DNA from: Utricularia gibba
Taxonomy: Eukaryota; Plantae; Magnoliophyta
Direction: 5' to 3'
Length of the DNA stretch: 64,000 bases
Assembly (NCBI GenBank): GCA_002189035.1
Contig: NEEC01000010.1
Span: forward strand, 2,356,001-2,420,000
Part shown: positions 1 through 64,000 of the stretch, in pieces
Numbering within the stretch: the stretch's first letter is position 1
Layout: every line of letters starts with the position of its first letter
Notes under the pieces: generated by a model
Database searches by the model: none
What the model was told of the DNA's origin: nothing
What the model saw: the letters and a program-made list of their open reading frames with translations, nothing else
Position numbers and translations under genes: made by a program

Positions 1-124
1 TTAAAATCCCTTTATAGGGTACTTCACTCAAAATAAAAGCATGAAGTATCCGAATCACAATGTATTTCCAACATGGAGATCTAGTGCATTTCAAATGACC
101 CTGTAGATGAGAAAAATAAACAAC

Positions 125-319
125 CTTTAATTCCTAAAGATGTTTGACCGGATCCAACAGCAGTCAGCGCATGTTCTATCTGAACGAGCTTGCCAGATGG
201 ACTGCATCCACCATAATAAGATTAAGCCAAGAACCAAACATGAAGGAGAAACATAATTCCACGATTTATTCTGAGTACCTGAAGGTGGTGAGGGAAAAAC
301 TGTACTGACTATCACCCAT
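125..319 (-). CDS. PAB1: 20S proteasome alpha-2 subunit, 5' part (exons 319-279 and 201-125; continues off the left edge)
   Basis: Spliced translation MGDSQYSFSLTTFS|PSGKLVQIEHALTAVGSGQTSLGIK matches the conserved alpha-2 N-terminus. Both junctions are GT-AG. The ORF track misses it. Confidence 0.93.
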
Positions 320-733
320 TGATTTCTGTCACGAAGCTTACCAATCGAGAAAATCCACTGAAAAGTTAAAACACTAGCTCTGAAGACCATAGATTTTCCA
401 AAAAACAATATATGAGGCATAGGTCCTGAACCCTTTTCAGTTTATCCATTGTGGAAAAAAGGCTAAGACAAGGTATACCCAGTCTACGCTTCATCTCCAC
501 ATAAAAGCTCAACAGAGAAAACAAAACTCCATTGCGGGCAATGAAGCTCGATTATTAAGAAAATCAACTGCAATGCACCATTCTATTCACCTGAAACAAT
601 TATCCCACACAAAATGCAGATCACGCTTACAGATTCCAAGTACCAAAACGACGAGACTGCAAATTGCAAGCTTTGTAGCGAGGTTTCTTGTTGGAGAAGA
701 TGGAGTTTGTCGCAGGTACGGGCTCAGTACTAA

Positions 734-827
734 TGGGCCGAAAAGCTCAACGGGGTGCCTAAACTGAGCCGAACCTAGACATAAGTACATTCAAGCCCAT
801 ATAACCCTGGAAAGTGAACCCAGCCCA
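734..827. promoter_or_regulatory. Site II (TGGGCY) element cluster in the divergent PAB1/STR1 promoter region
   Basis: TGGGCC at 734-739 and AGCCCA at 794-799 and 822-827, just upstream of the PAB1 leader. Site II motifs are typical of housekeeping promoters. Confidence 0.5.
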
Positions 828-1546
828 TACTGGATTATTAAAAAAAAATCTAAATTCATTTTATATAAAAAATGATTATATAGTCAGTAAAATGGATAAT
901 TCTTATAGTTAAATGAATGAACAACACAAATTAAATACATGATGATTTTAATAGTACATTTCTCATCATAACTCATTGCCAAAAAATTTAACAATACTAT
1001 TTTTTATACAATATTTTTCATTAAAATTTTTTTTTTACAGTTTTATGTTATATAAGATTTACGTGGATATTTTATTTTACTTTACTTTTTTTCATTTATA
1101 ATTGACGTGAGGTTAATAAACATTCTTTGCCAAGATATTATACTAAAATAAATTTCATTTTTTTAATTTCGACTTGTAAAAGCATCTTCAATTAATTATA
1201 TTTGACACTACCTAAATGGAAAGTATGAGTCATATCAATTTTCATTATTAATTAATATTATTTTACATAAGTAAGAATTATTTTGATTTAATTAATAGGA
1301 TATTTTCATTTTATCAATTTTTGCTGTATCCCATAGCTTACCTGGAAAATGGCGGTGACCACTGACCAGAATGGCTTGGAGTTCGGAAGGGCTTGGTGAC
1401 TCCGCAAATCCAGTCTTTCAGATCACTACAGAAAGAGATCCCGAGAGCCAAGGTGTTTGGAGGGAATCATTGGCGCGAATCCCTAAAAAGACCCTCTTCT
1501 GCCCTGAGCTTGTGGGGTAACTCTTCACTGTAAAGTCACTTACGTT

Positions 1547-4500
1547 ATGGCGTCGAATATTTTGTCCAGAACGCTCTTGTCTCGTTTCGCCTTTCAATTT
1601 TCCTCATCCTCCTCCTCCATATCGAAATCCCACTACATCGCTTCACTCTTGCCCGTGAGATTTCATCCATCATCTGCGTAAAACTTTTTTTTTATGTGCG
1701 CCTTTTTGCTCTCCTGGAATTGTTGTTGTTGCTTTTTTTTTTTTTTTTTTTGTCGTCAAGTTTTATGTTGGCCGGAATTCTTGTTGCTGACATTAAACTT
1801 GTTGAAACAAATGAATGAGATAACCGGAAATAGAGGGATATAGAAGTTTATAAAATGGAGTATCTCATGATGAGTGACTTTTTGTTTGTGCAGGAGTTGT
1901 TTACCTCTGATCTGCTTCATGTTTTACTAGTTTCCTCTTTCTAGGATAAAAAATATGTTTTTTATCTTAGGCAGCATGTAGATTCTACTACCCACACTCC
2001 TATTACAATGGAATACAAAGGCGGCAGTGAAAAAACGAACTTTTAATCGCTACAGAGTTACATATGATATGAAAGTTATACTTCTGGGAACTGTGATATC
2101 CTTTACTTAATTTTACAATGTGTGTGGCCTTACAATGTATTCAACTATGACTTCTTTATTTCTGGTTGCAGCGGAGACCTTTTCTTGTGACTGCCGGGTT
2201 ATCCAACTTGGCGTATAAACCTCAAAAGTCAATTTCTCGTGCCATGTCTTCTGCAGCACTTGCATCACAGGCTTCATTCTCTGTGGAGTCCTTATCAACC
2301 AAGGAACCTGTTGTTTCTGTGGAGTGGCTTCATGCAAACTTAAAGGAGCCCGATGTTAAGGTCAGAATGCTTTATGTAATGAAATTGAACTGATTTGTAC
2401 TAGTCATTTGACCATACTCAGATAATGGATGATGAATTTTAGCCCATATATTCGCTTAATGGCCCATTCATTACATATAGGGGGTGTTTAGAATGGCTTC
2501 GCTATGCATGAAGAGGAAAAATATAAATTGTAATGGATAGGTTACGGTGAATTTAGCATAACTTCGAAATGTGTGAAGCTCTCAATTAGACACTCTTGCA
2601 ATATATATTTTTTTTCTTATGGAAAGAGGCTGCATAGAAGTCACGGATAATTACTGTTATTACAGATATTATGTGTTCAACTGATGCTAAAAAACATTTC
2701 AGTTGTTGGTGATTAAGTATCATATCGAATCTTTTCAGGTGCTGGATGCTTCCTGGTACATGCCAGATGAACAGAGAAATCCACTTCAAGAGTATCAGGT
2801 TACAACATCTTGAATTTCTCAGATCAATCCAGTTTTTGGTTTCAGAATTTGGTGGGTATCAAATTATTTAAATCATGCTCAATTGAATTTTAGGTTGCAC
2901 ACATCCCTGGTGCACTTTTCTTTGACATTGATGGAATATCAGATCGTACAACTGATGTAAGATTATTTGCCTTACTAAACGTTCACTGGTGAACATTTCT
3001 TGTTCTACGCATTAAGTTTAGCTTACAAAATATGTTTCATGTTTTTTAGATGTCTTTTTATATGGTCACGAATCACACTAATACCTTTCAGTATATTGAC
3101 TATCAAATTCTGGTTCTTCTTCAAAAACTTTGTCCAAGTCAAGTGCATGTACACCTCATATGCCATTCTATTTGTTCAATACAGTTGCCTCATATGTTGC
3201 CCTCTGAAGAAGCGTTTGCTGCTGCTGCGTCTGCACTTGGTATTGAAAATAAAGATGGAATTGTTGTTTATGATGGGAAAGGGATTTTCTGTGCTGCTCG
3301 TGTTTGGTGGTGAGTATCTGAGTATCACAAACAACTGGGACTTGCATATTTATGTTGTCATGTGAAACGTTTCCAACCTTGAGTACGACTCTCTAAACAG
3401 GATGTTTAGAGTATTTGGGCATGATAGGATTTGGGTTTTGGACGGAGGGCTTCCAGGATGGCGTGCATCAGGTTTTGATGTTGAATCTAGTGCATCAAGT
3501 GATGCTATCTTGAAATCCAGTGCTGCAAGTGACGCTGTTGAGCAAGTGTACAAGGGGCAACGTGTTAGTTTCTTGAGCTTGCTATGTGCTTTTGAAATTT
3601 CTATCCGAATAATTCCGCTGTTTCATGCCAACTTTTTATGAGTTGACATCATTTGATGCTGATATGTGTTATCTCATGCTGCAATAAGAATCTCTCACTA
3701 TATCTGCAGGTGGGGCCTGTTACCTTCCAGACCCATTTTCGGCCCCATCTTATCTGGTCGCTTAAACAGGTACCTTTTCTCAATTTGATTTGGTTTTACT
3801 TTGGCTACAGAATTGTAAATTCATTTTAGCATTTCATTACAATACTAGTGTTCTTCTTTTCTTTTTTTTTTTTTTCTAGAACTCATTTTACCTGAGATTC
3901 TTTTAGTGTCATGCATTAGACTGTCAACTCGAATAAGCGTTTGAAACGATATTAATTCTTAACATGGTAGTAGCCTAATATTTAAATCCAGTATGTGTAG
4001 GATAAAGACGTGTAAAAAACCCAGGCCAGCTTTTGATCAGGAAATCTGTCTTTGTTTCAGAGTTTAATGTGTCCTCATTTTTCAGGTTCAGAAAAATATG
4101 GAGGACAGAACATACCAGCATATTGATGCTCGCTCAAAAGCTAGGCAAGTTTTTACGGGAAATTTTATGTTGGTATTGTTTACTCAAAGTCACGATTAAC
4201 AGTGTGATGTCTGCAGCTTTCTGATTGTGCTTTTATGTGTATTCCATCCCTTTTTCTTTGGATGAAAACTACTGCCACCCTTTGCAATCCGTTTGAGATT
4301 TTATCCACTCTCAGGTTCGATGGAGTTGTCCCGGAGCCTAGAAAGGGAATAAGAGGTGGTCATATTCCAGGGGGTAAATGCATTCCTTTCCCTCAGGTAA
4401 CATGGGGAGACAATTATGCGTTTCTTCCATTTCAAAGCTGCACAGTGATTGTTTCTCCGGGAGCAAGAACACCCTGTCCCCATTTGTCATTCACTTGCAA

Positions 4501-4932
4501 GCACTCTGTTCCTTTTCTTGATGCAGATGCTGGACAGCTCCCAAAACCTCTTGCCTGCGGATGAGCTGCAAAGGACATTTGAAAACGAAGGTGAATGCTC
4601 CTCAAAATTCTACTTTGAAACCAGTTTCACTTTAGAAAATGCCAATTTGTAAGCATGTATGTATTGCCACAGGAGTCTCGTTGGATGATCCGATAATAGT
4701 CTCTTGCGGGACTGGTGTGACTGCTTGCATCCTGAACCTGGTAAGTCCTTTGTGAGAAAAATGAGCGAGAGGGGTGTCAAGGTTCATGCATGCGTTTATA
4801 CTGAAGACTGCAAAATCTGGGTTGCAGGGGCTGCATCGACTGGGGAAGACGGAAGTCCCCGTTTACGATGGATCGTGGACAGAATGGGCCGTGAATCCTG
4901 ATCTACCGGCGGTCACTGCTGTGCAGCAGTGA
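1547..4932 (+). CDS. STR1: 3-mercaptopyruvate/thiosulfate sulfurtransferase (two-domain rhodanese) with N-terminal transit peptide, 12 exons
   Basis: Exons give VLDASWYMP, HIPGALFFDID, DARSKARFDG, the catalytic loop SCGTGVTAC and YDGSWTEW. Ser-rich N-terminus MASNILSRTLLSR. Stop at 4930-4932. One GC-AG intron (4145-4314). Confidence 0.95.
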
Positions 4933-5112
4933 GTGAGCGTGTGAATGCATGTAACGGCTATGCTTTCTTTTTTGCCTTGTTTAGGCGATAGCTGCGGATC
5001 AATAAGACAGATTCACCTGAGATCTCAAGAAGCATTTTTTTATCTCTGTGTTTGTAGACAAAATAATTCAACTAAAAAGAAGATAAAATAAATGCAAAAA
5101 AGTTACATTCTT

Positions 5113-5185
5113 GATCGCGTGGCCTAATGGATAAGGCGCTCGCCTCCGGAGCGGGAGACTGTGGGTTCGAGTCCCATCGCGATCG
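5113..5185 (+). tRNA. tRNA-Arg(CCG): tRNA-Arg(CCG), intronless
   Basis: Acceptor stem GATCGCG/CGCGATC, A box TGGCCTAATGG, anticodon arm CTCGC-CT CCG GA-GCGGG, T arm GTGGG-TTCGAGT-CCCAT; 73 nt. Confidence 0.97.
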
Positions 5186-5199
5186 CTTCATATCAGTTC

Positions 5200-5206
5200 T
5201 TTTTTT
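5200..5206 (+). terminator. Pol III oligo-T terminator of the tRNA
   Basis: T7 run 14 nt downstream of the discriminator base. Confidence 0.75.
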
Positions 5207-5507
5207 GCAAGCAAAACGCTGTTGATTGGAATAAATCAATCATGCAGTTGCAGCGTCGATCGAGCATTGCCTTTTTAAATCTTTAGGAATACATGGAATG
5301 ATTAATTGCTGTGTTGCAGCAGTGCCTTTTTTTTTTTATTTCTACCAATTACCTTGTACAATATATTATTTCAGACACGGAATTGAAAGAGAGCACAACC
5401 GGATCTGCAGGTGCGCAGAGTAGATCAGGCAGCATCCTACACGATAATAAAAACTCTGTAGAGATCTTCCTCTCCGCTTTACATACAAATCAGGCACCGC
5501 CCTCAGC

Positions 5508-7542
5508 TCAAACCGTCACTGGAACCGCCTCATCGAGGGCCAAAACCCCGGGAAGCTCCTTCCCTTCCAACAGCTCTAGACTCGCACCGCCGCCCGTCGA
5601 AATGTGGCTCATCACATTCGCAACCCCAACCTTCTCCACGGCAGCTACAGAATCGCCGCCGCCGATGATCGTAGTCACCCCCTTCCCACTGAGATCCGCT
5701 AGCTTGTTTGCGATTGCCTGCATTGCCGGACATGGTCAAGAACAGCAGCTTTTCGGTTAAAACTACAAATACGTTTTCAGGAGTGGGCATACCTCGGTGC
5801 CGACTGCAAATTTTTCAAACTCGAACACTCCCATGGGTCCATTCCAGATCACCGTCTTGGTCGTCTCAAGGGCGGCGCTGAAGGTCTTGATGGAGTCAGG
5901 TCCGATGTCGAGTCCCATCCAGCCATCCGGGATGGAAGAAGCGGGAACAACCTGTTGATACAACCACACCTTATCGCCACTGGCCATGAATGGATCTTGT
6001 TATGCAGAGCATTGATGAGTTCAGTATGGGACCTTGCTTTCTGCATCTGGGGCGAACTTGTCGGCGATGACGACATCGGTGGGAAGCAAGAGATCAACTC
6101 CTTTGGCCTTCGCCTTTGCTAGGAGCGATGTAGCGAGATCAAGCTTGTCTTCTTCCACCAAGGATGATCCAACGGACAGCCCTTGTGCTTTGTAGAATGT
6201 GAAGATCATCCCTCCGCCAAGAAGCAAAATGTCAACTTTCTCGAGAAGGGATTCGATCACACCAATCTTGGAAGAGACCTTTGAGCCACCCACAATTGCA
6301 GCAAATGGCCTTTTGGGGTTGGAAACAGCACCAACAAGATAGTCTAGCTCCTGTGTCGCAGTAACCAGAACAGCTGATAAGAAAACAAAACTACCAACAC
6401 GTTTCCAATATCAAAGAACGTAGCTTTATCAAACCTTCTGCAAAAGGAAGCCGGCAACTGAAGGCTTCAGGAACTTTGTCACTCCCTCGGTGGATGCATG
6501 TGCTCTGTGTGCAGTACCAAATGCGTCATTTACATACAGGTCTGCTAAAGAGGCAAGCTTTTGAGCAAACTCGGGCTCATTTTTCTCTTCCTCCTTGTAG
6601 AATCTCACGTTCTCAAGAAGGAGAACGCCACCATTAGGTAATGAGCCAACCAGATTTTCGACCTCTGGACCTATGCAGTCGTCAGCTTTCACAACCTGAG
6701 CCATTCGGGCAACGTATAAACTCATACTGAATTATATGTAATGCAGATATGGGTAGAAAACAAGTGGTCTTATTGCTTCAAGCACCCTCTGAAAATAGAA
6801 CCACCAAGAGTTCATCTAGCCCTCAAAATTGGAGGTACCTGAATTCCCAGCAGTTCGGATAGCCTGGGACAAGAGGTGCTAGGCTATACTTTGGGGTGAC
6901 ACCTTTTGGCCTTCCCTGAGTAACAAACAAAGATCAAGCTTTATTATTCAACTGAGGATGATATATAACTGCATATTATTGAAAAACTATCAGGAGGCAA
7001 TCCAGATTGCTCATCGATGTAGAAGGCTGAGAAGCTTTGTAATTCTACATACAAGCAGTAAAAAGGGACTTTTTTTTAGGTAACAGAGACAAAGGGTGAT
7101 CCAGAGTTCATCGAAGAACACTGCACTGATAAACACTCACCAAGTGGCTAGAAAGAATGACTTTAGCCCCATTGTTGATCAAGTGCTTGATGGTGGGCAC
7201 CGCAGCTCTGATCCTCGTATCATCAGTGATGTTCTGGCTATCATCGAGAGGAACATTAAGATCAGCCCTCACAAACACCCTCTTCCCCTTGAGATCGACG
7301 GAAGATAGATCGCCGACGCTCTTCTTCGCCATGGAAACAACTCCCCTCACAGGCTTTGACTTCAGAGAGACCTGCTTACTGGAAACGAAATGTGCGAAAA
7401 TTGGGTCGCCGGCAGTGGCGGAAAATCCCAGACGAGACTTGCCGAAAAAGTGGGTTGTGGGGAGAGTGTGGGAAGCCATGGTCGCGGCAGCGGAAGTCTT
7501 GGGGATCCCGCAGAAGACGAGAGACGCGGCCGCGGACGCCAT
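5508..7542 (-). CDS. PGK1: Chloroplast phosphoglycerate kinase, 6 exons (apparent -1 indel in exon 2)
   Basis: Transit peptide MASAAAS..., then [30 protein letters not shown] and [16 protein letters not shown]. Exon 2 (6915-6839) is 77 nt where 78 nt is needed. Confidence 0.95.
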
Positions 7543-7993
7543 TGTCGAAAGATTGCTGCTGTGAGGGGCGTCGGAAACGAGTGTGGGTTTGATCGAGCAA
7601 CCAGAAAGACAAATAGACAATCGAAATGAGCTGATGATGATGAGGCTCTGTGGGCACAGGTTGTGGGTGCCCCTTATCGTCAGAAGATAATTCAGTGATT
7701 CTCAGGCACACACCCACACCCCCTCCGGCATACTTACAAAACCAAGATACCACCTTTGCACTAAACTAACCTACGAATCAAAGGCAATGTAATGAAAACC
7801 ATTGTTTTGGTCAAAAAAACGTAGTAAAATCCGAATGCATTCTCCATAATGTTTTAGATAGGAAATGGTTTCATTTCACTTATTCCAAAGGTAGTTTTTT
7901 TTCGTCTTTTGAGAAAAATGTTGATACCTGCACCACAAAGAAGAGGATCGGTGTAGTTTTTACACCATGAATTACACTGTCTCTATATACCGC

Positions 7994-9798
7994 TTATAAT
8001 CTGCTGGCTGGACCGCCTTTAGCGGCCGAGCGCGACCGTTTCTCCACCGCCCGAGAGAATTGTTTCACGGCATCTTTGGAGAAAAGACGAAGCTTGCTCA
8101 GCCACATCCCTCCATCAACAGGCAAAGTGCTTCCATTAATATATCTACCTGCACAGATTCGCACAAACAACAGCTTTCAATCTCAAAACAAATCTTCATC
8201 TGCTAAATAGAAAGCAAGCCTATAGAATGTTACTTCAAAGCAAGCCTAAAAACTAAGCCCTTTTCCTGAAGTAAACCCCGCCGGTGAAGGTAGGCTAGAG
8301 ACTTTTCGAAGCAAAAGTAAAGAGTAAGGGGTCATGGTCCATGTTGTAACTGGAAATGAGTGAGTTAACAGCATAAAACAAGGACTGACCGGCATCCGAG
8401 GCCAGAAAAACAGCAGTCATAGCAATATCCCACTTGGTTCCAAGTCTAAACAGAGGCATGTAATCACTTGCTATGCCGTCTATCTCTGGTGGCGCAAGCT
8501 TACTCATGCCAGGGGTATCGCCGATGGGACCTGGGGCAATCCCATTTACCCTGATATCGTAGTCCGTACCCCATTCAAGTGCTAAGCCTCTCGTTGTGGC
8601 ATCAACAGCAGCCTGAGGAGAAAAAGCAGTTTAACACCGAAATTTCTAGAAAGCATAAGTGAGCAGGAATCATCAATGCATTCAGAGACCTTAGCAGCAG
8701 CAACATGGATCTGATACCAAGATGCAGTGTAATGTAATGTGGCACTGATGTTCAATATAAGCCCTCCGGTGGAGGTTTTCCCTGGCCCACCTTTCTTAAG
8801 GTAAGGAAGAGCCTCATGGCACATTGTAAACGTTCCAACAGAATCAATGTCCATCACTACAGAATATAACAAGTTGTTCTATCACTATAGTGTATGCTTG
8901 AAAAAAAAACAAGGCAAATAAAGGCTTAATGATCCATGGAAAAGCTACAAGTACTTCCTGAAAACAAGAGTAAAATGAAAAACACGATTATCAAGGGCAC
9001 TTTCATAGTTCCTTCCATTTTATATTCAGAGACCAAAAGGCTAAGCATTAATCGGAAACCGTATGAATCCAGAGTACACAACAGTCTTCAATGAACACGA
9101 GAACGAACTACGCAAGATTACATTTTCAATATAGAAAGGCGTAAAACAAGCCAATGTACACAACAAAGTAGAATTAGCTTTATATATGGGTTTGAGCATC
9201 ATCCTTTCCTTTCCTTTCAACGTTTGCTTTATGTGGAATTAGAAACATTATAGTTACCACATTATTTGAACAGGCACAAGCAGATTAACTTCAAAAACCG
9301 AGGTCAGCTGACTACTTCGAACAATTACCTGTTTTAAAGCCGTTCGGAGAGAGATCCTCAGGAGAAACCAGAAAATTTCCGGCCGCGGCGTTCACGAGAA
9401 TGTCGAGCTTCCCAAAATGGTTCACGGTTGCCTCCACCACTCTTCGAGCATCTTCTTGGTTCCTCACGTCCCCCTCGAACCCAACAGCCTAAATAAAAAG
9501 TCATCCATCAAAAAAATTCCCCAAAAAAACCCATCTCAGTCCCACAACTGGGCGCAATAAGCGTTTTATCGTATTTAATTAGACATGGGAGGAGGAAGAA
9601 CAAGAGAAATACAGGAATTCCAAGCGACAGAAGAGCCGTAACGGCGGCGTCAAGTACAGCTTTTCTCCGGCCCATGATGGCGACAGAGGCGCCATGCTTA
9701 CCGAACTGAGTCGATATCTCTAACCCAATTCCCGACCCGCCGCCGGTCAAAAGAGCTACCTTCCCTTGTAGAACATCGGCCTTGAAAGGCGATTCCAT
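7994..9798 (-). CDS. SDRB: Peroxisomal 2,4-dienoyl-CoA reductase (SDR family)
   Basis: TGGGSGIG Rossmann motif, LVNAAAGNF, NISATLHY, VNGIAPGPI and VDGG. The last exon ends GGPASRL*, a PTS1 signal; stop at 7996-7994. Confidence 0.93.
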
Positions 9799-9967
9799 TT
9801 CTTGGACTTCTATGGATCGCTGAAACCCACGGAACTTAAAAAAAAAACAAAACGCATGTTTTATAATGTAAAATGTATTTAAAATGAAAAATATATTATG
9901 TAGTAGTTATTGGGCACAATTGATACCACGGAGGTTATTTTGGTACTTTGCCGACTGGCGTCATCTA

Positions 9968-9977
9968 TTTAGGGTTT
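9968..9977 (+). promoter_or_regulatory. Telo-box at the head of the snoRNA cluster
   Basis: TTTAGGGTTT. Telo-boxes are common in plant snoRNA and ribosome-biogenesis promoters. Confidence 0.55.
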
Positions 9978-10004
9978 CTTCCATCCGTCTTCGCACCCAG
10001 CGCC

Positions 10005-10113
10005 TCTCTGGGGATTCAATACTGCGTTTTTTAAGCCTTACTCCGTAGCAATCTACGTTAATCGGCGGAGGGACGCCGGTGATGCGATCTGAATTGTCCG
10101 TACCATCTGAGCA
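10005..10113 (+). ncRNA. Box C/D snoRNA guiding 2'-O-methylation of 25S rRNA (5' boundary uncertain)
   Basis: TTGTCCGTACCA (10094-10105) is a perfect 12-nt complement of conserved 25S UGGUACGGACAA and ends 1 nt before D box CTGA (10107-10110). C/C'-like GTGATGC at 10079. The true C box is degenerate or not located. Confidence 0.65.
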
Positions 10114-10244
10114 TCGATCTCTTTCCAGAGGTTTTGTGTGATGCTTCAAAGTTAGCTTCTGAGGTCTCCCTCTGTCTACGGTTCCATCCCTCGTTTCATT
10201 CAAGATTCTATATGGTCTTGATTTTCGATTCCTCTTTTCGAATC

Positions 10245-10300
10245 GGCGACGAAGGCCTACATTATGGTTTTGATTTCAGTCAATCGTTCGTACCTGAGCT
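10245..10300 (+). ncRNA. Candidate second box C/D snoRNA (U34/snR62-like guide)
   Basis: Layout: C-like GCGACGA (10246), GCCTACATT (9-nt complement of 25S AAUGUAGGC), D'-like ATGG, C'-like TTGATTT, and D box CTGA (10294). The boxes are degenerate and the duplex is short. Confidence 0.35.
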
Positions 10301-10346
10301 CTCGATTTTCCATTTTTCTTAAAACGAAATTCTGGCGTTTGATTTG

Positions 10347-10492
10347 AAGGCAATAAATTAGAGTCACTGGTGCACCTTGTTTGAATGGTGCACACAGCGC
10401 TGTACGTTGCCGACATCAGAATTCTCTGGCGCTGAGATTCTGGCATCGCCTTACACACAATGAGGCAAATGCATTCAGATGTGCCTACATCT
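10347..10492 (+). ncRNA. Box H/ACA snoRNA
   Basis: Hairpin 1: lower stem GGCAA/TTGCC, upper stem GTGCACC/GGTGCAC. H box ACATCA at 10413-10418. Hairpin 2: GGCGC/GTGCC, GCAT/ATGC and GCCTTA/TGAGGC. ACA at 10487-10489. Both pockets sit about 14 nt from their box; total about 146 nt. Confidence 0.65.
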
Positions 10493-11776
10493 TCATCCAA
10501 TCCTCTTTTGAATTTTTTTTATTTTCAAATTTCGGAAAAGATACTGTACCAGTATATGAGAAACTTATCAAAATACTAGAACTGATTTAGATTTCAAGAT
10601 TGCGAAAACAGATCAAACAGAAGACTGTTTTTTGTTATCCGATGAACGATTTGAAAAATTGTTGTGAAATTTTTCTCCGGGCAAATTTATAAATCGCTAC
10701 GTTTTCCTCACTCTACTAGAGTTCATCTACTCCTACCTCTCGCCGAACATCTGCTGATGTGAATCGTCGGGCATGTTGCCCCAAGGAAGAAGCTATGCCA
10801 TATAACCTGCCACCGGAGGCGATGCTGATTGCTGAGGGAAAGTCTCAAAAAAGATGTGAAGGCTATGCTTGTAATTACTGAAAAATTGTACATCATTTAA
10901 AAAATTATTTAACTTTGCAGTTGGTTTAATAATTTAACAACATAATTTGTTTACATAAAACGTTGTAAACATTTTTTTCCAAAATCTTAGGTCACTGAAA
11001 ATGCAAATTAAATGATTACTCTTTTTAAGGTAATTAATTTATTACTCAAACCCCACAGAGTAAATTAGCATCGTATCGGTGTTTTAAGATCAATTTACAA
11101 CATATATCATATATTAAAAATGTGCTTAAAACATATTCTATTAAAAATATTTTTTTATAAGTTAATGTAAAAAGTTTAAAATAATTTTATAAATTTATAA
11201 TTTCTACCTTATGATAAAAACATATCGAAAATTGATTTTCGATAAACTCTTTCTTTAATTTGCAAAATATCCTAATAACGGTAGATGCGAAACATGGATG
11301 GCTGGAGATGTAAGGGTGCCAGAACCGGAGATGGGCAAACGGCTATAATCGTGCCTGATTATTCCGTCTGGAGAAGGTGAACTTCCGAACAAAAGCTCGC
11401 CGGAATGAAGTAAGCCCATCACCAGATACATTTCTCTAAAATCTGACTCATTCTGGTCTCCCTGAGGCACTAATTTGCTTCTCAACGAATCTAAATGGCT
11501 TAAATGCAGTCTATTTTGCAAACCAGATGCGGGTGTTATACAAACAGAATGAGAGGCAGGCTACTTGATCAATGCGGCCAAATGCCATCATTCGTCTTTG
11601 TCATTTGATTTGACATTCATTCACCATTGTTGGGACGTGCTTGTCTGGCCTGGCATGGTCAATCGCAAGAGACCTGGCAAAGCTCCAATTTTTTCCTCCT
11701 ACTTGTAACTGTGGCGATGCACATGAGATTCCACCTTTCCCTGTCCTCTGCCATCTGAATTCACTCTTGCTGCCAG

Positions 11777-13314
11777 ATGGAACAACGCTCACGGAATCGC
11801 TAATGGCGCCGCCGATCGAGGAGCGTCGGTTCTCCACCCTGGACGACGCTATCGAGCACTACATCGGAGAAGTGACCTGGCGGCAACTCCTGCAAATAAC
11901 CATTGTGTCACTCGCCTGGTTCTTCGACGCTCAGCAGTCCTTCATCAGCATCTTCACCGATGCGAGACCCCAGTGGGTTTGTGCCAACCCTGCGGATCAG
12001 TCCCCCTGCAACTCTGGCGCCACCTGCACTCTTCCGCCTGATTTCTTTGCACAATCTTCTACTATCACTTCATGGTCTCTCCAGTGCTCTGACCGCATCA
12101 TCTCTGCTCTTCCATCTACATCTTTCTTCGCCGGGAGTATCGCCGGCGGCCTGCTGCTTTCCCCAATATCGGATTCTTCACTTGGGCGTAAAAGAATGCT
12201 ACTTATTTGCTGTTTATTTATGTCTGTCGCCGGAGCGGCATGTGCAGCCTCCATGAACATATGGATGTATTCATCCCTAAGATTCATCTCTGGCATGGGT
12301 CGTCACATGATCGGAAGTTGCGTTCTGGTTCATTCAGCAGAGCTTGTTGGAAAGAAATGGAGAGCGAGAGTTGGTACGATTGGATATGTGACTTTTGCTC
12401 TGGGATTCCTCTCGCTTCCGTTGATAGCTTTTCTGTTGAGAGAGAATTCATGGAGATTTGTATATCTTTCTACCAGCGGTCCATGCATTTTATACTGTTT
12501 GATACTTCAACTGTTGGTTGACGAATCTCCGAGATGGCTGTTTATAAAGAGCAGGAAGAAGGAATTCGCAGAGGCTCTTCTGAGAATCTCGTCCCCGGAG
12601 AGAAGAGTTTCTGCCGCCGATTTAATCCAATCGATAAATTGGGATGCTGTGGATCAACAGTCGGAAAAGAACCTGAGTTTCTACTCCTCGGTAAAGATTC
12701 TGTTTCAGGAAAAATCCATTCGGAAGAGATTGCTACTCATCTGCGCCGCCTGCATCACCAACGGATTAGCGTATTTCGGTTTCCCCTTCTCGCTGGGAAG
12801 CCTATCCCTGAATCCGTACATTGCTGTGATGATAAACGCATTGATGGAGTTCCCGGCGTCTTTAATCACTTTCATCGCCGTCGGGAACCTCGACCGGAGG
12901 CTTTCGATTTTCGCATTCGCCGCCGTGAGCGGCGTCTGCGGCGTGGCGACTGCCGTCGTGCGGAACCAAGTGTTACAGCTGTGGCTGGAAATTACGGCGT
13001 TTACGACTGCCGTGACGGTGCTCGACTTGATTATGATTTACGCCCTAGAGCTGTTCCCCACATGCGTCAGAAACTCGGGGATGACGGCGGCTAGGCTTGC
13101 CGTTAACCTCGGCGGTGCGGTGTTTCAGGTGGTGATGGCGATGGGAGATGGGAATCCGATGGTATCGTTTGGTGTGACAGGAGTTGCCATTGCGACTTCC
13201 GGGCTGCTGGTTTACTGGCTCCCGGAGACCAGGGGAAGACGATGGACTGATCTCATCGATGAACCTCAACCCTACCAAAGTTTGCCCATGGATACCACTT
13301 CAACCAACCTGTGA
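11777..13314 (+). CDS. Organic cation/carnitine transporter (MFS), intronless, copy A; in-frame ATG at 11803, homologous ATG at 11777 displaced by a 1-nt deletion
   Basis: AWFFDAQQSFISIFTD, SDSSLGRKR, VDESPRWL, ELFPTCVRNS and LPETRG are plant OCT2/3/5/6-type motifs. Confidence 0.92.
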
Positions 13315-13575
13315 TCTTTGAAAAAACATAACAAACGAGGTTGAAGCCCAGTTTTATTGGAGTATTTTATTTATTTAGTACTCGTTTGATAGTATGTTTT
13401 AGGTTACAAGGTCTTAAATATAATTGGGTTATTTTATATTAGAATAATTGATTGAAAATACATGAGCCTTATTTGATAGAAAGTTTTAAATAACATAATA
13501 TTATATAATATGCATTTGGTTAGAAATTTTATAATTTAATTTGTATATGATTTTACTAAAATGTCCATATTTTAA

Positions 13576-14280
13576 TCTATATATAATATAAAAGAATGTA
13601 ACCTTGGTGATCTCGATGTTTTATTTATTTTTGCTGTCTACATTATGTGTCATCAGATTTTAGAACTACTTAGATACACACGAAAAAAATATGAGGTCAA
13701 TAAAAGAACTAATCATAATTTATTAACAAAAATGGAGGGAACAAATATGATTATTAGAATAATTTTTTTTTGTAAAATAAAAAAAAATTATTATCTTTTA
13801 TTATCATGAAATTAATAAATACATATGATAAATGGGTTTGTGTTTTATTATAAACAGTGTATTAAATAAAAAATTTATTGGAATATATAATCTATAATAT
13901 TATATAACACTAAATTAATGATTATAATGTGTTATTTAATTCAACATCATCTAACATGAAGTTTTTGAAAAAAAAATTAAAAAAATTATACTATTTAATT
14001 TTTATCTATTTTAAAAATATATTTATATCATAAATATTTATAATGTATAATTTTATTTTATTACATTCTATAATATAATTTTATGTTATATTATAAAATA
14101 GTTTTATAATATCAAATTAATTAGATTTATATAACTTTAAAATTGACTATATTTTACCAAATCTAAATACAGCTTTAAATTACACAAATGCTTATTATTA
14201 GAGTGTTAAAAAAATAATTAAATCATTATAATTTATAAAATATTTTATTATTTAAAATTATTCATGTAGCATGATATTAG
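13576..14280 (+). mobile_element. Possible degenerate non-autonomous Helitron
   Basis: A|TCTATATATAATATAAAA is a typical Helitron 5' end. The AT-rich body ends in a small hairpin TCATG-TAG-CATGA followed by TATTAG|T, a degraded CTRR-type 3' end. Confidence 0.3.
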
Positions 14281-14353
14281 TCGACGTGGAGAATACAAGG
14301 ATAGTAGCATACACATATTTTAGTGAAATTCCAAGTTTGGGTCTGTCTACTCC

Positions 14354-15967
14354 CTACTGGCCGTCTAACGTTGAGGGTACGGTTTGGTAATTTTGATGCT
14401 CCTCCTCGATGACGTCATTCCAATGCTTGCCTCTAGTTTCAGGGAGTAGGTAAACAAGAAGCCCGACTGAAAAAATGGCAACTCCGGTCACACCGAATGC
14501 CACCGCCTTATTCCCACCCCCGGCCGCCGCCACCACCTGAAAGATTGCACCACCGAGGCTCACCGCCAGCCTCGCCACTGTCAGCGCCGAGTTCCTCACG
14601 CTTGTCGGAAAAAGTTCCAAGGCGTATATCATAATCAAGTCGAACACCGTCACCGTGGCCGTGAACGCCACAATCTCGAGACACATTTGTAACCCTTTGT
14701 TCAAGACCATCGCAATCGCTACGCCGCAAACGCCGCTCACGGTGGATAATCCGAAAATTGAAATCCTCCGATCGAATTTCCCGACGGCGATGAACGTCAG
14801 TAAAGACGCCGGAAATTCCATCAACGCGTTTATCACCACACCCATGTACAGATTGAGGGAGAGGGCTTCGAGCGAGAAGGGTAAACCGTAGTACGCTAAC
14901 CCCACACAGCAGAAGGCGGCGAAGATAACTAGCAATCTCCGGCGAACCCATTTCTCCTGCAACAAAAGCTTGATTGAGGAGTAGAAAGTCAAGTTTTCTT
15001 GCGATTGTTGATCTACGAAATCCCAATTTATGGATTCACTTAACTCAGTTGCAGAAACCCCTCTTTTCTCCGAGGACGAAATTCTCAAAAGGGTCTCTGC
15101 AAATTGGCCCTTTCTGTTCATGATGAACAGCCATCTTGGAGATTCATCGACGAACAGTTGAACAATTAAACTGTAGAAAATGCAAGGAACACAGGTGGCG
15201 AGGTATACGTATCGCCAAGAATGTTCTCTCAGTAGAAAAGCTATCAACGGAAGCGACAGAAATCCCAGAGCAAATGAGACAAATCCAAAGACGCCAACTT
15301 TCGGCCTCCATTTCCTCCCTACAAGCTCTGCTGAATGAACCAGAACACAACCTCCAATCATATTACGACCGGCACCGCTGATGAATCGGAGGCAGGAGTA
15401 CATCCATATATTTATCGAAGCTGCGCTTATTGCTCCGGCGACTGACATCAGTAAACAGCACAAAACCAGCATTTTCTTCCGCCCAAGCACGGAATCCGAT
15501 ACAGGGGAGAGCAACAATCCTCCGACAATAGCTCCAGCGAAGAAGGACGTGGATGGCAGAGCAGTTATTATGGGGTCTGAGCACTGCAGGGACCATGTGG
15601 AGATAGTAGAAGATTGAGGAGGGGAAACCCAAGAAAACGCATCCGGCGGCAGAGAACAAGCGTTCGCGGAAGAGTTGCAGGTCAACTGATCGGTGGAGTT
15701 GCGACAAATCCATTGGGGCTGTGCATCCGCAAAGATGCCGATGAATGTTTGTTGAGCATCGAAGAAATATCCTAGGGACACGATGGCTATCTGCAGGAGT
15801 TGGCACCATGTCACTCCTCCGGTGTAGTATTCGATAGCGTCGTCGAGGGTAGAGAATCGCTGCTCCTCCGTTTGCGGCGGGGTGGCTTGACCTGCAATCG
15901 TTGTCCCCATCGTCGATGTACCTTGGAGGGGGAGAGCAAGACAGCTTGTATCTGGACTACCATCCAC
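14354..15967 (-). CDS. Organic cation/carnitine transporter, intronless, copy B (ATG 15967 or 15910)
   Basis: 537-aa ORF collinear with copy A (FSTLDDAIE, FFDAQQTF, SDSVLGRKK, ESPRWL, ELFPTSVRNS, LPETRG). Confidence 0.93.
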   Translation of the reverse strand: MDGSPDTSCLALPLQGTSTMGTTIAGQATPPQTEEQRFSTLDDAIEYYTGGVTWCQLLQIAIVSLGYFFDAQQTFIGIFADAQPQWICRNSTDQLTCNSSANACSLPPDAFSWVSPPQSSTISTWSLQCSDPIITALPSTSFFAGAIVGGLLLSPVSDSVLGRKKMLVLCCLLMSVAGAISAASINIWMYSCLRFISGAGRNMIGGCVLVHSAELVGRKWRPKVGVFGFVSFALGFLSLPLIAFLLREHSWRYVYLATCVPCIFYSLIVQLFVDESPRWLFIMNRKGQFAETLLRISSSEKRGVSATELSESINWDFVDQQSQENLTFYSSIKLLLQEKWVRRRLLVIFAAFCCVGLAYYGLPFSLEALSLNLYMGVVINALMEFPASLLTFIAVGKFDRRISIFGLSTVSGVCGVAIAMVLNKGLQMCLEIVAFTATVTVFDLIMIYALELFPTSVRNSALTVARLAVSLGGAIFQVVAAAGGGNKAVAFGVTGVAIFSVGLLVYLLPETRGKHWNDVIEEEHQNYQTVPSTLDGQ

Positions 15968-17295
15968 ATACTATTCAATTTGTACTGATCGTTCATTTAG
16001 CGAAGCAACAAAATTCTATAGATAAAAATTCTAAAATCTCAATTTTTATCAAATATAACTAATTTATAATACGTATAATATATGAAAAAATTATTCATTC
16101 TTATCTCCTAAGTCCAAAATCAATTTCTAAATTTAGGGGCTGTAATTCGAAAACCTAATTCCCTTAAAATTTACCATTCCAGTGTTGCGTGTCACTTGTA
16201 CTCCAAAAGAAATGTGGTAGTTGGAGTATTTGTTGCCTCCCGAATTCAAGTTTATGGGACCCACATAATGTATTTATAAAGTACGTTATTTAATAATGTA
16301 TACAAAATATTTATATTTAGTTTAAAATTGAAAATTCATTTTCATTTTATTATTATTATATAAATATTTTTAAAAAATTAAAATAAATAAAAAATGATTA
16401 AAAAACTCATGTTATATGATTAATTTACTTGCTGTTACAAACTCTTTTATATAATTTTTAATTTTTTATAATATGTGATGGATCACACTTATGGGAATCT
16501 ATTAACTTGCATTATAAAATTAATATTTTTTTACAAGTTTGATTGGTCCCATTAGTGGATTTGATCGGTCGGGTCCAATTGGGTGAACCCCAGTTCAGTA
16601 ACACACCACGGCATTGAAAACAATATATGAAGCATTAATGATTCCATTTAAACTTATTTTTTTAAAAAAGATTGATTAATTGCTATTAGATATTTTTGAA
16701 AGCATATGATGATTTCATGTGTATTTTATATTTTTTGAAATTGAAAAAAATATGAAACAATTCAAAAAATTGAATGTTTATTATTGAAATATTTAAAAAT
16801 ATGTAATTTATAAGTTATTAATAAATACGAATACGATATGTTTGTATATTTGATGGTTTAAATTTATATGAGTGAATAGGTTGTCAATTTTGATGGTTTG
16901 AAGTATTATTTAAATTATATAATTAAATTTATATATTTTTTATTTTTTATATCATAAAAAATAATATTGATTGATTAAAAAAAAATTTTAAGAGTAAAAA
17001 AGTGGATGAGGATGAGGCCCAGTTAAAAAGTAATAATCCGCTGTGGTCTTCTAATCCTGGGCCTGCTCAAGCCCATCCAGCACGACGTTTTTTCTCCGAG
17101 GCGTCGTGCGTGGGATTTTCGAATAGCATTTTCTTGAGGGAGACTCTCTACTCTCCCTCCAACGCAGCCTCGCGTTCTTTACAATTTTCTTGCCGATTTC
17201 GAATTGTAGGTCGAGATAGTCCTTTCGCAATTCGTGATTCGCATCTGTTCCTATGTGATAAACGTTTGTTGTTGAATATTGTGGACGGATTAGAG

Positions 17296-20200
17296 ATGCC
17301 GCTGTTTATGTCCGATGAAGAGTTCCAACGGTGTTTGGGCGATGCTGGAAAGGTGGCGGAGAAGGCCGATGAGTTTATTCAGAAAATGAATGTTGAGGTA
17401 GAAAAGGTGAGGTCGGATTCTCAGGCGGCTTCCATAGCACTTGAACAAACGTGCTTTGATATTGAACAAAAATATGCATCCCTTTCTGCGGAGAATGCGG
17501 AACTGCATTCGAAACTTGTGGCACTTAAAGGTTTGGTAGAACAGCGGAATTCTGAAATTGAGCGGGTTCAATCGGAAAAGCAGCAGCTTGCTCTTCAATC
17601 CGTGAGTTCATGTTTGAAGTTTTTTTTTGTCGGTTATTTTGTCATTGGTCGATAATTTTATTTTTTTATGGGTTTATTGACAGATTGAGAGGGATGGGGA
17701 GATTGAACGCCTCAGAAGGGAGGCATCTGAAGCCCATGTGTCGAAGAGGCAACTGATAGAACTCTTGGAGCACAAGGAATTAGAACTCAGCGAGAAAAAT
17801 GCGACCATTAAGAGTTATCTCGACAAAATTGTATCCCATTTTGTCCTCTCTTGCTTGTTTCAGTGATTTCATGTCACAAAATTGAAGATTCTGTATTTCA
17901 ATAATGTTGAATTAGCTCATTTTGACTTCTTGGAGGTAAATTTGACGGAGAATGCAACATCAAAAGAAGTCCGGATGGCTGATATGGAATTTGAAGTGGG
18001 ACAATCGAAGGCTACATCTGCCCGCTATTCACAGGTACATGGATTTTCTATTTGCTCGGCAATATTTTGCCTTTTGTTTATTTTTCAATAAGTTCATCGT
18101 GTTGCAATGTGCCTTTATTTTTTTAGCATTTGATATTTAATGGTTAGCTGTACTGTGACATTTTTCACTGCTTCATTAACTGAGTGAAGGATATTTAAGA
18201 TTGTTTTTGTCCGATTTTTATTATTTTCTTACATGGTTAGCCTGCAGTTATTCATTGATAAGGCCAACTGGCAGTTACTGTATCTAATTTGATTCGAGCA
18301 GGAAAAGGAGCTTCTTGAGAGGCATAATGCGTGGCTTAATGAGGAGTTGAATGCAAAAATGACCACCTTTATCCAGTTGCGTAAAGAAAAAGGGGAACTT
18401 GAAGCTGATATGACTTCTAAACTTGCTGATGTGAGAATATATATATTTCTTGTTTATGTGATCTTTGTGGATTGGAATCATAAGTTGATACATATATTTC
18501 TGAATCTGTATGGTTCAGTTTTGTACTGAAAGCTGTTTTTAAGTTCCCTTTTTTTCCACAACATTAACAGTTCAATTAAATCCTTTTTTTTTTCTTGATC
18601 CAGGCTGAAAAGCAACTTAAGGAGAACTCCAGCTCCATGAAAATGCAGAATGAAAGAGTAAAAGAATTGGAGGAAAAGCTGCTGTTGGTCGAAAGTGTAT
18701 GCTAATTGGCATTTTGTCTCTTTCTTCAGTGTCCGTCAGCATGTTTGTAGTTATTTTTTTCTCCTACATAACTCTTTTATTTCCCTTTTCTTTTTTACAC
18801 ATTAGGAGTTAATGTCGGTAAAGAATGCCTCTGTTGCTGCAGAGGGGAGCTTCAATGCTGAAATCTCTACTGTAAGTTTATATGTCTTCTGTTACTGAAT
18901 TCAGTCAATAGTTTTTTTTTCTAGTTTTTACTGTAATGATTGAGCAAATTTTCTCTGAAAATGTTCTCTCCGTTGGTTTTCTATTATACATTTTCTAGTT
19001 ATGGTATGCAGGACTCCTGCTATTTATAAACTGGGATATTATGATTTTACTTTTTTTGTTCTCAAAGGTGAACAAGCTTGTTGAACTGTACAAGGAAAGT
19101 TCTGAGGAATGGTCAAAAAAGGCTGGGGATCTTGAGGGTGTTATCAAGGCTATGGAAGTATGATTTCTATATTTTTTTTTTTTTTTTCGTTTGAAATTGC
19201 AACTACATTTTGAACTAACGACACATGGTCTTTTTTTCAACATCATGTGTCTAACTATTTGTCCACTGAGCAGGTTCATTTTAGCCAAGTTGAAAATGAA
19301 TACAAAGATAAGCTCGAAAAAGAAGCCGATTTGAGGATTAAATTAGAAAAGGCATGTTGTATTTCATATTCTTTTTCTTTTGGTTATGATAAGGGGAAAA
19401 TCCTGGATGAAAATTATTACGACTAGTCATTATGCTCTTTAATTTTAGATTTTGGCTTATCTTTATTGAGATTTTCTTGGTATTTTTGCGTAAGTAAACT
19501 AGTTAATGTGTTTTTCATGTGTAGGAGTCAGCCAACTTGAGGGAACAGCTACAAAATATCACAGCTGATTTAGAAGGTCTGAAGAAGGGAAATGAACAAC
19601 AGCTGGTTCTTAGTAGTAATGCAACTGATTTGTGAGTACATATAGTATTGTTAGTCAGCATTGTCCATGTTTCTCCAACTTCTGTGTCGGCTGTTGTTGA
19701 TATTTTCTACGCCATGATTTCCATTTCAATAGTTTGCTGTGATTTAGTGTTCGATGATCAGCTTCATTGTTTGTTTGCGTTGGATTGACGCTGGCATGAT
19801 TTTGTGTAATATTATTTCTTCTTAGACTCCCAGGGTCCATTGATACTGGTGAAGTTGCTGGTGATGATCGTGCTGTTGTCCCAATTATTCCAATTGCTGT
19901 ATCAGAAACAGCATGTGCTGCTGCGCTTCTTAGGGATGGGTGGACTGTGAGTTGCATGTTTTGTTGTATACCTATTTATTAGTATCTCTAATATTTCGCA
20001 GCTTTCTTATTTGTTATTTCCTGTGTTATTTGAAGCTGGTAAAACTGTACTCAAAATATCAAGAAACATCTGATGCCCTTCGTCATGAGCAGATGGGGCG
20101 AAAGCATGCACAGGCTGTCTTAGAGAGAGTATGTTATTGATGATAGCCAATATCTTTTGCTATTTAATAATGCTGTTTTCTCTAGATTGGATCTGCGCCT

Positions 20201-23200
20201 ATAGCTTAGCACCTTAATTGCATCTGGTTTGGTTTTCTCAGTTATATTGCAAATACTTCTTAGGTAACATGATGTGATTTTTAGTTTAAGTCCGCCAGCA
20301 TTGCATTTAGTTTTGTAGGTGCAATCTCATTTCCATTTTTTGTAGAATTAAAAACAAGCCAACTGTGCCATGTCTAGGAATATTTTTTTTCCAAAATTTG
20401 ACTGACCTATCTTGGGGTGGTGGAGTGATGATAACGAGTTGGTTTTTTTAGGTACTTTATGAAGTAGAGAAAAAGGCTGTGGCCATCTTTGCTGAACGAG
20501 GTTTGTCTTTTTGTAATGTGTTCCAACTCAATGATAAATTCGATCATTGATTGCTATTTGAAGTATGATCGACTTTTAGTTTGAAAATACCCGTGTTTCT
20601 ATGCCATGCTTCTTTTAAACGTTTGTAAACTTTGAAGATTAGTCTGGCCTCAGATGATATATTTGAATGCGAAGCTTTTTTTAAACATTTCCAACCTTCC
20701 AAACTCATTTTATCTTGTATTTATCATTGATATCATACAAGCTATTCTGTATGTCTAAAGGGCATCATAAACTTTTTTTGGTTAGTCCTTGGTGTATCTT
20801 GCAACTGCACTTTAATTTTCATTATGCGGTGCGTGGATCATGTCCATGTTGAATTCTTCCATATGATATAGTGTTTATTTCAACATTTGCGTTCTTGCAG
20901 AGGAACATGAGAGATTTCTTGAGGCTTACTCTACTTTAGAACAGAAACTGCAAGATTCTAAACTGGAGCATTCTGTTCTGGAGACGACAATTCAAGACCT
21001 TAAGGTTGGTTGGTGCTGTCGATTTCTACTATATTTCATTCAAAAAATCATGCTATGCGTATTGCTTTTCTGATTGGGGGATGTTCATTTTGTTTTCCAG
21101 GCTAACTTAAAGAGGCAGGAGCGTGACTATGCTATTGCTCAGAAGGAGATTGTTGACCTCCAGAAGCAGGTCCAAGAAGAGACTTTGTGTGTGTGTGTGT
21201 CTGTCTGCATATGTGGGCTATGGCTCATGGTTAAAATATTTATGATTTCCATGATATCCATCAATTCAGATCATGTTTTGCTTCTTTAATAGGTGGCGGT
21301 TCTCTTAAAGGAGTGTAGGGATGTGCAGCTGCGGTGTGGATCAGCTGCTGGCCAAATTGATGATGAACTGGAAATGGTTTCAGCCGTAGCATCAGATGAT
21401 GAGAATAGCATAGAGCATATCATCTCTGAAAGACTGGTATAGTTTTTGTTTGTTGGTATCCTTTTCTCTGGATATTTCTGGTACAGAATCTGAAATTTGT
21501 TGTTGGTCATGCAGTTGACATTTAAGGATATACATGGCCTGGTTGAGAAGAATGTTCAACTTAGGAGTCTTGTTCGCAAACTTTCAGAGCAAGTAGAGGA
21601 GAGAGAAACCACATTGAAGGCATTTCCAAGTTTCTTTTGCATTCTCTGTCTGAAATCTGATTATATTGACATTATGAGTTTACTTGTTTTACTTAAATAC
21701 ATTTCAGGATGAGTATGAAAGGGAGCTTCAAAGGCACACCGAAGACTCTGAACGTAAAGTAAATGCAGTATTGCATAGAGTAGAGGAACAGGGAGTGATG
21801 ATTGAGTCACTTCATTCCTCTGTAAGTGTTTCAACATTAGTCTATGCTTCAATTTTTGTTATGACTGTTGTTTATTGATGAACTCCAGCAGTTTTTTATA
21901 ATCTTGCATATGATAATAACATGAATAGGTGGCAATGTACAAAAAGTTATATGAAGAACAGAAACTCCATTCTTATCCTTCCCGTGAGAAGGATGATGTT
22001 CAAGGTTCTTCCTCTTTCTTAGAACCGTCATTGGACTTGATTGTGTAAGATTAAATTATGTCTAAGAACAAAAAGAAGTTTTCTCTTCGTGATGTTTTCA
22101 AATCCATTTTGAATTGAATTCTGGAGCTATGGATGCGGTTTATAAGATGTAAGATTAAAGTTCTTAAATGGGGCATCTATATTCAACTCATCTTCTGGTT
22201 TTTCGTATTTTATGCTTGTAATATCTTTCTATGGTAAATGCCACCCCTTATGACAGTTTTGTATTCCTAAAGTTGCCAACTATCGATCCATTATACTCAA
22301 CCACCATGTTTTTTCTTTCTGTTGCAGAACAACGAAGTGGGGACACAAATCTACGTGAAATTATTCATGTGTGTTTTTCCTTTATTTTCTGATTAAAAGT
22401 TTCTCATGCAATTTCTTTTCTAGTTTTGATTTGATGTTCGCCAAACTGTGTATTTTAATGTTAAAAAGTAGGGTCTTCACAAATTTTTAGGCAAAAGCAG
22501 AATGAAAAGATTGAATGTAGGAGGAAGTCATGTTTAACTTCTTTAAAAATCGTTTATTTGAATTATGTTGTTGTAGGTCTTATCTTCAAAGACAAAAAAT
22601 CACTCTTTTGGCCCCCTGAAAGATCTCGAGGAAGATTTAACGAAATTTAGGTATCATCCCGACTCTGTGATTTTGTGCTTCTGCACAGCTCTGTGCTGTA
22701 ATGCAAACTATCTCTTTCATGTATTCTAGCTGTAGATCATTTAACCACTATTGGTGATTGAGTGCTTTGGCTAGTTTAAGAGCTTTCTTATTTTCCCTTT
22801 TGTTATAAAAGCTCTAAGCACCATTTCTCAGTCCTTTTCACTCTATACTTGTGCCGAGTTCTCACCTATGCCGTTGCTGAAGTACTGTGGCTTTCTTAAT
22901 ATTTTTATATAAGCATCACCCTTTTTTTTTCCTTTAAATCTCAGGAATGAGGCTACCTCCTTGCGATCTGAGCGAAGCCAGTTAGTGATGGAAGTACAAT
23001 TTGCACAAGAAAAACTTTCTAGATTTATGAACGAATTTGAGCAACAGGTCTAAGTGAAGACCCCTACTCCCATTTCCGGAGTTTGAGTCTTTAGTGTAGT
23101 TTTTTGTTTTTTTTTTTCATGTTAATATTTGCATTTATGTCATTTTCATGTTTTCCTACTGAATATTTGGTTTTTGCTTTCTTTTCCTCCCCAGAAAGAG

Positions 23201-25388
23201 GAGCATAATCGAGTCCTAGCCAGGAATATAGAGTTCCAGCAGTTGATTATTGACTACCAGAATAAGCTGCGAGAAAGTGCTCAGTCTTTGGATGCTTCCA
23301 ATGAGCTCTTGTCAAAGCTACAAATGGAGGTATATGATTTCGTTTTTATAGAAATCATTCTCTGTGTTCTGTGTTGCCATCAATGTACAACTTGTTATGG
23401 GAATTCTTTCATAGGCGTCAATCTTGAAGCATGAAAAGGAAATTAGTCAGAACTCAGAGAAAAGAGCATCTGATGAAGTTCGCAGTTTGTCAGAAAGACT
23501 TCACCGGTTACAGGTTTTTGTCTGTAGATTTTTCAAAAAAAAAAGGGGGATTAAAGGTTCATTTGAAACCACATTTCCTTCTACCTACTTCTATTTATTA
23601 TGTTCTTTGCCGGTAGGCCACGCTGGAGACGATTCATAGTGCAGATGAAGCACGTGAGGTCAATTTTGTACATTTTCCTTTATCCCTACCTGGGGTTTAT
23701 TTATTTATTTATTTATTTTTTGCTTCTTTCTAACCACTCCACCTTAATTTGAATTATGATTTTATATGCTCTGGATAGGAAGCAAGAAGTTCTGAAAGAA
23801 AGCAGCGGGAAACATATGTCAATAAAATGGAGGTATCCTTTGTAATTTTTTTTTTTATCTATATACCATGCGGGTATGTAAATAATTTGAGCGTGTTCAT
23901 CGAATTTCAAACACAATTTATATGAAGGAAAACAATACACGCATAGAAATTTTTAATACTAGGTTGCTTATGATACTTTTTTTTTTTTTTGCGAAGAAAG
24001 AGTGGGCTGAATTGAAACAAGAGCTTCAGGCTGAACGGGACAACTACAGGAATCTTTCTCTTGAACATGAGGCCACCTTAAGGAATGCTTTGAGACAGCT
24101 TGAAGATTTGAGAAAAGAATTGGCCGATGCAGTGCAATCTGCAGCAGCTGCTGAGGCTCGAGCTGCAGTTGCTGAGGTCCAACAGAAGCTTTTAACTTCA
24201 TCGTGTGGATTATATTGTTGCATTCTATTTGGTGGTTTCTACCTTACTGAAACCACAATTTTTTATGATGGTGAATTTTTTTTCCCCAGGCTCGTAGATC
24301 TGATTTGGAGAAGATCGTGGAGTCAGGGATAAATAAGGTATCAGTATTCTCTGAGTCAGTCTCATCCGCAACACGCACAAAACAACGTTGCTTTATTTCC
24401 GTGTTAGAGCTTCCTAGTGTACTGATTATGTATTCTCTGAGTCAGTCTTCTGGTGCTGCCGGAGGCGATACATCCTCTGGCGAGAAGGTAATCCTCCATA
24501 TGAATGATACCTTGTGTAATTTGCATGTGTGACATGCTCAATTTCTGTACTATTTTATGTGAATCTAGGCGACTGCTTTCTATTTGCGCATTGCATTTTT
24601 TGAATCCATGCCCAATAGCATGTGCTGTAATATTTTTTTTAAAGCCATATGCTTGTATCCCGTTGGTCTATTACACCAACCTTTAAACTGCCACATGTCA
24701 TGCATGTCAGTTAACTGGTGCACTTTCTCTGACATCTGTGCTTATATTTTTTAAGTTTCTCGAGTCCCTCTTAGACTTCCCATCATTAGAACTCTTTTAT
24801 AATCAGTGGGCTGTGTTATTTAAAGCCGAGTTTAGGTCATGCAAAGGTCACCTTTCAGGTCTTGGCGAATTTCCATGATGAAGTTGAAAAATTGAGAGAT
24901 GAAGCCAAGGCTAGCAAAGAACACATGCATCAGGTGACTTGGAGGGAAATGCTGGTTGTCATCTGTTATATCTCTCATTTTCCCTTTCTAGCACTTTTAT
25001 TCCTTACCCTTCTACCCCCATTTAGTACAAGCACCTTGCTCAAGTCAACGAAGAGGCTTGCAAGCAATTGGAGTTGGCCCATGAAAGTTTCAAGAATGAG
25101 GTATTACTTTGGTTCCTGGCCCTATTTATTCTCTACTCTAGCTTCGTTTTTGAAACTTTTTTCTACAGGCTGAAGAAGTTAAGAGATCACTTGATGCTGA
25201 ACTTGGGTCCCTCAGAAATCATGTTCATCATCTTGAAGATGACTATAGAAGGAAAATTGAGGAGGCAGTTGCCGCAAATGCTGAAAAAGAAGAGGCGCTT
25301 GCTACTGCCATTTCTGAAATCGCCAGCCTTAAGAATGATTGTTCAGTAAAAACGTGAGCCCTTGCTGCAACCTACCCCCCCCCCCCCC

Positions 25389-25422
<34 letters not shown>

Positions 25423-28400
25423 CAATGCGTTGATGGTTTATCTTGTACCTTCTGCTAGATTGTCATTTTATTTATTTAACACCCCTAGATCACGGATTAT
25501 TGAGATGGAATCTCAAGTATCTGCCCTGAGGGAAGATTTAAAAGAAGAGCATATAAGATGGCAGTCAGCTAAAGAGAACTATGGAAGACAGGTTTGTTGT
25601 GTCTTTCTTTCGCCAATGTGTTTCTTTTAGTGACCTGCCAATCTCATTTTGTTGTATGTTAGGGCCAAAATTATTTTGGGCGCTCCTTGTTGTGTACCTA
25701 TTGGATGAATAATATCATGGCATTGTCCGTTGATGTTAATGTGGGATAGTTTATGATGCGTATCATACAACCATATTCGTTTAGGGTATTCCATTCATCT
25801 TTTCTCCAAGTCAATCTGCAATCGCTGCAGCCAGTCAGTGTGTCCTTTTTAACGTTTACATGAACTTTACAAGAACTATGCTCCTCATGTGGTTATTGTT
25901 TCCTCTTCTTTGTTGTGCAGGTCATTCTGCAGTCGGAAACAATTAAGGAATTGACTGAAACGTCAAATGCCTTGGCTTCAGTACAGGAGGAGTTGTCTGC
26001 AATTCGTAAAGTGGCAGACGCTCTCAAAGTTGAAAACGTACGTCTCTTAACTCGTTAAACTTTGAAATTGTTATGTAAATGGTAAGCAGAAATATCATCC
26101 AAAAATATAATTGTATTCCCCGGTCATGATTCACTTGCTTGTACACAATCATCTGCTTTTGCAGAATGAACTCAACTCAAAGTGGGAAACTGAAAAGCTG
26201 GCCATAGACGTTTACAGACAGGAAGCTGATAAGAAGTACGCCGAAATTGACGAACTGAACAAAACTTTGCTCAGTCGTCTTGAGGCTCTGCATATTAAAT
26301 TAGCTGAGAAGGATCGAGGCGTTGCTTCTGACAGCAGTTCATCTGATGAAAGTGCAATGCTAAATGTTGTGAATTATCTCAGAAGGACGAAGGAAATTGC
26401 CGAAACAGAGATTTCTTTGTTGAAACAAGAAAAACACAGGTTGCAGAGTCAGCTGGAGTCCGCTTTAAAGTCATCTGAGGCTGCACATACATCTCTCAGT
26501 GCTGAGAGAGCAAAAGCTCGGGCATCATTATTCGCTGATGAAGATTTTAAGTCTCTTCAAATGCAGGTTAGAGAAATAAATTTACTTCGTGAAAGTAATA
26601 TGCAGCTCAGGGAGGAGAACAAACATAATTTTGAAGAGTGCCATAAATTGCGGGAAGCTCTCAGGAGTGTTCAGAATAAAACTGAGAAATTGGAGAAGCT
26701 TCTGGGAGATAAAGATTCTGAACTTGAAGCTAACAGAAAAGAAATTGAGAATCTCAAGACCGAAATAGTGAATTTGCAACTAAGAATTGATGAGTTGGTG
26801 GACAAATACAAGGACATCAACATCGATGACTATTATCTCCTGAAGGAATCTTCTCTGAAGACTGCTGCTATCTTAAGAGAGAAGGATTCCCAAATGGAGG
26901 GACTTAAGAAACAGTTATCTGAAAAGCAGGAAGCTGCAGCGCTTTTAGAGCGAGAAGTTGCTAAAAATAGTGCAGAACTGAATGAACGTGATGCCAGGAT
27001 TAACGAACTGTTGCAAGCTCAGGCATCTTTGAAATCGGAAATTGACAGGGGTCGGCGACTAAATGCTCATAGGAAAAAACTGGAAAAAGAAAAGGAGGAC
27101 CTTGTTAAAGAGATGGAGGCCCTGTCGAAAGAACTGGAGGCAGCCAAACAGGGATCATCAGCTGAACAAGCTCAAAAGGAAAAAGAGAAGGAAAAGGACA
27201 CCAGAATTCAAATTCTTGAGAGAGCTTTAGAGAGGTGCAGGGAGGATCTCAAGAAGGAGAGAGATGAGCATCAAAAAGAAAAAGATAGAGGTAGCAAGAA
27301 TCGGAAGACAGTTGCTGATACACTCGAAACAGTCGCGCAGCATAAGAAAACTTTTTCTGTCGAGCTTGACAAGCACAGGGAAGCCGTAAAACTTGTTGCA
27401 GAAGAACTAGAAAAACTGAAGGCTTCTGGGAGAAGTCTGTCGGACACCATCTCACCTCCCTCCAGTGCTCCCTTGGAGGATTTTGCATCTTCATATTTTC
27501 AGGCTGTAGATAAGTTTACTCAAGTTGCACAATCAGCATGTAATGAGCCACCTGTTGCTTCGGATACTGGACCTGTTGATACTTCGACGTCTGCTGGAGC
27601 CCCTGCATCTAATCAAGTTGTTACTCCAAGTGTCCAGCCCTCCTTGGTGCCCATTGCAAACGCTGCTTTAACACGAGCCACTGACGAGAAAGATAAAAGT
27701 TCTGTAACAGTCAAGCCTGTTCTCAAGACTGCAAGGAGACTGGTGCGTCCTAATGTTACAAAGCCTAAAGGACCTCAAGGTGATGTGGAGATGCCAGAAG
27801 CAGATGATTCCAGCTCTGCATTACCATCCCAAACGACAGAAACTCCAGTGACTGCTGTTGTACGCAAGCGATCATCATCTTCAATTCTCTCTGAGGTACA
27901 GGATGATATACCTGCTGTAGAAGAATCTGTCTACGACATGCCAGCTCCTCCACAGAAAAAGTCAAAAGCATCAGAAGATGTCGCCCCAGAAGGTGGTGAA
28001 AGAACTCCTGCTCCACCTTCAGGACTTCCTGATGCTGAGACTGCAGAATCACTAGAAGATGCTGCGGCTTCTCTGCAAGTGGGTAATGAGGAACCCGCTG
28101 ATGCGGGAGATGAAGTTGAAACTGCATGGGAGCAGGCTGAAGAGCCTACAATGGACGAACAAATTCAAGTTGAGTTATTAAGGGAGACAGGCGAAGTTGC
28201 TGAGGGTAAACCAGAAAATCCAAATGAAGGAGTCTCCTTCGATGATCAAATGAGAGATCAAACTGAGCAAGATATCCAACAAGCAGTTGCTGAATCTGCT
28301 TCTCAAAAAGAAGAGGGAGAGATGGAAACAGATTTTGATGAAAATGAAGGTGATGGTAACCTATCAAGAGAGGAGACGATTAGCCCTGTAACTGGAGGAC

Positions 28401-28867
28401 TTCAGACCGAGCAACCATTGGAAGCTGAGAAATCACAAAGCGCCAAAGCAAACCTGGACATAGAGGCAGGGGAGATCCTTCCAGACGCACCTGCGGTGGA
28501 GAAAAATGCCGACGCCACAGATGCCACTGTTGACATCGCAAATAAGCCTGATGATTCCTTATCCCCAACTCCTGAAATCCCCGAGCCTGCCGTTGCATTG
28601 ACAGTTGAAGAAACAACTTCCAGTACTCAGACTGACGTCGGATCTTCCGAACAAGGTCGACGTTCACCTTCTCAAGACGCCGGAGTAAAACCACCCTCCC
28701 CTTTAAACAGTGGTTCAACCACCACCATTAATCTACAGGAGAGAGCTAGACTTAGGGCGTCTCTCAGGCAGGCCGGCATAGGTGCCTCGCCACCCAGAGG
28801 CCGAGGGAGAGTTCAAGGTCGCGCCGCAAGAGGTGGCCGAGTCCCACGGGGACGATCAGCTGGATAA
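17296..28867 (+). CDS. NUA: Nuclear pore anchor (TPR/Mlp1 homolog), about 34 exons, last exon 26165-28867
   Basis: MPLFMSDEE...AEKADEFI N-terminus, coiled-coil exons (ALLRDGW, VLARNIEF, LRESNMQLREEN) and an RGG-rich C-terminus. Splice junctions were traced in frame. Confidence 0.95.
25375..25422. repeat. Compound microsatellite C16-(TC)8-(AC)8 in a NUA intron
   Basis: Read directly from the sequence. Confidence 0.9.
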
Positions 28868-29498
28868 GCAAGGTCAGTTTCTCTTCCCGACAAGGATGCA
28901 CTTTGCTATTGATCATGGCCATCTCCATGTCCCATGATGCTGGTCGATGAAGACAACGGTTATTTTGGACAATGCTCCCGTTATAGCTTCTTCTGCTACA
29001 TTTTTGAGCTTATGATGTTCAACATTCCCTGTTCGTTTCATGAGCCCTCTAAATCTTATCATTTTTCTATGGCAGAGCATGGTGTAATTTAATAGCATGT
29101 AAATGCCCACATATTACTGTAAATATTGTGTACGGTATACGCAACCAGGGTTGCCCGACAGCCTGGTTGTCGACTCGCATGCCCATGTGCCTTCTCAATA
29201 GAATATTTCGAATGTTGCACCACGGTGGCCGCAGTCCGACGACGGTCGGTAGGGACGGCCGTGTGGCGGCGGTGGAATGCGGTGTATTATGTTTGTTAGG
29301 AGTCGGTACGCGAGGGAAAACAGAGAAAAATACCTGGAATATATATTGGGAAAGAGAACAAACGTCGCCTTGCCAGTTGCCATTATTCACGCTATCCCTG
29401 TCCAAAAAACCTTCAGTCGTCAAGCTCCCATCATCGCATTTACTCCATTTTAGTCCAAGTTTTTTCCCAGATCCCTCTTCTCCAGTTCTGTTTTCTGG

Positions 29499-30497
29499 AT
29501 GGGTTCCTCGTCTGAGGATGAAGGCGAGGAGTATCTGTTCAAGATCGTCATTATCGGAGACTCCGCCGTCGGAAAATCTAACCTTCTGTCGCGCTACGCT
29601 AGAAATGAGTTCAATTTGCATTCCAAGGCTACAATCGGGGTTGAATTTCAAACGCAGTCGCTCGATATTGACGGCAAAGAAGTTAAGGCTCAGATATGGG
29701 ATACCGCCGGCCAGGAAAGATTCCGCGCCGTCACATCTGCCTACTACCGCGGTGCGTTTGGCGCACTCGTCGTTTATGATATAAGCAGAAGATCTACGTT
29801 CGAGAGCATTACCCGGTGGCTTGATGAACTTAAGAGTATGTGCTTCCTTTTCCTTACGAAATTAGAATGCCTCTTGGTTGGAACTTTGTGACCTCGAGTA
29901 TGAATACAAGTTGAATTTGCTTTGAAAGTTGTGGTCTTTGATCTCCTTGCAAATTGGGATGTAAATGGACTTGGTCAAGCTAGATCTGACCCTCTATAAC
30001 ATGAGTTATGATATTGAAACTGTTTGGCAGAGATCCATCCAGGAACATGAACCGGTTCAATGAGTTGAACATTCATTCATTCTGTGGCTGATAATTTAAT
30101 GCTCGTTTTCTCGTTTTATTACTTTTCCATGTTTGATTGCTTGATGTCGATTTTATTTGTTCTTGATGCAGCTCATTCAGATACGACTGTCGCCAGGATG
30201 CTTGTTGGAAACAAATGCGATTTGGAGAGCATCAGGGATGTCAGTGTTGAGGAAGGGAAAGAATTAGCCGAATCAGAGAAGTTGTTTTTCATGGAAACCT
30301 CTGCATTGGACTCAACTAATGTGAAAAAGGCCTTCGAAATTGTGATCCGTGAGATCTACAACAACGTAAGTCGAAAGGTGTTGAATTCTGACTCTTACAA
30401 AGCCGAACTGTCGGTCAACAGGGTATCCCTTGTGGATGATGCCTCTGATACATCAAAGTCAGCCAATGGATCCTCCTATTCCTGTTGCTCCTCCTGA
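29499..30497 (+). CDS. RABA5: Rab GTPase RABA5 (ARA4-like), 2 exons (intron 29836-30171)
   Basis: [30 protein letters not shown] and ETSAL motifs; C-terminal CCSS prenylation motif. Confidence 0.95.
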
Positions 30498-31056
30498 GTT
30501 ACAAGCGCATGTTTATCAACACAGTCCACTGGATTTTCCGTATACCTTTGCTTATTTATCTCCTTTTGTTACACTCCTTCGTCAGTAACATATTTCCAGT
30601 TTGTGGTTAAGTTCTTGTGGCTCTTGATGAGTGGTTTGTTTACTGTACAATTCGGTGTCCCATTATTCCATACCATTTACTTGGTCGCCTATAGTGAGGA
30701 ACTGAACAATACATGTGTTTGTCAATGGAATTTCATGACTTCATTGGTGATGCTCCTTCTGTTATTCCAATTTGATTGAGACTTGTACCAGTGCTTTGAT
30801 ATTGACAGTCACTTTGGAAAAATCCACTCTTGGCATGAACTCAACACATACCAAGTAACATCTTTCGACTAAAAGCCAACTTTGATGTGTGGTGATATTT
30901 GTGCAGAAGAGAGACAAAAGACATCATTGTTGTGGTGCGCAGCCGCACACCAACCATGAACCACAATCATGAATAGGGAGAGAGCCAATGCTTCTAGACC
31001 CTCTCTCTGTTGCAAGACAGATAGATATGTAATTCCCACAAGTGTGAACCAGCACC

Positions 31057-32642
31057 TCAGTTAGATGACCAGCTCCTGGCCAGCTCAAATCCATTTCTTC
31101 CATGATAATAGTCTTGAAAGGTTTTCTCAATCTCAGCTTGAGTATTCATCACAAAGGGACCATGCTGAACTACTGGTTCATTCAATGGTTGCCCTCCTAC
31201 AAGGACGAACCGCAGCCGCTGAGAGTTAGATTCATTCCAGGCACTAAGCCCCTCCCCTTCCCCCAAAGCCAGTATGTGATGAGCATCTGTAGGGGATGAA
31301 TGTTGAGTACCGAAGATCCCTTCGCCTTCGATCACATACACGAAAGCGTTGAATGATTCAGGGATTCTTTGATGGTACTCAGAATTCGGTTCTAGTATGA
31401 AATCAAGGTACATTGTTGGAGTTCTTGTGTAAACTGGGGAGCGGACTCCCATTGCTTCCCCTGCTATAACTTTTACTCTAACTCCTCCTTCTTCAGCCTC
31501 TGGTATGTCGTCTTTCAGCAATTCCTGATACCGTGGCTCGATCCTGGATGTTCATCACAGTGAGTAGTGAGTAGAAATGCATAAGCAGAGAACTGGAACT
31601 GAAGAAAAGAAGCTCACATTTTATCCTTGGAAGACAGATTGATCCATAGCTGCAGCCCTGTATGAGTACCTTCCCCTGCAGGCATTTCTGAGTGAACAAT
31701 TCCTCTTCCAGCAGTCATCCACTGCTCCCCTCCAGCCATAATCATCTTTTTTAGCTCAAATAGTTTTAGGTAGTAACTAAGAGCAAAAGAACTCCAAACA
31801 CTAATACTAATAGCTTCTAAAAGCAAGCTAAAAAGCACCAGCATCATTTTCAGAAACCACATGCATCAAGTACCTGTACTTCACCAGCATGTATTGTTCC
31901 CTTATGACCCGCAAAGTCTTGATGTGTGATTTCTCCCTAGTCCATCACAAATTAGAGCGTCAGTTTCAATAGTGTAATTGGCAAAACCCATCAGAACCAC
32001 ACCAATTTAATCTATCTATTAGCTGAACTGGTTGTCAGGTTTTCAGTTTTTAGACACCTAAATGGAAAATCGAAAAACCCACAAATGAAATTAGTCTTCA
32101 AACTCTACAAACTGATCACAAAAATCGAAAGTGCTCTTTTCCAAGAGCATGTAACTAGCTTCAGTACCTGGAACATGTATGTGACAGTCTCGAAGCCTGT
32201 AAAAGAGAATAAGAATTACTACTACCTCCACACATCCTTAGGCCTCGAACTCTTGACCTTAAAACAAACCCCATTACCTCTGTGAGGATGATCTGGAAAT
32301 CCACCGGGAGGGGAAACTGTGACACAAGAAAAAGAAAGGCGTGAAACACACAGCTTCGATTGATGAAGGGTGTTAGCGATGAATGAAAGAGTACCTGCAA
32401 ACTCATCCATCATGAGAAAAGGATCAAGGTACCTGAGATCATGCCTGCAAGAAGTATAGAACAGAGACCCATGAATCATTTAACTCACAATCTGTTTCGT
32501 TAATATTGCCATGAAAATTGTACCTCCCAATGGTTCTTCTAACAACAGCTCCTTGACCCTCACGCTGTGGCCTGGCTAAGAGCTTGGTAACAACCAACCT
32601 GGGCCGCTGAAATCTAGGAACAGAAGAAGAATACGAAGACAT
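31057..32642 (-). CDS. PRN: Pirin-like cupin protein, 7 exons; possible upstream ATG at 32705
   Basis: LDPFLMMDEF, GFPDHPHRGFETVTYM, WMTAGRGIVHSEMP, LQLWINL and GPFVMNT. Confidence 0.93.
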
Positions 32643-33481
32643 GATGATGCTCCTGTGGGATAAACGAACGAGTCTGAGATTGAAACTCTGGAAAACAGAG
32701 ATCATCCAACTCAAAGAGTTTGTGATTTTTTAGGTATCCACCGTTTAGATGGATTCTGATCGTGGCTGTTATATAGAAGAGCGAAGCGGGCGTGATCATG
32801 ATGTGGGTATGAAAGCGACGCCCAGAGGATGGAGATGGAAATGCGGCGGCGAATGCAGTTGGGGTTCCCATGGTTGCTCTGTCAACGCTTATAAAAATCG
32901 GATCTTTGGAGGTATCTATCCCATCTAGAAGACCGCATCGCTCACCCCGATGTCACGCTGATCTCATCACTAATTTCTGTTCAACTTTCCAACTCAAATT
33001 CCACCCACACGTTTTCATGTCTGGTTGATTCTTCCTTCACCCTGTTTTTGTATACACTACACTGTTCTAAAAGAAAGTTAACATATTCCTCCATTTAATC
33101 ATTTTTTAGATTGAATTCTTTCATATTTCATGATCCACACTTGTATGATAATATAAGCTTTGAGCACCCCAACAGATTTGAGGGCACTTGACATTTACAT
33201 CAGAATGCATGCAGATGCATCAGCTTTTCTGTGTGTTCTTGTTAGGTGCTCCAATCCCATTACAATGTACAACCTGATTATTCTACTCCCAGAAATGCGT
33301 TCCCTTGCCTGGAAGGCAAGATGCATGGGTTGACTCCAACATACTTGTTTTTAAATTCATCTCATTAATTGATATCCAGAGTGAACAAGAAAAAAAAAAA
33401 TTGTGGATGAAGAGGGACTTAAGCTGGAAGTTCCCCTCTATAAACAGCCGGGCCAGTCGATCAAATCAGTATCATGTTATC

Positions 33482-34872
33482 ATGCATTCATTCACATTGA
33501 GTTTCTTGAGCTTCTTATTCTGTGCGTCATCCGCCATAGCTGGTGCCTGGGCAGCATGTGTCCCCATTGAAGCTATATATCAGTTTGGTGACTCTGTGTC
33601 GGATACTGGAAACGTGATTCAATTGTATCCATCCCTACCCGCGAACAAACTCCCCTACGGTGAAACGTATCCTGGATCTCCTACTGGGCGCTGGTCTAAT
33701 GGTCGTCTCATCATCGACTTCATAGGTAGTGATAATTAGGAGAGTACTGGCATGATGCTCTTTTGTGGCTGGATATGTTGACAAGGAGGGTTTTTCAGCT
33801 GACTATTTTGGGCTTTCGCCATTAGAGCCATATCTGAACAAACAGAGTTCGTTCAAAACGGGCGTCAACTTCGCGGTTGCTGGATCAACCGCAATCAGGG
33901 ATGTGACCCTTTTAGCAGATTACCATATAACGCCTCTAGCAGTTCCTTCTTTGTCAGTACAGATAGATTGGTTTAAGCTCCACCTTGTGAGACAATGCCT
34001 CACAAAATCAGGTTCACTCTGATCACAAATTGTTTATTTTATGCGATGACCTCTCAGAGCATGTCAATTCTTGTTTTAATCCCTTGTTTGCGCATCCTCC
34101 AGAATGTGTTCGCAGGAACTTCTTGAAGAACTCTCTGATCGTCTTCGGGCAGAGCGGAGTAAATGATATTGGCATGGAAGCTTTGATCCCTGGTATCATT
34201 CAAGCAATTATGCAAAACCTTGATGTATGTTCTCAAACATGACTACTTATTTGACGTTGGTTTATCACCATTTCAGTCACCAGCATTTCTCTTTATGCTC
34301 CTGAGTAGGAAGTGATCTCTTGGGGTGCATCGCATATTGTGGTTCCAGGGTATTATCCCATCGGCTGCCTAACCATTGGGATATCTCAGTTTGACGGATT
34401 GAACTCAACAAAAGATAGTTTCGGTTGTAATGCAGCCGCAAATGATCTTATAGCAAATGCCAACTCGCAGCTTCAAACTGCTATTCGAAATCTCAACACA
34501 GCGTACCCCCAAATCAGTGTAGTATACATGGACAGCTACGGTGCTTTCATGAATGTTCTCTCACATGCAACTGCTTATGGTCTGTCTGTCCTAAAACCAT
34601 CTCTTCTTCCTCTTTCTGCAAGCTTTGTTTTTCCCATTTAATACTATTTACTGTCTGCAGGGTTCCAACAGAGCACTCTCCTCCAGTCTTGCTGTGGAAC
34701 CGGTATCGAATCCCCAGTTAGCTTGAAGTTTTGCGGTGGCACAGGATTGCCGGTCTGTGCAGATCCAAGCGCTTATATGACTTGGGATGGATATCATCAA
34801 ACAAATGCATCAAATTATCGTATGTTCCCTTCCCTTATATCCTCCATCTTATCGGCCACCGGGTGCAGCTGA
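33482..34872 (+). CDS. GDSL esterase/lipase, secreted, 5 exons
   Basis: Signal peptide, FGDSVSDTGN, GRWSNGR, GVNFAVAGS, GVND and WDGYH (catalytic S/D/H present). Exon 3 is shorter than usual. Confidence 0.9.
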
Positions 34873-35746
34873 CTCCTAGACCTGCCACCGCCCCGGAACA
34901 CGGTGATCACTAGCAGCTCCGCAGCCACCGGGACCATGTCGCCACTACCGCTGCCGTCCATTGCATGTCAGAATTTCAACGTCAGCGTCACTACTATTAC
35001 CACCATTGTGATTAAATAATTGTTAAAAAATGCATCCCTCCATTCTCAGGCAAGCTTCGTGGATAAACTTCTGAAAAATACCTTCCTTTTTGAATGGAGT
35101 GCGATGTAAAATAGTGATCCAAAAGTCAGTTCCATGGCTGTAGAATCACGAACATGCTTAAAAGTCAACTCAATAGTTTAGTGGAAAGAATTCCTTTGTC
35201 GAGTGAGAGAAGCAAATGTGGTTTTTCCTTTTGGGGTTTTATGGAGTGCGCTTGCAATCCAGAATCGTGGAACAGCACTCTTGTGAATCTTCTTGGTGAA
35301 GCGGGAGGCAGGCAGGCATGGTGGCGATGGGTCACCGTATCCAACCAGACTCACCAACCTGTTATTGTAAGAAAGTTGAATGCCAGAATGTTGTATATAA
35401 CTCACCAAAATGAGTGAGATCATTGTTCAAGATTGAAGTTTTGTTAGTTATTCTGTGGATTTGGCGACAAATTTGAAGGCTTTTGAATATCAAAACTCAG
35501 CACATCATTTGATGTTGGATGTCTTTCAACTCCACCCTTACAAAAACTTACTGCAAGAGAAAATGATTAGTAAGAATCAGACAATGTGATTGGCGCTCCG
35601 CTACTCAAAGCTCATCACGCAACATTAAACCAGCATACATCTTACAGAGCAGGGATCGGCGCAGATGCATAGAGGGGAGGTCTGCCAACTAACTCTGCAA
35701 AATTGAATCATGTTGTGCTCAGGGGGTGAGTGATCGAAGCTTCTCC

Positions 35747-38392
35747 CTAGCTGGAAGCTGCTTTCCTTCGGACGATTCTCTTCCTCCGAGCCTTCTGAGG
35801 TGGGGATGATGGCTGTGCTGCTGGATCCGACGAGCCACTCTCAGTGCTCTGCTGTTTGAAACCAAGAAGACCGAGCCCAGACGTGATGGCATTCTTTGAA
35901 ATGAGCCATTTGGTAGCAGGAGCTCCTTCGGAAGGTCTGCTGTAAGCTGCAACTAGCAGCTCATCCGAGTGAGCCAGCGGGTCAACCTCCACACCCAGCC
36001 ACGCGAGTTTAGCAGTCTCGCCTATCCGTATGTTGAGGACTCTGTAAGTCGATTGCAACAGCAAGAATGAGAGGGAAGGACTGAAAACCATGGCCAACAA
36101 AGGACCATTTTTCATATTTGACTTCAAATGGAAAGAGGTTCATGGACATAATTTGATCATAATGCGTTCTTCAGCTTCAGAATTAGATCAATGATGTTGG
36201 CTACAAGTGTGTTTGATATGCGTACCTTATGGCAGCACCGAAGATAAGAGAAACACCTATGACATCGAAGTAGTTGGTCACAGCCCTATCAAAGCCACAT
36301 AATAGCTGGTACCGTAGATTTCCGAAAAGAGCAAGGAATGAGCCGTTGCCGAGTGCATTGCTGCTCACAGGTGGCATTGTCACACAAAGCCTATATGACA
36401 AGCCGGAAATGAAAAAAGTTGGAAATGCTTGAAATGAATGCAACAAAATACTACATTGATATGAAAAAGAGAAGATTGTACCTTCCTTCTATTTTGGAAG
36501 CTGCAAGGTTTGACAATATACCTTGCACAGTTCCTGCTACGAACCCCACCATAGACAATTCTGCAGCTTTATAGAAAAACGACTGAAGTCTCTTCTGGAT
36601 ATCAAATTCTCGGAGATGATAGCTCTTTTCAAAAATGTTATTTGGGAGCTTTTGAAGGGTGTTTTGAAAATCAAATCGAAAGGTATTCCCATATGAATGA
36701 CAAGGGGCAAGCAACCAGAATATGGTGCCATTGCAAGCCGCTGAAGTCAGCACATTGACAAGAGCGAGTTGCCATTCTTGCTTTATCCTGCATAGAAATT
36801 TCAAATGTTTATGCAATTACTCACAATTTCTTTCAGTATCAACAGACATTCAAATATTATAACCTCTGCTTGCGATTCTTGACCTCCCACCATGTGGAGC
36901 AGCCAATGGTAGCTAATTGCTCAAGAAGAAACTTGTACAAAAATGCTGGATCTGCAATCATCCTATATAGAGAACACAAAAATATTCAATAAAATTAAGT
37001 ATTACATACAGCCTGTAAAATGTATTAGAAAAAGGCAAATACAGATGTGTGATTGACTCAATACATCATTATACGATTGGCTTCTCACGATTGGAAAAAA
37101 GACCAATTCAAGCACACATGCAAATTTTTATAAATATTGCTTTGCTGGAAAAAAAAAGGTTGTCAATAACTCTCTTCAACGTTCATGAAATCGCTAAAAC
37201 TTAAAGGAGATATCAATCACCTGCCATAAAATGCTCTTGACATTCCCTGAGGCAGAGACCTAACTATAAACCTCTCGGTGGTTGGTCGGGCATTCATTGC
37301 CAAAAACTTCAACATCTGCGCAGAACTCACTAAACCCTACAGATACTTCAGAATTAGAATATGTTCACAAGTACGAGCAGTTTTCGGATAAAATAAAAAG
37401 GAAACATCTACATTTACCATTTCAAAAGCTTGGCGAAATCCAGCAGGCAAATCCAGGACTGTCTTCTGCCATTCATTCAATACTGCCTCGAGAAATTTTC
37501 TGTCAAACAACTACAGGATACCATTAATCAGACTTCATGAGAATATCCATGAGAATCCCTTGGTGTGAGCATGCTCAAATACATCAGTTTCATACCTCGG
37601 GCAGAATGATTCTTCTCCGGAAGATACCACCATCCTCTCCATCATCACCTTCATCAAAGTTGTCAAAGTAATCATCATCATCACCTCCATCATCGCCCCC
37701 ATCACCACCACCATGATTAAGACCTTTACCCATATCTCCACCCCTTCCACCCACATCAAGCTGTCATACGGAAGAACAAAGCATAGTTAAGATTTTAAAA
37801 TGGCATTTCGCAAGTGGCTTTACTGAATCCAAATTATGAGTGCAACACAACCTCTTCATAAACTATCGCTCATTTGCAATTGGTGAACAAACAAGGAAAC
37901 AAAAAAGACGCTAGAGTAGAAGACAGAACAGAAGCTGTTTCTGAGATGTCTCTCATTCCTGGCATAAAAAAAAAAATATGGGAATTCACATGAAACCACT
38001 CAACCAACAGAGCAACAATTTCTTAGTACCTCAGGACTTGACTTAGTCAGCTTCTGCGTCAACTGAAGTTTCGATTTTTCCAAAGTAACCGCGCCAAATG
38101 CTCCATACTTTCCCCCCTTCATAATCGGACCGGAATCCCAAGACGCCGATGATGACGGAGCATCGACCCCTGGCGGCGAAACCGCAAAACAACGCTCTAA
38201 GTGAGCTACCGCTTCGCTGTCAACCACCGAAGACGACGACGACGACGACCTTATCGTAAAACGACACATTCGAAGCTTTCCATGATTCAACGGCGGAGGT
38301 AGCGGCCTGGAAGTGATGGAGGTCGACAGCGGCTGCGTGGGGAACATGGTACAGGCGGAAGGTGGCGATACGGTCATCGCAATCTGCGCCAT
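35747..38392 (-). CDS. DUF3411 / RETICULATA-like plastid envelope protein (At5g24690-like)
   Basis: Transit peptide, GAFGAVTLEKSKL, Gly/Asp-rich tract, LPAGFRQAFEMG, PCHSYGNTFRFDFQN, NLRYQLLCG and KARRKRIVRRK. Exons join in frame. Confidence 0.88.
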
Positions 38393-38956
38393 TTCTCACC
38401 GGTTCCGATGCTTCTTCCTAGCGGAATCTACGGATAACGATTAGGGTTTATCGTAGAGAAGTACAACTACGAGCACGGAGGAAAGGCTGCCGGCCGTAGA
38501 GTGCAATTCCACCCATAAAAGAAGGCGACCCGAGCAACAAAACTGTCGACAGCAAGATGAGAAATGAACAATTTCCTGCGTAATCCACCTCAATCCGAAT
38601 GAACGGTCAGATTTACAGGATACCCATAAGCCCATAGGCCTCCTTACAAGTCGGGCCCAACCACAGGCCCAGATCCAATACGTATTTTTTTTGGATCCTC
38701 TCTGGTTAAAAATACTAATATACGTAAAATTCAATTTCTATCGAAAAATCAGAGCATTAATATTCACTAATAAAATTTTTACAATTTAAAATATATTTAC
38801 CAAAATACCCCTCGCATTGAAAAATACACGAATTTTAAAAGAAAATGTCATATTAGAAGACAACGAAGCCTCACTCCTACGTGACATGGATAGAAAATTC
38901 TTCTTGCCACATCACTCACCGTCATCCTCCTGCACTTCAAGGTGGAATCCTAGCCG

Positions 38957-41900
38957 TTAGGAGCTTAGGGTCGTGCTAGAGCCTTGCTGTCTCCCATCTC
39001 CCTCTGGGCGCTTCCAAAGACTCACTAGAAATGAGTCTATGATGATCTGCACATACATTGTTACATCAGTAAGCCTACAAGGCGAGTGATCTTGTCAACT
39101 GCATATGATTCATGTTTGATATGATAAGGGTGATCCTAGAATGACTCCTACTTGTTGCTGCTGGTCTCTCTTATCCCATTTGGTAAAAAAATGCGAGCAG
39201 CTTAGAAGGAATGAACAAATAAGATCACACTCGTTCATGTTATGGTTCTTCACCTGGTTTAAATGAGCTGCGATGCAGGGGAGAATCAGGAGCCCGGGCT
39301 CGCCTAAATGAGAACCGAGTTGCTCCACAACTGCTATCATCACTGGAAGAGTTTTCTGTGAAACAAATGGAGTATTTTGCAAAAACTTGAATGATTCCTG
39401 TGAGTAAAGGCGGTTTGGTTGATTAGGATCACGAGTTAGCGAGACCTGGCTGGCAACTAAAACAAGAGCACTGGTGTTTTCTTCCTTTGCAAATGGAGAT
39501 TTACTGCCCCAGATATGAGAGAGAGGGTGGGGATGGCGAAGTAATTGAAGCACAACAGGAGCGCATGGAGAAACCTGGAGCATCTTTACGTATTAGTTGA
39601 TGCAGCTCAACAACAGATGATGATATGCATGTACACAACGAAATAAACTATAATGAGGGAAAAGTTAATGGCATACCCTCCCATGAAGACAGCAACAAGA
39701 AACGTTGTTGGCTTCACAGATAGAATTAGTGACCTAGATCTGCTTATTTGAATCCAGGGGACCTTGAAAACACAGGAAACAGCAAGACCAACATCATGTT
39801 CCATAAGAAGCTCGGAGAGTATGGAAATTTCATTACAGAAGTATCAATAGTGAGGGTTGGCTTATGTTACCAAAACAAATGAAAAGAAAACATGGGGTGG
39901 GGGTGACTATTTCTCCATCTATCTAGTTTTAGAAATCATGACAACTTTTCAAAAAGTTAAATGATTCTAAAAACCCTGGCCCCAACCAACTTAAATGTTC
40001 CTTTTAACGGAATGAAATTGGGTTAGACCAGAAGAAAAACAAGGTCAAAATTAGAACTTACAAAACTTAGTAAAATCGCACTAATAATTGCTAGTGGGTT
40101 TCGGTTTGCATCCACAATAGCTGCCAAGGCTGCAATGTAATAGAATGCACTAACACGGTTTCAGATACATATTTTTAAGGATGAAATTCTGGGTACTTCC
40201 AAAAAACACAGAAATGGTGTGAATTATTTGTATTATCAATTGAAATTTTACATAAAGCTAACGATCATTCATGGCAGAATAAAGCTACTAACTCACCGAT
40301 TAGGCATTAAATGGAAACAGCCAATTTGAAGTATTTAAAAAAAATAATGAAGGTTAAACGGTTGACCTGGGAACCCTTCTCTGGCAACCTGTTATTTGAA
40401 AGATACCTGAACATCAATCTTATTTTTAATTACAATGTGGTGATGAAGTAAAGTCAGACCTTCCCCAAGATAAGAGGAACCAGAAGGGTGACGATAAGAC
40501 TCCTCAACAAACTTTCAGTAGGGAATGACACTCCTAATCCACCCGCAATTAAAGTAGATATAGAAAAGGGCACCTGAAGAAACAATGAACAACTCTAGTA
40601 GGCAGTAAGCTCTAACAAAATTACATGGATCATTGTACATGGATCTTACTATTAAGATTCCAATAAGTTAGATATCACTGTCATTGCAAGAGCCAGTGCT
40701 GAATTTCCCCCTGCTAACTGTCTTACATAAGAAGGAAAAAAAAACGAACAATTAGGAAAAGGCAGCTCTTATAACTGCATTTTGGAAAACTATTCATTGG
40801 AATTCAAGAAGAATGTCTATGGCTTAATTTACCCGAGTTATAGCAACTCCACTGGACAATGTTGTAGGCATACATGAAAACAAGGCCAGCCCTGTATTTG
40901 TGTGGAAGAAAAAAGGAAGGAAAGATAAAAGGTTAGCGTGAAAACGAGAAGTGTGTAGATTAAACAAAAAGAGCAGATCAAACCTGTTACAAATTCAAGT
41001 GGCTGGAGTCGAAGTAGCATAATGATCTTTGAAGATAATGGAGAGATGAATAAGATTGAAGCCTACACTACAACATAACACGGAAGTTAAGTTTCTGATG
41101 AAAAATTGCAATAAACATAAACATAAACGAAATGCCCAAAAACAGTGAGATGTATACGATATAAAAATCTAAAAAATTTTTTCATGACATAGAGAGAACA
41201 TCTTAGTACTGAGACACACAAAAATCATGCTATTTGATGTATATTACCATAAGCAAAAAAATGCATAGCTTTAATCATCTGCATAAACACGATATTATAA
41301 ACAATGATGCGAAATTGAGTTTGCAGTCAGGGGAAAACCAGCCCAAAGAGAACAACTGGCCATGCTTGTGTTGCAGCACCTATTTCATCACTGCGTAGCG
41401 TCAACCCTACAAACTGAAACTTTTTAGATAAACATGATACATAATCAAAACACCATCCTTCACAAAATCCAATGTTATGCCAAAATCACCGAGGAGACTA
41501 ACAAAAGCTCATGATAAAAGCGAACCTGAGATTACAAATATTCCAAAAGTGCTAATTTTTGAGAGATTATATGAATGAGCAAGGCGACCCAAATCAGGAT
41601 TTGCAAGTCCGAAGGCCACCCCAGTGACAAGAGCTGCAGCCGAAATAGAGTATAAACGCATTCAACTACTGAAAAGCCTTACGAAACAACTTTCACAGCA
41701 ACAATACCTATAGGTAGAAAATTCTGAGACGCAAACTTCGTTAATTGTTTACTCAAGTTCGAACCCCTCGGCCGTGAAGGATCAGCCTCGCCATATCGAT
41801 TTGTCTGGTCGAATTTACAAAATAAAAAATCTCAATGCTGGACATAACAAAAATTGAAAAAATGCAGACCTGGTGGGAATTGATGATAACTCTTCCGGAG

Positions 41901-42079
41901 GTCCTCCTATTAAAGGCTGGATGAATCTTCCAAAAAATAGAAGATTTTCTGCATGGGAATGATCCAAGATTCGATGAAGGACGGCATTCCAGATTCCTCC
42001 GAGACGGCGCCGATATCACACGATGAGGATGAAGGCAAAGAAATGCAACTGCTTGCGCCATAGCGGGCGCGCTCGCCAT
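38957..42079 (-). CDS. BASS4: Plastid sodium/metabolite cotransporter BASS4 (two apparent -1 indels)
   Basis: FASQNFLPIAL, CMPTTLSSGVA, LAGGNSALAL, VPWIQISRSR and KTLPVMIAVVEQL. Stop at 38959-38957. Confidence 0.9.
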
Positions 42080-43205
42080 CAGAAAGCCTATACGTTACAT
42101 ATTTACCAGTGATATTACTCCAGACCGAACCGCCTATTTGGGCCGAAAATACGCGGCTCGGATGACGATCGGCTCAATAAAAATGGGTTGGCCTACATAA
42201 CCTGAAAACCGGGTGGAATTGCGGTAGCAACGGTGCCAAATTTTTATTTTTTCCGAATTATATTTAATTATTTCAAAATATAGAATTATCCGTACAGTTT
42301 TCAAATATTTGATTATAAATAATTTGGAATTCAAAATTTAAATTTAATAGCATATGAGGGACTTTTGAAGGGTGAAAAGGTAAAAAAACAAAACTCTTAC
42401 AAAATAATATTTTAAAGAAAAAAAGGACTTCTGCAGGACTGCGACAGAACCATCATTGACGTATGATTTGCGTTGTGGGGCCCTATGCCTGTCAAAATCC
42501 TCATCTCCACCGTTGATTCCCTTGTCGCATCGACGGACACAAACGCCCTTCCTCTGACCCCAACTGAATTTTTGCCTGCGCCCTGATCCCCCACTCTCTA
42601 CCCACGGCGCGTGGCGTCCCAACAGCATTAATTTAACATAACTAAGCCTCACGGTTTCCCTGCACGCCATTAATTCTCCACGCGTCTCATCCAGGTTTTG
42701 ATTATTCCCCTCCAATTAAATTTTTAATAATTATCAAATGTTTGAAATAAACTGTTAATATAATTTATTATATAAAATTAATACTCCGTGTCCGTGTCCT
42801 GCACCCGAGTCCGACAAAACCGTGAGGGGCTGCATGGTGTGAGATTCCCGCTGTCGGGTAAACGGGTTTAGAGTACCGGATCCTCCGCTGCCGCTGACAC
42901 GCGGCTCCAGCCAAGGGGAGAAAAGCCCCGGGTCTACTGGGATGGATCTATTTGCGGACGGGTCGGATCCGGGACTCATGTCATGCATCATCTTCCAATA
43001 GCTTTATTTGATATAGCTTCTTGAAAAATATTTTTCAAGAAATGATTTTAATAAAGTGAAGTTGAGTTTCCATAGATTGTTAAAAATAAAAATTTTATTC
43101 TATTTTTTTGAGTTTTTAATAATAAAAATTATTTGTGTTTTCCAGAAATAAAATATGTTGAACCTAATGTGAATCGGACACTTGAAAATGAATTACAGTA
43201 GGTAA

Positions 43206-43254
43206 TAAAACCCTAAAATAAATACTATAAAAATAGTTTGTGGTTTAGGGTTTT
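43206..43254. repeat. Inverted pair of telomere-motif boxes (12-bp perfect arms)
   Basis: TAAAACCCTAAA (43206-43217) and TTTAGGGTTTTA (43243-43254), with an inner ACTAT/ATAGT stem. Confidence 0.8.
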
Positions 43255-43566
43255 AGTGAAAGATTAATTTACCTTTTAGCATTACATGCAGAAGAAGTAA
43301 GATGAAGATCCCAAAACACTTTAATGAGAAAGAACAGAGAGAGGAGATACAGAGAGCAAGTGCAATTATGACTCCACTGCACTCTTGATCGGCCTCTACC
43401 TTCTTCCCTGCTCATAAATAACGCAAGTCACGGAGCTAGGGTTTCTGCGCCACTCACATCTCTTACTTTGCTTCTTCTTCTTCTTCTTCTTCGTCTTTCT
43501 CCTTTTTTTTTTTTTTTTTTTTTTGCTTTTTTTCTTGCCTGTTGGAAGGAAGACGGGTTTGGAAGA

Positions 43567-43680
43567 AAGGGGGGCGTGTTTGTGGGGAATGTTGGCTGGC
43601 TCGACGCACCCACATTCTTATTTTTCCCAAAGGAATGTGATGGCTTCGGACCAGGCTTCATTCCTCTCAAACACCCTTCG
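43567..43680 (+). ncRNA. MIR166: MIR166 precursor hairpin
   Basis: Mature TCGGACCAGGCTTCATTCCTC (43646-43666) pairs with star GGAATGTTGGCTGGCTCGACG (43586-43606). Flanking stems and a CACATTC/GAATGTG upper stem are present; TATA-like CATAAATA near 43413. Confidence 0.95.
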
Positions 43681-45014
43681 TCGAGACGAGATATCATCAG
43701 ACTTGCATAGACTTTATCTTTCATTCCTATGGTTAAGGGTTAAGATCTGGACCCATCCGCTCAGATAGGAAACCTTTTTGATTCAAGGATGCTGTTGGTT
43801 TTCGTATTCCATTTAGGCATGGAATTCTGTGTTGTTTTTTTTCCCAGTCAAAGTCGTTAGAGAGAGATGAATGGATGCCAGGCTGAATAATGTGGGGAAA
43901 AAAGCAGAGTAGGTATCTAGCTGCCCTATCCCTCCTATGCGCAGCTGACTTCTGTTTCCTTTGTTTTCTTTCTGAAGCCATTTCATTTCTTCTTGTTGTA
44001 TAGTGTGTTTCAAGAGCAAAGAATGGTGCACTCCACTCCATCCAAGGAGATGGTTCCCCCAAGCTTGCTGTCTTTGTTTACTGAATCTGATCCAGTGACT
44101 GGCAGAAGAGACAACTTTCTATGGAAAGCAATGTCTTTGACCTCAGCTTTCTTTCAACAACCAGATTAACTTTTTTTCCTTTTTCTTCCTATAGTTGTTT
44201 ACACACACACACACCCCATTTGCCTTTCTTCATCTCCATCCATTCTCAGCAACACACGCAGACTAATTGGTCTTCAAATGATAAAAAAACAGAAGAGAAC
44301 CCCGCACCGGAAATGCAGTCTCAAACAAAACCCTCAGTGGAACTTGGGGAAGAAGATGCACTTGCACAGACACCCATGTGTGTGTGTGTGTGTATGTGGA
44401 GGAAACTTAGTTGTGATATGCATTTGCGCTGCTTACTGTCAACAAATGCAGCCCATAAAAGCCCCCGAGGTCATATTCGTAATTACACACAGTTGCTATC
44501 TTAGTTCTTTTGCATAGCGCACATCCTCTTTTCCCTTCATCAAAACGTTAAAATTCTAATTTTAGAATTAAAATCCAATTTGTGTGGAAAGGGGCAATGA
44601 AGTCCAAAGGGTCAACGTTGGTTGACTGCACCGCACGTGGGGTCAACTCATTTGACAGCCTGCTGACCGGGTTGCCAATGGAGCTACCAAAATCCCGGTT
44701 CGGTGAAACGGTTCGACCACACGAAAATCGAATCTTCAACCGAGTCATCTCCGGCTCTTTAAACAAAAAAAATGCAAAGAAATAATTATTTATCTAAAAA
44801 AAGAGCAAAAATAGCTAAAAACGAAATAAAAACTATGGGACATACAAGAATGATACAACAATGAGTCGTTTGTGGGATTCCACGCTGCCTACCGGATCCA
44901 AAACCAGCCGTGACAGCGGCGGTTCTCCGGTAGGATCTGGTTTATCGAATGGCCGGAGAAGGCATCGGAGGAACCGAAGCAGCCGGTGAGAACGAGCTCC
45001 TCCCTCATTCACCA

Positions 45015-48000
45015 TCACTTGGTTCTTTCTTCCCTCTTGGTCTTAAGAACCATGTAATGCCTAGACAGCAGTTCTAGCAGAGACTGGCGTCCAAAAAGTT
45101 CAGAGTTCTCCAGAAGAATATTCCTAGTGGAAAGATTGACATGGTATTCTTGACCAGGCATCCATTGCAGCAGATGAAACAGCAAGTCCTTCTTCTCAGG
45201 CTGCTTCACATAGCGGGAAATGCCCATCTCAAATATCTCCTGAGAAAGTAGAAGATGCAACGACAATCACAATATTAGTTAACAAGCAGCATTTTAAATG
45301 CGAATTGCTCTAAATTTTAGAAGCGGAAGTCTTGAAAGAAGGCACATGATAATGACGGACGACTGAATATTACCGGATCGATCTTGTACCCGGAGCTGTG
45401 GATAGACTTGATCACATCATTTACCAAGTTTATGTTGCCTTTTTCCATGAATTTAATGGCAAACCTCTTGATAGCATGCTGAGGGATCAGCTTTGCATGA
45501 TCCTGATGAATGTGGAGAGCTTCTAAGTACAGAGGGCAACACATGATTAGATCTCAAATGGTTACCTTGACAACCACGTATGCATCTTTCAAAAGATCTC
45601 CGGCTAGTAGAATAAGTAAAATCTTATGGTGGATCGCCTTGTTAATTGTTCGCTTGCTGTACTTCAGTATGCCGTACAGTGTGTATGCTTCTGAATGGGC
45701 TGAGATCCTACTGAGATGGTTGATAAGAGAGACACAGAGACCCTGCATGAGACCATAAAACTCTTTGGAGTTGGGACAGATTCAAATAAACAACAAAAAC
45801 AGATGGATTTTTTCATCAAAGTAAGCAGCTTGACAAACACATCTGCAAGCTTAAAAATGCATACTGATACTCAAAAATGATGGATGTTTTGCTAGAATAA
45901 TAAACTGAGTCGCATACATACCTCTTCAGGCTGGTGACCCTTACTGTGCATGTCGAGCATTGTGCGATATGCAAGATTATACAGCTTTTCTGTGCAAAAA
46001 TATTTAATTAGAATACGGAATGTGCTTAGATCAGGTATTATCGACGATTCATCCATCCTCTTCATTGTTTTCATCACATTATCCATTTCTCCAGATCTAC
46101 AGTACGCACAGAGCATAGAGTTCAGGATAACCACATCATATTTGCCATATTTTGCCTCATATTCACAAGCTAGCTGTTTTGCTTCATCAATAAGCCGACT
46201 CCGGCACAAGGCTGTAATCATGATACTGTAGGAGTAACCATCTGGACAATAAATGGATACAGAACCCAATTAGCTAGGCATAAAAAAGGATGCAAAAAGT
46301 CAGTAGAAGACAACATATGGGTCGCATGCATACCAAAAAAACACCCTACTGACCATGCACATCAACCTATATAGTCTATTGTCCCTAGAAACTGCGCTCT
46401 TCAAAACAAAATGAAGTTGTCTGAGAGAAAACACAGAAAAAGTACACAGTTCGCGAATTGGATACAGCCCTACATCAAGACGAACCATTTTTCACTTGCT
46501 TTCGCTTCATTTCATGGAAAAAGGCTTTGGCTTCTGTGAGTTTGCCAGTTTTTGCAAAGCCATCCATAAGTATGCAGTATGGCATCTGCAAGGTATGGGC
46601 AGTTCCTGAGCCACAAAGAAATGAAGAAACACTGGAGATTTGGCTGAAGAATCATCAATCAAACTATCCAAATTGCAAAATGTTATCAAAAAATTACAAG
46701 TGAGAAAAAAAAAGAAAACAAGATCATGGATAAGTGAGACAATAAAGAAACAAGAACATGGTTTAAGAAGTTGTTTGCGCTATAAAAAAAAAAAACCATC
46801 ATTTTGGCATGCTGACTAAATAAAGTAATAACCTCATCCTCAGCATAGCCAAGAGCCTGCAATTCATTCAACAGCTCTCTTGATCTTTCAAATAAACCAC
46901 TTCTAACATATGCTTTCAACAGAGTTGTTAGAATAACCTGCAAGAGATTCATACAAGGTCTCTCAGAAAAAAAAATAAAAACAAACCAATCTGATTATAT
47001 TCATCGAATTTGGATTTAGCTGAGTCACACATAAATCCCATAAATTAAGAAAATAAAAAAGGCAGCTTTCAATAATCATAATGTTAAAAAGTGCACCTTA
47101 CTCAAATCTAAACCGGCTGATCTCATTTCTTGAATCAACTCATCTGCCTTTCTGTAATTTCCATCATATGCATAAGCATTCAGAAGAGAACTGTAGTGGA
47201 AAGCATTGGGAGAATATCCTTCTTTCTTCATCTCATCAAAGTACTTTTGTGCTTCTTCACATTGTCCATTTGAAGCACAAACGGATAATATTGTTCCATA
47301 TAGCACAGAATCCATGGACAACCCTCTGGACTTCATTTCTCGAACAAGTTCCATGGCCTTGAAGTAGCCACCTCTTGATTTAGTGCAGCTAGCAAGCAGC
47401 TATGAGATATAATTTAGCTATGTTATGGCTAGAATTGAATTGGCATATGAGAGAGAGAAAAATTGTTCCTATTAGCAAGAGAAATCTAATAAGTGCGACT
47501 AGAACAGCAAAACAAAGTGGTTCAGGGAAAAATATTCTCCTTGTGTACTTCAGCTTTAGCACCAACACAATCCTTTAAAAAAAAGCTATCAAACCCCCAA
47601 GCCAAAGAAATCTTTTTACAAAAATCTGAAAATACTGTGAGAGCCGTCCCTTATTATTCTTCAACCCAAATTTGGATCGTTATTACTTTATCAGTTGTAG
47701 CATCATTTCATCATTGAAATGAGGCACAAGTATAATGAAAAATCAAGCTGCCTATGAAACCTCAGTGTAGCCATACGGCGTAAGCATACCGTGCTATAAG
47801 TTACAATATCTGGTTCTAAGCCAGCTCTTTTCATCTGACTAAAAAGCTTCAGGCTGCTGCTAAAATTTCCATCCTTCACAAGACTATGCAAAGTCGAATT
47901 ACAAACTGAAACATTAATCCTTGTAGAGTCATCTTTGATGCTGTTGTATATCTCTAAAACTTTCATAGAATTAAAGTTCCTTCCTACAACCTTTATATAA

Positions 48001-48723
48001 CCGCTGTAGGAAGCAACATTAGTTTTCCCATGCTCTCTCATCCAATCAAAAAGCTGTACGAAGCAAGAGAACACAATAAGCAAAATTCTAGCAAATGAAT
48101 ATGCATTCATCTCTGCAAAAACTGATAAAGAGACTGGCTTTTCACATATTGGCATTGCAACATAGGAATAAATCATAAAATATCAAAATAACTCAAATTC
48201 CATAAATACAATATTTTGCTCAAGATAACCTGACAAAGTTCGTCTACTCTGTTTAGGTTTCCGAAATGCCGCAGCACCACGTTCAGATCCTGTGCTTTCA
48301 ACATTTCGCCTGATCTGAAAAGTGAGCAAAAAACCACACGCACAGGGTGATGAAGTAAGAAAATTCAAAAAATTACCAAGGAAAATCTGACCCCCAAAAC
48401 TGTGCGTTATCTAGATTAAGCAAAGTACAAGCCACAAACCTCAAAAGAGCAGAAGCCAAATCAGGAGAGTCCTGAATATCACGAATTGCCAGTTCTCTCT
48501 TTTTCTGCAAAGGCGAAACAACCTTCACGAGATTTTCAGAAACATTCCCTATTTCTTCCACAGGCTTTTCAGCGCCACGAACATGAACAACAGCAAGGGA
48601 GCCTCTTTGCATTGGCCACACGGCAACGCCGGTGCTTCCGTGTGTAAAGTCGTTCACATGTCTCGACGTGGGAAGGCAACACACCGGCCGGAAACCATTT
48701 CCCAAAGCCGGAAAAATCTCCAT
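45015..48723 (-). CDS. EMB3103: P-type plastid PPR protein (At1g10910 ortholog), multi-exon
   Basis: LKAQDLNVVLRHFG, LFDWMREHGK, DSVLYGTILSVCASNG, LNSMLCAYCRSGEM and LLQWMPGQ are collinear with recalled At1g10910. Confidence 0.88.
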
Positions 48724-49038
48724 GAAGGTTGTGAGCAGATTACAGAACCAGGCGCCAGGAAAACTGGATTATTTTCCACAACCCAACCCGAAGTTCGGGG
48801 CGGGTTGAGCCCGCTTCGGAGTTCGGAGTCACCGAACCAAATCCGCCTTGCCGGCCCGATCCACTCGGGCCGGTGTCCGAAGCCAAGAATTCAATTTATT
48901 TTTTTGGAACACTTTGTTCTTCCTCGAAAGAATTTATTATTAAATATAAACAACTTTTATTCCAAAAAAATAGATAACCAGAAATAATTTGAAACTGTAT
49001 AAATTTGCGTTCTTTTATTATAAGTATCTCTTAAAAGG

Positions 49039-49043
<5 letters not shown>

Positions 49044-49082
<39 letters not shown>
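49044..49082. repeat. (ATT)13 microsatellite
   Basis: Read directly from the sequence. Confidence 0.9.
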
Positions 49083-49084
<2 letters not shown>

Positions 49085-50677
49085 TATTTTAAAAAATAAT
49101 AACAGCTCAGCTATTATTAGGTGGACATTTCTGCATGAGCCAACCGACACATTAACTTGGATTTAGTGCTTCCCGTCCGTCCACCTCAAAGAATTACAAC
49201 ACGTGCTCCGAAAACTAATAATAATAACATTTTTTTATTATTATGGCTTCACATGCCTATTGTTAAAAAATTAATAAAAAAATATGACCACTTATTGCAT
49301 CAATAAAAATATCAAAATTTCAAAAAAAATATTATTTATCAGTTTGGTAGTGCATTTTGTTTGCTCATCACTAAATACATGTGAGATTAACTTATACAAG
49401 AATTTATTTTGTCTATAATATTATTTTAAAAAGTATTATTCAATAAAATTTATAATTATGATTGTATAAAATATCATCAAAAACCTTAAAGTTAAATAAA
49501 TTGAAGGTGGAAAATTTTTATAAGACATTAAAGATGAATTAATAGAAGAAATAAATGTGATATTTGAAAATAAAACCTTTTGAGGTAAAAATGATATTTG
49601 TTTATTTCAGCATGATTAAATTGAATAAAATTTTCCAAATATCTAACTCATTTTCCTAAATATCTTGTTTAAACTTTAAAATGAACGAGCCCTAATTTTA
49701 AAAGACATTTCAATCAATTTATCGGAAATTTAAAGTGCGTTAAATTAAATTTCCTCTTTTAAAAATAAATTAATTTTGCAATAAATATTTTGGAAGCAAG
49801 AGCTGCTCACTGGGGGGGCCATTGCAAAAAAAAAAAAAGAAAAAAAGGAGCTGGTTACAGGGGAGGGGTGTGAGCAAAGAAACCGGGCGTTAGATGCAAT
49901 GTATCCATCTCATGTCTGAGTTGGCAAGGAGAGAAGGAATGGAGGAGTAGGACACAGGATTGCAATTTATGTCGACCTGCCTGCAAGTAGTGGTGTGGGG
50001 AGGGAGACAACTGAAAAGAAAGCCGGCCGAACACTGCAAGCCCCCGGCTAAAAGGAATGCTTTTAGGCGGCATTGATTCTTCCTGTTTCTGGGTTTTGTT
50101 TGTATCACCTGTGGAAGCCTTTGCGGTCGCTTCGGTTTCAATGTGACCCAGCAAAACAAATCCCTTTTGGGTTCAATCAAGATGGGATTTGTTTACTCTT
50201 CAATTGAAATGATGGATCTTTTTGTGGTTGGATGCTGGGATTCACTGTAGATTTTTCTTTCTGGTAAGGGTTGACGTAACTTTTTTTTTTTTTTGAAACT
50301 TTTGACTTCAAAGATCTGTATTTCGGCGGTGGATTTGGATTCGCTGCTTCCGTCTTCCTACATTGGTCTTTGATTAAGAAATCTGCGTTTGTCTGGTTTA
50401 GAAAGTCCTTTTGTGTGTGTGTGTGTGTGTGTGTGAATGGAAGCTGATTCATTCCCTATGCCTCTTTCTGCGCGTGGGGTTATAGTAATATGCGTTTCAA
50501 TTTGTGGGTAATGGCTGAAATGGACAGTGAAGTTGAGAGACTGTAGACGTGTTTGAGCTCTGGGCAGGAATGCTTGAAGATTTCATTGTGGATCTTGAGT
50601 AGAGTACATTGTTGGGTTTTATGTATTGTTTTCTAAAACGAATATCCAATGCTGATCCGTTGCAGACGATACTGGTT

Positions 50678-52013
50678 ATGGCGAGCACAAATGGAGCATC
50701 CACCACCAGAAGTATGCTGTATAATGGGAGAACTTCTGTACTGCCTCCTAAAATTCCATTTCCCTGCGTACGTTCATCCCTGCACCCCCCTGGTTCAGGG
50801 GTCGGCCTAAGCACAATGCAGGAGAAGGGCGATGCAGCATCGCATCACCAGCGTACTTCTTCTGATTTCCTGATAGGTGAGAAGCCATCTTGGCTGGATG
50901 ATCTCCTTGATGAGCCGGAAACACCTCTGCATAAGCCCCGTCATCGTCGCTCATCGAGTGATTCATCTGCATACACTGACTTTACCAATTATGGGAACAT
51001 GGATCTGGAATCTCGACATGATAGGTACAAGAAGACGAACTCTCTAGCCTTCTCTTTCAAGAGTTTGTTAACTGAATCTTAGACTTGAGTTTCTTGTGAT
51101 AGGACCCAGAGCAAGCAGTGGGATGCAGCAAACATTGCACCTGCTACTCATGGTCTTTATAGAGATACAGGACTTTGGATCACTTCGCATGATTCAGACA
51201 GGAGCCAATCTTGGCTGACAGAAAACAAGGAAATGGTCAACTCTGGTTATGCGGACGCAGGGGGATCTGTAGAGAAGACTAGTTCATCTAATTCCAAGTC
51301 TCCGGAAGCAGAAACAAAGCGCACCAAACAGTATGTTCTTTATTCAGATAACCTTCTCTTGTTGCATTAGCACTTATGATCATGTTTGGAAGTGATTCAT
51401 CATGCAAACTTAAGTGAAGCAGTTAGTTATACACCCGGTTTTATGCAGCCAATATGCACAACGCTCACGGGTTCGAAGGCTCCAATACATAGCTGAACTT
51501 GAAAGAACCGTCCAAGCTTTACAGGCAAACCATTCATCATGCCATATCTGTATCTAGATAAGCTTTTGTCTGTCTGTTACTAATACCACCATTTTTCCAA
51601 ACGGTGTATTGTGTGTGATTTCAGGCTGAAGGCTCTCAAGCTTCTGCTGAAATAGATTTCATCAACCAGAAAAACTTCATCCTGAGCATGGAGAATAAAG
51701 CCCTTAAGCAACGCTTGGAAGGCTTAGCTCAAGAGCACCACATCAAGCACAGTAAGTTAATTTGTTGTTCCTTTTTTCATTTAGCCACAGAGACTACATG
51801 CATCTGAGATGAATTTCTGAGCATTATGACTGTGAACATTGTGCAGTGGAGCATGACATGCTTGAGAGAGAAGTTGGGAGACTGAGGAACTTGCTTCAGA
51901 AACAACAGCACTCGTCACCTATCCAAAGGCTTGATATCATAAGCAAAGATCTTGAAAAGCATTTTGCTAGCCTCACCCTGAAACCCAAGGAAGCCGGTGC
52001 GGCTGGCAACTAA
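50678..52013 (+). CDS. bZIP transcription factor (At1g58110-like), 5 coding exons plus a 5'-UTR intron
   Basis: LPPKIPFP, HQRTSS, PSWLDDLL, HRRSSSDS and the basic region KRTKHQYAQRSRVRRLQYIAELER. GC-AG intron at 51525-51624. Confidence 0.9.
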
Positions 52014-53771
52014 GATGGCCATATTCCACACTTCCCATTACTGATTCTCCCGCCTACTTTGCATTCAATTATTGCTTTTCTCTCTTATTGTGCTTAATAA
52101 ACCACCTTCATCTTCTAGGCTTCATGCTGTGTGCACCTGGTAGTCTACCAGAACATGTCTATCTTGGTAGTGACTCACCTGAGGTGTTTAAAGCACAGCC
52201 CATTAGCATCATTCCTGTGAAATCAATGGCTTCTGTAAACTCTGAATTTTCCGTTGTCATGTACTGTTCCACACAGCTGACTTTGTTTTTTACTGCAAAT
52301 ATTACCATAAAATTTTATAAGTTTACTAGGCCTTCTTCACATCCTCAACAACAAAACAACCAAAATACAATTAGAAAAAAGTTGTGGAATGAAGCAAATG
52401 GGATTACCCACCCCAAAAAAAAAAAAAATACAGTATGCAGCTTTCACCTGCAGATGCTTTTTTCTTTTATCCAATTCCCATTCCCCCCTCCTGCAGAAAG
52501 CAGTAACCTTTAGGAGGAGGACAGGGTTAAAAGGGTAAAAAGCCTACCACCAAAATTAATCAGGACTACCACTTATCTTACAGTAATACATATTTTTACT
52601 TTACCCCCACCTCCTTTTTCACTTTTACTTTTCTCCATTCCCTTTTGTTTTTGCCTCATACTTGTCTCCAATAGTGCATTGTTGGTATCTTGCAATCTCC
52701 ACCAAACATATGTTATTACAAAACCCCCTTTTGTTCATGTCACACTCCAATTACATTCGACTCCGAAATACTATTACATTCAATTTGATCCATGATCCGG
52801 GTCGACCCATTTGTGATATTACAAAACAAGGATGCTATGAACACTCAACTAAGGAAGCTCAAGAGAAAATTAGACATCTTAGCTTTCTTTCTTACACATT
52901 AAGATAAATTTTTTATATATACGATGATTATTTTTATCACACATTAAACTAAAAGATGATTAATTTTCAGATTCATCCTACTAAATCTCATCCCCTAGAT
53001 TATTCATGTTCATGATTTATGAAGATATTTTATACCGTAGTGGTGATTTTTTTTTTTGTTTTTTAATTTCAATGTACTATAGACATTAGGTGGGTGACAG
53101 ATGCATGTGGGGCTATTTTTTGGGAAAATACAAATCTTCTATGATGCGGATGTTTGATTATTTTTCTTTATTTTTTAATTCATAAAATATCGGATATTTT
53201 ATATGCAATTTGAATTTTTTTAAAACACCCACCTAAGGACACTCCAACCATACCACGTACCATCATGATTTACAGATCTAGATATCATATAATATATGTG
53301 TGAAAATACTTTATATTAATTTTTATCCCAATGTATTTTAAAGAAAAAAATGAAAATGGTTAATTTTATATCTATTTTAATTTATTCAAGTCATATTTAA
53401 AAAAAAATAGAAATTATCCTCAAGTTTGCCACATCCTACATACCAAAAGACTACAATTCAATTCATATACATTTTAAGAACAAATCAAATAGAGTAATTA
53501 TAAGAGAAAAAAATGTAATATTATAAGAATTAAATAGGATGAATAAAAGATTTTTTTTTCTGAAATTATTTTCATTTTCATGTGGTTTGGGGCACTTTGG
53601 GATACAATTTTATTACCCAATGGGGTGTTTACCGTACCATGTATTTTGGTATCATGACCAAAAAAAAAAAAAAAATTTACCAGTTGGCTGTAAAGTGTAA
53701 AAGTCATTTGCTTTGACTATTCTACAAATATTCTCTACTCTTCTGACAAAATTCACCAATTATTACCCGCA

Positions 53772-53901
53772 TGGGGCCCCACGTCACATCAATACGTATA
53801 CTTCCAGTACGTGCCTATCTTAGGCGCCTAATTACATATTAACAACCATAATGACGTCATTTTCGGGCACGGAGTCTCCCTCAGACGCATCGTTATGCGT
53901 C
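53772..53901. promoter_or_regulatory. Palindromic cis-element cluster (TCP and ACGT/bZIP-type sites)
   Basis: TGGGGCCCCA, ATACGTAT, TTAGGCGCCTAA, AATGACGTCATT and GACGCAT-cgtt-ATGCGTC lie within 130 bp of a GC island. Confidence 0.5.
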
Positions 53902-55022
53902 GTATGTCCAGTCGGTTGGTTGATTACGAGAATTTATTTTATTTTAAACCAACTGATTTAAAATAAAATTACTTATTTTCCTTTCGGCCTCATTTTTTTA
54001 GAAAAAGGAATTGATTGATCCCCAAAATTGATTTTATTTTAAATTAAGAATAATTTATCTTTTTTGTGGTCCGAATTTTGTATTTTTCTTTCATTAGATA
54101 TATATTTTTTAATTTTGAATGTAGGATAAAATATAATATAAAAATTTAAATTTGAAATACGTTTTAAAACACAATATTGAAAAGTTAGCATAAAACATAT
54201 TTTCTAAAATCAAATATTTATATTAAATAAAACAACCCCAAAACTAGTTATCAAATATCTTCTTAAATTTATACTTTGTGTGTATTTGTGATGAAAATTT
54301 ACCTTATTTTTCGTTTTATTTTTAATAAAATTAAGAATTACAAAAAAAGAAGGAAAAATGAATATTGGGAAAAAAGAAATGGTTTGGATTGAGAAAAAGG
54401 AGAGAAAACTAGGATTCCATCAATTTCAGTGTGATGTAATGATGACCTGCAAGAGTTGCAGTGTCGGGTAAATAAAATTTACCAAAAGGAGGTACGCGCA
54501 ACTGTCAAAAATTTGAAGGCACTTTCGTTTCTTTTGGTTTTTTTACCCCCGTCAGGTGCTTTTGAGTTTTTTACCGTCATTTTTCTATTTACTGTCTTTT
54601 TCATTTTTTAAATATATAAATAAATAAATAGATACATTTTGGGAGAGATTGGTGCTTATCATCATCATCATCTGCTCATAATTATTTCCGAGATCTCCAA
54701 TTTCGACTGTTGATTGATTGGTTAATCAACGGTCGTGGAATTGACTGATTAATGACGCCATCCGGCCCTTTGTCAAGATCAAACCTTGATGTTTATTGAT
54801 GGTGACACGTGTACATTTTTTTCCTTGTTTTAAAATTTTGGAGTAATTGGAAAAAAATAAATAAAATCGAATTGGGTTCGATTGGGATTTATTGAGATAT
54901 TTTGGAGGGTATGGTGGAATAGAGGAGGAGACAAGGCTAATAATTTCAAAAATAAAAAAAATATTTAAAAAGGGGGAAAAGGAATTAATTTAAAAATAAA
55001 TCAATAATAGGCAAGGATATAA

Positions 55023-56390
<1,368 letters not shown>

Positions 56391-58766
56391 CGACGACTCC
56401 CTCTATACATACATGTAATCCACTCTAAACTCCTCCTAATCCAGTTACACTAAACTCTCAAAAGCATCCAACACTGCCCCACGTGAACACACTGAAATAA
56501 CAGGTGCTCCATATGTGCGCTGCAGGCAGGGCTGGGCTGCATCCCGACTATGGAGAAAAGCAGGCTGCTAGTGACGATGATTCAGTTTCAACGCAAGAGA
56601 CGACTTGCTTTAAATTTTACTATATTTTTGTGGTAATTTTACTTTTGTTGCTCTCATTTTTTGGCTTTTATCGCGGCATTTGGGGGAGTGGAGGAGGAAG
56701 AAAGAATCCGTGCCTAATTGTTTCCCAGGGACAAGATGACAGAGATTGTACAGGAGGATAGATGGGTCTGCTTTTAGTGCTATTTTTTTGTTAGAAAGTC
56801 AGTGCCTTAGTTGAGTTTTATCTCTTTCTTCGGTTGTTTACGGTTTAATCCATCCGAGGGAGCTGTTCTCATGTTTTTCTTTTCAGGTTTTGTTTTGTCT
56901 TAAGTACACTAGAAAAACACTGTCCTGGGATTTATTTCCTTTGTCGTTTGAACCTATTTTTCAGGAAGAATATTCTAGAAGCCACTAGAATCTTATTCTT
57001 TGCAGATCATCCCTCCTCTTTTCACTAAAATAATACATATATTCATGTGCCAATCGGGTTCTAGATCCAACCGGGTACCCTCCATTTCTGAACCGGCTTT
57101 CAAAATTAACACAGACCAAGGACACAGCCAGCAAGCAAGAAAGAAAGAGAGAAAGAGGAAGGTGATGGATTGGGAAGACAGGAGGAGGGTGAAGAAAAAG
57201 GAAGACCAGACCAGTGGGTGGCCTGCGAGGAAAAGACAGAGCGACATTTATCCCACCATGTGTGCTTGTGAAGGGAGGACCACCACCACATGTTTTTTTT
57301 TTGAATTTTGAATGCTGGGAATGTCTCTCCATCCCCATGCCCACACTCACACTGCAATCCATCACTTGAAATTCATGATTCTGTGTGTTAGATGAGTGTG
57401 GGTTATGTGCAATAATTATATAAGAAACATGTATCACATTATAAAAGATTAAAATCAAACGAATTAATAATAATTTATAATTTATTATATATTCAATTGT
57501 TTTACTTTTAAATTCTGATTTAGGATTGATTATTCTAATACCATCATCAACTACATACTCATCACTCCACCCACATCGCCCATGCACCGCCGTCGCGTCG
57601 GAGATCGGGGCCGGAATCGTCTCCTCCGATGCATCGGTCTGGTCCGTGGATTAGGCCGAGCCCATCGCAACCCACGCTCCGGGAGAGTGATGCTTCATTG
57701 TAGGGCTCGCTCTGTGCCAAGTTCCATATTAATATCGAGTACACGTCAAAATATAGAATAATCTCGTATTAATATGATGTTATACTAATCCAAAAATAAA
57801 GAATTTTAATTTAATATTTGGATATCGATGTCAATAATTTTTTTCTAAATCACTTCTTATTTTTTAGATTCATGAGTAAAATAAAATAATCATATAAATA
57901 ACATTTAGTAAAACAAATGAATCCAACCTATCTTAAAATATCATTATATTTTTTATATTTACTAAAATTGTATATGAAATAATATCAAACTCCCATCCAT
58001 ATATACCAAACAGCAGTAAATTGGTACAAGAACCAACTATATATTATAAAAATATGAATTTATAGTAATTTAATAAATAAACTACTTAAAATTTTATACG
58101 CCTCAAAAATTTTATTTTCGACTATTTGTTTATAAAACGCATGTTGTTAAATTAGATTGTAAAAGTCAAAATTTACTTACTTTTTAAACCAGAGCATCAA
58201 CTAAATGAAAATTTTCTAATTTAATTTATGTTTGTTTAACTGTTACGAAAAAATCATATTTGACCAATTTTTTATTGGGTCGTTTTAAAAAATGACCATA
58301 TTTACTTTATATTACAAATATTTGGTAAAAACATATTAATTAAAATGTCTAAATTTTCTCATACACATACTCTAACATGGACGGTTTTGGAAATCCGTAC
58401 ATTTTGTAGTATTGGGGAGAACTAATATTAATATACATTTTGACGGGAGGAGGACAACTATGAGGGCCGAAATATAATTTGGGAAGAGATGGAGGCCAAA
58501 TTGAAAACATAACAGGGTACTGAAATTTACTTTTTGGATTCGAAAAGGGCCTCTCCAAAGTTAAAAAATTGCAATTTCGCCCCACTTCCTGTGGAACGTC
58601 AGCCTTATCCACCATTACGCAAACGGGGTTATGATGACAATCGAAAGGTCGATAATTGCGATGAGATTACGAAATTAATTGCCTGGATTTTCTGAATTTC
58701 AGGTTCCTATTTTCTATAAATTTTTAAATTTTGCGCAACTTTCGATCTCATTCTGATTTTCCGAGC

Positions 58767-59662
58767 ATGGCGTCGCCGGCGGGTTTACGGGAGGCTGTTA
58801 TTGTGTTGGGCGCAACGGGAACGGGAAAGTCAAGGCTTGCGATAGAGCTGGCGTCCCGTTTCGACGGGGAGATCATAAACTGCGATAAGATCCAGGTGTA
58901 CAAGGGCATTGACGTAATTTCAAACAAGGTCACCGGAGAAGAGAGCTGTGGCATACCCCACCACCTGATGAGCTTCTTGGGACCGGGCGAGAGTTTCACC
59001 CCCGGAGTTCGTCCACACCGCCACTCTAATCTGCAGATCGGTGACGCAACGGGGCAAGCTGCCGATCGTCACCGGAGGGTCGAACTCGTGGATCAAGGCC
59101 CTGGTTTGCGACGACGAAGCTTTCCGGTTGGAATTTGACTTCGTCTGCATATGGATCGATGTCCCCATCACTGTGCTGCGTCCCTTTCTTGATGGGAGAG
59201 TTGATGAAATGGTGAAAAGGGGTCTGGTGCAGGAAGCGAGAGGGTTGTTTGATCCGAGTGGAGACTACTCCCGGGGCGCCAGACGTGCTATCGGCGTTCG
59301 TGAAATGCATAACTTCTTCAAAAGCGAAGGTGCCCACTGGTTTCCATCATCAACCTCTCTGGTTCTCAAAATGCAGGACACTGAGCTCATCCATTCATTC
59401 ACTGCTTTCAGGGGTGGACTCTGCGACGAAAGAGAAGCTTCTGTGGAGTGCCATCGAGGAGATCAAGATGAATACATTGAGTCTGAGTTACCGGCAGCGT
59501 GAGAAGATTGAGAAAATGAGCCAAATGTTGGGGAGACGAATGCACAGACTTGAGGCAAGGGATGCGTTCGAGGAAGACGATAGTGCATGGCAGAACCGGG
59601 TCTTGTTGCCAAGTATCCGGATCGTCAGGTTATTTACAAAAATACCCATCCTAGCAAATTAA
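58767..59662 (+). CDS. IPT: Adenylate isopentenyltransferase (cytokinin synthase) with apparent frameshift near 58999-59005 and intron 59330-59411
   Basis: P-loop GATGTGKS, NCDKIQVYKG, GIPHHL, LPIVTGGSNS, RVDEMV, RAIGV and AIEEIKMNT. Confidence 0.85.
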
Positions 59663-60859
59663 ATTTATAAAAAAAAAGCGGATATTAGAATTTTATAAGA
59701 AGAGCACCCATTGTTTTAAAAACCGTTGAGTTATAGTTTTGGATTAAAGTTTTTTAAAATGGGTTGACTCTTGTTCACTAATTTTTATCTACATTTATCA
59801 AAATATTAAAATATAATTATATAAAATATAGAAATAAACATTTGATACAATTAAATTAAAAGCTTCATTGTATTCACCGTTCCATATCTCATTACATTTG
59901 TGTAATCTAAATCCGAATGAATATTTTCTACTATTAATGTAAATAAATAAATAATTATATATATAATAATATATTTATTTAAAACATATATATAATATTT
60001 ATAGCATACATTCAATTTGTTCACCATTTTCACAAAGTAACCAGTAAAAAAAATTAAAAAAGAATAAGACAAAAATACAAAAATAGAATTATTTTTTAAA
60101 ATTTGTTAATAATGAATCTATGATTGTAACAGTGAAAGCACCCTCCATGGTTGTCGGTCATGACGTTTCCAATGACACTGTTTTACTCATGAAATGAAGG
60201 TCAGCGGTGTCTAATGTCACCAATAAAAAAATGTTTTTAATAAATATATTATGAAATTTTCATGGTTAAAAATATAATTTTATATTATTATAAAAATTAA
60301 AACTTCAGTATACAAATGCAAACAACACCATTAATTCTGAATTCTGACTACATCTCATTATCATTGATTATATCAAGATGCAGAAACTGGGAACTCGAAA
60401 TCGAAAGCGGAAAAGTATACAAAGGATGAAAATCACAAGCCGAGTTATGTCTGCCTTCTTCTTCCCCGTTTATTGAGTGGTCACTGTCACACAAATATAC
60501 TTTTATGGTCCCCTTTTGCTTAGAATCGAACCCATCTTCACTTTGAACCTGAACCAGATCATATTCTCTAGTCAAAAAATGTTACCACCGTGACTGTGCT
60601 CTCGTGATCCTACAGGTGGGTTTCCGGGCAGCAGGAAAGCCTTGGCCCCTGTTTTGTTTTCACCTCATTTGGGATGCATACAATCACGCCATGAAGCTTT
60701 TGTGATAAGAAATAATGGCGTTTTCCTCAGATTCCTTTGTTTCCTTTCACTCCATTCCCGTGAAGAAACAGACATTCACAGTACATCGCCACAAAGCCAA
60801 GCTTCCCAGTTCGATTTCTGTCCATTCACCGAGCTTTTCGGTTTGCTGCGAGGTGAAAG

Positions 60860-63829
60860 ATGAGCCCTTTCTTTGTGCTCCATTTTCTATGGCTCGCGTT
60901 TTTGCCTGCAATGAAAATGGAAGCAGCCCTGAAACTCAATGACGAGGTTTTGGGCCTCGTCGTGTTCAAATCAAGCCTCGTTGATCCACGAAATTACCTG
61001 GAATCATGGAAGCAAGAAGAAGAGTTTCCTTGTTCTTGGAGATTCGTCGCATGCGATGATGTCAGCCGCCGCGTGACGGCGGTTACTCTTGACGGCCTTG
61101 GTTTGACGGGGGAGCTCCTGGTTAGGGGACTGGAGAAGTTGCAGTTCCTCAGGAAGCTCTCCCTCGCCGGGAACAATTTCTTCGGCGCTGTGAACCCGGA
61201 TTTTTTTGTCTTGAAGAACCTCGAAAATCTTAATGTCAGCAACAATAATCTTTCTGGGAACGTTCCTTTATCTGTTTGCGGGCTTCCGAATCTCCAGTTT
61301 CTTGATTTTTCCGGGAATTTGCTCTCTGGGTCTTTGCCTGATAACTTATTCGACAACTGCACCTCTCTACGCCATGTTTCTTTCGCCGGAAACCGCCTTG
61401 AAGGCCATATTCCGAGCAGTCTCCGTCGCTGTTCTGCCCTTAATCATCTAAACCTCTCCGGTAATAGTTTCTCAGGGGACCCTGGTTTTTTCAATGGAAT
61501 TTGGACACTGACAAACCTGGAAACCTTGGATCTTTCACACAACATGCTCTCTAGTGCGATCCCCAGTGGGATTTCAGCGTTGCACAGCTTGAAAAACCTT
61601 GATTTACGTGACAATCAGCTATCAGGTTCATTGGCTGACGACATTGGCCTCTGCCCACATCTGAATCAACTGGATTTGAGCAAGAATCAGTTGAGTAACC
61701 AGATTCCAGAGTCCATGCAAATGCTGAAAGAACTCAGGCTCTTGAATTTGTCCAACAATCTTCTCACAGGGGACTTCCCTAAATGGATTGATCAAATGTC
61801 GACTTTAGAATACATAGATCTCTCCAACAATGCCTTGACTGGAACGCTTCCTTCATCCATGGCTGCACTGAAGTCACTTGTATTCGTTTCCCTGTCCAAT
61901 AACAAGTTGACTGGAGCCATTCCTGGATCACTGGCTGAGTCTTCAAGCTTATCCATAGTCCGGCTGAGCCGAAACAGCTTCAACGGAAGCATACCAGAGA
62001 GCTTGTTGGACAGGAGCTTAGAGGAACTGGATCTTTCCAGAAATGAGCTGAGTGGTTCGATTCCTCCTGCTTCGAGTAAGCTCTTGGACACCCTCAAGGT
62101 GCTGGACTTGTCAGCTAACCATCTCAGTGGGAGAATACCTGCAGAAATGGGGCTCCTGAGCAAGTTGACATACTTGAACCTGTCTTATAACCAGCTCAAG
62201 TCAAACATGCCATCGGAGTTCGGCTACTTTCCAAATCTCACCATATTGGATCTCCGTAGCAGCAGCCTGATCGGACTGATTCCGCGCGATATATGCGAAT
62301 CAGATCGCCTGAATATCCTTCAGCTTGATGGGAACTCACTGACAGGGCACATTCCTCATGAAATTGGCAACTGTTCCTCTCTCTTTCTGCTGTGAGTTGC
62401 ATAAAATTTGCTGCACACTGCTTAGTTAGAGAACAAATTCAGACTCTTCTTTGTTTGCAGGAGCCTGTCACACAACAAACTAACTGGTTTGATACCAGAA
62501 TCATTGTCGCAGCTGACCAACCTCAAGGTTCTTAAGCTGGAAGCAAACCAGCTTATGGGAGAAATCCCTCCACTTCTAGGAAGATTAAGTAGTCTCGTGC
62601 TGGCCAATTTTTCACAGAATCGGCTCGTCGGCCGGCTGCCTCATGGCGGCATCTTCCAGACGTTAGACGCCAGTGCCATGGAGGGAAACCTCGGTCTCTG
62701 TTCACCATTGCTCAAGCAGCCTTGCCTGCTTAACGTGCCAAAGCCCCTGGTTCTTGATCCATATGCCTACAACAGTGGATCAGAGAGTGAAAACAGACAC
62801 TCTGCCCATGCCAGGAATCCGAGCTTCTTCTCTGTTTCATCCATCGTTGCGATATCAGCTGCAGCTATGATCGCCATCGGAGTTGTGATCGTAACACTGA
62901 TAAATCTCAAAGTCAGGAGTCAGATTTCAGTGGTGGAGTCGATGTCCACAGCAGGGAAGCTTGTGTTTTTCGATTCCAACATGAGCCTGGATCTGCAGAG
63001 CACCACTCTTGAGTTAGTGCTAAACAAGTCCTCTGAAATCGGGGAAGGCTCCTTCGGGATGGTCTACAAGGCTAATGTGGGAGGACAGGGCACAGTGGTG
63101 GCGATAAAGAAGCTGAGAACCAGCCAGACTCTGCAGGATCAAGAAGCCTTTGACAGAGAAGTTAGATTTCTAGGGAAAGCAAAGCATTTCAACCTGAACC
63201 CTCTGAGAGGATACTACTGGACTCCAGAGCTTCAACTTCTTGTATCAGAATACGCAGTAGGCGGAAGCCTTCAAGAAAAACTGCACAATTCATCATCCTG
63301 TGGTGCACTCACATGGCCGGAGAGGCTCAAAATTGTGATCGGAGCAGCCAAAGGTCTTGCATATTTGCACCATTCTTTTCAACCTCCCATCATCCACTAC
63401 AACATAAAGGCCAGCAACATACTCCTTGATGAGAATCTCAACCCCAAGATATCCGACTTCGGCCTCCCTCGTCTTCTCACCAGATTTGACAGCCACATAG
63501 CAAGCAATGGATATAGAAGTGCACCAGAGCTGGCTTGCAGGAACCTAAGAGTTAATGAAAAATGCGATGTCTTTGGCTTCGGGATTGTCATGCTTGAGGT
63601 GGTGACTGGAAAACAGAATGCAGAAGAACAAGTGAGAGAGTTGCTGGAACGGGGAAAGGTTTTGGAGTGTGTGGATAAGGAGATGGGCCAGTACAATGAA
63701 GAAGAGGTGCTTCCATTAATCAAACTTGCTCTTGTCTGCACCTGTGAGATACCTTCAACCAGACCTTCAATGGCGGAAGTGGTGCAGATACTGCATGTCA
63801 TCAAGGCACCAACCCCAGATGCCTTCTGA
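60860..63829 (+). CDS. LRR receptor-like pseudokinase (At3g28040-like), 2 exons (intron 62392-62460)
   Basis: Signal peptide, LNDEVLGLVVFKS cap, about 20 LRRs, CLLNVPKPLVL, a TM segment and a kinase domain with HYN in place of HRD. Confidence 0.93.
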
Positions 63830-64000
63830 AACTGTTGCAGCAAGCATCAAAAGGGAAAGCTAGTGGCTCTTGGTAATTGGTACCTTCAATAATGACGACC
63901 CAAAAGTTAGCTCCTGCATGAAAAAGTGAAACCTCCACGGATTGGGTGCATTGATTTCTCAATTTTTGGTGTCATCTGCTTGCTCCAACCAATTTTTCAG

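What the first reader, a model, noticed from the sequence alone, without database searches (positions are those of the whole stretch)
26165..28867. NUA: one 2.7-kb intronless exon after 33 tiny introns, a candidate block intron loss
Seen: the 5' part (17296-26164) is cut into 33 small exons, then 900 codons run with no intron. Recalled knowledge: Arabidopsis NUA has about 49 exons with introns continuing through this region, so about 15 adjacent introns appear to be missing. Proto-splice-like CAG|GT remains in frame, e.g. at 26564-26568. Inference: recombination with a 3'-primed partial cDNA removed them in one event, leaving a sharp boundary at 26165.
Basis: partly seen in the sequence, partly recalled or inferred. 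Interest (0 to 1): 0.75.

Follow-up and report, generated by a model that had tools for sequence, protein, structure and literature searches.

The report
Old block intron loss in NUA
The nuclear-pore gene NUA here really ends in one 2.7-kb exon that replaces 15 ancestral exons, but olive and sesame have the same fused exon, so the 14 introns were lost in an early ancestor of the order Lamiales and not in this genome.

Summary
Window 26165-28867 (+) is a 900-codon terminal exon of the plant nuclear-pore anchor gene NUA/TPR. It follows 33 small exons (17296-26037), 31 firmly mapped and 2 tentative.

I mapped annotated NUA proteins exactly onto their own genomic loci. Morella, Thalictrum, Eruca, Camellia and Escallonia share 14 introns inside this stretch, at conserved positions and phases. 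All 14 are absent here, with no indel at the junctions.

The loss is therefore real, precise, contiguous and covers the 3'-most coding introns. This is the pattern the reverse-transcriptase (cDNA gene-conversion) model predicts.

It is not an event of this genome. Olea europaea, Sesamum angustifolium and an unnamed Lamiales genomic contig have the same single exon starting at the same retained intron. A Coffea isoform appears to keep at least one of the 14 introns. The loss therefore maps to the Lamiales stem.

The mechanism, and whether it was one event, are inferred and not shown. A sunflower NUA copy has independently lost about 46 of 47 coding introns.

An earlier follow-up in this scan reached a similar verdict for GP210 in this genome. 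This is an ordinary example of a known process, and interest is low to moderate.

The parts
17296..26037 (+). 5' part of NUA: 33 small coding exons (35-306 nt, median 99) separated by short introns, all at ancestral positions
   Evidence: Exon-by-exon mapping against Camellia exon peptides with GT/GC-AG boundaries. 28 of 33 lengths are identical to Camellia. Exons 19 (22338-22372) and 28 (24446-24487) are tentative. tblastn chain.
26038..26164 (+). Intron 33 (127 nt, GTACGT...TTGCAG): the last retained intron and the 5' boundary of the block loss
   Evidence: The same phase-0 position carries an intron in Morella, Thalictrum, Eruca, Camellia, Escallonia, Olea and Sesamum.
26165..28867 (+). Terminal coding exon, 900 codons plus TAA, equal to 15 fused ancestral exons
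   Evidence: ORF. Single colinear tblastn HSPs to the Olea, Sesamum and L001 loci.
26257..26258 (+). Lost-intron site 1 (between residues 31|32, phase 0)
   Evidence: intron present here in Morella, Thalictrum, Eruca, Camellia and Escallonia.
26398..26399 (+). Lost-intron site 2 (78|79, phase 0)
   Evidence: present in all five outgroups.
26452..26453 (+). Lost-intron site 3 (96|97, phase 0)
   Evidence: present in all five outgroups.
26566..26567 (+).
   Evidence: atgcag|gttaga. Intron present in Morella, Thalictrum, Camellia and Escallonia.
26644..26645 (+). Lost-intron site 5 (160|161, phase 0)
   Evidence: present in all five outgroups.
26794..26795 (+). Lost-intron site 6 (210|211, phase 0)
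   Evidence: present in all five outgroups.
26866..26867 (+). Lost-intron site 7 (234|235, phase 0)
   Evidence: present in all five outgroups. The Vitis and Camellia protein models diverge at this point.
27022..27023 (+). Lost-intron site 8 (286|287, phase 0)
   Evidence: present in Morella, Thalictrum and Eruca.
27076..27077 (+). Lost-intron site 9 (304|305, phase 0)
   Evidence: present in Morella, Thalictrum and Escallonia. The window has its own 4-residue deletion just downstream, which Olea and Sesamum lack.
27152..27153 (+). Lost-intron site 10 (codon 330, phase 1)
   Evidence: present in Morella, Thalictrum, Eruca and Escallonia. The window has a lineage-specific 7-residue deletion next to it, absent from Olea and Sesamum.
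27211..27212 (+). Lost-intron site 11 (349|350, phase 0)
   Evidence: present in Morella, Thalictrum, Eruca and Escallonia.
27340..27341 (+). Lost-intron site 12 (392|393, phase 0)
   Evidence: present in Morella, Thalictrum and Eruca. In Escallonia the donor is cag|GTTTTC and the next exon lies 5.9 kb downstream. The Coffea isoform ends here with unrelated residues.
27445..27446 (+). Lost-intron site 13 (427|428, phase 0)
   Evidence: present in Morella and Eruca. Camellia exons flank it. The Thalictrum annotation places it at 413|414.
27611..27621 (+). Lost-intron site 14 (about codon 483-486, phase 1). The position is approximate because this region is poorly conserved.
   Evidence: present in Morella and Thalictrum. 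Also present in Camellia.
27621..28867 (+). Part that corresponds to the ancestral, already long, last coding exon (1388 nt in Morella, about 1.3 kb in Thalictrum)
   Evidence: Exon lengths. The C-terminal motif TTINLQERAR...RGGR..RG is conserved to the stop.
28868..28880 (+). Donor-like gcaag|GTCAGT 5 nt after the stop. Untested as a 3'-UTR intron; probably a remnant of ancestral C-terminal codons.
   Evidence: Similar gaag|GTCAGT in Sesamum and ggag|GTGACT in L001, but not in Olea. Outgroup proteins run 3-4 residues further (..EQG). No RNA data.

Best explanation
Window 17296-28867 (+) is the ortholog of the plant nuclear-pore basket gene NUA (Tpr/Mlp1/Megator homolog). The ancestral eudicot gene had about 47 coding introns. 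In an ancestor of the order Lamiales, the 14 most 3' coding introns were removed precisely. The removal came before Oleaceae split from the core Lamiales, and probably after the split from Gentianales. It fused 15 exons into one exon of about 2.7-2.8 kb.

This genome simply inherited that structure and still keeps all 33 upstream introns. The most likely mechanism, which is inferred, is gene conversion of the resident locus by an incomplete cDNA that was reverse transcribed from the 3' end of spliced NUA mRNA. One crossover would lie in or downstream of the last exon and the other inside the 93-nt ancestral exon that now begins at 26165.

The protein is unchanged in kind: a coiled coil followed by a disordered acidic and RG-rich tail.
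For: Shown:
- The exon is real and coding throughout.
- Exact splice mapping of annotated proteins on their own loci was completed for seven of eight species. It places introns at identical positions and phases in Morella, Thalictrum, Eruca, Camellia and Escallonia. These species bracket Lamiales: a basal eudicot, rosids, Ericales and a campanulid.
- Olea (last exon 2763 nt), Sesamum angustifolium (2811 nt) and the genomic Logan contig L001 (925-aa ORF after many small exons) all lack the same 14 introns. All three keep the same boundary intron.
- There are no alignment gaps at the 14 junctions in Olea or Sesamum, and most ancestral exon lengths are kept to the nucleotide.
- Given 14 losses among 47 introns, the chance that they are exactly the 14 most 3' is 1 in 3.4e11 if losses were independent and uniform.
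- The gene tree follows the species tree, (Coffea,(Olea,(core Lamiales including the window))), so these are orthologs.
- The Coffea isoform P0033 ends ...SQ|VCLLVE exactly at site 392|393. The Escallonia model has the same signature and demonstrably reads through a GT donor.

From the literature: apple NUA has 47 exons (PMC7566457). Precise, adjacent, 3'-sided loss is what the reverse-transcriptase model predicts (PMC3652778, PMC4256211).
Against: - No intermediate taxon was available, so a single event cannot be told apart from several events on the same stem branch.
- Retention in Coffea rests on the end of one isoform, not on genomic DNA.
- A possible 3'-UTR donor at 28873 is untested.
Confidence: 0.85

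Rival explanations
1. Recent block intron loss specific to this genome or its near lineage, as part of its genome compaction.
For: This genome has short introns (median 123 nt) and tight gene spacing, and the exon boundary is sharp.
Against: Olea, Sesamum and L001 carry the identical fused exon and boundary. The window nests inside core Lamiales in the gene tree, with Olea outside. Independent identical 14-intron losses in each lineage would be needed.
Confidence: 0.02
2. Several separate intron losses on the Lamiales stem (stepwise cDNA conversions or exact genomic deletions by NHEJ or microhomology) that together happen to cover the 14 most 3' introns.
For: Nothing in the data dates the 14 losses relative to each other. 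Exact genomic deletion of introns is documented in plants (reviewed in PMC4256211).
Against: Perfect contiguity with none of the 33 upstream introns touched. No junction indels in Olea or Sesamum. The lost introns range from 73 nt to more than 5 kb in outgroups, which does not fit a deletion process biased towards small introns. The combinatorial odds are 1 in 3.4e11 under independence.
Confidence: 0.1
3. The long exon is ancestral and the 14 introns were gained in other lineages.
For: None beyond the bare presence/absence pattern.
Against: The same positions and phases occur in Thalictrum (Ranunculales), Morella and Eruca (rosids), Camellia (Ericales) and Escallonia (campanulid). These species surround Lamiales on the tree. 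One loss explains this, against many identical gains.
Confidence: 0.01
4. Assembly or annotation artefact: the region was filled from transcript sequence.
For: None.
Against: The exon is contiguous with intron-bearing sequence upstream and with a neighbouring gene downstream. Four independent assemblies agree.
Confidence: 0.01

Closest known systems
Reverse-transcriptase (mRNA-mediated) intron loss by cDNA gene conversion (Fink model; tested in PMC3652778 and PMC4256211)
   Same: Exact in-frame removal, simultaneous absence of adjacent introns, restriction to the 3' end, retention of 5' introns, and the gene stays at its own locus.
   Different: The block is large (14 introns, with a 15-exon fusion) and old (order-wide). 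The cDNA intermediate and the single-event claim are inferred and not observed.
GP210 block intron loss in this same genome
   Same: Another nuclear-pore gene with a few 5' introns followed by one giant exon. It was also judged ancient and not specific to this genome.
   Different: That loss is reported as shared by core asterids including campanulids. The NUA loss is narrower: Escallonia and Camellia keep the introns, so it maps to Lamiales. I did not re-test the GP210 claim.
Sunflower NUA copy (L006, P0030)
   Same: The same gene, with exact fusion of exons and the 5'-most intron retained.
   Different: It is far more extensive (about 46 of 47 coding introns gone, one 1859-codon ORF). It is independent, because the campanulid Escallonia retains the introns.
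Arabidopsis NUA / At1g79280 and apple MdTpr/NUA (47 exons, PMC7566457)
   Same: Orthologous nuclear-basket protein with the same coiled-coil plus disordered-tail layout. The 5' exon-intron pattern is conserved.
   Different: Those genes keep introns through the region that is a single exon here. This was shown here for the Brassicaceae relative Eruca.

Membership tests
Plant NUA / Tpr / Mlp1-2 nuclear-pore anchor | Full-length sequence similarity to named NUA proteins | tested here: met
   E 3e-258 to Sesamum 'Nuclear-pore anchor', with 97% of the 900 aa covered. Hits run across angiosperms. The gene tree follows the species tree.
Plant NUA / Tpr / Mlp1-2 nuclear-pore anchor | Pfam TPR_MLP1_2 (PF07926) domain | tested here: inconclusive
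   only the last 40 profile positions fall in this exon (residues 3-42, E 0.025, below the cut-off). Homologs carry PF07926, PF25481 and PF25785.
Plant NUA / Tpr / Mlp1-2 nuclear-pore anchor | Ancestral 5' exon-intron architecture | tested here: met
   33 exons, 28 with exactly the Camellia exon length.
RT-mediated (cDNA conversion) intron loss | Exact removal without indels at the junctions | tested here: met
   gap-free junctions in Olea and Sesamum at all 14 sites. The window's two nearby deletions are its own later changes.
RT-mediated (cDNA conversion) intron loss | Adjacent introns lost together | tested here: met
   14 consecutive sites, with no retained intron between them.
RT-mediated (cDNA conversion) intron loss | 3'-sided loss with 5' introns retained | tested here: met
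   the block includes the last coding intron, and all 33 upstream introns are kept.
RT-mediated (cDNA conversion) intron loss | Gene remains at the parental locus (not a retrocopy) | tested here: met
   The upstream introns are at ancestral positions and contiguous with the fused exon in the window, Olea, Sesamum and L001. Synteny of neighbouring genes was not compared.
RT-mediated (cDNA conversion) intron loss | Germline or meristem expression of the gene; a cDNA intermediate | not testable with these tools
   No expression data were available, and the event is ancient.

The most novel reading that the evidence does not exclude
The 14-intron deletion was a single cDNA conversion on the Lamiales stem and is a clean structural synapomorphy of the order. 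Together with the independent near-total loss in sunflower, and the GP210 case, it would mark long, highly expressed nuclear-pore genes as recurrent targets of RNA-templated intron removal in asterids. That would give a natural series of conversion tracts of different lengths with which to test the 3'-primed model.
Probability: 0.4. Interest if true: 0.35.

Novelty: new member of a known kind. Interest (0 to 1): 0.22.

Why it matters
[quoted passage not shown] It may also serve as a rare-genomic-change marker for Lamiales.

It says nothing about how this particular compact genome shrank, because the structure was inherited from a distant ancestor. For annotation, it warns that a 2.7-kb terminal exon in Lamiales NUA is genuine and should not be split. 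Some deposited models do split or truncate it (for example the Rehmannia model and the sunflower model).

Tried and rejected
1. Three of twelve locus look-ups found no record: Erythranthe guttata P0011, Gossypium P0013 and Zea P0040. The cap then prevented fetching Solanales, Gentianales or a second Asteraceae locus.

2. The metagenome scan returned only four contigs. All are cDNA-like: L010 resembles Amaranthaceae and L011-L013 are from grasses. They align colinearly to Camellia across many exon borders, so they carry no intron information.

3. Pfam on the exon alone gives only sub-threshold hits.

4. The exact splice mapper failed on the sunflower model P0030. The locus turned out to hold one long ORF that the deposited model cuts.

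5. Literature searches found no description of NUA intron loss. They gave only the apple exon count and general intron-loss papers.

6. The 3'-UTR intron idea at 28873 was not pursued. The nearest conserved downstream block in L001 would leave an intron of only about 31 nt, and the donor-like bases line up with ancestral C-terminal codons. There are no RNA data.

8. The large representative search was not used, because the word search settled the identity of the protein.

Full report
**1. The observation**

The + strand has an ORF at 26111-28867 of 918 codons. The sequence ...catctgcttttgcag|AATGAACTC places a good acceptor at 26164|26165, in frame with the ORF. The exon is therefore 26165-28867: 900 codons plus TAA. 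At the local base composition, 900 open codons have a chance probability of about 3e-24.

AT skew turns positive exactly over 26000-29000, against the negative skew of the intron-rich 5' part. The 900 residues hit named 'Nuclear-pore anchor' proteins over 97-99% of their length (Sesamum, E about 1e-258). The whole ORF is therefore coding, and the gene is NUA/Tpr.

I mapped the 5' part exon by exon. For each of the 33 Camellia exon peptides, I looked for an AG...GT/GC-bounded, stop-free segment of matching phase and length in order along the window. This gives 33 exons from the ATG at 17296 to 26037. Of these, 28 have exactly the Camellia length. The 33 introns are 68-400 nt, median 123.

Exons 19 and 28 are short and poorly conserved, and they are only tentative. 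The two gaps that hold them (594 and 510 nt) are long enough for an exon plus two introns.

**2. What the relatives show**

I fetched genomic loci for annotated partial NUA proteins. I then reconstructed each annotated protein exactly on its own locus, using GT/GC-AG junctions and 100% identity. The chain was completed for seven of eight.

After alignment to the window exon, five species share introns at window residues 32, 79, 97, 135, 161, 211, 235, 287, 305, 330 (phase 1), 350, 393, 428 and about 485 (phase 1). The five are Morella (Fagales), Thalictrum (Ranunculales), Eruca (Brassicaceae), Camellia (Ericales) and Escallonia (Escalloniales). Each intron is present wherever that species' model or its flank covers the site (for the distal Camellia and Escallonia exons).

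All five also share the intron at residue 1, which is the window's intron 33. Ancestral exon lengths recur to the nucleotide between species: 93, 159, 54, 114, 78, 150, 72, 156, 54, 88 and so on. The last ancestral exon was already 1.3-1.4 kb. Apple NUA is reported to have 47 exons (PMC7566457), which agrees with 33 + 14 coding introns.

In contrast, Olea europaea (L003) has a last exon of 2763 nt, and Sesamum angustifolium (L002) one of 2811 nt. Both begin at the same retained intron. A 14-kb genomic Logan contig (L001) is 79% identical to Sesamum. It has many small upstream exons followed by a 925-codon ORF, and it shows the same structure.

At all 14 junctions, Olea and Sesamum align without gaps to the intron-bearing species. 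The window has two small deletions near sites 305 and 330 that Olea and Sesamum lack, so these are later and unrelated.

**3. When it happened**

A maximum-likelihood tree of the first 392 residues recovers the species relationships: (Coffea,(Olea,(core Lamiales))). The window falls inside core Lamiales on a long branch. Four further Logan ORFs of 843-928 aa also fall in core Lamiales. Their length suggests the same exon, but I could not fetch their DNA.

Escallonia (a campanulid) and Camellia (Ericales) keep the introns, so the loss happened inside lamiids.

The Coffea arabica isoform P0033 ends ...ETVSQ|VCLLVE exactly at 392|393. The Escallonia model ends the same way (..TVQ|VFLYL). On its locus, that ending is a read-through of the donor cag|GTTTTC, with the next exon 5.9 kb downstream. 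By analogy, Coffea keeps at least that intron. This is an inference from a protein end, not from DNA.

The simplest placement is the Lamiales stem, before Oleaceae diverged. That Oleaceae is among the early-branching Lamiales families is established knowledge, not something tested here.

**4. Mechanism**

Shown: the loss is exact, contiguous, includes the last coding intron, and leaves all 33 upstream introns untouched. If 14 of 47 introns were lost independently and uniformly, the chance that they are the 14 most 3' is 1 in 3.4e11. In outgroups the lost introns range from 73 nt to over 5 kb, so a process that prefers small introns is not indicated.

Inferred: conversion of the resident gene by a partial cDNA of spliced NUA mRNA, extending from the 3' end to within the 93-nt exon that now begins at 26165. 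This is the classical reverse-transcriptase model, whose predictions are listed in PMC3652778 and PMC4256211. The latter paper also notes that a 3' bias is not general in plants.

Whether it was one event or a few on the same branch cannot be decided without intermediate taxa.

**5. The 3' end**

The window protein ends at the conserved C-terminus...TTINLQERAR...RGGRVPRGRSAG*. The donor-like gcaag|GTCAGT after the stop recurs in Sesamum and L001 but not in Olea. It lines up with the extra ..(E/D)QG codons of outgroups, so it may be a coding remnant and not a splice site. Without RNA it remains untested. It does not affect the main conclusion.

**6. Comparison and verdict**

This is a member of a known kind of event. 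I found no paper that describes it for NUA. An earlier follow-up in this scan reached a parallel verdict for GP210 in this same genome (s1-277532); I did not re-test it.

Noticed in passing
L006:2001-10601 (Helianthus annuus, GCA_026651695.1 CM048991.1): This sunflower NUA copy keeps ancestral exon 1 (306 nt) and one intron of about 2.6 kb. It then has a single 1859-codon ORF (5022-10601) that aligns colinearly to Camellia NUA residues 103-1369 and to the whole window exon. About 46 of 47 coding introns are gone, independently of the Lamiales loss. The deposited 3-exon, 1334-aa model P0030 seems to cut out real coding sequence. P0031 is a near-identical second entry.
   Followed up: partly
window 29499-29900 (+): The next gene starts only about 630 nt after the NUA stop. 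Its product ([33 protein letters not shown]...) looks like a Rab/RabA-type small GTPase, which shows the very tight gene spacing of this genome.
   Followed up: no
window 27077-27175: The window NUA has two lineage-specific in-frame deletions (4 and 7 residues) next to ancestral sites 305 and 330, which Olea and Sesamum lack. Its branch in the gene tree is long (0.45, against a median of 0.17), so this protein evolves fast in this plant.
   Followed up: partly
P0054 (Rehmannia glutinosa), P0063 (Ilex), P0045 (Centaurea), P0046 (Camellia), P0012 (Vitis): Several deposited NUA protein models depart from homology inside this region. Ilex, Camellia and Vitis do so at ancestral intron positions (read-through or retained intron). 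Rehmannia, a Lamiales species, looks frame-shifted after residue 156 of the fused exon. Centaurea diverges near residue 250, away from the 14 shared sites. All appear to be annotation errors and not biology.
   Followed up: no
L010-L013 (JGI 'metagenome' contigs): The contigs returned by the metagenome scan are spliced plant transcripts (Amaranthaceae-like and grass NUA). That collection therefore holds metatranscriptome assemblies, and the absence of introns in them is not evidence.
   Followed up: yes
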